A stretch of 64,000 nt of DNA from Utricularia gibba (GCA_002189035.1 CM007989.1:7378001-7442000), one strand, 5' to 3'. Positions 1 through 64,000 are shown, numbered from the stretch's first letter. Notes: generated from the letters alone by a model not told the origin. Numbers and translations are program-made.

Positions 1-1987
1 GCTTGTGTATGTATCTGAAAGAGGATCAAGATGCATCTAAATTAGGCTTGAAACTTCATGAGCATGCTTAGCAAGTAATCATAAACAGTCACTGAGCATA
101 ATAGGAAAACCCAATACTTGATTTCAAGGATTCTGGCTTGACAGCTTACTCACCTTGAAAATGGTGAGGCTTCTGAGTGATTCAGTCTTGGTCTTCGAAG
201 TGATAAATCCAACTGCGAGGCAGTATCTAACTTTTTGGAGCAAACCATTGCAGCAGAGCTTTCAACAGCTACATTGAGATGATTATCGAAGGAGTTGATC
301 AAATCGATTGCCTCCATCGAAGAATCCCTGAAGGTTTTATCATTTTGGGAGTTATTTTCTTCCTGACTTCTGCATTCTGAAATAAGTTCACTGCTTCTTG
401 GCCGTGAGAGTCCAGGGTAATCTTGCACATTTTCATCTCCATCATTCCCAGAGTCAGGCTTTGTGCACGAGCTCTATAGGAAAAGGGAAAACATGTGAGA
501 CATGAAAATCAGAATTGGAATCATGTACAAGACAACACAGAACTCTAGTTCCCAGACGTGGTGCATAAAAAATCTGCATGCCGGATTCTCAAGCATGGAT
601 TTATCGAGCTTGATGCATAGTACCTGAGCTTCGCTAGCTTTATCAGTGGATTCCCTGGATCGACGAGCGCACGCTAGACAACGACTTGAAGTGTTATCAC
701 TAGCAGCATTGTTCTCAGCTGACGCTTCATCCTTCTTTTGACCTATACTCTCATCAGGTGGTTCAAGGCCAGCAGTCGCAGCATTACTTGACTGAGATAA
801 GCACAGGAAAGAATACAAACGATGTTATCAAATGAAGGGACATCCAAACTAAGCAAGGACAAACAGAAAACTATAAACTCCAAATTTCGGGGCAGGGTAG
901 ACATGGTAAGACAGGCCTAATTGGTAACGGTAATAAGGACTGAGGTTGAGATTGACAGTGCATTTCCTATGAACATAAGGGTCATCAAAAAAAAGAAAAA
1001 AAAAATTCTATGTGACACAGCATAGACCGAGGATGTCCTAGTTGGTAAGAATATCGAAGTTGAGGTTCAGACATCAAACTGCTCTTCAAATTTAGGGAGT
1101 AAAATAAAATTCACTTTGTTTTTGCGGAAAAAGCCAATCAAGAGAACATACAGCCTGCCTCCTCCAAATATGCTGCCACAAGTTGCTCAGCTCATTTTTC
1201 CTAACAGGCTTCACAAGGAAGTCAGTAGCACCTTTCAGCATACACTTGTAGACAGTATTCACTGAGTCATGTGAAGACATCACTGCAATGCATATCAAAC
1301 ATGGGACTCCGAATAAATAGTTTGCGAGAAAAAAGCAGGGATTTTATGTAAAACGAGATGAAATTTGCATCATACTTATTACTGGGATATGTTTGCAGAC
1401 TTCATGCTCCATTACTAAAGAAAGAAGAGCATATCCAGATATCAAAGGCAGATCAACTTCTGTCAAAATGAGATCTATGTTACACGGCCGCTCTCTCAAT
1501 ACTTCCCACGCTTTTAAACCATCCGCAACTGCAGCAACTGAAACATTTGAAAAGCAAAGCACATGATTTACGTGAAAAGTTCATACGCTGGAAGAAACCC
1601 CTCTGAAAATAATGAAACACAAACACAATTTAAACTTGAAAACCTACCCACAGCAGTAAACAGACCTCGCGCATTGGAAACACGAAATCCAGAACTTTTT
1701 TCAAATACGCGATAGGTGTAATACAATCCCAGATCAACGTCCGATCAAAAAAACCCAGAACAAAATAGCAACAACCCACCTCTGTAACTGCATTTCCTCA
1801 GTAACGCCGCAATAATCTGCCTAGTTGAATCATCAGCTTCCACAAGAAGCACCCTGACCACCATTTTCGGAAGAAACCTCTCCCACATCACAACCGAAGA
1901 CGACGTACTCGCCACCGGCGCAAGCCCTTCCCTAAACGCTTTATCCTCGGTCGTCCCACCACCGGTGTAGATCACAGCCTCCCCCAT
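1..1987 (-). CDS. PRR5: Pseudo-response regulator (PRR5/PRR9 clade) clock gene; 3' part including the CCT domain lies beyond the window start
   Basis: Exons 1987-1780, 1537-1376, 1282-1152, 791-624, 473-154 and 14-<1, all with GT-AG borders. The pseudo-receiver reads [32 protein letters not shown]...ILTEVDLP (Glu at the phospho-Asp position)...[25 protein letters not shown]. It is followed by QLDLSLRR and SPFSRYIHK. The PRR5 versus PRR9 assignment is from recalled motifs. Confidence 0.93.
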
Positions 1988-2141
1988 CCTCCCAAATCCT
2001 CTTGTTCCCTTATACCACAAAAAAATCGTCTTCAGCAAAGAAGCAAAACAGATGCAATCCTGGAAGTCGCTCCACGGGTTATTCTCCTCCGGAAAACGGA
2101 ACCTTGCTCAAACCTTTGAAAACCATGGCGTGTCTCACCCA

Positions 2142-2150
2142 AAAATATCT
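2142..2150 (+). promoter_or_regulatory. Evening element AAAATATCT upstream of the PRR ATG
   Basis: Exact AAAATATCT 155 bp upstream of the ATG. A second core AAATATCT lies at 2757-2764 and a G-box CACGTGGC at 2949-2956. Confidence 0.55.
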
Positions 2151-3674
2151 GGAAACAGAGACCATATATTTTCCTTAGGTTTTGATGAATTTTTTTTTAT
2201 GGCATTTTACTCTACACTATTTTTAACCGCCACACACCCAACCCCATGGCTCACATTATTTATTAGCACCCTTGGACTTGCCAGTATTTTCGTGGACCAC
2301 TCTATAAATGTGCATATTTACATTTTAATCCCACCACATGTCTTCTGATGTTGATGTAATCATGTTGTATAAAATCATTAATTTCTAATTTTAAAAATTA
2401 AAAATAGCAAATACAAATTTTGTTGAACACAGCTTTAGTGTTTAAACATTTTTTTTTTGAAATTAACATTCAAAAAGTATTTTTATTACGAATAATTCTA
2501 TTTTACTTTTTTGAATGTTTTCAAAAAAATCATATAATGTTGGATGCATAATATAGTCCACATCTAGATGCATTGCCTGTGTGGTCATTTAGAAAAGTGG
2601 TCATAAGGCATTTCTTCTTCATACACTAAAAAAACAGTGGTCAAATTTATAATATATCCATTGCATGTGTCCCTTTACTAATTTATTCTGGGAATAAGAT
2701 AAAATGGAAAATAGGAGGAGAATAGGGACTGGGGTGCAAATATGGGCGGAACAAATAAATATCTGGAACAAGACTCACAACGAGTGGCCCAGAACCGCCA
2801 ATCCGGTAAAAAGGGCTGCGCCCGTGGAAAATAATAATGAGAATAAATAAATCATTTCTGTGATTGACAAGTGGACTCCGGAAATAAATATCGGGACGAG
2901 TGGGCCCCACGGGGCGATATTTTAAACCAACTGTGGCCAGGATCCCGACACGTGGCATTCGCTGTGAGGGGTGGTACCTCGGATTTGTGGCGTCGGAGGC
3001 GCCCACGTCTCTGATACCAACCTTCCAGTTTTCCAGCATTAAATAAAAAAAAAAAAATTGACCCAATTGTTCTATAATTTAAAATCATAAAATAATAGGG
3101 AAAAAAAGGACCAAACTGAAAGGGAGTTTGCTGAGGGAGATCCAACAACCACATGCAAAATGAGAAACGGGAGTTCCTCCATCCGGAATGGATGATGAGT
3201 AGTCAATTTTTCTCTTTTTTTTTCTCCTCCTTTTTTTTCCTATTTATGCATTTATTTAGGTAGTCAATTTTTTTCCTATTTATGCATTTATTTTATGTAG
3301 TTAGGTATTTTAAAACCGAATTTCAATCTATTTTTCGTTTTATTCATGACTGGACATTTAATGATAGGTGAATTTAATTCAATCTATTGAAAAATAAAAT
3401 AATGATTTAAATTTTAAATTTATTGATTTTTTTTACTTTTTATATAAATTTATTAAATTAAACCCTAAAAATCATGAATTTGGATTGAATTGGATCTTAA
3501 AATTATAGGAAGCTCCATGCCTTATGAATGGGCCTCTTAATGAGTCCCATATGTTGGGCTTTGACTGCTAAAACCCCAAGTGGTGGTGTGAGTTAAGGCC
3601 CATATTGTAGCCCACTATTAACTAACCAGGGGAATAGATAAATATATGCTTTTTCGTTGTTGGACAAACGAGTC

Positions 3675-5096
3675 TTAGGTCAGTCGGAGGAGGGCCGCGG
3701 CTTCATGGCAGAAAGTGGGGCTACCGCAGACGCTGCCATCCGAATGAGAGATCAGAGTCGTCTGAAGTACGCCAGAAGGAGACGACGCCGTTGTCGCTGC
3801 AGCGTTGATCGATTCAGGGGGCGTCCCTGCTGGAGGTCCCAGCTGAAGCGCCTCCGCCAGCGGCCCCCCTCCGATCAGAAGCTCCAATGGCAACGGCCTC
3901 ATCCATCCGGATTCCTTCCTACCTTCTTCCTCCTTCCCACCCTGCCTGCCTACCGGAAGGTTCGGAAATGGTGAAATATCTGGAGGTTGTTCTTGGTTGA
4001 GGAGACGTGCGTACCCCTGGTCCAAGTGATGGTGATCCTCAGCCATGATCGGCTCCATTGCCCTTCAGTTTCAGACCACGGGTCAAGTTAAACGAATGAG
4101 TAGAAATCTGGGTGCATGCGCCAGTAAAGTCTGTCTATGAGATAAACCTGTTTGCAGCGTCTCTAGAATCAGAATGCCAGCCGAGAAGAGGAGGATGACG
4201 ATCATTTATTGTAAGAAGATCCTGTGAAGAAGCAGCAGCACAGCAGGTTTTGTGGGTAGTTCTCATTTTCTTACAGTCGCTCTTCTGGGTCGCCTTGTCG
4301 TCCGGTGGCTTTCTTGAACGCGGACGCGCTCTATGGAGATGACGCTCGCAGTACTTCTGATGCGGCGCCACTTCTCTCGCACACCTCCATTTTTTACCAT
4401 CTGTTCTCTTACATCTCCCTGGCTCCAAATTTGAGCTCCTCAGACGCATCCCTGAAACACAGTTTGATCCCATTTCCGGTTCAAATACGATTGCCACAAA
4501 CTGGATGTAATGGTAACGAAAATATATTTACAGGAAGAAGAGGACGAGGAACCAGCTTCCACGGATTGAGATCCCAAGTTTCTGAAAAGTGGGTAGAGAA
4601 GTTCAGGAGGCACAGGTAAACAAGAAACCATGTATTTGTAAATAGCAGCTTGTCTTTCGAGCTCCTTCCATTGAGCAAATGTGAAAGGGAACCCAATTCC
4701 AGCAGCCATGGCTGCAAAATTGCGACGTAGAAGAGCAGAAAGAAATGAATGGCGTAGCTGGTGAATCAAAAGCCCATACTATCAAAATCTCTGATTTCTC
4801 ACCCCCACAATGGCATAAACCATTAAATGTACCTGGGGATTTGTAAGAAAAATCGTCAAAAAGCTGTTGGTTTACATGAGTGTTGGCACCACCACCCCCA
4901 CCGCTCGTCAAATTTCCCGCACGGTGGCATAAATCACTCAACCCCTTCCCCTCACCGGCTCCACCGCCAAAAAACTGCAGTTCTCAGAGTCACCCTTCTC
5001 GGACAAAATCATGAACCTTGTCAACAAATGGGAAGATTTGGGTTTATTCTTTTCAGAAAGGCAGAGCCCAGTGGCATTCGGGCCGTCATTTTCCAT
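3675..5096 (-). CDS. GRF: Growth-regulating factor (QLQ + WRC + GGPL); exon 1 has an apparent 1-nt deletion in a T6 run
   Basis: Exons 5096-4833, 4711-4532, 4451-4148 and 4062-3675. QLQ: [33 protein letters not shown]: [29 protein letters not shown] (CX9CX10CX2H). C-terminal motifs GGPLAEAL and SSPSGVLQ. The exon 1 frame joins the QLQ frame only if the run at 4969-4974 has 7 T. Confidence 0.92.
4300..4320 (-). promoter_or_regulatory. Degenerate miR396 target site in the GRF
   Basis: The sequence is CGTTCAAGAAAGCCACCGGAC (RSRKPPD); the canonical GRF site is CGTTCAAGAAAGCCTGTGGAA (RSRKPVE). Confidence 0.85.
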
Positions 5097-6022
5097 TTTC
5101 CTGAAGCGAGGAAGCAAGCGTTTCAAGACACGTTTCCGAGGAAGTCATAAATGGAGACGAAGAAGAAGACGAAGGTACTTACCGTGTGAATGCTTGTTAT
5201 GGGGTAAGCACAGCACGTGGGTGTGGGTGAGAGGGAAGCGGACGTAAGACGGCAATAGAATGAATATAAATTTGAGGGTGTGGACGTGAGGCTGATGAGG
5301 GTTTGGATTTAGCAATGATTTGTCGTTGCCGCCATTATCGACCTCTGCTCTGCTCTGCTTCCCTTCTTCCAACATTCCGCACCGCACCGTTGGACCGAAC
5401 AATCCTCCAATTAAACGAAAGAAATACATGTGATATACCACGTTTGCCCTTACCTTCTCTTCCATCGAACCGAGACAAACGTTGGTTCACTGGAAACGGG
5501 GACGGGGCCAATGCTGTAATTTCCCATCACAAAGATACATATACTAACCAAATATATCTCTTTACGGGTATTTTTTTTTTACAAAAAAATACCCCATACA
5601 ATTGTACCGGTATAGGGTTACAAAGAATTATTTTTTTTTATTTATTCATTTGGGCTTCGGAATTATTTTGTTTAGGGGCCCAAAGGCCCACTAGCCACAT
5701 GCCTCAGCAGTCAACACGCCTCACTCTTATGCATACAGGAGTCATTAGTGAAGGTGACTGAACAAACCAAACGTGTTCGTGGTTTGAACCAGTTATCGAA
5801 TGCTGTTCTAACATAAAATTTTGTTCGAAATCCTTATTAAACCAACACAAACACTTCACAATTGAAAAACATTTTTTTTTAGAAAGTGTGACTATTTGGT
5901 GATGTAACAATCCATGTTTAATTTATAAGATATTATTCGTTTTAAACATTTAATTTTTACGATTTCATATTTTTTTCATCTTTTACCTATGTTTCCAAAA
6001 GATCACACATGCTCACTTTACT

Positions 6023-6147
6023 TCAAGTCAAATACATTTAACTTTATAAATTCTTTTAAAGATCATATTTCATACTGGATAACCTTTTCACCCTTACTCA
6101 AGTCAAATACGTTTGACTTTATAAATTCTACTAAAGATCATATTTCA
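6023..6147. repeat. 50-bp direct repeat (2 copies, 75-bp period)
   Basis: 6023-6072 and 6098-6147 match at 46 of 50 positions (tcaagtcaaatac...ctttataaattct...aaagatcatatttca). Confidence 0.8.
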
Positions 6148-7019
6148 AATACGTAGTCATTCTACTCAATTTCATCTTATTCCCCATCTATAATGATGCG
6201 TCATTCACCTAAAACCCTTTCACCTTCACTCAATATGCGGCATCAAAGGGTGAGCAAGTACAAGATGACAAAGCCATTTGTGCCACGTGCACCGGGGGGG
6301 CCGCGCACAGTGACAAAACTCACGTTCCAAACCTATTTATATGATAATTTTGAGCGTATAATCTTTTCATAATAGCAGTAAATAATAAATATAAATAATG
6401 GGTTGTCGAAGTATTTTATGTATTGAAAATTCAGGGAGTAGTATGCTACATTATCAAGTTATGTTATTCTATATGTCATTAAAGTCCGGTCATTTTGAAA
6501 AATTGATATACTAAAATAAAAAATTAACATTTAAAATGATATAATCTTGAACCCCATATTGTTTCAATGGTGGTTCCAAGATCACTACCCCATTTTCAAC
6601 ACGTTGTAGTGCACGAGTGAAGCAATTGATGGATACCCCAAGGCTACATAAACCCTGAAATCAGACAAAGAACAACATCACATCCATGAGAAGTAGTGGC
6701 AAGTGATTTCCCTAAAACGACACGGCACCCTGTCGGGGGTTGTACCTTAAGTGCAGCTGGTAAGCTTGCTTTTTCTTAAACATGAAAGACTTTTAGTAGT
6801 TGCTAGAAAGAAAAAGACGTTGAAGCAACAGCCAGAATTGCACTCAGTGCAGAAGATGTCGAGCTTTCTTTCTTGAAAAGATGATGAGAGAGGTGGTATC
6901 AGAGATATAACGCATCTTGCTTCCTGGTCATCGTTCCAGCAGACATGAGCAGCATCTGCTACTGGACTCCAGGCTACTGAGTTTACCGTGGGCTCGGCCC
7001 ATAGGAAGATGAATGCTGG

Positions 7020-7096
7020 GAATCAGCAGCAAACCCTCCTGTTGTCTGTTTTCTAATCCCACTGGGTTATCAGATCCAGGAAGGATCACATCATTC
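7020..7096 (-). ncRNA. Possible box C/D snoRNA-like element (unverified)
   Basis: The minus strand has a near box C (ATGATGT), an internal CTGA (D'), a terminal CTGA and a short GAA/TTC closing stem over 77 nt. TGATCCTTCC before D' is complementary to GGAAGGATCA at the 18S rRNA 3' end (10 nt). I could assign no target for the D-box guide. Confidence 0.2.
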
Positions 7097-10000
7097 TAAC
7101 ACGGAGGAGGGCCGGAGTGAGCCTCAGCCACTCCCTTCAAGTTGTGTAGAAGATAAACAAGGTCCAGTTGCATTCTACGGAGCATATTGCTTTGGCCTAC
7201 GCGGCCGACAAGCCACCTGACTACAGGGTTGGAAAGGACACGCTCATTAAAACCCTTAATCAGGCAGTCGTCGAACCCCGAAGCTCCGCTACCGTTGTTC
7301 AAGGCACAGAGAAGCTTCTGAGAAGGAAAAACCAGTAAGCAGAGACAAACCGGCTTTTGAACCGGGTAGATGCGAAACTCCTCTTTCCTTTTTAAAATAT
7401 ATTCCACGCCCCAACGTGCTTAAAAGCAAGTTGGGGAAAAGGGACAAGATATCTCCACTTGCTCCTTCTGTGTGGCGAACAATGATATGAAATTCATAGT
7501 TAGGTATTCAAGTTCCAGCCTTGAGTAGGTGACGTTGCGACAAAGGTATTAAATTGAGGCGCTGTTAGTTCACTAAACCCTAAACTTACTGTAATAATAA
7601 TATACAATCTGTTAACTTATTATTTTTCAAATGAGTGCAGGGAACTTAAATGTGTCTGAAATCATCACCCCTCCAACTGCAGCCTGTGATGTCAATTTGT
7701 GCAGGCTTTGTTTACTCATCGGCGGTAGAATCGAACCAGCCGGACCCCGCCAATTGCCTACCGGAGACTGATCAGATCAAATCAAGGCTTTAATGCCGGA
7801 CTGATAACTCACTTCCCTTCACCTTGCTGCTTCTTCGAATGGGTAAATTTAAGACGGGGGTGCACAGGAAGACAAAATAACTCGATGGCTGTCTCCTCAC
7901 AAATAGCGCAGATAATTCATCCTGAAATCCCGAGTTGATGCTCCCCGTTGTACTGACGATTTACCGGTCCGGCGTTGGAAAACGAAAACCCCCTCTCTGA
8001 AACTCTCGGAAGATATTGAGCTGTTGCGGAAACGGTATCTAGCGGAACTAATAACACAGATTCTTCTGTTCTTCCCAGACTCTTCCTTCTTGGGTTCGAT
8101 AAAGATCGGAATGCTTCGAGTCTTGGTGCTTGGCTGGCCTCTTTCGGAACGCATTGGCTAATCTTTCTCAAAAATATCACGGAATGCGGCAAATACCCCC
8201 CAATTTTGTTTATTTCATTTGTAATTTAACCTAAATTATCAAAAAAAAGTTAGATATTCTTTACATTTTACCTCAGTTTTATGATTTTCGTATTTATATT
8301 ATTAACAAATTTTTTAGATGTATTTTTAATATATTAATATTATTAATTTATTTTGGATTTAAAATTTAAAAATTTCAATTTCTAATAGGATTTGATGTCT
8401 AGGGTTTCATTTTTTGGGGGGTTTTGCATTTAAATTATTTTATAAATTAATACTTGAGATATTTTGTAAATGATACTTACACAAAAGTTATTTTGCAAAC
8501 AAAAATTAAAAGTAGAGTATTTGACAAAGAAATAAAATGGGATAGTTTTATGGTAACCATCATTACTTGAAGGTTAAAAACATTAGAACAAATAATCACA
8601 CATTAAAAAATTAAAAATTTATAGTCAAATATATAATAGATTGAATATCATTAGTCATTAATTGAAAGAAATTCATATATATTGTATACTTGAAATTTAC
8701 ATATGTGCACTCAGATATATTAAACCATTAATTTCAACATACTTTTAGAGTATTTGACTTACTGAAATAACTTGAATAGTTTAGATGAATTTCATACTAG
8801 TTTGAGTTTCAGCTAAAAAAAAAAAAGAAATACACTAAATTTGACACAAATTAGATTAATTTATGATTCGAGCAATTTTTATAATTAGACCAAGAATTCA
8901 ACACAACATGGGTATTAAACCAAATAATTTACATTGAAAAAATAAATTAACATGGTCAAGTACATAAAATGTTCTAGATCACTAGTAATTAAATGAATTA
9001 TATTTCCAATGTAATCTACGTTCTGGGAATATGCGACACATTCTGTTACATCCACAGTTTGTAAAAAAATGCAAGCATCTTGTATTGTCCTCGCCCCTCG
9101 CCCCCTCGCCCCCTCGCCCCCACCAACGTACCATAACTGCAAGTGTCTCATATATAAATATTTCCGCAATATTAAAAAAATGATGCATGTGAGCTGTCTT
9201 TCTTACCGACATGCACTTTCACAAATAAATACACAAACCTACAAATCTGGCTAATTATTAACATGGGTTCACCCTTCAAGACTTACTGCGTTTTATCTAT
9301 ATTAATTATATTTTAATTTAATTTTTGTAACGTTTTGCTTTTTTTAATAATTTCTGATATTATTCGCATGCATGAAAATTAGTATCGCACGCACACGTGC
9401 ATTGAATATAAATAGTAGTTGATTTATGGAAAAATCAGTCATTATAAAATAAGGGCAAAAAATTCCATTTTGAGAAACAAATGTGGTATTTTTTTCATTT
9501 TTCCTTTTTTAATTGCACATTAATTCACTATAGAAAAATACATTGGGAAGGATTTTCAAACATAGTTGACAAGCTATATTTAAAATTCGTTATATAATTT
9601 ATTTGAAAATAATTAATACCTCGGAATTATATAATTTCAATAAATTGCTCGACAAGCTTTCATTTTTCCATGTCTGAACAACCACCTGACCTTGATACTT
9701 CTTCTAAGATGTCATGTCCATAATTTCACATATTTGGTTTTCCTTTTTTTCTCAAAAAAAAAAAAGAATAGTGAAAATTACATCTGTCGAAAAAAATTAT
9801 TTCGTACAATTGAAGGGGTGGGGTGAATACTTTAATAATTCATTAATTTTTTTTAATCAGTAAAACCTTTTTTTATTTTTTAAAGAAAAAAATTTAAGAC
9901 AAATCATTATTATAAATTCAAATATATTAAAACTAAAATCATTTTCTGTTAGGTTATGCATTCCCATCTAATAAAAAAATAGCCAACTGCTTTCTGTATA

Positions 10001-10192
10001 ACAAATGGGCAAGAAATGGGGAATCTTGTTTGAGCATTTTATGGTATTGAAAGTGATTTTATGTGTGGTATCGCTCTTCGTCATGGATTACGTGAGCAAT
10101 TTTACAATTTTCAATAATCTTGGGCACATACAAGAAATGGAAGATGGAACATGGATCAGACAGAATTGGAATGGAGGTTGGAGTTAAGGTTC

Positions 10193-10752
10193 TCATGGAA
10201 GGTCAATGGGATATTCGAATGGGGATCCAGAGCTCACCTCGGATACTCTCCAGATGTACCGCAGGTAAGAATCCCAGTCGCTGTAACTGGGCGAGTCGTT
10301 GGGTAACTCCGGCAAATCGAAAATTGGGTCATCGTCTCCGCCGTCAACTGACCCGAAGCGGCTTGAGGATTCCTGGGTACTGCCGGATTCGACTGGATGT
10401 GGGATTACAATTGGCTCAGGGGCTTCACAGAAAGCGGCGGCCTTCATTGCGGCGGCCTGGATGTCCTTATGGGACTTGGAAGCTGGCCGTGGGAGCAACT
10501 CGGCTAATTCCGGGAAATTGAGGTGGGCGCTCCGACCCTTGATGGCTAATGCGGCGACATCGTGGGCTCGGGCCGCCATCTCCGCCGTGGCGTATGTTCC
10601 AAGCCATATCCTCGTAGGCTTCTTGGGTTCTCGAATCTCGGTCACGTATTTCCCCAAGCCCGCTTCCGAACGCCACGGTACTTCTTCTCGCCAGAGTCTT
10701 CTTCGGCGCCGTGCACCGGAGCAAAGGCGATTGCTCTCTCATGATTTTCCAT
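10193..10752 (-). CDS. Intronless AP2/ERF factor, DREB A-4 (TINY-like), with an apparent 1-nt deletion at the start of the AP2 domain
   Basis: ATG 10752 gives MENHERA...[12 protein letters not shown]. The frame then shifts at 10649-10655 to [43 protein letters not shown]-type V14/E19 are present, as is the A-4 motif LPRPAS..KDIQAAA. Stop at 10193. Confidence 0.88.
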
Positions 10753-11186
10753 GAAACAGATGAAACCCTATACTTTTTTTTGGAGCAACATGGTTTAATT
10801 CTAATTTATAAAACCGTGTTTGCAAGCAGTGTGGCCTATGAACGTGATATGCCACCCATATCACTTCTGAATGGACCCATTTGGCATTGCCTCCAAGATC
10901 CCATTTTTACTCATTTGAAAACATTGGCCCCTCGGTTACTACCCTTGAAATTAAAGGATCATAGATGAAATGAACATAAGTGAAATCCAAATACACAATA
11001 AACATAAATCACATTAAAAATACTATTAGTTATATATAATTTGTTATATTTCACTTTTATTTCTATTGTTTATTCTAATAACTTCTAGTTCATCTGGTTT
11101 CCAATGATTCCTACTGTTCAACAGAAGCAGCTATGGAAGAAACCCAGATACCAGTGTCCTTCAATAAGGTAAATAAGCGGCATCGC

Positions 11187-11236
11187 GGGGGGGGGGGGGG
11201 GGGGGGGGCTGGTGACCTATCTATCTATCTATCTAT
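11187..11236. repeat. G22 homopolymer followed by a (CTAT)5 microsatellite
   Basis: Read directly: G run at 11187-11208, CTAT x5 at 11217-11236. Confidence 0.9.
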
Positions 11237-11279
11237 CCATCGTAGGCAAGGCACCCCAATAATTGAGAATTAAGCATGT

Positions 11280-11520
11280 GTGTGGCAACTGTCTTCTTTG
11301 CCGCTTGGCCCATTGCGTTTGGGCCATTTCTGTGTTGATGCAGCAGCCAGATCTTGCGGTTCTTCTGGTGAAAAGGGCGTCTGTAATGGCTCTGAAGCGA
11401 GCTATAATGACGGGATTCAATTCTGGCATGTGGGCGAATTGTTTAATAGCTTTATACGCGGGGATGTGAATCACGTGTTGGTGCAACATGGCCCAGTTGC
11501 TCCTGCGCAGCATTGCACCG
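11280..11520 (+). mobile_element. Possible eroded RNase H-like fragment of a non-LTR retrotransposon
   Basis: One frame gives W..LP.G...CVDAA and SFIRGDVNHV, which resemble the plant LINE RNase H motifs W.PP..G..K.NVDAA and SFVRREAN.VAH. The similarity is weak and judged by eye. Confidence 0.25.
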
Positions 11521-14500
11521 TAAGTTCAAATCCACTGTCTGAACGCTTCTCAACTGCTGCGCCCCTACGCACTGCGCCTCTAACCACAGCTCGGCGCGAA
11601 AGACAAAATAGGATCCACAGTGGGTTCGAATGCATGCATCCCAACAAGCATTTCATTGTTTTGAAGGGTGCGATTTAAATTTTTTTCAATGTGATATTAT
11701 TTGTTCTAAAAATCATTAAGTGAATTTCTTATTGATCTGATTAAAATTTGTTTTCTTATCCGAACTTTTAACCAGTATTAAAGCCATTTTTATTACTCAT
11801 ATTGTATCATAAGTTCAATACTATAATAATTATTAAAATTAATGATTTGATAGATTAGACGAACATGCATAAAAAGTATAAATACATAAAAAACATGAAT
11901 TACATTCAAAAAAAATTAGATTCATGTCATTAATAATAATTCATAATATTTTATATAATTGATGATATCATATGATATTGATTTGTGTGGTAATATGACT
12001 CCTACCTCTTCTTTTTGCTTCCCTATTAAAGTACAGCTTCTGGGGTCAGTCGTTTGCGACATGTCTCAGCCTAGGGCTGTGTGAACACCATGACAAGACA
12101 ATGAACAGTAAGAACCAAATTCTATTCCTTCTCAAACGAGAAGAAGTGGATGTTCACAATATGAAGCAGTTTAAGTTTGATATCTTACCAATCGGCCATC
12201 ATCACAACAGGGGTTTCTGGTACACATTCCCTCTTATATACAAGAACCCTCAACCTGCATAGACCACGGACCTAAAACTTGCCACCCCTTTTCAAATTAG
12301 CCACTCCCCGATCGAATTATCTTCATCACAAACAAGCATGAAGGGTCCAGATTGTACCTTGCAGTTTCATTATTAGTGAGTGTTTGATTCAAATAGTATT
12401 AAGTTTGGTACAATTACACGGATGTTTAAACAATAAAACCCGGATTTCTAAAGCTCCCATACACATTCGCATTTCCCGATGTTACCGAAAAGAATAAACC
12501 CTAATCTGTCGAGGATGGGTGTCCACTGGCTTGTTTAATTCAAAAGCTGATGCTGAGGTCGTCGCCCTCTGAGATCCCCTTTTTAAAATTTATTTTATAA
12601 TACAAATCTCCACGTGCTTTTTCGAAGCAATTTGACGCAAATAGGAACAATGTCTTTCCTCCAAGTTGCTTTTTTGTGTCAGCCTCGAGCCGATAAGGGA
12701 GCCCCGGAATTAATGATGATGCATTGATGGAAGTTTGAGCCTTCGGTAGGTGAATTGCAATAAGTGAATCAAATAAAAAAAATAATCGTATCAAGAAATA
12801 TTCTTAAAAAAAATTAGAGATGATGCGCATAGCCGCCTAATGCAAAAATTTACATTAGGATAAAAAATTTATATTGAGTTCTTTATATACATATCATTGG
12901 GCGATCAAATTTCTAAATATTGACCCTTGAAACTGTATTTTTCAAAAAATTTCTGCTATTTGAGTTTTCTTAATCATGCGATTTTGCTTTTAATCATATA
13001 TTTATAAACATATTGACATCTTATTGAGTTTTCTGGAGACAGAGTTGCATTAAGGTGACTGAATCTTGCAACTACATCATCTTGACATCTTTTTTAAGGA
13101 GGAAGCCACTGCAATCTAATTGGATGTTAAAAAAGAGAGAAAACATATGTTAAAAAAGGGGAGGGATAGGTTATGGGATTGGGAATTCAATGCCTCTTAC
13201 GCATTTCAATGCTTCTGAAGTCTTCACCTTCACCTCCTCCTAACCCTAGCTGTGCAGACTTCTGGGTTTCGATTTGTGCACATTTTGTCGTTTATGGGTT
13301 TCGCTTTCAGGTTATGTCCGTCCATCTGGAAAGCAAAACCTACAACTCTTTCCAACGTGAATCCCATATCCATCCAAGACCCTAAAGAGCCCATCGTTTT
13401 CGGCTACCAGAATTCGTGGGAAAAAGGTAAATGTTCTGCTTTCTTCTGGTTGCACGATCCCATTTTCATAGCAAAACTCAATCTTTTGCATGTAGTGCGA
13501 AATCCTGGTTAACAGTGTGCGGGATTACGCACTACCCACGACAAACTCACGCTTTTTTGTCCCCAATTTTCTCTGACTCGTCGCTAGGGTTTTCAACTTT
13601 TCCGGCATCATGGGTCACGCTGCCCACCGGCGGCGGCCACAGCGAAAATTTCTTTGCCTCCGATGACTTTGTGTCTAGGCCAAAACAAAATGTGCTTTTT
13701 TGCTGGTCTTTCTTCCCTGGAGTGCAATTGTACCAAGAAAAACTGCCAAACTTGTTGAATTTTTACAGCAACGAATCAATTCTTATTGGTCCCCAAACCC
13801 AAGCACTGCCTGAATGCTGATAATTGGTTCCCAGTTTCCAATTTCTTGAAAAAAAACCCAATAATCGACTGGCCACACACATTTAATGTTTAATATTATT
13901 ACATACGTGATTAACGTGATTTGATGTCCGATCAATTCACATCTAACATCAATCCTTTTCCATTAGGTCACCTATCAATTATCATCATCTAGATGTTGGA
14001 GAAACGTGAGCCATGTTACTCCGTTGTGGGTAAGAAGTTGCACGGTTCGGTAATGAACTTTGATTTCACCCCATACTCATTGACCTTTCATTGTCTTCTG
14101 CTACTTATCAAAATGATGCATTTAGTTGCTACATGTTTGCCTAAATACCATAATTAGTGGAAGGGCTTGGGTTTCAATCGCTGATCTCTTCCTCCTTAGT
14201 AAAAGCCCATCTTCATCAGGCTACAGTGCAAAGCTTTGTGTTTGTATTGAGTGGATTTCAGTTTTCATATCCTCACACGGGGACGATAAACAGTGCCAAA
14301 AGGAGCATCAATCAGAGAGAAACATAGCAGAAGTGTCACAGGGAAGGTGAACTGGATACAGAAATGGGGCTCTAGAGCTCACCTCAGACACTCTCTGTGT
14401 ACAACGCATGCAACATTCCCAATCCCTCTGAACTGTTGAACCTTTTGCAAGGCGTACCGCTGACCCCCCACTGAATGGGACTTTTGGAAACTGCAAAAGA

Positions 14501-17500
14501 TGAAATCTTTCATAAACTTCAAGTTAACAGTTTCGTTGAAGGCTTTTTCCAAGGTAAAACTATGATAGTGGAGCATGCAACGCAGAAGTAGAGTATGATT
14601 TGTTACATTTTATCTTGAACTTTGAGGATATGCCACATTAATTATGAATCGAGGAAGTAAAATGCTTAAATAGAAGGTTTTTGTTAATATTGTATGAGGT
14701 ATTTTTCATGAAAATAAAAAATATAAAAATATAAAAATTAGATATTTAAAACGAATAATATCATATAAAATAAGAATAAATCGTTAAATTTAATATCAAA
14801 TCCAAAAATGACACATACATTAAATTAGAAGATTCTATTTATTTAAGTACATCTCTTCCATGATGGTAATCAATGTGGTACATCAAATTAGAAGATTCTA
14901 TTTGATAATGTGAGATTTTATAATAAAAATATATTTAATAAATAAGTTTTTATCAAATAATTTTGTTATACATTAAATGTAAAATATATTTCATGATCTT
15001 ATAAATAACTATTTATTTTTTAAAACATATAATATTATTAATTATATGGCTTATTTAAGTCATATGCATAAGAGTTCTAAACTCACATCGTTACGTGTGT
15101 ATTATAAAGTGTATGATAACCCATGTTCTTATTTAATTAATCATACATAATTGTTAAAAGTTATAGTTTAAAATAAATTTTTTATCAAATAAAAATACTT
15201 GTATTTATATATTATATTTATGAAATACTATTTTTATGTATTAAATTAAATAAATATTGAATAAAAATATTTATTTTAATAAAAACAGGGCTATTTTACG
15301 AAAAATTACAAAAGAGAGCTATTTGGCAAACATTTATTTTGCACCGGGCTATATACCCAACGCACCCCGTGACATACCACCTATATCGCTCCATTTGGAA
15401 AACCATGCAAAAAACAAGCAAATTTTGGATGATTCTCGTTTGGGTTTTCCTCATGCTTCTTAGTTCCCGTGAAGCAGAAAATAAGACAACGTATTACTAT
15501 GAAAGAAGGCTCCTAATTGCCTTAGGAGCACTCATTGCATGTTGTACTAATGCTAATTGATGAAATTAAGGATGTAATGTATTGAATGAATATGTATATA
15601 AAGGTCATGTTTGAAAAAATTAAGTTTAATTGATTATGAGTTTTTTTTTTATAATTGTTTATATACTTGATTTCATAACTTTAATTTTTTAATATATTAT
15701 TTTTTGTCCTAATATATACTCTTATGTCAAACTGATCTTGATTCAATTAATACATGTTTTTTTGTGAAATAGTTAATATTAGAATTATAAATCGATCTAA
15801 TATTTATCCTCTAATTTTAATGATTCTACTTATTTTTTTTATCACCTAAATCATGACGTAAGTCAAGTACTTTAATACCATATTGAAATTAAGACTTCGA
15901 TGAGTTATACGAACATATGTATTACATCCAAATACGTAATAAATGTAAATTACATTACAAAGAATTAGACTAAATCGATTATTAGCAATATTTGATTTTT
16001 TATATGTTTGATCATATAGTATTATTCAATCATTATAATATTAATGTTCTATTGCGCCCTTGGACTTTTAGTGTCGGCTACTGTCCCAAGAGGTCATCGG
16101 TGACCATTCGGGTACTCATTGGTCGTGTGACCTGTTCCGGCATCCCATCTCCTATCACTATCTGATCGATCGCCCTTAGTCTCTTCATGTTGCATACCAT
16201 GGAATGCCACTGTAGAGAGGTCTCCAGGGATAAGTTTGGATTGGTTTGAATGGATAGGGATATCTGTATTTTATGTTACTTGGTGCAAGAGATTGTCCTT
16301 GTAGAAGAGAGAAGACAAGGTGGCTAGAAATTTTCCTTTTTTTTTCAAACAAATTCCTACATAATAAAACTAAATCCTTTCATTCCTTTCCCTTCAGCCA
16401 AAGGTGGCCTAAGGAATATCTTTTTTCTTGACCAGGAGACATTTGCCTAAGCACTTTGTGCTTGGATTCTCATGTATTATTAATATAGTTGCTTTACTTA
16501 TCAAAATAAATAATATTACATCGAAAAATGAAAGTGAAATAATTAAATATATAATTAGTTGAGTTTAATTTTTTTTAATATGATTCATTTTATTTGTTTC
16601 TTAAACTTCACATGTACACATTCGAATCATTGAATCTTTAATTTGAATATCATGGCTCCATGCTTGAGGGCTTTCTCACCTGAGCTTAGTTCTACCCAAC
16701 ACTTTCTTTTTACGGATTTCTTCCCCAACACTTGGTATTCCGTCTGTCTTCGTCCAGACGTGCTTATTCGAATACGATTTTGCATCGCCCCGGCAGGATC
16801 GGTAAATTGTCTATTACAGGCATTATGTATGAATATCTTTTCTACTCGTGTTCATTAAATAAATATATTTTGTTTGGTGAGGCATTTCTTTTTACGGCAT
16901 TTTGTAGGGGAGCCATGAGACAAGGGACCTGGTCGCGAAGATAGCAGCGAGCGGCTCGTAAGATGCATCATCAGTCAGTCTTTCTGCAACGACACATGGC
17001 TGCTGCTGATGCTTCTGCGGCACAGGTTGAATGATAGAACTGAAATGAGCTGTCCTGCTTGCCGTTTTGGTCCATGGCATCTGGACCATTTCCTTGTATA
17101 AATAACATATCCTTGAAAGATAAGTTAAAGAATTCTGTAGAAAGAAGCATTTTGAGGTGTGGAATAGCTTGTCGCGCAGCTAGCCTTATTTCTTCTTATC
17201 TGGGCTTCAACTTGAAAGTGAATCACCCAACATGTCTCCGTTGCTGGTCATCCTGTCTGTGACTGCTATTATAACAAAACAATACCAAATTGATAAATGA
17301 AATTAAAATAAATACATATAAAGTTATAGATTACTATTAATAGATTATATCTAATCTTTTCTAATATGATTTATGTTTTTTATATATTTAGGTTTGGATT
17401 TTATGTGTGTTTATTAGAATTATTGGATCTTTATTTTCAGTATGATATCAAATCATTTGTTTCACGATACAATTTGGATAACTAACATTGTTTTCGTATT

Positions 17501-20302
17501 AGTTCAAGTGTTAATCGGATCACTAATAATCGATTATATAAAATCTTTTTTAATATTATTTATATTTATTATATATTTAAGTTTTACTTGTATTTATTCG
17601 ATATATCGAATCCTTAATTCCAATAACTTGTGAATGGGTTCGCCCCCAACCCCAGTCGGCAGAGAGAGAGAGAGATATGATCAGCCATGGTCAAATGCAT
17701 GTATCTTGGATCCATTTCTACCTGAAGAACAGACACAAGTACCAAACAGGTAAGGGGATGGGGCTGTACGATCGATCTCTTGTAATGATATCCATTATCC
17801 ATCTACCTCATCCTCATGCCATGTCTTGTCTCTCTATTCATTACTCAGGAGCAGTAGTTCCGACCCCTCGATCTCTCAAAGGTCAATACGCCTGAACTCA
17901 GACAACATGTGAGACCCACTTCAAGGGCCAGAGCACGAGCACGAGCACGAGCACGTGATGTAAATCTCCAAGTCCACGTAAATAGGACTTTTTAAATGTA
18001 TTATAGAAAAAATGATATAATGAAAGTGAAATAATCAAGTATATAAAAAATTACAAATAACAAATAATCGATTGAACCTAATCTTTTATTCATGTTTCTT
18101 GTATAATTGGACTTTACGTGTGCCCCGATCCTGAATTTCAACAAAAACAAGCAATCAAACCATGATACCAAAAACTTCAATTTTCGTCTTCTTCCAGAAG
18201 ACTGTTCAGTCTGAGACTGTTCAAATAAATGTCAACTGTCGTGACAAAAAAATTTCTGTAGAGATTGCAAGATGAACGAATGGTAATCATATATTCCAAT
18301 GGAAAGGTTACGATTGTATGTATATCATGACTCATATGGAATGTACCATTACAATTCTAATGGAATAGATTGAAGTAAAATACAAATTCATACATGGCTT
18401 GGAAATTCATTATTAAATTTCTATCTTTCAATCTCAGAGGCGCGTGAATATTGCATGTTAATCATTTGAAAATAATTTTTCTTTAGGAAAAATTCGGCGA
18501 CAAATGGTGCTCGTATGAAGCCAGCCACTCCCACAAATACATTTTCTTACACTATAAATATAAATATAAATTACTGAAAACGAAACCATTTTCTTGTGGT
18601 TGCTTTGAAGCCTGCAGGGAAACACCATGACTGATGCGGGTGGGCATTTGGGCCCTTGATGGCGGCCCAAAGTGTGGGCTCGGGCCGCCAGCCCACTGGT
18701 GTAGCTTGGGAGAATATAGATTGTTATATAACTTAATATGAGAATATAAGTATAGTTTTTAGTCGTGTAGAAATTAAATAATATTATTTTTTAATTAATC
18801 TGTTATTTAGTTAAAGAATTCAATAGTTTTTAGGTTAATCTCATAATTAAATAATATAACATATGTAAATTCCAAGTATATATCGTAATATTGTTCCATA
18901 ACATCTTTCCTTATTAATTTTGTACAAATAGTAACAGCATGGCTCAGTTAATATTAATCTGCATATGCTTATGAATGAGGAGATTTCAGCTTCATTTTCT
19001 GAAAAATATTATGCATTTGTGGGCTGGATTTGTTGGAAAGGGATTCTTGATCATTCAAGTTCCACCCTCAAGCAGATTTCAAGAGAAGAGTCAACAGTCT
19101 GGTCATCAGCCCAATAAGCACACTGAAGGCTCACATCAGTATCTGTTACCTTTTGTGAAAAGTTCTGCAGGCTGTGGCTGCTGGAGAAATGAGTGTGAAG
19201 ACAAAGATTTCACTGCAGTCAGTGCCCCAAAAGCTTTTAACTGCAGTGGAGGTAGATGCACATAAATAGGGTTTCAACAACGCACTTGGACCACTTGATC
19301 TAACCAGCGATCATCAACTCCTGTAAGTTGAGCTTCTGGGTTGTCTTGGAAATGCTTGCAGAGATGCGCGATCATCAGCGGCGATACGACTGGTTCTGAG
19401 TATCTTTTTGTCGATTAGGGGATAAACGCATCTCTCGTTTTGTGCTAAAAGAACTCTACCTAGACTCTGGTGTAGCCTGATACTTACATAAATGAGTGTT
19501 AATGGTGAATCGGGAGGGTGACTTTTTGTTTATATCTGTTGAGACTCTGCTCACGCACCTTCATCCACATCAACTCCTCCATTAAAAACAACCCTACAAA
19601 GAAGCATCTTACCAACAGACATGGGCATTTCACGTCAGTGTTATGAGATCGAACATGGGAATGGAGGATTTGGGGATGGAACAAGAATGAAGTGTTCCAA
19701 GAACATAAAGTTGAAACCTTGGACTTAACAAAAAGAAGTACTAAGAGTAGAACAAAGTAGCATAGGGGGTTTGCATTGCAATATTCAGCCTCCCCCACTG
19801 TGAGGCTAGGGGGTCCCCTCCCCTAACCATGCCCTCGAACGAGACGAGTGCCCACGGAGCTCCGGCAATGGAGCTCATTGATTACAGTCAACATTAGCTC
19901 TCTTAATGGCATACTCACCACTGTGAAGCTAAAAGTGATGACAATCCATTTGAACCAAAGAGAATTGCATGTATGAGTAAACTTTTTTAGTATTTGTAGT
20001 AGGGAGTCGAAACAAAAAAAATGTGAAATTTTGCCTGTCAACTGTCGACATTCCAACGGCTCGGGGATCAACGGCGCATATTCCCACTCACTGAAATCAA
20101 TGGCTCTAAGATCTTCTCTTCTCTGCCATTCCAGTTGACAGTTATAGCGCGGTTTCAGAATCAGACCTACCGACAGAACCGGAGGCATCACAATCGTCCA
20201 CGTGTCATGATCGAATTATAGTAATGAATTTGCCTACGTCGTGCACATAATAAGTAGCTGATTCTCTCATCAGACCGCCATTGTTTCCGGCGAGACAGAA
20301 AT

Positions 20303-22408
20303 ATGGGGATTTTCTACTACTTGGTGTTCGGGATTCTGGCCGCGGTGGTGGCGGCATTGGAGCTCGGAAAGAGCAACAAGGATCGGATCAACACGCCCTC
20401 AGCTTTCAATTCGTTCAAGAACAATTACCTGGTGGTGTACTCGCTAATGATGGGTGAGCGCATTCATTCCCAATCGAAATCTCCAGATCCGGTGTCTTTT
20501 TTTTTTTTTTTTGCCTTCTGGGTTTTCATTTTTCTTTGTTTTTGTGTTTGGCGATGCGATTGAAAGCTCCTGGTTCTGATACCCAAGTAATTTGTGGGAG
20601 AAGAGAAGAAGCTCATTTGAGCATGTATTTCTTCTTGTGATGAATGGTTGATGTTTTGCTTTGATGGTGGAAACAGCTGGTGACTGGCTGCAAGGTCCAT
20701 ATGTTTACTACCTCTACCAAACATATGGTTTCGGGAAAGGAGAAATTGGGCAGCTTTTCATTGCTGGATTCGGGTCATCCATGTTGTTTGGAACCATCGT
20801 TGGATCTCTAGCTGATAAGCAGTGAGTTCAGTTTGCTACATCAAACTCTTTAGGTACTGATTCTCGCTAAAATCTACCTCCCTTTTCACTTCTGGCTCGA
20901 AATCGCAGGGGGAGGAAACGAGCTTCTATCACTTACTGCATAACTTATATATTGAGCTGCATGACCAAGCATTCTTCCCAGTACAGAGTCTTGATGGTGG
21001 GGCGCATTTTGGGTGGCATTGCAACATCTCTTTTGTTCTCTGCATTCGAGTCATGGCTGGTGGCAGAGCACTTCAAGGTCAGCTTGTGACTGGTTCTGTT
21101 CTTCCAGCTACGATCTTGTGCATCAAAAGTTGAACCTTTTTATCTGCAGAGAAATTTTGATCCTCAGTGGCTGTCATTGACCTTCTCGAAGGCGATATTC
21201 CTGGGGAATGGGCTGGTTGCAATCCTGTCTGGTCTTTTTGGAAACCTGCTGGTAGATGCTCTGAATCTGGGACCTGTTTCACCCTTTGATGCTGCCTCTG
21301 TGTTTCTAGCTATTGGACTGGCAATTATCATTGCATCATGGACGGAGAACTATGGAGACCCTTCGGAAAGCAAAGACCTTCTGACTCAATTCAAGGGTGC
21401 AGCTGTAGCCATTGCTTCAGGTATTTGTAATATGTTGAACAGATGGCAGATAGGTTCTTCTCAGGAGAACAAACTCAGAGATGTGACAACCGTTTACTTT
21501 CAGATGAGAGAATTGCTCTACTTGGTGCTATACAGTCTCTCTTTGAAGGCTCCATGTATACATTTGTGTTCCTCTGGACACCTGCTCTGAGCCCCAATGG
21601 TGAAGAGATTCCCCATGGCTTCATTTTTGCCACTTTCATGCTGGCTTCGATGTTGGGCAGCTCAATTGCAGCTAGACTGCTGGCCCGGAACTTCATTAGA
21701 GTGGAGAACTACATGCAGATAGTGTTTCTTATTTCCTCTGCCTCCCTACTGCTGCCCATTGTGACTAACGTATGGTTTCATTTTCTACCAAATTTTTCCC
21801 CTCTTCTTGCTTGACTAGCTTCATCTAACTTCTGGCTTCTCACTTCTAGTTCTTCCTGCCCACAGTCAAGACAGCAGGGGTCAGCATTCCCCTCAGTAGC
21901 TCGCTTCAACTTCTTGGATTTTGTACATTTGAAGCCTGTGTAGGGATTTTCTGGCCCTCTATTATGAAGATGAGATCTCAGTACATTCCTGAAGAGTCTC
22001 GGAGCACCATCATGAACTTCTTCCGCATACCACTGAATATATTTGTTTGCATCGTGCTATACAACGTACGTCTCCCCCCTCTGAGCCTTCTACACCTGTC
22101 TTCCCATGGTTTTCTGAATGCAGTTTCTGGTGTCTGTAGGTTGATGCTTTTCCCATAACTGTCATGTTCGGCATGTGCTCGATTTTCCTCTTCATGGCCT
22201 CCATACTACAGAGACGCCTCGCAGCCATCGGAGAGAAACCAAGTGAGTACCACGGGCTATGACCAGTTCCGGTAGGACTGGTATGAAAAACAGATGATGA
22301 GTGCTGCTGAACCGTTTCTTCTCTTTTATTGTTTTGACCTACACAGAGAGTGAAGAGTTGAGCATGATGGCTAAAAACGATGAAGCCGAGCCACTAAATC
22401 ATGCCTAG
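20303..22408 (+). CDS. MFSD5: Major facilitator superfamily molybdate-anion transporter (MFSD5/DUF791 family)
   Basis: Exons 20303-20453, 20677-20821, 20909-21077, 21150-21420, 21504-21769, 21850-22065, 22140-22240 and 22347-22408, in frame. Family motifs: FKNNYLVVYSLMMAGDWLQGPYVYYLY, GSLADKQGRKR, LLFSAFESW, FEGSMYTFVFLWTPAL, PEESRSTIMNFFRIPLN. Confidence 0.95.
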
Positions 22409-22769
22409 TTCACAAGTTTTAGCCATAAATCTTCATTCTTCCACGAAGATAAGATTTGGAAGATCAGCTTCAGAAAGAAAACTTTGGGGCTGACAGAGAG
22501 ACAGGATGAGTCGCACTCTAAATGTAATAGCGCAAAGGAATGTAGCCATTTTTTTTTCTTCAGAAGAAAGTGGGAGTTTTCTTTCCTTTTTTTAGACACG
22601 CTACCAAGGTTTCTCCTGTAGGCTACAACACATGTGCTCGGAAAATTTTCCCAATGCAGAGCTGAGTCATCTGATATGAATCATGAAGAATGAATTCTAT
22701 AATCCACCACTGAGTGTATACAAAAAGAATGAAGTCCAGGGAAATTCTATCTGCATAACATTAGTTTCT

Positions 22770-25700
22770 TCATCTAAATTCAGTTGGTAACAAAGCGAGC
22801 GCTGATTGAATCAGCTTTTCCAGCTTACCAACCAAACTGGAAACAGTATTCTGCAAAGGTTCAAAGGACTTTGCGGCAGCTTCCCAAGACTCATTTGCCT
22901 TCACTTGTTGCAACACCGTTGACAAATACTTCCGCAGGTTCGCATCGCCCGTATTCATCAAGCTCAATGATGGATTCGTATGCATGAATCTGGTCACCAT
23001 GAAGCTTCCAAGAATGTGCTGATCTGCCTTCACAATCTCAGCTATGAAGCACGGGAAAAGAATAGCGGCGAAGAGAAAATCCAAATCTTTTTTTTCCTCA
23101 GATTCTTGTTCAGTAGTAGCAGTTGACTGTGCCTTCTTAAACCGATGGAGGAGGTTGCCGGCCATGAAATTCAGGTAGGAAAATGTGTTTCCATGAGAAG
23201 CTTCTGATGCTATGGTCGATAAAATTCCAGATGACAGTATGAGAAGGAACAAGACAACATCCTGGGAAATGTCGTCAGAAATGCCTCCTTCGGTTAGCTT
23301 CTTTTCCACAGCATCTAAGCATTGCAGATGCAGTGTTCTAAATGGAAGCAACAATGCTATCTTTAAAGCTAAAAAACAATCCAGCTCTATGACTGCTTGA
23401 ATTAGATGGCATCCACCGTTTTCATCAAGGACAGTATCACGATTTTTGGCTGATTTTTGGTCCAGCAATTTTATCATCCATTCATGATTGGACAGTGTGA
23501 GAAGTTTCTCCAGAATTATACCCCAACAAAGATGCAGAGGATGAACAGATGGTTCCCTGCTTCCTAAAGCTTCTTCCTTGCTATATTCATCTTGAAAGCT
23601 CTCCCACCCTTCATCCCAGTCGTCATTGCCGAAGACATCTGAAGCATCATTCACATCGGTAGAATCACTAGGCAATTTTCCATTCACAAAAAGACTCTCC
23701 CACTCAGCCAATATATCAATTAGATATTGAACATGCGAATCACAGGTGGCCATATCTGCCATTTTTCTGAAGCAAGAAACTGCAGAATCGACAGAACGTA
23801 AGTTGTCTGGTGTAATCTCCAGAGCAGGGGAGATAGATGAAGCCAGCTGTGATGATTTCAAGGCCACAAATCTACAAGATACATCTCTTGCAGGGGGCTC
23901 ATCGGATGAGTTCTCAAGATTCCCACTTCTCTCCTCGACATCATCCCACCCTTCCCACAGCAAAACAGATGTCTGACCATTTGAAGATAAACCATGGAAG
24001 TCTTTCTTACGGCCAGAGATAATCTGCATGAGCTCCAATGCACGCACTCTAAGATGGCTTGGCAGCTGCATGTCATCACAGAACAATGTCATCCTGTCCC
24101 AGATGGCGATCCTTGTTCTCTTTAAATCCTCCAAGTTTCCTTCAAGTCTACTCATAGACGAGAGTAACAACAGCAAGCTATTGAATCCAAGGGATTCACA
24201 AGCTATTTCATGCAAAGTATTTTCTAGTATCCTCAGATACAGGTTTGGAAGATCTCGGATGCCAACAGATAATTCTGTGATGCTAGTAATCGACAACAAT
24301 CCAGGTGGAGACTGTGCCAAAATTTCATTAACGACACAACCTATAGCTTCAAATTTGCATCCTCCAAAAACCATTGCTATGCAAAAATTATATGCTTCAA
24401 CAGCATCGTTTGATTTAAGACCATAGAGCACATAATTGACAAGAGTACACCAACCCTGACTAGCTGAGACTGTATCCTTGACAATCAAATCTAGAAAAAC
24501 ACTCAGGCACAAACGCAAACAACCTGGATAGAACCTTTCCACTAAAATATTTTCTGACATCAGCACCTCCCAATGATTCATCAATCTTATCAAGATACGT
24601 ATGAGTTTTACAGGGCATTCCTTGTCAATGCTCTCAGAATTCATGATCTTCAAATTCTCGTCAAGGAGTATGATCAAGTGGAAAATTCGCTGCCCTATGT
24701 GCGATGAATCTGGATATCCAATGACACCCATATATTTTTCATATATATCATACACCAATTCAATCTCATCTATGAAAGAACACACATTTTCTGTTCTTTG
24801 TATTATCTCATCCCCTTCAGCTTTACCCTCTAAAGTTACCAACAAGCTTAACAGATAGTGGGCGTACACAGATTTCCATGGTAAAAGATCCTCAGGTACT
24901 GCACTGGCATACATATACCAAAAGTTCTGAACCATTCTGGCCAAGGCTTCCACCGTATTTTCATCTATATGGGAATAGACTTCAGTCTTTAAGCAGCTAA
25001 AATTTAGATCATTCAAACAGGCAACATTCTTGAAATCCAGACGTTTAATAAATGAAACCTTGATGCATTCTTCCGCAACTGTTTTGCAGAATAGAGAAAG
25101 CTGGACAGCACTTGTTTGTACTAATTGCTGATCTGCTGGACCTGGAGGCCCGCCAAGATCTTCTCTTCGCATGTAACATTCAGCGAGTAATCCATAGACA
25201 AATGCAAGCCTCTCCTTATCACACCCATCGATGAAAATGTACACAGACGAAAGGGATCCAATGACTTCTCCAGCAGAACGGAGTATATCTTCCTTAAAAC
25301 CTGAAACTTCTGCCGCAATGTCTCCCACAGTCCATGCCTCAGAAACAAGTACGCTTTTCAGATAATGTAGAAGGACCTTTAAAAAAAAGCAAATCACGAA
25401 CAAGAAAAATCCGTCAACACACCAAATTAGCCAAAACTAAGAGAGAGAATTCAGAGGAAATATCGCACCTTCCTGTGATCCAAGCCATAGTTTTGAGCCA
25501 GCATAAGAGCATCATTCAAGACATTCTTTTTCTCCACTTTAACCGCATCAATGAAAGAAAAGATAACACTCTGTATGTAGTCAGCATCTGCAGAAAGAAA
25601 TCTAGTGGCCTCCACTCCAGGAATTAGATCTTGTAATTCCCGTGATCTATCAGCTATGTTCTTTTGTTGCTCTAGCTTGATTTTCCACTCTTTCCAAAAT

Positions 25701-28700
25701 GATGATCGTGTTCCACTTCCTTCAGTTAACTCTGCATAAGAACATTAAATGAAATTGCCTCAACTATATTTGAATGCAAACAATAGTCGAGGGCTATATA
25801 AAAATCACCTGAAGTGATAGCATTCTGATTTCTTTGAGACCAATTCATCAGACGATCCCTCTTCTCAGCAGGGCTTTTGCAGTCACTGCTGTAACTATTT
25901 AACAAACCATATATCATACCCATGTTCATGAGATTAGAAAATCCATGGTAATCTTCAACATTACTAAGCTGCTTTTCAATTATTTTAGCACCACGAAATG
26001 CATCAAGAAGATTCAAGAAAATAGAACAAGCACAAACATCAACCCCGTCAGAGAAAGGGAGCTCCATAGTTGATTTTGCTAAAGAGGCAATCAAGTCATC
26101 CCTTGGAGTAAAACTATTCCATGCCAGCCATGACAGAATTGTCATCAATGCTCTAATCCTAATACTAAAAGGATAAATCACAGAGGTCGAATCCGAAATT
26201 AGTTTTTTACCAACTTTGGCTTCAGTCAGTTTGAGTAACCACGGGATCCTTGTCAAAACAAAATATCTCACTTTCCCATTCCTCTTGATGAGGGAGTCCC
26301 AGTCACAATCAGGATCAGAGGATGATTGAGCGACTAGGGAGAGCAATTCTATGCATGTTTTACTAAGTTCCTGATCTCCAAAATTGACATCAATTATTTT
26401 AGGGAGCTCCTCGGCATCTGATATATTTAATTCAGCTATCTCTGCAGAATCTTCTCCAGTGACTGAAATTAGAGTTTCAAGGTTTTCCTGTATGTCAAGA
26501 TCTCTCCATTCTTGAAGAAGTTCACCAATTGATTCTTCATCACAATGACTTAGAGCAAAGCCTAAGAGAAATTTTTGAGATTTTGAATTTCCAGTCTCAA
26601 GGGATTTGCTCCTGGCAAGAGCAGCACACAAGTCCCAAGCAGAACCATGACCCTTCTTGGCTAAAACAACGCACAGATCAAAAGCCAGCTGCATATCACC
26701 AGCAAAAGCAGCTTCTCTTGCAATAGCTTCTTGAACTCTAGAAATTTCATCCTGTGAGCCCAATCCAAGAAGTCTAGCTATTTCAATCAGTTCCTCGACA
26801 TTCATGTAAGCTCCACTTTGGTTTGTGATAGCCAATTTAATTATTTCCATTCGGTCTTTTATTTGCCTAAATTCCATTGGAAGAAGGTTGACTCCAAAGT
26901 TTGGAAGTTTAAGAATAAGTGCATCAATGATGTCGGCCTCTTCCCTTATGTTCCTGTTGTTAGGTAAAATATTTAAGCATTCCTTAGCCTTCCAAATCTG
27001 TAAAAAAGCTCAGGTCACTGAATAAAAACTCTGAAAAACGTCTTATAAATGCAGAAAACACTATGTGTCAAATAGTACAGTAGAATTATGCCCTAAACTG
27101 AATTCTCGCAAAAAAAAAAAAAAAAATGAAGGCTAAGGAAAATAGGCAAGGATAACTACATTATTTGGAAAAAAACAAAAAGTCTACCATGGTGACCAGA
27201 AAAATACAATTTTACAGTAAGTGTTTTTTCTTTTTCCTTTTTTTTTTTGTAGTAACGAACAGCACAAGGACTGAAAATGCAGAATAACCTCTGGAGAGGT
27301 GAGAGTCGCTGCAGAAAAGAAATACTCCCGTGAAGCTTGAATAACAAGACTTTCGGCTTTATCTGTTGGCAGGATGACAGAATTAATTCCTTTCAAATAG
27401 TTCCTAGCCAAATGAAATCTTCCAGCTTTAAGCAATCCCCTGCAAAACTCCGTCAGCAAATACTCTGAATCTAGAAAAGAAAATGACTTTTCTTGAAGAG
27501 ACTGCAGGTCGCGCCACATGCTTGTCCAGTCATGATCTGTACGGGATGGTTGCCAACGAATGAACTTCGAAATTAAAAGGCGAATTAATTGTTTCACACC
27601 CTTTTCATCCTTTTGCACATCACAAAAGAAGTTCAGTGGTCTTGGAACCTGAGGCAAAACAATGCTGAATGAACTTCAAACTCGTGAATCAATCTCAGCA
27701 ATGGGTTAGAGCATTCACAAAGTTAATGATGCATCAGATGTATGAAGCTGAATGCACAGACTCAACTGCCTACTTTTAACTAATGGCTTCAGCATTCAAG
27801 CAGCTACATTAAATATATTAACATTGATCTAAAATACTTATGAAAGAAGAAAAGTAAAGCTGTACCATATTAGGAACCGCATCATGAGAATCTACACCCT
27901 AAAAATCACTACACAAGCAAAGAGAATGTACACCTTAAACAGTGCGAAGAGTAAATCAATGCAAGAGCAGATTAACCTGATAATATGCCAACAAACGCCC
28001 TGCTTCAACATGATCTTCGACGCTTTTCAGCCTCCTCCTAAGGTCCTCAGCTTCAGTGCCTGAAAAGACTAAATTTGAACAGTTCAGCATCATGTTTGCG
28101 GGTTTTCTTTTTTTTTTTTGCATGGAGTACATAAAGAGGTCGACGAATTAGAAGGAAGAAATCATAAATAATCTTTCCAAGTCCATACATTCTAAGGGTT
28201 TTCATGTGCCAAAAACTGCCTGCATTTTATGTAGCCATTGCACCACCCCCCCCCCCCCCAAAAAAAAAAAAGTTACTTCAAGGCAATTGTAAAAATGTAA
28301 TAGCAAAGAACCAGCCAGAAAAAATGAAAATGCAATGTAAAAGCATACCAAATCACTTCAATTCTTTATGAGAAACTTACACTTCATTTCTGAGAGCTTA
28401 GCCAGAATAGCTGCCATTGCGTTCCACTGATTTGTGTCAGAGCATGCATACACACACCTAAGTGAACAGTCAAACAGCTCCACCTCATCTTTAAAAAGTA
28501 TTGCGTTAGCTACATCCCTGCATCCTTGGTCAATTATTATCAAGCATGTATCTAACTTGTTCTGTAATGCAGTCTCAAACAGCCATCTAACAAGAAATGA
28601 GCCATCTTGGTTCGATGCTTGCAATTTTTGCTGCATAAATGGAACTGCTGTTTTGTACAAGCGTTCAATCACTTCACCACTCTCCACACCCATCATTAAC

Positions 28701-31700
28701 ATCTTGAACTTTTCATAATCTGGTAACTGAGCCCAGTTGGATAGGCTAACCGAGAACTTCACCACATCATCATATTCAGCAGAGTATATGAAGTCACTCA
28801 AACATGAAATGTCTACAAGGAAAGGCTGTAACTCAGATATTCCTTTACGAATTGCCATGTCAACTAAGGCCACACATTTATCAAGCTGGCCACTTAAAGA
28901 GTCGATAGCTATACATCTCTTTGTGTACCAAGATGAGAGTTCAGAAATTGATGGCCACCGAATTGGCATGAGTTTCATTAGTATTGGTTCAGTCAAAAGT
29001 TCGATGCCAAGCTCATGACTTTTTTGAAGTTGTCTAATATAGTTCACCATAGTTTCAGATTCTACCCAATCTTCATGTCTGAGAATAACAGTGGAAGGAG
29101 CAGAAACTGCTGGAAGTAAATTCCCATAGGATTCAATTGAAACTGTCTCTGGGATAGCATCTAAAACTTCAAATATTGAAGGGAGCAAAGAAAATGAGTG
29201 GCGCTTCAAAAGAAGGTTTAAAGCCTCAATTTTTCCATGCTCTGCAAGTCCAATGGCGACCTTGCTGATTGGAAGACCACGGAATTTTCTGTACTCCTTG
29301 GCTGAGTACCTGCAAACCAAGGCATACAGCTGAATTTCAGGGAAGAAGACGTGTGCAGGTGGCCAACAAATAAAAACAGTGCAGCTGCATTTGAAAAAGC
29401 TCCATATCATACTTTAAAAATGCCAAAAGGCTTCCGAAAAAGCAATGCTGGGAATTCTTCCGCCCTTTAAAAAAGGCAGTTACTACAAAGAGATAAATGT
29501 GCTTGTTTGAAGTGTGTAACATTATAAAGGATAACGAGACTACAGAAGCACATAACAAAAAGTAAGCATCAATGACAAAACTATGCTGAAACAAGATATT
29601 TGAGAAGGAAAGCTGGTTGACATCTCATGGCCATAGAAAGAGGAATATCTGCAAAGAATTTACTTATGTAGAGCAGTGACCTCGCATTATCACCTGCCCA
29701 TATTTATCACAACAAATGTCTCAAGCCTGTCTCCAAACTGTAATAATTGGAGTCTTTTTAAACGAAAATCCCAGATCTGGTCATCCTTCTCATTTTCTAG
29801 CTCAGACATACAATAAGAATCTGTTAACTGGAGACCCAAAGAAAGCAAAGACCTCATTGCTGCTTCATTCGTTCCCACTACGGTCACACACTCGGTCAGC
29901 ACAAAAACAACATCCTTGATATTGGACAGCACATTAATTACATGTTGTACTACTTTTTCAGAAGATATCCACTGAGATTTCAGAACTTCATCTTTGTCAA
30001 GCCCATGATGCTCAGCGAAGCGCATAGCAGCTTCATGTTGATGACTAGCAATTAGTTTGTCATAAACCTGAACGGATGATATGCACGTGAATGATAATAA
30101 ACTCCATTCCAGCTTTGCAAACTCGAGATTTTCAGACATCAATTGTGTAAGATTCCTTATTTCTTCAAATGATCCATGTTGGTCATCAGATAAGGTATTC
30201 TCTAATAGAAAAACCATCCCTGGTGAGTGTTGTGGTCTCTCTAGAAGGGGCATTGAGCATACAAGGTCAGACTTTGAGACAGTCTCATAATCATAACAGT
30301 CAATCATTGTGATGGAACCATTCCTTTTTGCTAATACAAGTACATCATTCGACCACCAATTGAAATCAATGACATCAGGGATAACTTCAGGACCACTTTT
30401 TGAGGCATCAAAACCCACTCGGGCATTTCTACTACAAAAAGTTCTAAATAGGCTGCACTTATCTTCATCCAACTGAAAAGTAAATAGGCAACTATTCACA
30501 TCCAAAGAAGCAACAGTCTTTCCATTTGGAGAAAACAAAACTTTCCCATATGCCAGTGAAGGATATCCTTTCCTAGGGGTGTATGAACCTTCATATCCAG
30601 CATAAGTAACCAGTTCCATCTGTGTGTCTCTTTTTCTCCACACAGAAAGAATGGAGGATCCTACAGGAAAATAATGAAATATTAAGTATAATACACTCCA
30701 TACCCATCCTTATTTGAAAGAGAAAAATAAGATATTGAATCAAATTAACAAATCGAACACGGGGAAAATGTGTCCTAGCAATATAGTAAGGCATGATGAC
30801 ATGTTTTCTTTGACCTTGAATGTTCCTGGATGAGATATGCGTCCAGGCTTTCCTATTGTTAAGTATGAAAATGCCACGTGAAAAACAAAAAAAAAGGAGG
30901 CTGGGATTTCTTCTATTACGAAAATTATGCCTGTCAATATACACTCAATCATAAATTTTCAGGTGAAGGTATAACTGAATTTAGTTTCATGTGATGGTAA
31001 ATATACCTGGGAATAAAAACGAATCATGATAACTGTAACAGCGAAAAAGCATATTAATGAATTAGAGAGTCAATAAAGTACCACCGTTTCCAAATAATGC
31101 TGATTGATTATCACCAGCACTACTGATAAAAACAAATAAAGAATTTTTTGGTTGATAGTCCCAGCATACTATTTTCAGGGGAAACTCTCTTAGCATCAGC
31201 GAACTGCTCAATGACTGCCTTGAGAAAATAGAGGTGCACGGATCCTTTGAGAACTCAATATCATGAAATGAACCATCAGAAACAACAACGGTAAACATAT
31301 ACCTGAAAAAGTTTGATAATAGTTTTAGGAAAAAGTTCAAGCATAGGCTGGAAAATCTTCCACCAAAAAACTCACAAGTTAGCAGCAGAAGCATTATCCT
31401 GGACAATCAGGCCAACAATATGTGCAGAAGCTGCTAGATTCTTCTTTAGAATTCTGGTCATTTCTTCACCATTTGGTTTGACCAAGTGGAGAGTATCATT
31501 ATCATCAACAACACCAAGCAATTCATGGCACTCCGACCAGGCTCCACAAGTGAATTTGACTCCACTCCCACCTTCATCCACCAAAGTGAGAGAGTAAATT
31601 TTCGATCCATATAGAAAAATTTGATATTTTCGTTATAAAAAGAAAAAAACATAGAGCAATAATGTTATAGATGACTGAAAAGAATCAACTAACACCAGCA

Positions 31701-32427
31701 ACTTCTCACAATAGAAACAAGTTAAATAACTCATGCGATGATTTCAAATTCAGCACTAACTACAATAAACCTTACATGTGAAAAATCCTACTGGTTCCTG
31801 GTAGTCATTATCCTTCTGAAGGATGGTTATTTGATTGCCACAGGCAACAGCAACATAATCAGCCCTCGGAGAAACATACAAGGACAAGGGTCTTCCAAAT
31901 CTTTGTTGTTGACCCCATTTCTCTTTCAATCGAGTAATTCCTTCAATGTGAAAACATCATTTACAGATGTGGCTAGTTAGCGATGACCAAAATTATCAAG
32001 TATCACCTACTGCAATAAAACTATGTTCGGACCCCTCTTGCTCATGAATTGAACCGGAACTTCATTTTCAGGATAGAATTATTTTTCAAAGACGAAAAAT
32101 TCAACTTTGATGAAACAGCCTCCGGCACAACACTTGATCATGATAATGAATTATCATAATACAATTCTGAAAATTAGCTAAATCGCCACACCAATAGCAC
32201 AAGGGCGTTACGATTGGCACCTGACAATGACAAATAAGAGCGTAGTCCCCCTCCATCTTCTCCTTTTAGCTGAAATAATCAAATTACAATGATAATCGCA
32301 TAAGGTCAATATAATGAAAAATTAAATATAGAAGACACACCTGCTGTGAAGGTTGTTTGCCTGAAGAACAACGCTTCGATGCATGCCGACGAGTCTCAAA
32401 GTAAACTTCACGCGCCGCCTCCTCCAT
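22770..32427 (-). CDS. MIP2: MAG2-interacting protein 2 (NBAS/Sec39-like ER tethering subunit)
   Basis: The N-terminus MEEAAREVYFETRRHAS matches plant MIP2. A beta-propeller-type region follows (LSLYVSPRADYVAVACGNQITILQKDNDYQEPVG, GAWSECHELLGVVDD), then the Sec39-like region (LETFVVINMGRYS, LSGQLDKC, EFCRGLLKAGRFHLARNYL). A large last exon of about 2.6 kb contains DDWDEGWESF. Long open exons at 29690-30643, 28358-29410, 25726-26877 and 22770-25403. Confidence 0.92.
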
Positions 32428-32586
32428 GACACAACCATGAAAGCAACAGAAAAAGCGCTTTTACAGCAACCAATACAAGCTTAGCTGGCCTTTCTCACGG
32501 CGATCGGAAAATCCCTGAACCTCCGAACGACGCGGAATTGACAGTGATCTGAGATCCTCAACATTTTTTCTAGAATTATTTTTTTC

Positions 32587-32617
32587 TGGGCCTTAGCCCA
32601 GTATTATGTATTGGGCC
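32587..32617. promoter_or_regulatory. Three site II (TCP) elements in the divergent MIP2/Yippee promoter
   Basis: TGGGCC at 32587-32592, AGCCCA at 32595-32600 and TGGGCC at 32612-32617. Confidence 0.6.
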
Positions 32618-33067
32618 AGTACTCTACTGTAATCTGTTCATCATCAGTGCACATCAGTTTGCTTTTTCTGTGATTCGAGGAGTTTTCTCGCTTCACGTTT
32701 TTAGCTACTCGATTTCCTTTATCAATTTCCAAGCTTTCCCGGGTGCGCAATTAGCGTATCCTCTACTATTTGTATATTGATTTGGGATACATTTGATTCA
32801 GAAGTTGAAGAATCTCGCCGTTTGTGTTTTGGTTTTTCACTTTCTTTGTAAGTTACGAATAGTATATTGATGGGGTTCTCGCCATGGATGATTGTTAATT
32901 TGCGATATTTTCTCGGTTTCAGCAAATATTGCTGGCCTCCCTGCTGCAGCTTGGAGCGAAGGGCCAATAGTACAGTATCTTCGTCTATGTGTACATTGGT
33001 CTTTGATCTTTTTCTTCACTGTTTTCAAACTAGATTTATTGTGTAGGTGGGGGCTTTCTGATCTGTA

Positions 33068-33848
33068 ATGAGTGAATTCGTCGGCCCTCGTCTGTACTGC
33101 TGCTGCAAGTGCCGGAATTATGTTTGCCGTCATGATGATATAATCTCCAAGGCGTTTCAGGTGCATGTTCTTTTTTTATGGCAATAACTTTAAGCGTTGA
33201 TCCATGGTAAAAAGAGAAACTTTCAATCGAAGGACATGTGCTCCTATTTTCAACTAGCTATCATGCATTTCTTCCCTTGCATAAGTACAGCACAAAGTGT
33301 GCATTAAAGTCTTGGCAAACTATTTGGCTACGTTTTGAGGTAGTGCTTCAAGTTATGTTATAGGATGCTGCTAGAATCTTGATCACAGGCAGTACCTTGA
33401 GGACAAGTACTATGAACATCTCCCTCTTAGAACTTAGTAAAAGTTACTCTCCAAACACTTCTTCAATATAAACATATCATTACCTGGATGTTGTTCTATG
33501 TGCTTGCTGAGGTTGAACGAGTCTCTTTCTTTCTGGAACAATGTAGAGCTACCTCACTTCTACTGATTCTCTAAACTACTATTGCCATCTTAAACAAGCA
33601 TGTGCCATTTGTTTCAGGGAAGGCATGGCCGAGCTTTTCTATTCTCCCACGCCATGAATGTGGACTGTGGAGCAAAGGAGGATAGGCGTCTAGTCACTGG
33701 TCTCCACACAGTGCGCGACATTCATTGCCACGACTGCAACCAGGTTCTGGGGTGGAAATATGTCCACGCCCATGAACCATCCCAGAAGTACAAAGAAGGT
33801 AAATTCATATTTGAGAAGTCCAAAATCGTCAAGGGGGATGACTGGTAG
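33068..33848 (+). CDS. Yippee-like zinc-binding protein
   Basis: Exons 33068-33160 and 33618-33848. Protein: [31 protein letters not shown]|[15 protein letters not shown]...[43 protein letters not shown]. Two CxxC pairs. Confidence 0.95.
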
Positions 33849-34279
33849 GCCATCTTCATCCTCCATGGGGGTTAACGGTGCTTTCCATGTAAAATGTGTT
33901 ATTCCATGGTATGCTTGCTATTTTGTACAGAAACTGCATAAGCTCATGTGGGGTGGGGTTCTGTGAATATGTGTCCATTTGGATGTCCATTTGTATCTCC
34001 TGGCGTAATCGCCTGAACCATGATTCAAAAGTCCTTAATCTGGTTTAGCCATGATTTAATGGACGAATGAGTGGTGTCAGATGAACAAGTTTCAGACCTT
34101 GTAAATTAAATTTTTATTGAAAAGGAGTAGGTGCCAGATTGATTAAAGAACTTTATAGAATAAATTTTTTTGAAGTTGGGGAATATCAGAACCTACGTAG
34201 GTTCTCATGAAAGGGCTGTGCTGCAAAAACTATTCAAAAATAAACATGCGCCGGAAGCACCCTACAAAACAATACTCAT

Positions 34280-36774
<2,495 letters not shown>

Positions 36775-37171
36775 GTCCGGACAAAAAAAAAATCCATCTA
36801 TAAATAATCTAACAAAAAACAACTGAACCACGGCGCACATTCCCTCTCAGCACCTAAATAGTACAGATCGCTGAGGGCATCAAACTGGAACGAACCGCCA
36901 ATGGAATTAAACGAATGTATACAGAAACAGCCGATAACTAAATCATAATCTACGAAATACAAATGCAATGCATACCGATTAGAACGAATCCGAGGACGAT
37001 TGAAGACGACCTCATCTTCAAAACAGCCGCGATTCAACCAGAGCCTCTGAGATCTACGCTTAGGTCGCTTGGTTCTACTTTCTACGTTGCGAACTGGGCT
37101 TCTAGAGTGCTTCAGAGCCCGGAGGGGGCCTTATATAGACAACCTCTGTGCATCATTCCCTCGTCACTCGT

Positions 37172-37305
37172 GATGATGTGGACCAATGAAATATTTGTCT
37201 TGAGCCTCTGGTGATTTGTTATTCGAGCATTGCTGCGTGGACACCGGTGCATAGAAAGACCACGAACACGGGATTATTGTGTCACAAGTGCTGACGTGGT
37301 CCAAT
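37172..37305 (-). promoter_or_regulatory. ER-stress elements (ERSE-II/UPRE-like) in the BiP promoter
   Basis: The minus strand has ATTGGACCACGTCA at 37305-37292 (ERSE-II ATTGG-N-CCACG; TGACGTGG on the plus strand) and ATTGGTCCACATCATC at 37187-37172 (one mismatch to the plant UPRE ATTGGTCCACGTCATC). TATATAA lies at 37137-37131. Confidence 0.8.
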
Positions 37306-37944
37306 CACATCAAGAGAGATAAGCCAGAGCCAATAGAAATTTTCCGCCAACTTGGCGATCTCTCTGCCGTCGATCTGGCCATCCTACGATCTGTGAATTC
37401 TCATTTTTTATAAATTCCTCCGCGTAGTATGGACTTTGCTCAGGTGGCTTGTCAAATTATTATTGACAAAGTATTCCAGAAATCTCATTATTTATTAGCT
37501 AATGCATTGTTTAAGAAACCATGATTGAATTTACAGTTTTGAAAGATAAATCGTTTATGATTGATATTTAATTAAATTTAAATTAATATAAAATAGACAA
37601 AATCAATCATAATTCAATAATATTTATGCTTTGATTTAATCAAGAAAAATATCATTTTTTAAACAAATAATGAAGAATTCAATCACATTTTGAATTGCAA
37701 TTAAATCATTCAAATTATAATTGATAATATAAACGATTTTACATTTTTAAAACATAATAATTGGACGTAATTAATAACAAAAAGATTGTCATTACCGCGG
37801 GTCAAGGTGGACTCATCAAGACAAAACAATCAACGCCCCAAAAACGAAGGTAGTTACCCCAATTTTAGATCATGCCTAAAAACGTTCGTTGGAGCATACG
37901 ATGAGTACGAGGAGGGACATCGATCGGACGCATCCTCCTCCCAC

Positions 37945-37952
37945 CACGTGTC
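37945..37952 (+). promoter_or_regulatory. ABRE/G-box upstream of the LEA gene
   Basis: CACGTGTC about 85 bp upstream of the LEA ATG, as expected for an ABA-induced seed gene. Confidence 0.55.
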
Positions 37953-38033
37953 CGGTGGCGGTCTTACTGAAAACGCCGATGGGCACCAATAAAACCCCAA
38001 CCCGAACACAATCCAAATAACCGTCTAAAGAAG

Positions 38034-38586
38034 ATGAGCCAACAAAAGCTGTTTAGGACCGCCGAGGCCCATGAATCCTTGGAGCAAGTGAAACACCTCC
38101 CTCGAGGAGAAATAACCATCGGAGAAGCACTTGAGGCGACCGCCCTTACGGCCGGACACCGGCCCGTGGATTATAGAGATGCCGCCGCGATTCAGGCGGC
38201 CGAGGTCAGAGCCACCGGAAGAACCAATATCATCCCAGGCGGTGTTGCGGCTGCGGCTCAATCCGCGGCCACTCGCAATGCCAGGCTCCCTCGTGATGAG
38301 GATAAGACTAAGCTCGCGGAGATTCTCACGGTTGTATCCCTCTCCCCAAATGAGTTTGAGATCATCCATTTTTACGTTGTTGTGGTTGCAGGACGCAAGT
38401 TCAAAGCTTCCGTCGGATAAGCCGGTGACACGAAGAGACGCGGAGGGGGTGATCGGAGCAGAACTGAGGAACGACCCGAATCTGTGCACTCGCCCCGGCG
38501 GAGTTGCGGCCTCTCTTGCCGCCGCCGCAAGGCTTAACCAGTCAAACTATTCTCCCACCAGCCCCAACGGCAACAAGCACTTCTAA
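38034..38586 (+). CDS. LEA protein of the SMP/D-34 family (two-repeat, LEA47-like form)
   Basis: Exons 38034-38330 and 38392-38586. Motifs ITIGEALEATA...DAAAIQAAEVRATGRTNIIPGGVAAAAQSAA and LPSDKPVTRRDAEGVIGAELRNDP...PGGVAASLAAAARLN. Confidence 0.93.
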
Positions 38587-39533
38587 ACCATCTTCGTAGT
38601 CAGATCCCAGGGCTTTTCTTGGAATAAAGTGGGGCAGATGAACCACCTCGGACAAGACAAGTTATTACATCACCGTGTTGAACACCAAACCGTCTTTTGA
38701 AACTGCTTTTTTTGTACTGAATTTCGTGCACACGAGTGCCATTGTAAGTACGTGCTCTGGCTGTTTCTTTATAACAACGAATTTACAATAATTGATCATG
38801 CGTTGACCCGGTCATAATGGACTGCGCGCGTCTCTCCACGCTCGTTCCAATCGTTGACTTTATGTATCCGTCCTTCCATCTATTATCGTTCTTTTTTAAC
38901 GCATAGTAAAAAAGGGCGCCAAAATTGACCTAAATGGTTGAATAATTGGAACGTCAACCGCCAATAGATTGGATGTACGAAAATAATTTACTATTTGGAA
39001 TAGCTTCTTATTTAAAATAATTTTATTATCAAGAGATTCTTATTTTTAAAGAAGAAAAATATTAAATAATTTTTATTTTTAAAATATTGTAGATGTGACA
39101 TCATACTCCATGGCTGCGTGCACTTTCGATATAATTGATGCTGGGGGCACATTTGACCTTGGGAAGAGGGCGTAAGGTAACGATAAGTAATTATTAAGAT
39201 ATTAATTTGATTACTATAAATATTTTGATTAATGAGAATCTAATAAGTTGGTTTACGGAGAAGTGATAGACTAATTACTGATATTTGGGGGGAGGAAGGG
39301 ACGTGGCAATTGCTAGGGAAGTCCTGGGCAGGGTACGAAGATAAAGATGTTATACATAAATACGTTCACATTTTGAATCGGATGCATCACATCTATATAT
39401 ATCTGGAACGGAGGGGCGTTCTCGTCTCCTCCATGTTAGTTCATTTTGCTGCTTCGGAAACAGTCGACCCGCATAAGGCGCACGCGCCTCCCTCACTCTC
39501 CATTTTCATCTCTTTCCAGATCTTCCCGCGAAG

Positions 39534-42359
39534 ATGCCTCTCTGCGATGTGCGTCAGACGAGAAGAGGCGGCGACGCGGCGATCGCCGGGGAAGGGATCG
39601 GAATCTTCTACCAAACGTACGGCGGAGGACCGGTGAAAGTGCTCCTGATCGTCGGTAACGATATTCGATTTCCTTTCTCTGATTTTCCAGGCGAATGGAT
39701 GAGCCATAGATCGGGGTACGGATTCTTGTTTTTGTTGATTGTGAACTGAAATTCGAGACCGAATGTCTCAGGATTTGCTGGAACGCACGACTGTTGGCGG
39801 CCGCAAATTAGATGCCTTGCGGGACGGACAGGCCTAACGATGAGGACGGCGGCGAATCTGAGATCGGCGGCGGGAGCGGCGTGGAGGTTTGCGCTTTCGA
39901 TAACAGAGGAATGGGACGCAGCTCAATCCCCAACAAGAAATCGCAATACACGTGAGTTATCAAAACTAATCATCTCGTTAATCCAATTCCTAATTTGATT
40001 TTTCAACAAACAATCATCGCCTTGAATTTTTTCCCAAATTTGTTCTTTACAATTTTGGTAGAGTTTGAAAAATTGAACCTGTGTTTCTCTTCTTGTGGGA
40101 AGTGGAAGAAGTCCAAACATAGACTGGTAGGGGACTGGATTCCTAATCCTCAGAATCAACGGACACGATTTCGTTGACCGGAAAATTAGTCATTTCCAAG
40201 TTTGAATGATTTGGTAGTAATGGGGGATTTGTGTAGTAATTAATGATTGTTTAGTCGTTCAATAATTCCGTTTGAAGAGTCTAAATTTGGGCTCACATTT
40301 GGATAGGACAAGCAAGATGGCGAAAGACGCAATCGCGCTGATGGATCATTTGGGCTGGGAGCAAGCCCATGTCTTCGGCCACTCAATGGGTGAGCAACCC
40401 ACGAGTGTGGCGCACCCCTTATTTTTCTCTCGTCTAAAATTTACAATATTTAAAACCTAGTTTTGTTTCTTTTTTATTTTTCTCTTTTTCCAGAATTATT
40501 TTCAGTAAATTCTCCCTATTTTTTAAATAATAAATATTTTTAGATTTTTTAATATAAATAATTATGTTTTATGATAAAATTATTTTAGAACATTTTTTAA
40601 AAGTACAAGTTGTTTTAATTAGATACGTAAACAAATTATTAGTTTTGTTTCAACACGATTGACACATTCTACCATACGATATACTCGAAATTGAATATTT
40701 AATATAATATTTAAATAAAATTATCATATAGAACGTGGAATTAAAATTTATATTTAGAACAGTTTATATTTTTACAGAAATATTCAACAAATAGTTTTTT
40801 TCTATCAAATAGAGGCATTTCTCATACAACTTAAATTTTTACTTTTTCAAAAGTAATTTATATCAAAGAGAGCCATAGTGACCCGAGGCTAGAATGAAAG
40901 GATTGTTTTTTTCCGTGTTCTTTGTATAGTTATAAAATAAATAAATAGGATAGTTTATTATTATTGTACCTTTTATATTAAAAAAAATAGTCTTTTGATA
41001 GTTCGTATAAATTCTTGTGCTGCAAATTTGTTATAATGGGAGACTTCTTGAAGCAATTTTTTGGGGCATTTGCAGGGGCATGATCGCCTGTAAGATGGCG
41101 GCTATGGTACCACAAAGAGTTTCTTCATTGGCTCTGCTGAACGTAACTGGTGGAGGTTATGAATGCATCCCGAAGGTAAAGTAAAGGTTTCGATTCGATC
41201 TCCGGGGCGCTGCGCTTGTGTATCATGAGATTGAACCACTGGTCTGCGTGATAGATCGGACGTGTAACCGTGTCCCTGGCAATGCGCTTCTTGAGGGCAA
41301 CAACTCCAGAGATGAGAGCAGCTGTTGATCTAGAAACACACTATTCAATGGTTAGCACAGTTGGTTACCTTCTCCTTTTTTTTCTCATCGGTGTTGATAG
41401 AACTTGGATTTTATACGGCCTTCTTCCTGCAGAAATACCTGGAAGAGAAGATCGAAAACACGACAAGAAGATCGCTTTTATTCAATGTAAGATGGATGCT
41501 CCTTGGGATGTATCAGAGTTCTGGAGGGTTTCTATCACTGTAGTCACATTTTATCTGATTCTGCCGAGCAGGAGTACGTAAAGAATATAAAAGCATCGGG
41601 AATGCAATCAAGACATGGATTCGAAGGGCAGCTACATGCCTGCTGGACTCATGTGGTGACCAGAGCCGAGATCGAGTCAATCCGGGCTGCAGCATTCCCT
41701 GTTTCGGTCATCCATGGCAGGTAAATTGAGTTGCATTGCACCACTCTATCTAAGAATTCCTGAGTAATCACTATCAATTTGCTCCGAGAGTGACGGTCAT
41801 TCAATGATGCAGAGACGACATTATCGCTCAGTCGAGGCATGCCAAGCGGCTTGCGGAGAAGTTATATCCATCTGCAAGAATGATTGAAGTGAGTGGCGGC
41901 CATCAGCTGATGCACGAGAGACCCGAAGAGGTACACTTGGCCAAGTTTGCTTAATGGGAATCCCCACGAAACTCGGAGATCTAACTACAAGTTTCCTTTA
42001 CAAATCATATCTTCAGGTGAATAAATCTCTGATTGAGTTGATAAAGGCATCCAAATGCATTACAAATCTACATGAGTGGACGAACATTTCGAACAGAAGC
42101 AGCAGCGGTAACTTTGGATTATGTGCATCTTTCTTCATAAAATAATAGCTCATTGCAATTCTCTTCTACGTTTTCAGGATCGGAAGCTTCTGCAATCACG
42201 TTGTGGACGACAAAAAGTTCATTGTTCGTTAGCTGCACACTCGACAAACTTTGTGTTTTCCTAATATACATGCTAAGCATCTTCGCATTGGCTTTCAGCC
42301 ACCTTCGAAGAGGCGTGAAAAGAATTAAGCCTATAAGAGTTGGACCTGCTCTCACTTAA
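39534..42359 (+). CDS. Alpha/beta-hydrolase (10 exons) with a hydrophobic C-terminal segment; two apparent 1-nt deletions
   Basis: Motifs IFYQTYGGGPVKVLLIVG, EVCAFDNRGMGRS, nucleophile elbow GHSMG, VIHGRDD (Asp) and GGHQLMHERPEE (His). Exon 2 (39772-39951, 180 nt) and exon 4 (41076-41175, 100 nt) are each 1 nt short of their splice phases, at G runs 39821-39823 and 41075-41078. Confidence 0.9.
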
Positions 42360-43049
42360 ACCGGATCAAGATTTCAGAAGAGAAGGTGACCGTAAGGACA
42401 GTCGTGGAGATAGAAACTACTCGCCGGCTCCGTCCCCCCTTCTCATTTTGTTCCACTCTGATCAAATGGGAAGCTGCGTTCTTTACTTTCTCCTTCAGCT
42501 TTGTGAAGGGAAAGTGCAGCAGCTTCATGAACGCAATTTTACTCTGTAACTCAGGGAGTTTGATTATATGTGCAATGATTATTCTGCCCGGGGAGTAGAG
42601 TTTTTATAAGGCTATTGTTATTTCCAGGAAGATCGTCGCCGTCCTTCCAACTACTCCACATCAATGATGCATTCAATTTAAAATGGTTGGTTGGCAGGGT
42701 AACATTTTTTTTGTCTGAAGTTTGCAGTTGGAAATCTTTCGGAAAAAAAAACTGCAATTTCGATCTCCAAATACAAAATTTCGTCTGCCGCCATTCGTGC
42801 GACAAAATTGTCATATATTTATTCTGTGTGCGGGAATCTGCGGCAGAAGATCCGCAGTATCATCATCTTCTTCATTTAAGATGCATTACAGAGGGTAGTC
42901 GGAAGGGAGGCGATTGGCTGGACTTCACTCTTACTTACTTTACTAGTGTTGCCGTTTATATTGATTATTCTTTTTCAGGGCAGAATTCGAGGAAAATTTT
43001 TGGCGGGTTGGTTTTACTTCAAAAGGAGAAAAGAATATATTTTTCTTTT

Positions 43050-46000
43050 ATGGAGAGAGCGGTGGCTATGGCGGCAGCCGGTGATGGTGGGGGTGAGGAT
43101 TTGAGATGCAGCAAACTTTCGGCTGGTGGGTTGTGGAAGTGTGATCTAATGGCTGTACCCGGAGGATTGCTCTGCGAAAAGCATGCTACGTGGGTTCATG
43201 GAAATGGTGAGGCAGAGCAAACTGGTAGTGAAGAGATTGAGGGTGGGGTTCTGGTGGGTATTGTGGAGTTGAGGTTAGAATGCTTGATTTTAGTTTGAAA
43301 AGTTCAGATACTGATATTGGAAAAGCTATAATCCTTCATGGGGTGTGAAGAAGAGAGGGAGACCCAAGGGGTCGAAGAATAAGGTTAAGAAAAAGGATGC
43401 GGTGGTTGCTGATGATCCTGCAATCACTGGCCGTAAACGTGGGAGGCCGAGGGGTCGAAGAATAAGATCAAGAAGAAAGATCTTACTGTTGAAAATGATG
43501 GTGGAATCACCATGAAGGATGTTTTTGTTGGGAATGACACTGCAATCACTGTTCGTAAACGTGGGAGGCCGAAGGGGTCGAAGAATAAGATCAAAAAGAA
43601 AGATGTTATGGTTGAAAATGATGCTGGAATCACGATGAAGGATGTTTTTGTTGGGAATGACGCTGCAGTCACTGTTCGTAAACGTGGGAGGCCGAAGGGG
43701 TCGAAGAAAAAGATCATAAAGAAAGATCAGATTGTTGAACATGATGCTGGAATCACCATGAAGGATGTTTTTGTTGGGAGTGACGCTGCAATCACTGTTC
43801 GTAAACGTGGGAGGCCGAAGGGGTCGAAGAAAAAGATCATAAAGAAAGATCTGATTGTTGAAAATGCTGGAATCATCAAGAATGATGTTTTTGTTGGAAA
43901 TGATTCCAGAGATAACGTTCGTAAGCGTGGGAGGCCAAAGGGCTCCAAGAATAAGGTTAAAAAGTTCTGTGATGACCATGATTTTGGTAGTGCCTGTACG
44001 AAGTGCCGTCAGGTAAAGGATTTGAATGTGGAAGTAAAGAAAGCCGCAGGTGCTGAAGGTGAATATGGACTTGCTGTTGTTGCCCGCAAGAGAGGAAGGC
44101 CGAAAGGATCAACTAAAAAGGCGAATAAGATCTGTGATGATCATGATTTCGGAATTGCCCCTAAGTGCAGTGTGGTGGAGGATTTGAATGTCCAAGTTAA
44201 AAAGGATTTTCGTGATGAAAATGGAGTTATCATTCATAAGAGGGAAAGTCCGAAAGGTTCAAAAGATCAGAAGAAATCTGGAGAAGAAACCGAATTATGC
44301 TGTGGTCCGATATCTGTAAGTGAAGCTCCTTTGAAGAAGAAGACTAAACAACTCAAAGAAATAATGACAATGGAGAGTAGTACACTTGGTGCAGTGGAGA
44401 GTTTGAAGACAGGTGATTTTCCTGCAAAAGCTCATTTCTGTAAAGGAGGGCATCAAGTTCTGGTTTCAGTAGTTAGATCGTAAAAGTAGTTAAGATGAAG
44501 GCATTTGCTGTGGAATACGATGAACCAAGTTATTTTTTGCTCATCAGGTGTTGGAAGAGAACAGACTCTTGCACATTTCCGGACTACAGTGAAGGATCCT
44601 GGGAAGAAGAACAAAAAATCGGTAGGGCAGTTACTTTTCTAGTTGTTTGAATTAATTTGGATACACATCTCATTAAGAAGAGATAACCCTGGTACTCATG
44701 ACTGGAATCTAGTTCAGCGTTCAACAGTCATAGATTTTTTCTCTATGGCCGCTGTCATGGTCAGGAGGTTTATGTGTAATACGAAAAGCCTTGTGGGTGT
44801 AACTGTCATTGTTTGGCTCTATTTTGTATTGCAGGATGCACCTATGAAGAAGAAACGTAAACGCCTTATGTGCCATCAATGCTGTAAAAACAGTATGTCT
44901 GAATTAATTATCTGCTCCAAATGCAAGACGAGGCAGTACTGCTCTGATTGCATCTCAGAATGGTAAACAAAATTGCCTAAAACATGTATGACATAAACAA
45001 ACTGTGACCAGCTAGGAATGCTTACCTTTACATCTTAATTTGTTTTCTAAATTTTTCGTTTGCGTTGTTGTTGTTGCAAGTCTCAACAGGAAAAAGTGGA
45101 TTATATTGGCTTCATGTCTTCAACTTTTCACATCTTCAAATGTAGGTACCATGGGAGAACCAAAGAAATTGAGCAGTCATGTCCATTCTGCCGCGGCAAT
45201 TGCAATTGTGAGGCTTGTCTTCAAACTCAAGTAATCTCGAAGGTATTATAGCTCATCTAGAATTGCGATGGTTGATTCATTCATGCATATCAGTACCCAT
45301 TTACCAACAAGATGTGACCTTGATTCTTGGGAATCTGCCAGGTGGAAATTGATTACTGTAACAGAAACGAGCAATATATGTGCATGCTAAAGTACATTCT
45401 GCCCCACTTGATAAAAATACAACAAGAGCAGCAGGCAGAGCTAGATGTTGAATCTAGAATCCGAGGTACTTAAGTTTTAGGTGTACTATCTTCTCCTCCT
45501 CCTCTCCCTCTTTTGGCCTATTTTATTGCTCCTTCTGTTACATCAGGCATTGAAATTACTGAGGAAGATGTCCCAGAAGCGCATTGTGAAGATCACGAAA
45601 GAGCTTACTGGTGATGTCCTCCATCAACAATAATTTTTCTTGTTTCAGTAGTCAAAAGTTTCGAATTGGCGAAAATGTGACTCTCTTGTTTGCTTGTTCT
45701 TCAGTAATAATTGCAGGACTTCTATTTTCAACTTGCACAGGAGCTGTCCTAACAGTCAATGTGGTTATGATATCTGTCTCGACTGCTGTAATGAGCTGAG
45801 AAAAGGTTTTCAGCCAAAGCAATGGGATGCTCCCTCGAGAAAGGTGAACTGGGGAGCCAATGAAGATGGAAGCATACCATGCCCTTCTGAGAGTCTTGGT
45901 GGCTGCGGATCAAGGAATTTAGAACTGAAACGCCTTCAGCATGCTGCAGGGGTGAACCTGTTAATAAAAAAGGCAGAAAATATCACTCGCAACTACCAGT

Positions 46001-47782
46001 TGCCATATGCAGATTTTTCTCGAGGATGTTCATCGTGCAATGCTTTTCTCATACCTGCTGGTGCTGGTGCTGGCTTTTCAGAAGTGAGACAAGCAGCTAG
46101 CAGGGATTGCAGTGAAGACAACTTCCTGTACAGCCCGGATGTTGGTGATGCCGACTTTGCACATTTCCAAATGCATTGGAGGAAGGGTGAACCTGTTATC
46201 GTCAGAAATGCGATTGCAACAGCTTATGGACTTAGTTGGGAGCCAAATGTTATGCTGAAGGCTTTCAAGGCTGTTGCCAGTAAACTGATGAACAGCCCCT
46301 TCACAGTGAAAGCCATTGATTGCCGGGATTGGTGTGAGGTAACCTCCTCGCCATCGGTCTACGTTGTGTGTTGAGCGTTGTAGTTTTCCTTAACATTGAA
46401 CTGCACCACAGCTTGAGATCAGCGTAGATGAGTTCTTCAAAGGCTATTCAGAAGAAAATGGGCATCAAAATGGAGTGCCCCGTATTTTGAAATTAAGAGA
46501 CTGGCCTCCGGCAAACAGTTTCGAGGAATGCTTGCCTAGGTACTGTGCAGAGTTTCTGGCTATGCTTCCCTTCCCTGATTGCACTCATCCCAAATTTGGG
46601 TCGCTAAATCTTGCGACAAAGCTTCCCGAAGGTGCTGCGAAGCCTGACCTGGGTCCTAAAATTTACATAGCTTATGGCCATCCCGAAGATCCGGGTCAGG
46701 GTGAGTCGGTCACGAAACTGCATTGTGATGTCTCGGATGCGGTATGCCTGCAAAATTGTGCTCAATTTTTGTGTTCATGCATTCATTCTTAAAGCATCTG
46801 CGGTACACTTGAACCACCATCACTTCTCATGCATCAGATGAAGTAAATTTGCATGCTTTTTGCTAACCTGAGCTTCGCAATGAACAAGCCTTAGTTCATT
46901 CCACCATCTGGACATGTTTCAATCCGAGAATGTGATTCAGGTGAACATACTGACGCATGCTGCTAAGGAGAGTACTGGAAGCAGTGGAAACGGAGCTGCC
47001 ATATGGAACATTTTTCGCCGCCAAGACATCGCCAAGTTAACTGAGTATTTGCTGAAGCACCAGAAAGAGTTCCACCATTTCAACAACTTGCCACTGAGCC
47101 GTGTAAGCTGCTCCATTCTGTGTGATCCAAAGGTTGCCGATACGCTAATTTCCTCCTGTATATTCTCTTTAGGTCCTGCATGCCATTCATGATCAGACTT
47201 TTTATCTCGATGATGTTCACAAAAGACAGTTGAAGGAGGAGTTCGGTAAGAGCTTCTCCCATGCGACTGACTGACTTCCTGAGTTGATGGCAATGTGAAC
47301 GAGTAGTGGACTGGTAACATCTTCATTTCATCAGATGTAGAGCCGTGGACCTTCGAACAGCACCTCGGGAGGCTGTCTTCATCCCTGCTGGATGCCCTCA
47401 TCAGGTCAAAAACATCCAGGTAAAGGAGCTGAAATCATCATTCTTTCCCCCAAACAAACTCACCCCCTTACATTTTATGAATCATTTTCCGACCAGTCGT
47501 GCACAAAGGTTGCCGTCGACTTCGTGTCTCCTGAGAGTATCCAAGAATGCCTCCGACTCACTCAAGAATTCCGACTTCTTCCTCATGGTCATAGATCAAA
47601 GCAGGACATACTCGAGGCGCGTGTGAAGAAGCACCATCCCTTCCTTCATCTTCCTTCCCATCTGCAACTTCTCTGGCTGCATTTTGATGTTTTGAAAACT
47701 CCCGCAGGTGAAGCGGCTGGCGGTCTGTGCTGCTAGGTTTGCCGTTGCTGAAATCGGAGAATCGCCGGCCTACAAGAAATAA
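43050..47782 (+). CDS. KDM3/JHDM2-class JmjC H3K9 demethylase with a WRC-like finger, AT-hook array and zf-4CXXC/RING-like domain
   Basis: WRC-like CSKLSAGGLWKCDLMAVPGGLLCEKH; repeated KRGRPKGSK; CHQC...CSKC...YCSDC and CPFCRGNCNCEAC; HFQMHWRKGEPVIVRN, LKLRDWPP, PDLGPKIYIAYG, TKLHCDVSDAVN, FIPAGCPHQV and KVAVDFVSPE. Stop at 47780-47782. Apparent 1-nt deletions at about 43321-43324, 43450 and 47367-47369. Confidence 0.92.
43348..44260 (+). repeat. Coding tandem repeat of AT-hook units (123-bp core period) inside the JmjC gene
   Basis: RKRGRPKGS units start at 43432, 43554, 43677, 43800 and 43920 (spacing 122, 123, 123, 120). Further hooks lie at 43348 and 44085, and a decayed HKRESPKGS near 44235. 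Confidence 0.92.
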
Positions 47783-48444
47783 GGTTTCTGGATGTATTTT
47801 GATTTTAGGGTTTTTTTTGCCCCGACCCCCTTTTACACGAGTCGGTTCAGTAGTATATATCTCTACTCAGGAAATTTTCAATTAATGAGAAATTGTTAAA
47901 TATAATAAAAATAATCATTTTAATTTAATCAAAGCATGTGTAGGACGAAATCTGCCACAAAAATACATTTAAATATTCGAAATAAAATAACTACATAAAA
48001 TATATTTTAAAAAAAAAAGAAAAAGAAAAAGGCAAACCTCAGCGTCCGTGGGAACTGGTAATCGACGACAATCCAACCAACTTGATGTCTCCAGACGGAA
48101 ACGAGGAGGAAGAAGAGGGAGGGGAAAGGGAGCAAGATGTGATTTTGATGCCTCGTGCTGCTTTGGCCTTCTCCATTATTCTGTTTGTTTCGTTTCGTTG
48201 TTGAAACCTTTTTTTTTCTTGTTCCCTCGATTCTGCCTCCAAGCACAAAGTCTAAGGAAGAGGGATCTGGATCACACGGAAGTTGGGTGGATTCTGACAC
48301 TTTCTTTTGAGTAGGGAATCTGATAATTTGTGAAGAGGGCAAGGAATATTTCTGGGATTAATTTCAGCCAAAACCTGGAGTTTTCCAATTGGGTTTACAT
48401 TTCGCATGCCCTTGATTGGGAACTTTTAATCTGGAAGTTGAAAA

Positions 48445-49853
48445 ATGGCAGCTATTGACATAGAAAGTGTGGATTGTGCATCCTCAATAGATGGGGTTGA
48501 TGATGAAGAGTTTCAAAGTCAGATTCAACGTCGTTCTTCGAGACTTCAAAACAGATTGGCTGCTGTGGCTGGGCTACCTCCTTTTAGCGTCCATGAATTG
48601 CTAGAATGCCCTGTTTGCACTAATTGCATGTACCCACCAATTCATCAGGTATGTTTCCACTGGAATCCAGCCTCTGCTTTGATGTTGCGATATCTGAAGG
48701 TCTGAGGCATGTTCCATGAAATTTGTGCGATGATCTATTGCATGTAGAAGATAGTGGCAGCTCTGATATTTTTTCACATTGTTTGGCTTCTCAGTTTATT
48801 CTCAAATACTTTGTTTGTTTAATGCCCTGTATTGATCATCTTAAGTATCCAGCATAACTGCAAAACCTTTAGTGCAAGCAGGCAATGCCCCATGAAATTC
48901 GATGATCCCCTCCCTGTATGCATTGGATTTGATAATACATTGTTGATCACTGGATACATTATGTATGATTCGTCACATCCTCCTTGCTCAAGCATTTTGT
49001 TTACAGTGTCACAATGGGCATACTCTCTGCTCAACCTGCAAAACGAGAGTGCATAATAGATGCCCAACTTGCAGACAAGAGCTGGGGGATATCAGGTGTT
49101 TGGCCCTGGAGAAAGTTGCTGAGTCGCTGGATCTACCTTGCAGGTTCTACACCTTGGGCTGCACTGAAATATTTCCCTACTACACCAAGCTTAAACATGA
49201 AGCGTTATGCAACTTCCGGCCATATAATTGCCCCTATGCTGGATCCGAATGCATTGTGACCGGAGACATCCCCTACCTGGCTGCACACCTCAGAGATGAT
49301 CACAAAGTGGATATGCACAGCGGATGCACCTTTAACCACCGCTATGTCAAGTCAAATCCTCGCGAAGTTGAAAATGCTACATGGATGTTGACGGTCAATC
49401 CAGTGATTTCATACACTTGGTTCTGTAATTGTTTCACCATTAGTTCAGTCTCTCAAGAGTGGTTTTTCCTTGCTTCATCAGGTATTCCATTGTTTCGGGC
49501 GATACTTCTGTCTCCACTTCGAAGCATTCCAGCTCGGAACATCCCCTGTTTACATGGCTTTCCTTCGTTTCATGGGAGATGAAGTTGAAGCCCGCAACTA
49601 CAACTACAGTCTAGAGGTAGGAGCAAATGGGAGGAAGCTGATTTGGGAAGGTACACCGAGAAGCATCCGTGACGGTCACCGGAAGGTTCGGGATAGCCAT
49701 GACGGCCTCATAATCCAACGAAACATGGCGCTTTTCTTCTCCGGTGGAGACAGAAAAGAGCTTAAGATTCGGGTAACGGGGAAGATTTGGAAAGAACAGC
49801 AGCCTCCCGCAGCCATCCCAAATTCAGCGCAGCAGAGTTCTTCTGATCTTTAG
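48445..49853 (+). CDS. SINAT: SINA/SINAT RING E3 ubiquitin ligase
   Basis: Exons 48445-48648, 49007-49393 and 49482-49853. RING: CPVCTNCMYPPIHQCHNGHTLCSTCKTRVHNRCPTCRQ. SINA domain: LGDIRCLALEKVAESL...YVKSNPREVENATWMLT...FFSGGDRKELK. Confidence 0.96.
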
Positions 49854-52800
49854 AGTTGCCTTGGCGGCTACGCTGCTGCTGCTTCAGCTGTGATAGATAC
49901 TGTTAAAACAGACTCACTAACAAAAACCAGGCAAGTGTGGGCCCAGACACGTCTGTTTACAGTGGGCCCACAACATCCTTTTAATCTCGAAAAATTAATT
50001 AAAAAACGTGAAATATGTTTTTTATAATAATGAAATACATTTTTTATCATTAAAAACTCTTCTTTAGTCTGTTTTAGAAAAATAAAAATTACATTTAATT
50101 CCCCTTTCATATTCTCCAAATTTAGTAATTAAATACTATTTAGCATCTTGTTATGTCAATTTCAATGTTACTAGGTAATCGTTTATACTATATTTAAAAA
50201 AAAAACAAGTAATATATTGTATTTGATAAAGTATAGATAATGAAAAAGGAAAACTCAATATTTTCAACAAATTTTCTACGTGTATGAAATGAACGAATTG
50301 GTCGTTCGAACTTTTGGTCGTTTCGAGCAAAATCAACTTATGGAGAAGAAAGTCAAAATTACAAGGAAAATGAGTACTTCATATTGTGGAAATTTCATAA
50401 AAAAATACTAAAATATTCATAAATTCCAAGACATATTTATTGACTTAGAAATACCTTTATCTTGTTAAAAAGTTTGACTAATTCTCAAGATATATAATTT
50501 TTTAAAAATTCTTAGTAGTAATTTATAAATTATATGTTTTTTTATTAATTTTAATGATTAATATGCAACTTATTTAATCCGAGTATCAATATTATAGTCG
50601 TGTTTGCATCCGTATCCGAATATTAATATTTATTTACTAAAAAAATCTGATTTTTTTAATACAAAATGCAACAACCCCACTATTGATATTTTGTCCATCT
50701 GACCTTCGTATCCTAATCAAGAAATGTGCTTCTTACAACGCCTACATGCAAATTGCGCACGTGGATTCAGCGTCTAATCACACTCCTTGTCTTTTCATTC
50801 TTGCCAAACTCCCCACATATTAAAATAGAATGGATAACCACCCAATCAATAATATAATATATTTATTAAACATGATAAATATTTCTAATATTTTTTTGAT
50901 TTTTAATTAAATAAAATTGCAATTTAATGCGTAATTAAAGAAGTATGACACGACACATACCAGAAGAGTTGAAATAATATCGTTGGATAAAAAAACATGG
51001 GGTCAAAGTCGTACTCCTCCGATAAGATAATTATAATAAAGTATTCCCTCGTTCTTTCACTACAATGTTTTAAAATTATATATTCTAATTCTATTTTTTT
51101 TAAATCGCATAATGGGTTTATTCTTTAAAAATTACTTTTTAAATTTAAAAATTAATGAGCCCACGATTAATCATTTTTATTGTACATAATCTTGGGGGGG
51201 GGGAGGGGGGATTGTAAGGTCACATGACTTATGACATCATCTTATATTGGTTACGGATGAAATAAAAGATGAAATTGAGTAGAATGATCATATAAATTTT
51301 GTACGATTCATTTTGATCATACGAGGGAAGATCGTTGACAATAATTCTAAAGTTAAGTATATTTGGTTTGGAGTAAAGTAGAAATGGATAATCTCTTAGA
51401 AAAGTAAATCAAATGTAAGAAAATCATAAAATCGTGAGAGTTGAATGTTGAAAGTGTATAATATCATGTCATATGGTTCTTTACACGGATTAGGATGACA
51501 AGGGTAAATGATGAAGATTAGATTAGGTGTGGTGGTGGTCATTATTGTAATTCTCCTTTTTCGTGGACACATTAAATGGTTGAATAAATGTGGAACACAT
51601 AATTTGAAATTATGGGTGCGGATGGATAATCGCCATGACCATCGCATCTTCTTCTTCCTGCTGCCTTCTTGACGAATTCCTGCTGTGCTGACTGAGGGCC
51701 GCAACGCCCGCCTTTCTGTGAAGTAACTGACTCACATCCTGCTTCTGTCTACTTCATCTCTTCTGCTTGCTGCTGTTTTCAGCAACACCGTGTCAAGGTG
51801 TGGCCGCGCCGGAGTCTTATTTCTTCCCTGTGGGTCGTCGGCGGGGTGGAGTTACCCGTTCCCGGTAACCAGATACCTCCCCGTACGACGCCGCGCTGGT
51901 CCCAATTCCCGAGGCGGCTGCATACCTGGTTTTGGGCAACTTGTGCAAATAAATAACAGCAGGGCGTGCATTTTTCTATTCTGAACAGTTTGCCCGCACT
52001 GGTGAATTGCATTGCGGTTGCATATTCACCACATACGCCCATGGAAACACATCGGAAACAATGAGCTCACCAGAAAACAAAAAGAAAAATTCTTCTCTCA
52101 TAATCACCCCCTCCTGTTAAATACAGGAACTTTCACTCTCCTTCTTTGTCCGCCTTCACCCAGGTTGCTTTTTATTCAAATCGCACACTTACTGCATTCC
52201 CTCACACTCTACAGGTTTCCTTATTCCGCGATGAACCCCGCTTTTGTTCACAGACAAGTTTCTTCCTTTCTGGTTTACTCTACGCTTCTTACTACTTCCC
52301 ACTGGGGTAGAGAAGAAAAAGAGGAGAGGAAGCAGCAGTATATTTTAATATTATAAACGACAACCCTTCTGGTTAAAACAAAAACCCAAAAGAAAGAAAC
52401 AAAGAAACAAGGAAAGAAACCAAAACTGGTGAATGGGGGAATGCCGATGACTCAAATGTGTCAGCACACATATGATTTCACGCCCGGTGACCTGACCAAC
52501 AACGAAAACATGGGCCCCGCATCCCCGAACCTGACACCAACCCTGATAGATACTGTAGTATTTGACATGGATTTACAAATATAACTATTTTTATTTTCAC
52601 ATTTATCCTCAAGTGACCAAATTTCTAAATACCCTATAATCGAATCGGGTGATTCCAAAGTATGGAATACGTTTCCGGATTACAATATATGATCAGATTT
52701 GTAAATGATTCTAATTTTTTAGTATTTTTTTAAATGTGTGATTCCCGAATATTGGGATTTCATTTCGAACGTTTTTGAGTTACTTTGGCGTTGACTTGGA

Positions 52801-53163
52801 ATTTCAAATTCTGTGGTATGATGAGTAAATGCGAGATGAAGGTCCAAATTCACATTAAATTTACAATGAAATGAGGTGTGGAGAACACGAAATGTATTTA
52901 TTTATTTGGATGTAATGAGTGTCTGATTTGCAGACCAACGGTACTGAAATGTGGTTATCGACTTCCGAGGCTGGTGTGGAACCCCAACCTGACACCGAGG
53001 CTGGGTGTTTCTTGGCGTTTGATATTTCAAAATTGAATTTGCAAATTTAGGCGTTTTTAGGAAATAAATAAAGCAGTAAAAGTATGCATCGGATCTGCGT
53101 GTTTTCAAGCTATAAGACGACTACTCCCTACTGGAGTGCCTCCCTGCGTCTTGTCCCTCTCTT

Positions 53164-53184
53164 TCTCTCTCTCTCTCTCTCTCT
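53164..53184. repeat. (CT)n microsatellite in the CRF 5' region
   Basis: About 10 TC units upstream of the CRF ATG. Confidence 0.85.
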
Positions 53185-53320
53185 TCCGCCTTCGAACACT
53201 TGCTCTTCTTGTCACTCTGGGGTTGAAAAAAATCTGCTTTTTCTTCTGGGTTTTGGTTTTTCTACTGGTTTCTCTTGGGGTTTGATTCTGTTGAGGGGTT
53301 TTTGTCTGTGTTTTTGTGAT

Positions 53321-54259
53321 ATGGGTGATCAGTTGGTTTGGCCGGTGAAGTATACGGAGCATAAAAATGTCACCAGCGCGCTTTTGAAGAGGAAAAAGGG
53401 AGATCGGGATCGGGGGTGTGCTCCAAGAACTGTTAAATTCTCTGTGACTGATCCGGATGCGACGGATTCCTCCGGCGATGATGAAGTGGAAATTCTGCCA
53501 CGGCGGAGGATTAAGAAATTCGTCAACGAGGTGAGATTCCAAGTGGATTCTGCCGATGCTGCTGTCTCCCCCAAATTGAAGAAGATAAAGGGGAAAGTGA
53601 AAACAGAGGAGGAGCCTCTGGATCGGGAAATCCGCAGGAAATTTAGAGGTGTACGGCAACGGCCGTGGGGGAAATGGGCCGCGGAGATACGTGACCCTTC
53701 TCGGCGGGTTAGATTGTGGTTGGGTACCTACGATACGGCGGAAGAAGCGGCGATGGTGTACGACACCGCCGCGATTAAGCTTCGTGGGCCTGACGCTTTG
53801 ACCAACTTTGTACCACCGCGGGTCAAGGCTACTGTCGCGGACAGCAACGACGCTTCGGTTTCCAGCTACGACTCCGCCGGAGAGTTGAATACTTTCTCTT
53901 CCCCTACCTCTGTCTTCCGGTACGCGAGCGATCAAGACAGTGAACCCAGCGCCGCGATCAAGACACGCGAGCCCGCCGCGCCCCTGCCGAATGACGACGA
54001 CCCCAACTCCCTCATCCCCCCCATGGCGGCGGCTGACTACTCCGGCGTGCTCACCGCCGCAGAGAACAACTACTACAACTTCCCGGTGGAGGAGGAGCCA
54101 TTCTTCAACGAGATGTGCAATTACTTGGATCATAGACTCCCAGATAGCAGCACCGCCATTGAAGATGTGAAATATTCGGTACAAGAACTTAGTAGTTGGC
54201 TCCAAATCGATGATTATTTCCATGAAGCCCCCAGTGTCGGATGTCTGATGCGCTGTTAG
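53321..54259 (+). CDS. CRF: Cytokinin response factor (AP2/ERF B-5), intronless
   Basis: Start [14 protein letters not shown]; CRF domain [18 protein letters not shown]; AP2 domain [19 protein letters not shown]...[12 protein letters not shown]; C-terminal SPTSV motif. Confidence 0.94.
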
Positions 54260-57200
54260 CCCCCCACACAAAAATCAACACCCTTGCTTCCCAAAATTAT
54301 TTTATTTGAATTTTCTCTCGTGTAATATTCATTAAAAAAAGAAACCCACTTTTTTTTATTCATGAAAAAATACATTATCCTCTAAAACACCCTATTATTA
54401 TTATTATTTAATTCGTAAAAAAAAAGGACCAATAGAAATTAAATGGGGTGCCGAAATCAGGGCCAATAATTGGGGGGGCGTCCAGGGCGAAATAATTTAG
54501 TCAATTATGCCGCGCTGCGTAGAGATGAATCACCCAACGCTTGACAGGCGCATTTGAACTCTTGCTGCTTCCAGTGCCTGCATTCTGGAGCTGGGTTCCT
54601 TCCTTTCTTTTCTATGGGGATGAGAACGAACTCGCAGGGCGTGATTAAGGCACGTCAGTGCGGTTATTGTTGCTGTTTTTTTATCGAATTTAGGACAAGT
54701 ACCATAAATTTGTCTGTCGCAACATTTACTGCACACGCACATAATGTGGGGAGGGGTGGTTGCTATGCCTACGCCCCATAAATTTCAAAATAATGCTTGT
54801 TTGTACCCTTCGCAACTCCCCTCAGGGATAGAGCTTGAAGGACCCGATGCTGAGGATATTTTGGAAGGGGGGTGGTGGGAATTGACTCCGGCGGGGAATT
54901 GCTCGTCGGGAAATGGGGATTAACGGCTACTGTATAGCGAGTTAGCTTAAAAGCTGGCGGTGTATAGAGGGGGAGGGAGGTGAGAATAAGTGTAGGCAGG
55001 GACCGGAAATTATTTCTTTTTTACATGGAGGGGGGCCGGTGGGCGCGCGCAAATATTCCCAACAGCAATGCCAGGTGTTAGAGGATGCCCTTTCTGCTAC
55101 TTTCTTACTCTCTTCTCATGTCTTGCGTATACTTCAATCCACTCGCCCCGTTTGACCAGTGATCATCTTCACCTTGACTTGTGCGTGCAGTCGCCGGAGT
55201 CATCTGATCTTGAACTTCAGATTAATGGAGATGGAGATTTCTCATGCATTCCGGCAACCCCACGAGTTCCGAGGATCGATTGATTGATTCAGAGTGGTGA
55301 GACGCAGCAAACAGTTGCAGTAAGAGTGGGAGTGGGAGTCCCCCGGAGGGCTCCGTTGCGTTTAGAGTTAGATGTCGGAGGGGGGTTATTCCTTTTGTTT
55401 GCATGAGTTATTCGTAAGTGTTAGGACCACACGTGTGCCTCTTTGTTTTTGGGATGCTCCTTGGACCACTTATTCCTCGCTTTTCTCTTTTCTTTTCTGG
55501 GTTTCCGTTTGGGTTTCAAAATTAGGAGCATCTGCTTTTCTCTGCAATCCATGCTACAGCAGATGAGATGAATTCACCCTCTTCCTTCCCTCCTCGTGAT
55601 TGTTGGCATGGCAACAGGCAACAGCAGCACCGTGTCTCCTCATTGGAAGCCTTTTCGAAGGCGGAGCGGGCTGTCGGCCGCGTGGAGCGCTGCCAGCGCT
55701 TCCTGGGGAAGAAGGAATAGATGCCGCAATTCATTCCCTAACAACCGTTATTTATCAGTAAACCATCCCGGCTGCGGGGTTCAGTGTACGGACTCCGTTT
55801 GTCTGTCTGTTTTTTTTTTTTTTCCTCTTTCTCTCTCCTGATGTCGGGGTGAGGTGTGAGGGGGCAGCAGGGTAATGATGCCCACGTGGTATTTTCTTTT
55901 CTATTTTCAGCCTTAAGAAAGCTGAACTGCGAGTGGGCCGGCCCAACTAATCGGGGCTCCCAAATGGCCGACATCCACTCGCTGGCCCTTTTCGTTTTGC
56001 AGCAAAATAACTTTCCACTTTTATAATCGTACACTTCAGATTCTCCTTGGTAGATAGTTTTGAGTTCATTTTGAAGATTGCTGCTTTTTAATGGTTCAAC
56101 ACGACCAATTCACAACAAGCTTAAAAACGGTATGGTATGCAGTACAAAATGTAACGATTATACCGTTTCGAAACTCGTTCCGAACAGATTGTATTGATTG
56201 GATAATTTAGTAGAAGCCTTTTGTATGGTAAGAAGTTTTAAATTAAATAAATAGTTTAATTTGAAATTAATTCCAGACAAATTTAAATATTCTCGACATA
56301 TGTTTATTAAAAACGATATGTCGAGTTTAAATCAATTCTTAGTATTTTTTAATCTAATGCGAGTTAAGTACAATTTTTCAAATTTAAATTAATTATTATA
56401 TGATAATCTAATGTGTTATTTATATTGGAGAGGGGAGAATGGGGCAAGCAGACAGGCCCTGTCTGTGAACCTGGGACTGGGAGTCCTCTTCCCATCATAG
56501 AAACAGAGAAGCGGAGACTTGGCTTCTACGAATCGGACACACTCTGTCGAAGTCATCTCAATGGCTTAGAAAGAAAGAGAATGCGCGACAGAATCATGCG
56601 TCTTTAAGGTAGAAAGAAGAAGAACCACGTGTGTGTTTTCATCAAAACAACGAACTGGGCTGCAGCCTGCAGGCGTCGGATTGGGTGGGTTTGCTCGGTG
56701 CCATTTGGGCCTCCGGCGATTTTGAAGGTGGTGCCTGGTTGATGTAAGTGGACAACTGAACAAGGCCGAAATGGCTCTTTCAGTGTCCCTCCTTTTCGGG
56801 ACAACGAGGGGCACCAATCGCTAGCACTCTGTTACATTTGGTTTTTTAGGTTTGTTTGCTTCTGTTACGTGTTATTGCTTGCTGCCTTATAAAGTTGCTT
56901 TGCTTTTTATGTGAGTGTCTGCTTTTCTTGGGACGACGATCATGTTTTGGCTTTTGGGATTGTTGAGGACTTGCCAATAATTGTTTTTACGCGGCGCTGG
57001 CTTAATGTGGATTAGGTGTTTGTATAATTTTCTGAGAGAGCCTTTTGTGATCTGATCATGATTGTGTCCTTTTGATCTAATCCTCCTTTTAACTGATTGC
57101 CGAATGTGCCTTATTCAGACCTGCGGTTTGAATCAAGAAAAAAATATCAGATGGCTTTCGGGACGAAAAGGTGGTTGTTTTGGGGTCGCAATCTTGCTCG

Positions 57201-57404
57201 GTTTCCTGCTACTAACTACCACTTGCAAAAGGTTGTGGTTTCTGAGCCACAGTCTCCCTCCCTTCAATTATGAAGCCCCATTTATCTGAAGAGAGCCACA
57301 CCACAACACAGGAGGTTTCAGCGTTATGAAACGTAGTGGGGTTCTCTACTTCAGGAGCACTGAGTAACTCACTACCCCTGCTGTGAGCACTCTTGCTTCC
57401 CGCC

Positions 57405-57952
57405 ATGGAATCCACTCTGCTATCTCCTCCTGAGGGCTTCTCCAATCGTTGTTGGAGTGATGACTCATTTGATGATGACTGTGCTTACTCATACATAGAA
57501 ATGGATCCAAGATCGCCTCCCTCGAAGCGGTTCATCCATGTCTCATCCGACTCCTGGTTCAGCTTTCCGCTATCTGGTCATATCAATCCTGATCGGATGC
57601 TCCGGGATGGTCTAATCATACCCACTTTGTCGAGGACAAAGAGGCTGATCACCCTGATGCCTTAAACCACTTCATCTCCTTTCCCTCTTCCACAGCACCA
57701 CTACTGAGTCAGGTCTGCTGCGTGTCGATGAAGAGGATATGGAGGTTTTCCATACGAATCATGCACAGGTTTATGATGAATATGAACTGTGCAAGTATGA
57801 CTGTGATCCAGGATAAGAAGCGGTACCGGAATGCAACCCCGGAGGTCACCGGCATCCGCTGCGAGGCGGCGGTGTCCGACTCCGAGAGCTCCATCAATGA
57901 AGCAGTTCTCCATTGCAAAAGAACTGGGAGTAGTATGATTTCAATGTATTGA
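57405..57952 (+). CDS. MAKR6: Membrane-associated kinase regulator (BKI1/MAKR family, MAKR6-like), split by an apparent 1-nt deletion
   Basis: The 5' ORF has YIEMDPRSPPSKRF...FSFPLS...DGLIIP. A +1 correction at 57621-57628 continues FVEDKE... into the 57722-57952 frame, which ends in ESSINEAVLHCKRT (the MAKR C-terminal AI.HCK motif). Confidence 0.78.
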
Positions 57953-58172
57953 GATTCGTTCATTCTGTGCTCATGATCTCATTGAATGCCATTTCTGATG
58001 TAATGGGTGAACACCAGAGAGTGTAGCCCAGCACTGTAAACGTTGTTTACGTCGACCCAGTATAAAAACGGTGTCGTTCTATACTACTCTAGGACTCTTC
58101 ACAGTCGAAAGTACACTACTGCAAAAACCTTGACAAAACCCTCTCAGGGCTCGAGAGATATCTTCATCAAGC

Positions 58173-59730
58173 TCACGGCGATGGCTTCTCGGCTTCTGTC
58201 GGCGCCGAATCGGCGGTTCCGTTGCGCGAAATCTTGTTCGTCATAGGGGATTGGAAAATTTTCAGGTGCTGCTCCATGTTGGTGGGGATTCTTTCGGAGT
58301 TGTTCCACCAATTCGATTTCGGTTTCCTGTCATTGGAGACGGTTAGGATGTCCGTGTCGTTGGGGAACAGGTCGCGGAAGACGAAGGCGTGGATGATCGT
58401 CGTAATTAGAATCGTCGCAACGCTGAACATCGCTGCCGCGCAGAGAATGAGCGTTAGGACTCTGGTTTCGGTGGTCGGCGCCGCCTCGTAGTATTTGATT
58501 GTAGCCACGGCGGCGCTTGCCGTCGGGACCGTGTACGCCCACCACGCAAGCGAAAACCTGTAAGCATTTGGGAAAAGATGATTGTTAGTGCTATTGTTGA
58601 TTAAAGCTGGTACTGTGTTTATCTCAGATCTGTTGATTACGTACTTGAATCCTCGGAAGAAATCAACGCGAACCGCCTGAAAAGAGACAGCAAAGAAGTT
58701 GGGCTTTGTGAGGTTCAGTTTCATGGTTTCTATGAATCATTGCGCTATGAAATTGGATCACTGACCAGTGATAGATAGAGGAACAGAGCAGTGAAGTATG
58801 CGATTCTTGACCCATTCCCGAAGGAACCTTCAATTTCCGCCCATGCTATTGCTGCTAAGCTCGGAGCGGCAACCAAGAGAAAGAAGACGGGGTGAAGCTC
58901 CTTCCTAAGAGTCTCGTTTGTTGGAAGTCTCTGATAAAGAGTGACGAATACCACTATGTAATGAACCATCCCAACAGCGAAGAAGAAGATTGGAGCCTCT
59001 TTGAGCCCCATTGATGCCCCTAGCCAGGATCCAACGAAGTTTCCCACAACCGCTAGAAGATTTGATGGGTTCCCTGTTTTCGAAAGCCGTCGTTCGCCAC
59101 GCGACATCCATTGCCCGTATAACTTGAGCTCGAGGCCGAGAAGTGGAACCATGAGCAAGTACCAAAGCCAGTGAGGCAGAGACTCCGACATCGAGGGAGG
59201 AAGCCCGAGGCACAAGAAGAGAAGGGATATCCATGGAGCGAAGAAGAAGTTGACACGAATTGGGTGGCAATATTCTTGGCGTACAGCCTCGAAGTACTTG
59301 ATGCTTTTGCAAATGTAGGTTGCGGAGACGATCGAGATCAATAAAACCTCCAGGGCCCAGAAAATGAAACTGATTTCCAAGCGGCCATGGATGAAGTTAG
59401 CAGTGTGTGATGATGCAAGTGACTTCCACATAATGGCTTGCATCCCAACTCCAAGACAGATATCAAACGATGTGATCGGAAATCGTAGCAGAAAAGGCCA
59501 TGTCTCGTCTCCCTGAAGAGCTGCTTTCCCCAAAGCCTGCATTCACAGAGGAAACATCAACACAATATGGTTAGTTCATTTCCCTTCGAAGCATACATAG
59601 ATTCTTGCATGTATTTGCTGTAGATGCACACACAACTTACCGTTGTCCGACGAGCGGCGGCGATTTTAGCCTCTGCAGCGCCAACAGCAGCCGCAGCAGT
59701 GTCATCTATCACGAGTATGATCTTGTCCAT
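58173..59730 (-). CDS. SLAH2/3-type S-type anion channel paralog A (425 aa): divergent pore and short N-terminus
   Basis: Exons 59730-59641 (inferred), 59536-58766, 58676-58645 and 58557-58173, all in frame. Motifs WPFLLRFP, EYCHPIRVNFFFAPW, FVTLYQRLPT, ELHPVFFL, FSLAWWAYT and LFPND. The 771-nt and 32-nt exons match paralog B in size. Confidence 0.92.
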
Positions 59731-60498
59731 ACCAACTCACAACCTAGCGATCGTGGAACGAGCTTAGGAAGTGACTGGCTTTTGTTGTGATGCGATGAGT
59801 TGACAAGAAACCCATTCCACCATTTTATAGCATTACCAGATCCCCGCATTAAATTGGACAGAAGTCATCCTCAAATCAGAGAACACTCTCTGGCAAGCCT
59901 ACTTGGGTATGTTTGCTGTCAGCCGCTGACTTTGCATGTGTCGCTCATTTATTTATTTTCGATTTCACACATTTTTTTTAATTTCCTTTCCGTCTAATAT
60001 GTGATCTTAATTTAAAAGCAACGTGCAGGGAAGTACAACATCCACATGGTTGAATTCAAAGGGTAAAAATCTTTATGTTCAGGTTCAGTCTCCAATATCC
60101 CATGTCTTTTACTAGATGCCATCTACATTTCATCGTTTCCCATTGCATTACTCCAACTATTCAAAATGAGAATTGAGTTATGGAATCTTCTTTCTTAGTG
60201 GTTGCTCCCATGTGTTCATTTAAATACACCAGAAAGGAATGAAGCATGTGCATTTTCCCATCTATGAAAATGAAATGAAATATTTCAAACTAACAGGGAA
60301 ATGGAAGAATGGAAGAAGGCCAGACGAGGGTATTGAACTCTGCACCGGCGCTTTTTCCGACGTGGGATGGCGCGGCGTAGGCATGAAGCGTGGCAAAGCA
60401 GTGGAGACGCACACCAGCACAGGTATAATTACTGGTTATTCGGCAATCGCAACGGGAGTAACTCAACAATGATTAGAAGTGCATTGAAGGGAGTTACC

Positions 60499-60816
60499 CA
60501 CGTGGCACCCGGTGTCGCCGCGAGAGTCGGACACGGATGCGCACGGTATCTGGTGCCAGATTTTCCTCCCTGGACATAGATTTTGCCGTATCCCTCGGTC
60601 ACACCAACCCCATAGTACTTTACTGAGACGGTTTATGATTTTGAATTATCACACACTCAAGATTTAATATCAGTGACCAATTTTATTACACACGTGTCAG
60701 ACAATTGTTAGGAAAAGTAATTGAATGCGATGCTAATAACATTTTTATATGTAAAATAAATTGATTCCATTTCTAAATAGGGCCCACACGGGAGATGGCT
60801 GTTTCCTCCACGTGGC
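60499..60816. promoter_or_regulatory. G-box/ABRE cluster upstream of SLAH paralog A
   Basis: CACGTGGC at 60499-60506, CACGTGTC at 60691-60698 and CACGTGGC at 60809-60816. Confidence 0.5.
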
Positions 60817-61443
60817 TATTTTGGGTGGGAGTAGCAGCACATTTGTGGCTCGATGCGTGTCGTCGTTGTTGCAGAGGGATTAGGACATGAACACACGATG
60901 AATATGTAAAAAGAGGTAATAATTTGATACATAAAATGGTGAAAAATTGATAAAATAGTCACTGATACACTCTTTAAGTTAAAAAATTTATACTATGATC
61001 ATTTGATTTTCTAACATAATGTTTAAGACATGATCAGATTTCTAATTCATTCGAAAAATTATGGTCAATGATCATCCCCAAATTATATGGTGCAGTTTCG
61101 AAGTCCTATTAAGCACGCGGATGCATTGTTATTGTTATTGTAGTTGAATTTCATTTAGGGTTCAGTGCGTTGTGGATGTGCATATCAAGTTTAATTTATT
61201 GGTTCAGTACCAGTGTTTTAAATAGTAAAGAAAACTATGAATTGATAATAGAAATAATTAACGATTTGATCGTTATTAAAATCGTGATTGAATTGCTAAA
61301 AAAGCATAAAACATGATTAAACTATCATAACCAAATCGTGATAATTTAATTCAATTAGTATCATCAATAATTTTGAATGATTCTTGATTCAATTTTGATT
61401 TTTAAAATACTATTTGGGTGTATGTGGATTTTGTGTACATAGA

Positions 61444-63347
61444 TTATTTTTGGCCCGCCAGGGATCTCTGAGCATGAAAAGTGTCTTCTTTTCCACATAG
61501 GCTGGAGGCAACAACCCCTTTGTCCGAATTCGGGTCTACTTCGATGCGTGTGACGACCTTTTCCGCCGGCGGGTCGGAGAATTTGAGATACTGCTCGATG
61601 ATGATATCCGCATTTCTCGTTAGCTTGCGAGCCCATCGCCTGGGCCTCTTGTTGCTGATGGCTATGGCGACGTCGTTGGGGAAAAGTCGCCGGAGGACAA
61701 AGGCGTGGATGACGGTCGTCACGAGCAATCCGGCGACGGTGAGTGTCGCCACCGAGCACAGGATCAGCGTCAGCGCCTTCGTCACAAGACTGGGTGCGAC
61801 GTCTGTGTACGTCATTGTGGCGATGGCGGCGCCGGTCATCGGGAATGTGTAAGCCCACCATGCTAATGAGAACCTGTAAAACAGGGGAGAAGTTTGGTGG
61901 TTAGCATCGAAGTGGAAGGGAATGCTAATGAGACGCCGGCGTGTGTTTCAGCTTACTTGAAGCCCCTGAAGAAGTTGACACGGACAACCTGATGCAATGG
62001 AAGAGAACAATGGAGTTAGTTCCATGGATGATTCGTTCAAGAAAATGAAGCTCAGGGGAAGACTAACCAGTGCGAAATAGAGGAACATGGCGATGAAGTA
62101 AGGGATCTGGGAAGCATAGCCGAAGGATCGAGTGATCTCAGCCCAGGCCATGGACGCCACGCTCGGCGCCGCGACGAAGAGGAAGAAGACGGGGTGAAGC
62201 TCCCTGGGCAGAGTCTGGGTTGTGGGAAGCCGTTGATACAGAGTGACAAACAGGACGGTGTAGTGAGCTAACCCGACGGCGAAAAAGAAGATGGGTCCTT
62301 CCCGGAGTTGCATTGATGCTCCAAGCAACGCTCCGACGAAGTTCCCGACAATGGCAAGATGGTTGGAGGGGTTGGCGATCTTGGAAAGCCGGCGATCCCC
62401 ACCGGACATCCAGTCTCCATAGATCTTAAGCTCGAGGCATAGGAAGGGGGCCATGAGCAGGTACCAGATGAAGGGAGGCAGAGCTTTGGAGATCAATGGT
62501 GGATGTCCAAGGCATAGGAAGAGAAGGGCGATCCATGGGGCGAAGAAGAAATTGACTCGAACTGGGTGGTGATATTCACGGCGGACGGCTTCGAAATAGA
62601 AGACCATCTTGAGAATGTATGTGGAGGACACAATCAAGACCAGAACAACGGCGGCGAGCCAGATTATGAGGTTGATCAGAGGACTGACATGGAGGTATTG
62701 TGTGGAGGGCGAGGATGCGAGGCTTTTCCACATGATGGCTTGGCTTCCAACTCCGAGACAAATACCAAAGGATGAGATGGGGAAACGCAGAAGAAACGGC
62801 CATTTCTTGTCCTTTGGGAGGACTGTTTCCTCTGCAGGCTGCAGTGGAAAAAAAAAACCAATGGTTATTATCAAATTCTAGTGCACCCCACTGAAATCGC
62901 AGGGTATATGATTATACCTTGAGGGTTTCAAGCTCAGGTCCTTCCAAGGCATCCAAATATCGTTTTACGGGTAAAGTTTCAGGGGCCGGAAACTGAACTT
63001 GGTGCTCGATCTCCGATGGGTTGCCACGGAAATTGGATAACTGTCTATGAAACGTTCCGGGGTGGGTTCTGAAAGGTTCATAACTCTTCATCTCATCAAG
63101 CGTTGACTGAGGATCAGCTTCGGGTGGAGGTGGTGGCATGCTGATGGAAACAAATGGTTCTCCCTGTGCCGCGGATGCATTCTTCTCCTTTTCCACCTGA
63201 GATCAATCAAACTGTAAGGAAACTACTATGTTCAGTTGTTCAACTACAAAAATGGTAACTTCTTACAATTGGGATTCTTGCAGCCTCATCAGTGACAACG
63301 CTCACCGAAACCAGCTCCCCAAGAACGGAATCCTGGATGTTCTCCAT
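61444..63347 (-). CDS. SLAH3: SLAH2/3-type S-type anion channel paralog B (530 aa), canonical pore
   Basis: Exons 63347-63267, 63196-62918, 62838-62068, 61988-61957 and 61873-61444. The N-terminal FRT...RQLSNFRG and LPVKRYLDALEGPELETLK motifs are typical of SLAH2/3. Pore motifs SFGICLG, NPSNHLAIVGNF and WWAYTFPMTG are intact. SLAH2 versus SLAH3 orthology is not resolved. Confidence 0.94.
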
Positions 63348-64000
63348 GGGAAATCGGCTGGTCAAATCCAGTAACTGCAAATGGAAATCACTTAGAGGGC
63401 AGAATCTTCAAGCTCCTGAAAGATTCCGTTGTTGTGCTGGGAATGGGACATAAGCCAATATTTATAGCAAGCAGATAGCGTGCATTAGCTACATTCAACA
63501 GAAAGTTAAAGCATATTAGAATAAAACGGATGCAGGGAGGGGCCACTTTTGTTTACGTGACGCTTGCACAGAGCTATCATTACTAGTCTCAAAGCAGTCA
63601 TCCACTGAGAAACATTTGGTCTCTCTAGTATCGCCTTCCACATATATTTCTAGCTATCCTTCGTACGGCTTTCCTTTAGGTGAAAAAGAAAACCGCACAC
63701 AAAGTTGCTCGTCACTCCACTTCCAGAAAAATACACGTAACTAACTGATGACCAAAGTTGAATCGACTGTTCCCTTGAGGGGTGGTCTAAAGAGGAGGCT
63801 AATATCATGTACTTGCCCTTGACGAGAATATGAATTGCAAAAAGCTTACGGAAAATTCATGGCAATTTTGGAAAGCATCCACTAAGTTGTGCAATAGAAA
63901 AGGGAAGGTTCAAGAATCCGTAGTTGCGAGGAACGATCTGGCAAGCATAAGCTATTCCTCCCTGAGAGAATGCAGGCGAAAGGCTCAAGAAATGAACTTA

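What the first reader, a model, noticed from the sequence alone, without database searches (positions are those of the whole stretch)
58173..59536. SLAH paralog with a rebuilt pore: Phe gate lost and Gly-to-Asp at the slac1-2 position
Seen, comparing paralog A with canonical neighbour B: TM1 SFGICLG becomes SFDICLG (GAT at 59464-59462; GGT in B). TM9 WWAYTFPMTG becomes WWAYTVPTAS (GTC at 58529-58527; TTC in B). TM5 NPSNHL becomes NPSNLL (59059-59057). Other changes are GSQA to GMQA, VGALL to VGSWL, FLFVAAPS to FLLVAAPS and VASMAW to LAAIAW. These fall in the odd, pore-lining helices, while the ORF, introns and loop motifs are intact. Established: AtSLAC1 F450 (SLAH3 F517, TehA F262) is the gate and small substitutions open the channel; G194D (slac1-2, TehA G15D) sits beside it and blocks conduction. 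My residue counts reproduce the known spacing to SLAH3 H330, H454 and F517. Inference: A naturally combines the gate-opening and pore-blocking changes, adding an acid and removing a His in an anion pore. It may be a channel with new selectivity or gating, or a non-conducting subunit. I know of no described natural SLAH like this.
Basis: partly seen in the sequence, partly recalled or inferred. Interest (0 to 1): 0.88.

Follow-up and report, generated by a model that had tools for sequence, protein, structure and literature searches.

The report
Old SLAH anion-channel paralog, altered pore
One of two neighbouring plant anion-channel genes has lost the channel's otherwise universal gate residue and gained an acid at the pore entrance; it was kept by selection for a very long time, but today only RNA from the opposite strand is seen over it.

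Summary
Gene A (minus strand, 58173-59730) is an intact SLAH2/3-type gene. It has Asp at the SLAC1-G194 site, Val at the gate Phe (SLAC1 F450 / SLAH3 F517) and Leu at SLAH3-H399. RNA-derived contigs from two studies confirm these bases.

A is not a young pseudogene:
- A and B differ at saturated synonymous sites.
- A branches off before B separates from its Genlisea relatives.
- A branch codon model gives omega 0.10 on A's branch, equal to background. Omega = 1 is rejected.

- The substitutions are not concentrated in pore helices.
- The lost His is not a known pH sensor.
- Other natural SLAHs without the gate Phe exist. One is a conserved clade in carnivorous Caryophyllales with Ser plus Val at the same two sites. 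SLAH1/4 carry Arg at the Gly site.
- Every splice junction seen over A belongs to a plus-strand antisense transcript. B is spliced in sense in the same runs.
- Differences between two haplotypes of A look neutral (6 nonsynonymous to 3 synonymous).

Best reading: a long-maintained SLAH with no regulatory N-terminus and a remodelled pore, probably a poorly conducting or modulatory protomer. It may now be silenced. This is a new variant of a known kind. The scan had separately noted A's replaced N-terminus on this window (s1-192913).

The parts
59641..59730 (-). Putative exon 1 of gene A (30 codons, ATG at 59730-59728). It has no homology to the SLAH N-terminal regulatory region.
   Evidence: Open frame and a GTAAGT donor. 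No RNA junction supports it. No remnant of B's N-terminal exon lies between A and B. An in-frame ATG at 59542, just upstream of the exon-2 acceptor, is an alternative start.
58766..59536 (-). Exon 2 of A (257 codons, TM1-TM8). It holds D55 (GAT 59464-59462) and L190 (CTT 59059-59057).
   Evidence: Pfam PF03595, E = 2e-32. Gapless alignment to AtSLAH3 9m7r residues 245-496 and to AtSLAC1. Bases confirmed in X1-X5 contigs.
58645..58676 (-). Exon 3 of A (32 nt, AVRVDFFRGFK)
   Evidence: Same length and phase as B's exon 61988-61957.
58173..58557 (-). Exon 4 of A (TM9-TM10 and C-terminal tail). It holds V308 (GTC 58529-58527); stop at 58175-58173.
   Evidence: Aligns to SLAH3 508-616 and SLAC1 441-512, with V at F517/F450.
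61444..63347 (-). Gene B, the canonical SLAH2/3-type neighbour (5 exons, 530 aa). It keeps G, H and F.
   Evidence: Model. Sense junctions (CT..AC on the plus strand) at 61874-61956, 61989-62067 and 62839-62917 in runs X2, X5 and X9.
57955..60668 (+). Spliced antisense transcript covering all of A. Exons about 57955-58559, 58628-59905, 60028-60083 and 60298 to about 60668. It runs on from the plus-strand gene at 57405-57952.
   Evidence: All joints are GT..AG on the plus strand, and A's own introns are retained. There is no long plus-strand ORF.
57405..57952 (+). Convergent neighbour gene. From memory its product looks like a membrane-associated kinase regulator (182 aa). It is the probable source of the read-through antisense RNA.
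   Evidence: RNA contigs X2 and X4 cover 57304-57970. The ORF is continuous only with the extra C seen in RNA after 57620.

Best explanation
Gene A is a genuine, anciently duplicated paralog of the SLAH2/3-type S-type anion channel next to it. Purifying selection of normal strength kept it for nearly all of its history.

It encodes only the ten-helix channel body. The cytosolic N-terminal regulatory region, which carries the kinase sites and the plug, is gone. The central gate Phe is replaced by Val. An Asp sits where SLAC1 has G194, one of the three residues that ring the cytosolic entry of the conducting pore.

The most likely mechanism:
- A still folds and trimerises. It keeps the residues that the cryo-EM paper lists at SLAH protomer interfaces and three of the four key pore residues.
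- It cannot be gated by kinases in the SLAC1/SLAH3 manner.
- Its own pore is a poor anion conductor, because an acidic side chain narrows and repels at the entry.
- It therefore acts mainly as a modifying protomer in mixed trimers with a canonical SLAH such as B, much as SLAH1 does with SLAH3. It reached this state independently, from SLAH2/3 stock.

What is shown: the sequence state, the residue equivalences, the age, the selection and the loss of the N-terminus. What is inferred: folding, assembly, low conductance and the partner role.

Its present activity is doubtful. In the seven RNA data sets examined, only a spliced antisense read-through transcript covers the gene.
For: - The ORF and splice signals are intact and match B's gene structure.
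- Residue equivalences come from gapless alignments to solved SLAH3 and SLAC1.
- The duplication is old. Pairwise dS is 1.6, and the tree is (A,(B,(Genlisea1,Genlisea2))) with support 93/88 and 96/96.
- A branch codon model gives omega_A = 0.10, equal to background. Omega_A = 1 is rejected with 2dlnL = 55-71 in four topologies.
- A neutral phase of 0.09 substitutions per site would leave the frame open with probability 0.016.
- Odd helices are still less changed than even ones (22.5% against 38.8%, p = 0.008).
- A keeps F336, F346, V403, H330 and H454 (SLAH3 numbering). It also keeps 7 of 8 SLAH3 residues named at SLAH1-SLAH3 interfaces; one of the seven is K483, which reads Arg in A as in the family consensus (PMC12808693).
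- G194 lines the entry of pore P1 together with F266 and S447 (PMC10645844).
- SLAH1/4 naturally place a charged Arg at this position, and it controls permeation (PMC12808693).
- An independent, conserved clade in carnivorous Caryophyllales also substitutes the Gly site and has Val at the gate. This shows that the combination can be maintained by selection.
- No N-terminal regulatory exon remains.
Against: - No sense splice junction of A appears in X1-X5, X8 or X9. Every junction over A is GT..AG on the plus strand. B's sense junctions are seen in the same runs at depths as low as 3.
- Differences between the window and the X5 haplotype in A's membrane domain are 6 nonsynonymous to 3 synonymous. 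That fits neutrality, and has P = 0.007 under omega 0.1. B shows 0 to 4.
- A deviates at 33 of 206 near-invariant columns, twice its relatives' rate.
- From my own knowledge (Chen et al. 2010, not held in the library), G194D in SLAC1 is a loss-of-function allele.
- No ortholog of A was found in 5.8 billion proteins, so the age of D55 and V308 is unknown.
- No structure model or current measurement was made.
Confidence: 0.45

Rival explanations
1. A is an incipient pseudogene. It was a working channel gene for most of its history, but has recently been silenced, perhaps by read-through antisense transcription from the convergent neighbour. It now drifts. The frame is still open only because too little time has passed.
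For: - Only antisense-spliced RNA covers A, with A's introns retained, while B is spliced in sense.
- Haplotype differences in A's membrane domain are 6 nonsynonymous to 3 synonymous. This is compatible with neutrality (P = 0.84) and unlikely at omega 0.1 (P = 0.007). B shows 0 to 4.
- Up to about 0.02 neutral substitutions per site would leave the frame open with probability about 0.4.
- The D55 equivalent is a known loss-of-function change in SLAC1 (own knowledge).
- GC3 is lower than in B, 0.59 against 0.69.
Against: - There is no stop, frameshift or broken splice site.
- Omega on the whole A branch is 0.10, so nearly all of A's 33 unusual substitutions were fixed under constraint.
- Polymorphism normally carries an excess of mildly harmful changes. 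The counts are small: Fisher test of A against B, p = 0.07.
- Assembled contigs drop rare variants, and only seven RNA runs were examined.
Confidence: 0.33
2. A is an ordinary working anion channel. In this fast-evolving lineage the Asp and Val are tolerated or compensate each other, and A conducts nitrate or chloride much like other SLAHs, only without kinase control.
For: - Long-term omega is 0.10.
- Three of four key pore residues are kept.
- Phe-to-Ala effects on SLAC1 and SLAH3 are modest and depend on context. F517A does not change selectivity (PMC9076830, PMC10645844, PMC12808693).
- Natural Val, Ser, Leu or Tyr at the gate occurs in about 9% of database sequences.
- Gly plus Phe and Asp plus Val have nearly equal summed side-chain volume (own arithmetic, an inference).
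Against: - An acidic residue at the pore entry is unique among about 315 sequences.
- It copies a known null allele (own knowledge).
- The N-terminal region needed for activation of SLAC1/SLAH3 is missing.
- No sense expression is seen.
Confidence: 0.15
3. Assembly or annotation artefact: the unusual codons are sequencing errors, or the gene model is wrong.
For: The assembly has at least one single-base error or polymorphism nearby, an extra C after 57620 in RNA. Exon 1 has no RNA support.
Against: The three codons are identical in contigs from two independent studies and two haplotypes. DNA runs from 2013 and 2019 hold the locus. The membrane-domain exons align without gaps to solved channels.
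Confidence: 0.02

Closest known systems
AtSLAH3 / AtSLAH2 (S-type anion channels; PDB 9m7r)
   Same: Best structural-sequence match (360 bits for exon 2, gapless). A nests phylogenetically inside the Lamiales SLAH2/3 clade. It shares the exon structure of B. It keeps H330, H454, F336, F346, V403 and the interface residues.
   Different: A lacks the N-terminal regulatory region. [quoted passage not shown] It has Asp instead of G264 and Leu instead of H399.
AtSLAH1 / SLAH4 (short modulatory subunits that form mixed trimers with SLAH3; PDB 9m7s chain C)
   Same: Short N-terminus. A charged side chain sits at the Gly position (R47 in SLAH1) and projects into the permeation path (PMC12808693). The proposed partner-subunit role is the same.
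   Different: A is not a member of that clade: 157 bits to SLAH1 against 360 to SLAH3. The charge is negative, not positive. SLAH1 keeps the gate Phe (F307) and A does not.
Arabidopsis slac1-2 (G194D) and TehA G15D / F262 mutants (PDB 3m73-3m78)
   Same: D55 is exactly the G194D change by alignment. V308 corresponds to the engineered small-residue replacements of the gate Phe.
   Different: Those are induced or engineered single changes in otherwise canonical channels. A is a natural gene carrying both, plus about 30 other changes, and was kept under selection. The effects of G194D and G15D are cited from my own knowledge; the paper was not held.
Ser/Val SLAH clade of carnivorous Caryophyllales (Nepenthes P0386, Drosera P0387, Dionaea P0388, Ancistrocladus P0322); I found no held paper describing it
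   Same: These are SLAH2/3-derived paralogs with the Gly site substituted and Val at the gate. A shares 6 of the clade's 14 deviating invariant sites: 55, 178, 201, 257, 308 and 312.
   Different: Independent origin: the clade lies within Caryophyllales (100/100) and A lies with B and Genlisea (96/96). They have Ser, not Asp. They also change F346 and V403, which A keeps. Most keep a long N-terminus of 164-173 residues. The overlap is not significant once the two sites that led me to the clade are removed (p = 0.09).

Membership tests
SLAC1/SLAH S-type anion channel family (Pfam PF03595) | PF03595 domain above the curated threshold | tested here: met
   Exon 2 alone scores 113 bits against a cut-off of 27.9, E = 2e-32.
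SLAC1/SLAH S-type anion channel family (Pfam PF03595) | Ten-helix body that aligns with solved SLAC1/SLAH3 structures | tested here: met
   Gapless alignment to SLAH3 245-496 and 508-616, and to SLAC1 176-429 and 441-512. No 3D model was made.
SLAC1/SLAH S-type anion channel family (Pfam PF03595) | Central gate Phe (SLAC1 F450 / SLAH3 F517 / TehA F262) | tested here: not met
   Val at residue 308, GTC 58529-58527. Confirmed in RNA contigs.
SLAC1/SLAH S-type anion channel family (Pfam PF03595) | Anion conductance | not testable with these tools
   Needs electrophysiology.
SLAC1 / SLAH2 / SLAH3 subtype (kinase-gated) | Cytosolic N-terminal regulatory region with the conserved Y(F/L)DALEGPEL(D/E)TL motif and phosphorylation sites | tested here: not met
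   B has the motif and A does not. tblastn of B's and Sesamum's N-termini finds nothing between A and B.
SLAC1 / SLAH2 / SLAH3 subtype (kinase-gated) | Gly at SLAC1-194 lining the pore entry | tested here: not met
   Asp at residue 55. G in 119 of 121 homologs including B. No Asp or Glu in about 315 sequences.
SLAC1 / SLAH2 / SLAH3 subtype (kinase-gated) | Phylogenetic placement in the SLAH2/3 clade | tested here: met
   A nests with B and Genlisea inside Lamiales SLAH2/3. The long-branch caveat applies.
SLAH1/SLAH4 modulatory subunits | Membership of the SLAH1/4 clade with the R47 / Y123 signature | tested here: not met
   157 bits to SLAH1 against 360 to SLAH3. A has D55 and F127 instead of Arg and Tyr.
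SLAH1/SLAH4 modulatory subunits | Forms mixed trimers with SLAH3 and alters its currents | not testable with these tools
   There is only indirect support: 7 of 8 named interface residues are kept, counting K483, which reads Arg in A as in the family consensus.
Unprocessed pseudogene | Disabling mutation (stop, frameshift or broken splice site) | tested here: not met
   Open 425-codon frame with canonical splice sites.
Unprocessed pseudogene | Neutral evolution (omega near 1) | tested here: not met
   Omega_A is 0.10, and omega = 1 is rejected with 2dlnL = 55-71. However, recent haplotype differences are 6 nonsynonymous to 3 synonymous.
Unprocessed pseudogene | No sense transcript | tested here: inconclusive
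   No sense junction appears in 7 RNA runs, while B's are seen. Contigs drop rare variants, and the tissues are unknown.
cis-natural antisense transcript (the plus-strand RNA over A) | Transcript from the opposite strand overlapping the gene, with strand fixed by splice-site orientation | tested here: met
   Four GT..AG introns on the plus strand. B's introns read CT..AC in the same output.

The most novel reading that the evidence does not exclude
Phe-less SLAH channels with a substituted G194 site may be a recurrent, selected design, not decay. They arose independently in two carnivorous lineages: the Ser/Val clade of Nepenthes, Drosera, Dionaea and Ancistrocladus, and gene A in a Lentibulariaceae-like plant. 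On this reading, A is a working, kinase-independent pore or protomer with an acid-lined entry, used for trap or gland ion and water transport, and expressed only in cells or conditions that the available RNA does not sample.
Probability: 0.12. Interest if true: 0.85.

Novelty: new variant of a known kind. Interest (0 to 1): 0.6.

Why it matters
The gate Phe is described as the one residue conserved across the whole SLAC/SLAH family, and Gly-194-to-Asp is a classic null allele.

Gene A carries both changes, yet shows ordinary purifying selection over a very long branch. It is therefore a natural experiment on what an S-type channel body can do without its gate, without its regulatory N-terminus, and with a negative charge at the pore entry. 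If it works, it would be a second, independently evolved kind of modifying subunit beside SLAH1/4, or a channel with altered selectivity.

The Ser/Val clade found in passing in carnivorous Caryophyllales makes the question directly testable in more than one species.

If A instead proves to be freshly silenced, the locus is a dated example of gene loss beginning with antisense read-through rather than with a disabling mutation.

Tried and rejected
- **Orthologs of A.** Two word-index searches (full length and exon 2) and one exhaustive search of cluster representatives found nothing closer than 64-69% identity. D55 and V308 therefore could not be dated.
- **Remnant of the N-terminal exon upstream of A.** None found.
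- **Synteny with the WD40/CTLH gene** that follows the SLAH gene in Salvia and Genlisea. It is absent from the window.
- **Pore-helix enrichment of A's substitutions.** Rejected.
- **Genlisea copies as one-to-one orthologs of A and B.** Rejected: those topologies are worse by 40 lnL units.
- **Relaxed selection as the cause of A's long branch.** Rejected: dS is long too, and omega equals background.
- **Convergence with the Ser/Val clade as a statistical claim.** p = 0.0125 falls to 0.09 once sites 55 and 308, which led me to the clade, are left out.
- **Literature.** Chen et al. 2010 is not held, and 'G194D' gives no SLAC1 paper. Statements about G194D and G15D therefore rest on my own knowledge. 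No held paper on SLAH in Utricularia or on Phe-less SLAHs was found.
- **Structure prediction of A.** Not run. The spliced protein has no single reference, and I did not retype it. I had typed it once.
- **Depth differences between X5 contigs.** Not interpreted.

Full report
**What is there.** The window is plant DNA with very short introns. Two SLAH genes lie in tandem on the minus strand.
- Gene A is modelled as four exons (59730-59641, 59536-58766, 58676-58645, 58557-58173). It gives an open frame of 425 codons with canonical splice signals.
- Gene B (63347-61444, five exons, 530 aa) has introns at the same positions and phases.
- Both match Pfam PF03595.
- B carries an N-terminal exon with the conserved YLDALEGPELETL motif. 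A has instead a 30-codon exon with no homology. tblastn finds no trace of the regulatory exon between the two genes. This agrees with the separate first-stage note s1-192913.
- An in-frame ATG at 59542 could also serve as the start.

**The observation.** Gapless alignments to solved structures fix the equivalences:
- D55 = AtSLAC1 G194 = AtSLAH3 G264.
- V308 = SLAC1 F450 = SLAH3 F517.
- L190 = SLAH3 H399. This is not one of the pH-sensing histidines. H330 and H454 are kept in A as H121 and H245.
- A also keeps SLAH3 F336, F346 and V403, three of the four pore residues named in PMC12808693.

Among 120 SLAH2/3 homologs plus B (121 sequences), the three columns read G in 119, H in 120 and F in 118. 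RNA-derived contigs from two studies (X1-X4, and X5, which is a different haplotype) show no difference at the three codons. DNA runs of the same organism from 2013 and 2019 hold 65-86% of the locus words. The bases are therefore real.

**Is the pore specifically 'rebuilt'?** No.
- A deviates at 33 of about 206 columns that are at least 95% invariant in other angiosperms. B deviates at 17-18, and the other homologs average 1.8.
- The deviations are spread evenly: 14.8% of invariant columns in odd helices, 14.8% in even helices and 19.3% in loops (helix limits are my approximation).
- Over all columns the odd helices remain the better conserved, 22.5% changed against 38.8% (p = 0.008). That is the normal pattern of constraint.
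- The two Genlisea aurea SLAH2/3 proteins are B's closest relatives at 70.7% identity. They also deviate at 8-11% of these columns.
- So the whole lineage evolves fast, and A is about twice its relatives. I infer that the organism is a member of Lentibulariaceae with a genome of about 100 Mb.

**Age and selection.**
- A and B are 66% identical in the channel body. Pairwise dS is 1.6 (saturated), dN is 0.225 and dN/dS is 0.14.
- Trees place A and B inside the Lamiales SLAH2/3 clade, with topology (A,(B,(Genlisea1,Genlisea2))) and support of 93/88 and 96/96. The duplication therefore predates the split from Genlisea, subject to the long-branch caveat.
- I wrote a GY94-F3x4 branch model and fitted it to 312 codons from seven genes: A, B, two from Genlisea, two from Salvia and one from Handroanthus. 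Omega on A's terminal branch is 0.10, identical to the background of 0.10.
- Fixing omega_A at 1 costs 2dlnL = 61 (p = 5e-15), and 55-71 under three alternative topologies.
- A's long protein branch is matched by a long synonymous branch (dS about 1.5, dN 0.154). This is not relaxed constraint.
- A neutral phase long enough to explain even half of A's extra changes (0.09 substitutions per site) would leave the frame open with probability 0.016.
- A was therefore a selected protein-coding gene for nearly all of its history. The 'young pseudogene' refutation fails.

**Present-day activity.** Here the evidence points the other way.
- Logan contigs of RNA runs cover the whole of A. Every junction over the locus is GT..AG on the plus strand: 58560-58627, 59906-60027, 60084-60297 and a minor 59569-59668.
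- A's own three introns are retained in these contigs.
- In the same output, B's introns appear as CT..AC at exactly the modelled positions, at depths of 3-11, in X2, X5 and X9. The strand call is therefore sound, and sense mRNA of a neighbour is detectable.
- The antisense RNA runs on from a convergent plus-strand gene at 57405-57952. It ends near 60668 and has no long ORF.
- In X8 and X9, A is not covered at all.
- Contigs drop rare variants and the tissues are unknown. This is absence of evidence, but it is consistent across seven runs and three studies.
- The X5 haplotype differs from the window at 10 coding sites in A. In the membrane domain, 6 are nonsynonymous and 3 synonymous. That fits neutrality (P = 0.84) and is unlikely at omega 0.1 (P = 0.007).
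- B's membrane domain shows 0 nonsynonymous to 4 synonymous. Fisher test of A against B gives p = 0.07.
- The numbers are small, but they hint at recent relaxation.

**Comparison with what is known.**
[quoted passage not shown] It also shows that SLAH1/4 carry Arg (R47) where SLAC1, SLAH2 and SLAH3 have this Gly. R47 projects into the path, and R47A abolishes currents.
- My alignment of cluster representatives shows the same R/H at that column in the SLAH1/4-like group.
- PMC10645844 places G194, together with F266 and S447, around the entry of conducting pore P1.
- The effects of replacing the gate Phe depend on context (PMC9076830, PMC10645844).
- That G194D and TehA G15D abolish conduction is from my own knowledge. 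The paper is not held.
- A charged residue at this position in a short, modulatory SLAH therefore has a precedent. A negative charge does not: no Asp or Glu occurs among about 315 sequences.

**Other natural Phe-less SLAHs.** About 9% of database sequences that cover the site lack Phe: Tyr 9, Ser 5, Val 3, Leu 2, Cys 1.
- Some are young tandem or lineage-specific copies. Salvia divinorum P0116 has G to S plus F to C and lies 3.3 kb downstream of canonical P0029. Handroanthus P0053 has Leu and Artemisia P0088 has Val.
- The most striking case is a monophyletic clade (100/100) in Nepenthes, Drosera, Dionaea and Ancistrocladus. It carries Ser at the Gly site and Val at the gate, with further changes at SLAH3 F346 and V403. 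The canonical paralogs of the same species keep G and F.
- A is not related to that clade by descent.
- A shares 6 of the clade's 14 deviating invariant sites (p = 0.0125). This falls to p = 0.09 once the two sites through which I found the clade are excluded.
- I found no held paper describing these proteins.

**Verdict.**
- The sequence observation is confirmed.
A is a long-selected SLAH with no regulatory N-terminus, no gate Phe and a uniquely acidic pore entry.
- The best mechanistic reading is a kinase-independent, poorly conducting or modulatory protomer, analogous to SLAH1 but derived from SLAH2/3 (confidence 0.45).
- A strong rival is that the gene has recently been silenced by antisense read-through and is starting to drift (0.33).
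- A weaker rival is an ordinary conducting channel (0.15).
- The claims of pore-targeted substitution and of uniqueness among natural SLAHs are not supported.
- I class it as a new variant of a known kind.

Noticed in passing
proteins P0386, P0387, P0388, P0322 (no window coordinates): A monophyletic clade of SLAH2/3-derived paralogs in Nepenthes gracilis, Drosera capensis, Dionaea muscipula and Ancistrocladus abbreviatus. It carries Ser at SLAC1-G194, Val at the gate Phe, Leu/Gln at SLAH3-F346, Thr/Ala/Ser at SLAH3-V403, and AA to VP in TM7. Canonical paralogs of the same species keep the usual residues. I found no paper describing it.
   Followed up: partly
window 57955-60668 (+): A spliced plus-strand transcript with no long ORF covers the whole of gene A in antisense. 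It appears to be a read-through of the convergent gene at 57405-57952. Its introns are 58560-58627, 59906-60027 and 60084-60297, with alternatives at 59569-59668 and 60421-60487.
   Followed up: partly
window 57405-57952 (+), position 57620: A 182-aa ORF whose termini recall membrane-associated kinase regulators (from memory, not tested). It is continuous only if a C is added after 57620. RNA contigs of X2 and X4 carry that C, so the assembly has a one-base deletion or the sequenced individual a frameshift allele.
   Followed up: partly
window 59286-59368 (-), codons 87-114 of A: Five of the six nonsynonymous differences between the window and the X5 haplotype cluster within 84 bases (F87L, I88T, A91V, T103A, A114G) in the second helix. 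Coding divergence (10 in 1278 nt) exceeds that of the flanking non-coding sequence, about 3 in 850 nt by my count.
   Followed up: no
window 62203-62271 (-), inside B's large exon: Run X5 shows an extra minus-strand junction that removes 69 bases (23 codons, in frame) from B's membrane domain. This is a possible alternative isoform of B.
   Followed up: no
L001:4718-6682 and L001:10001-12365: Salvia divinorum has a tandem SLAH pair. The downstream copy (P0116) has G to S and F to C and a terminal branch several-fold longer than its canonical partner P0029 (0.072 against 0.020). This is an independent, young parallel to the A/B pair.
   Followed up: partly
proteins P0319, P0331, P0345, P0171, P0445: A group of SLAH-like proteins (one from Paspalum, others unnamed) and one Ancistrocladus paralog carry Ser at the gate-Phe position with the Gly site intact.
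   Followed up: no
window 61444-63347 (gene B), with P0311 and P0315: B and both Genlisea aurea SLAH2/3 proteins deviate at 8-11% of columns that are at least 95% invariant in other angiosperms, and B's N-terminus is only 120 residues. This is a lineage-wide acceleration that must be subtracted before calling A unusual.
   Followed up: yes
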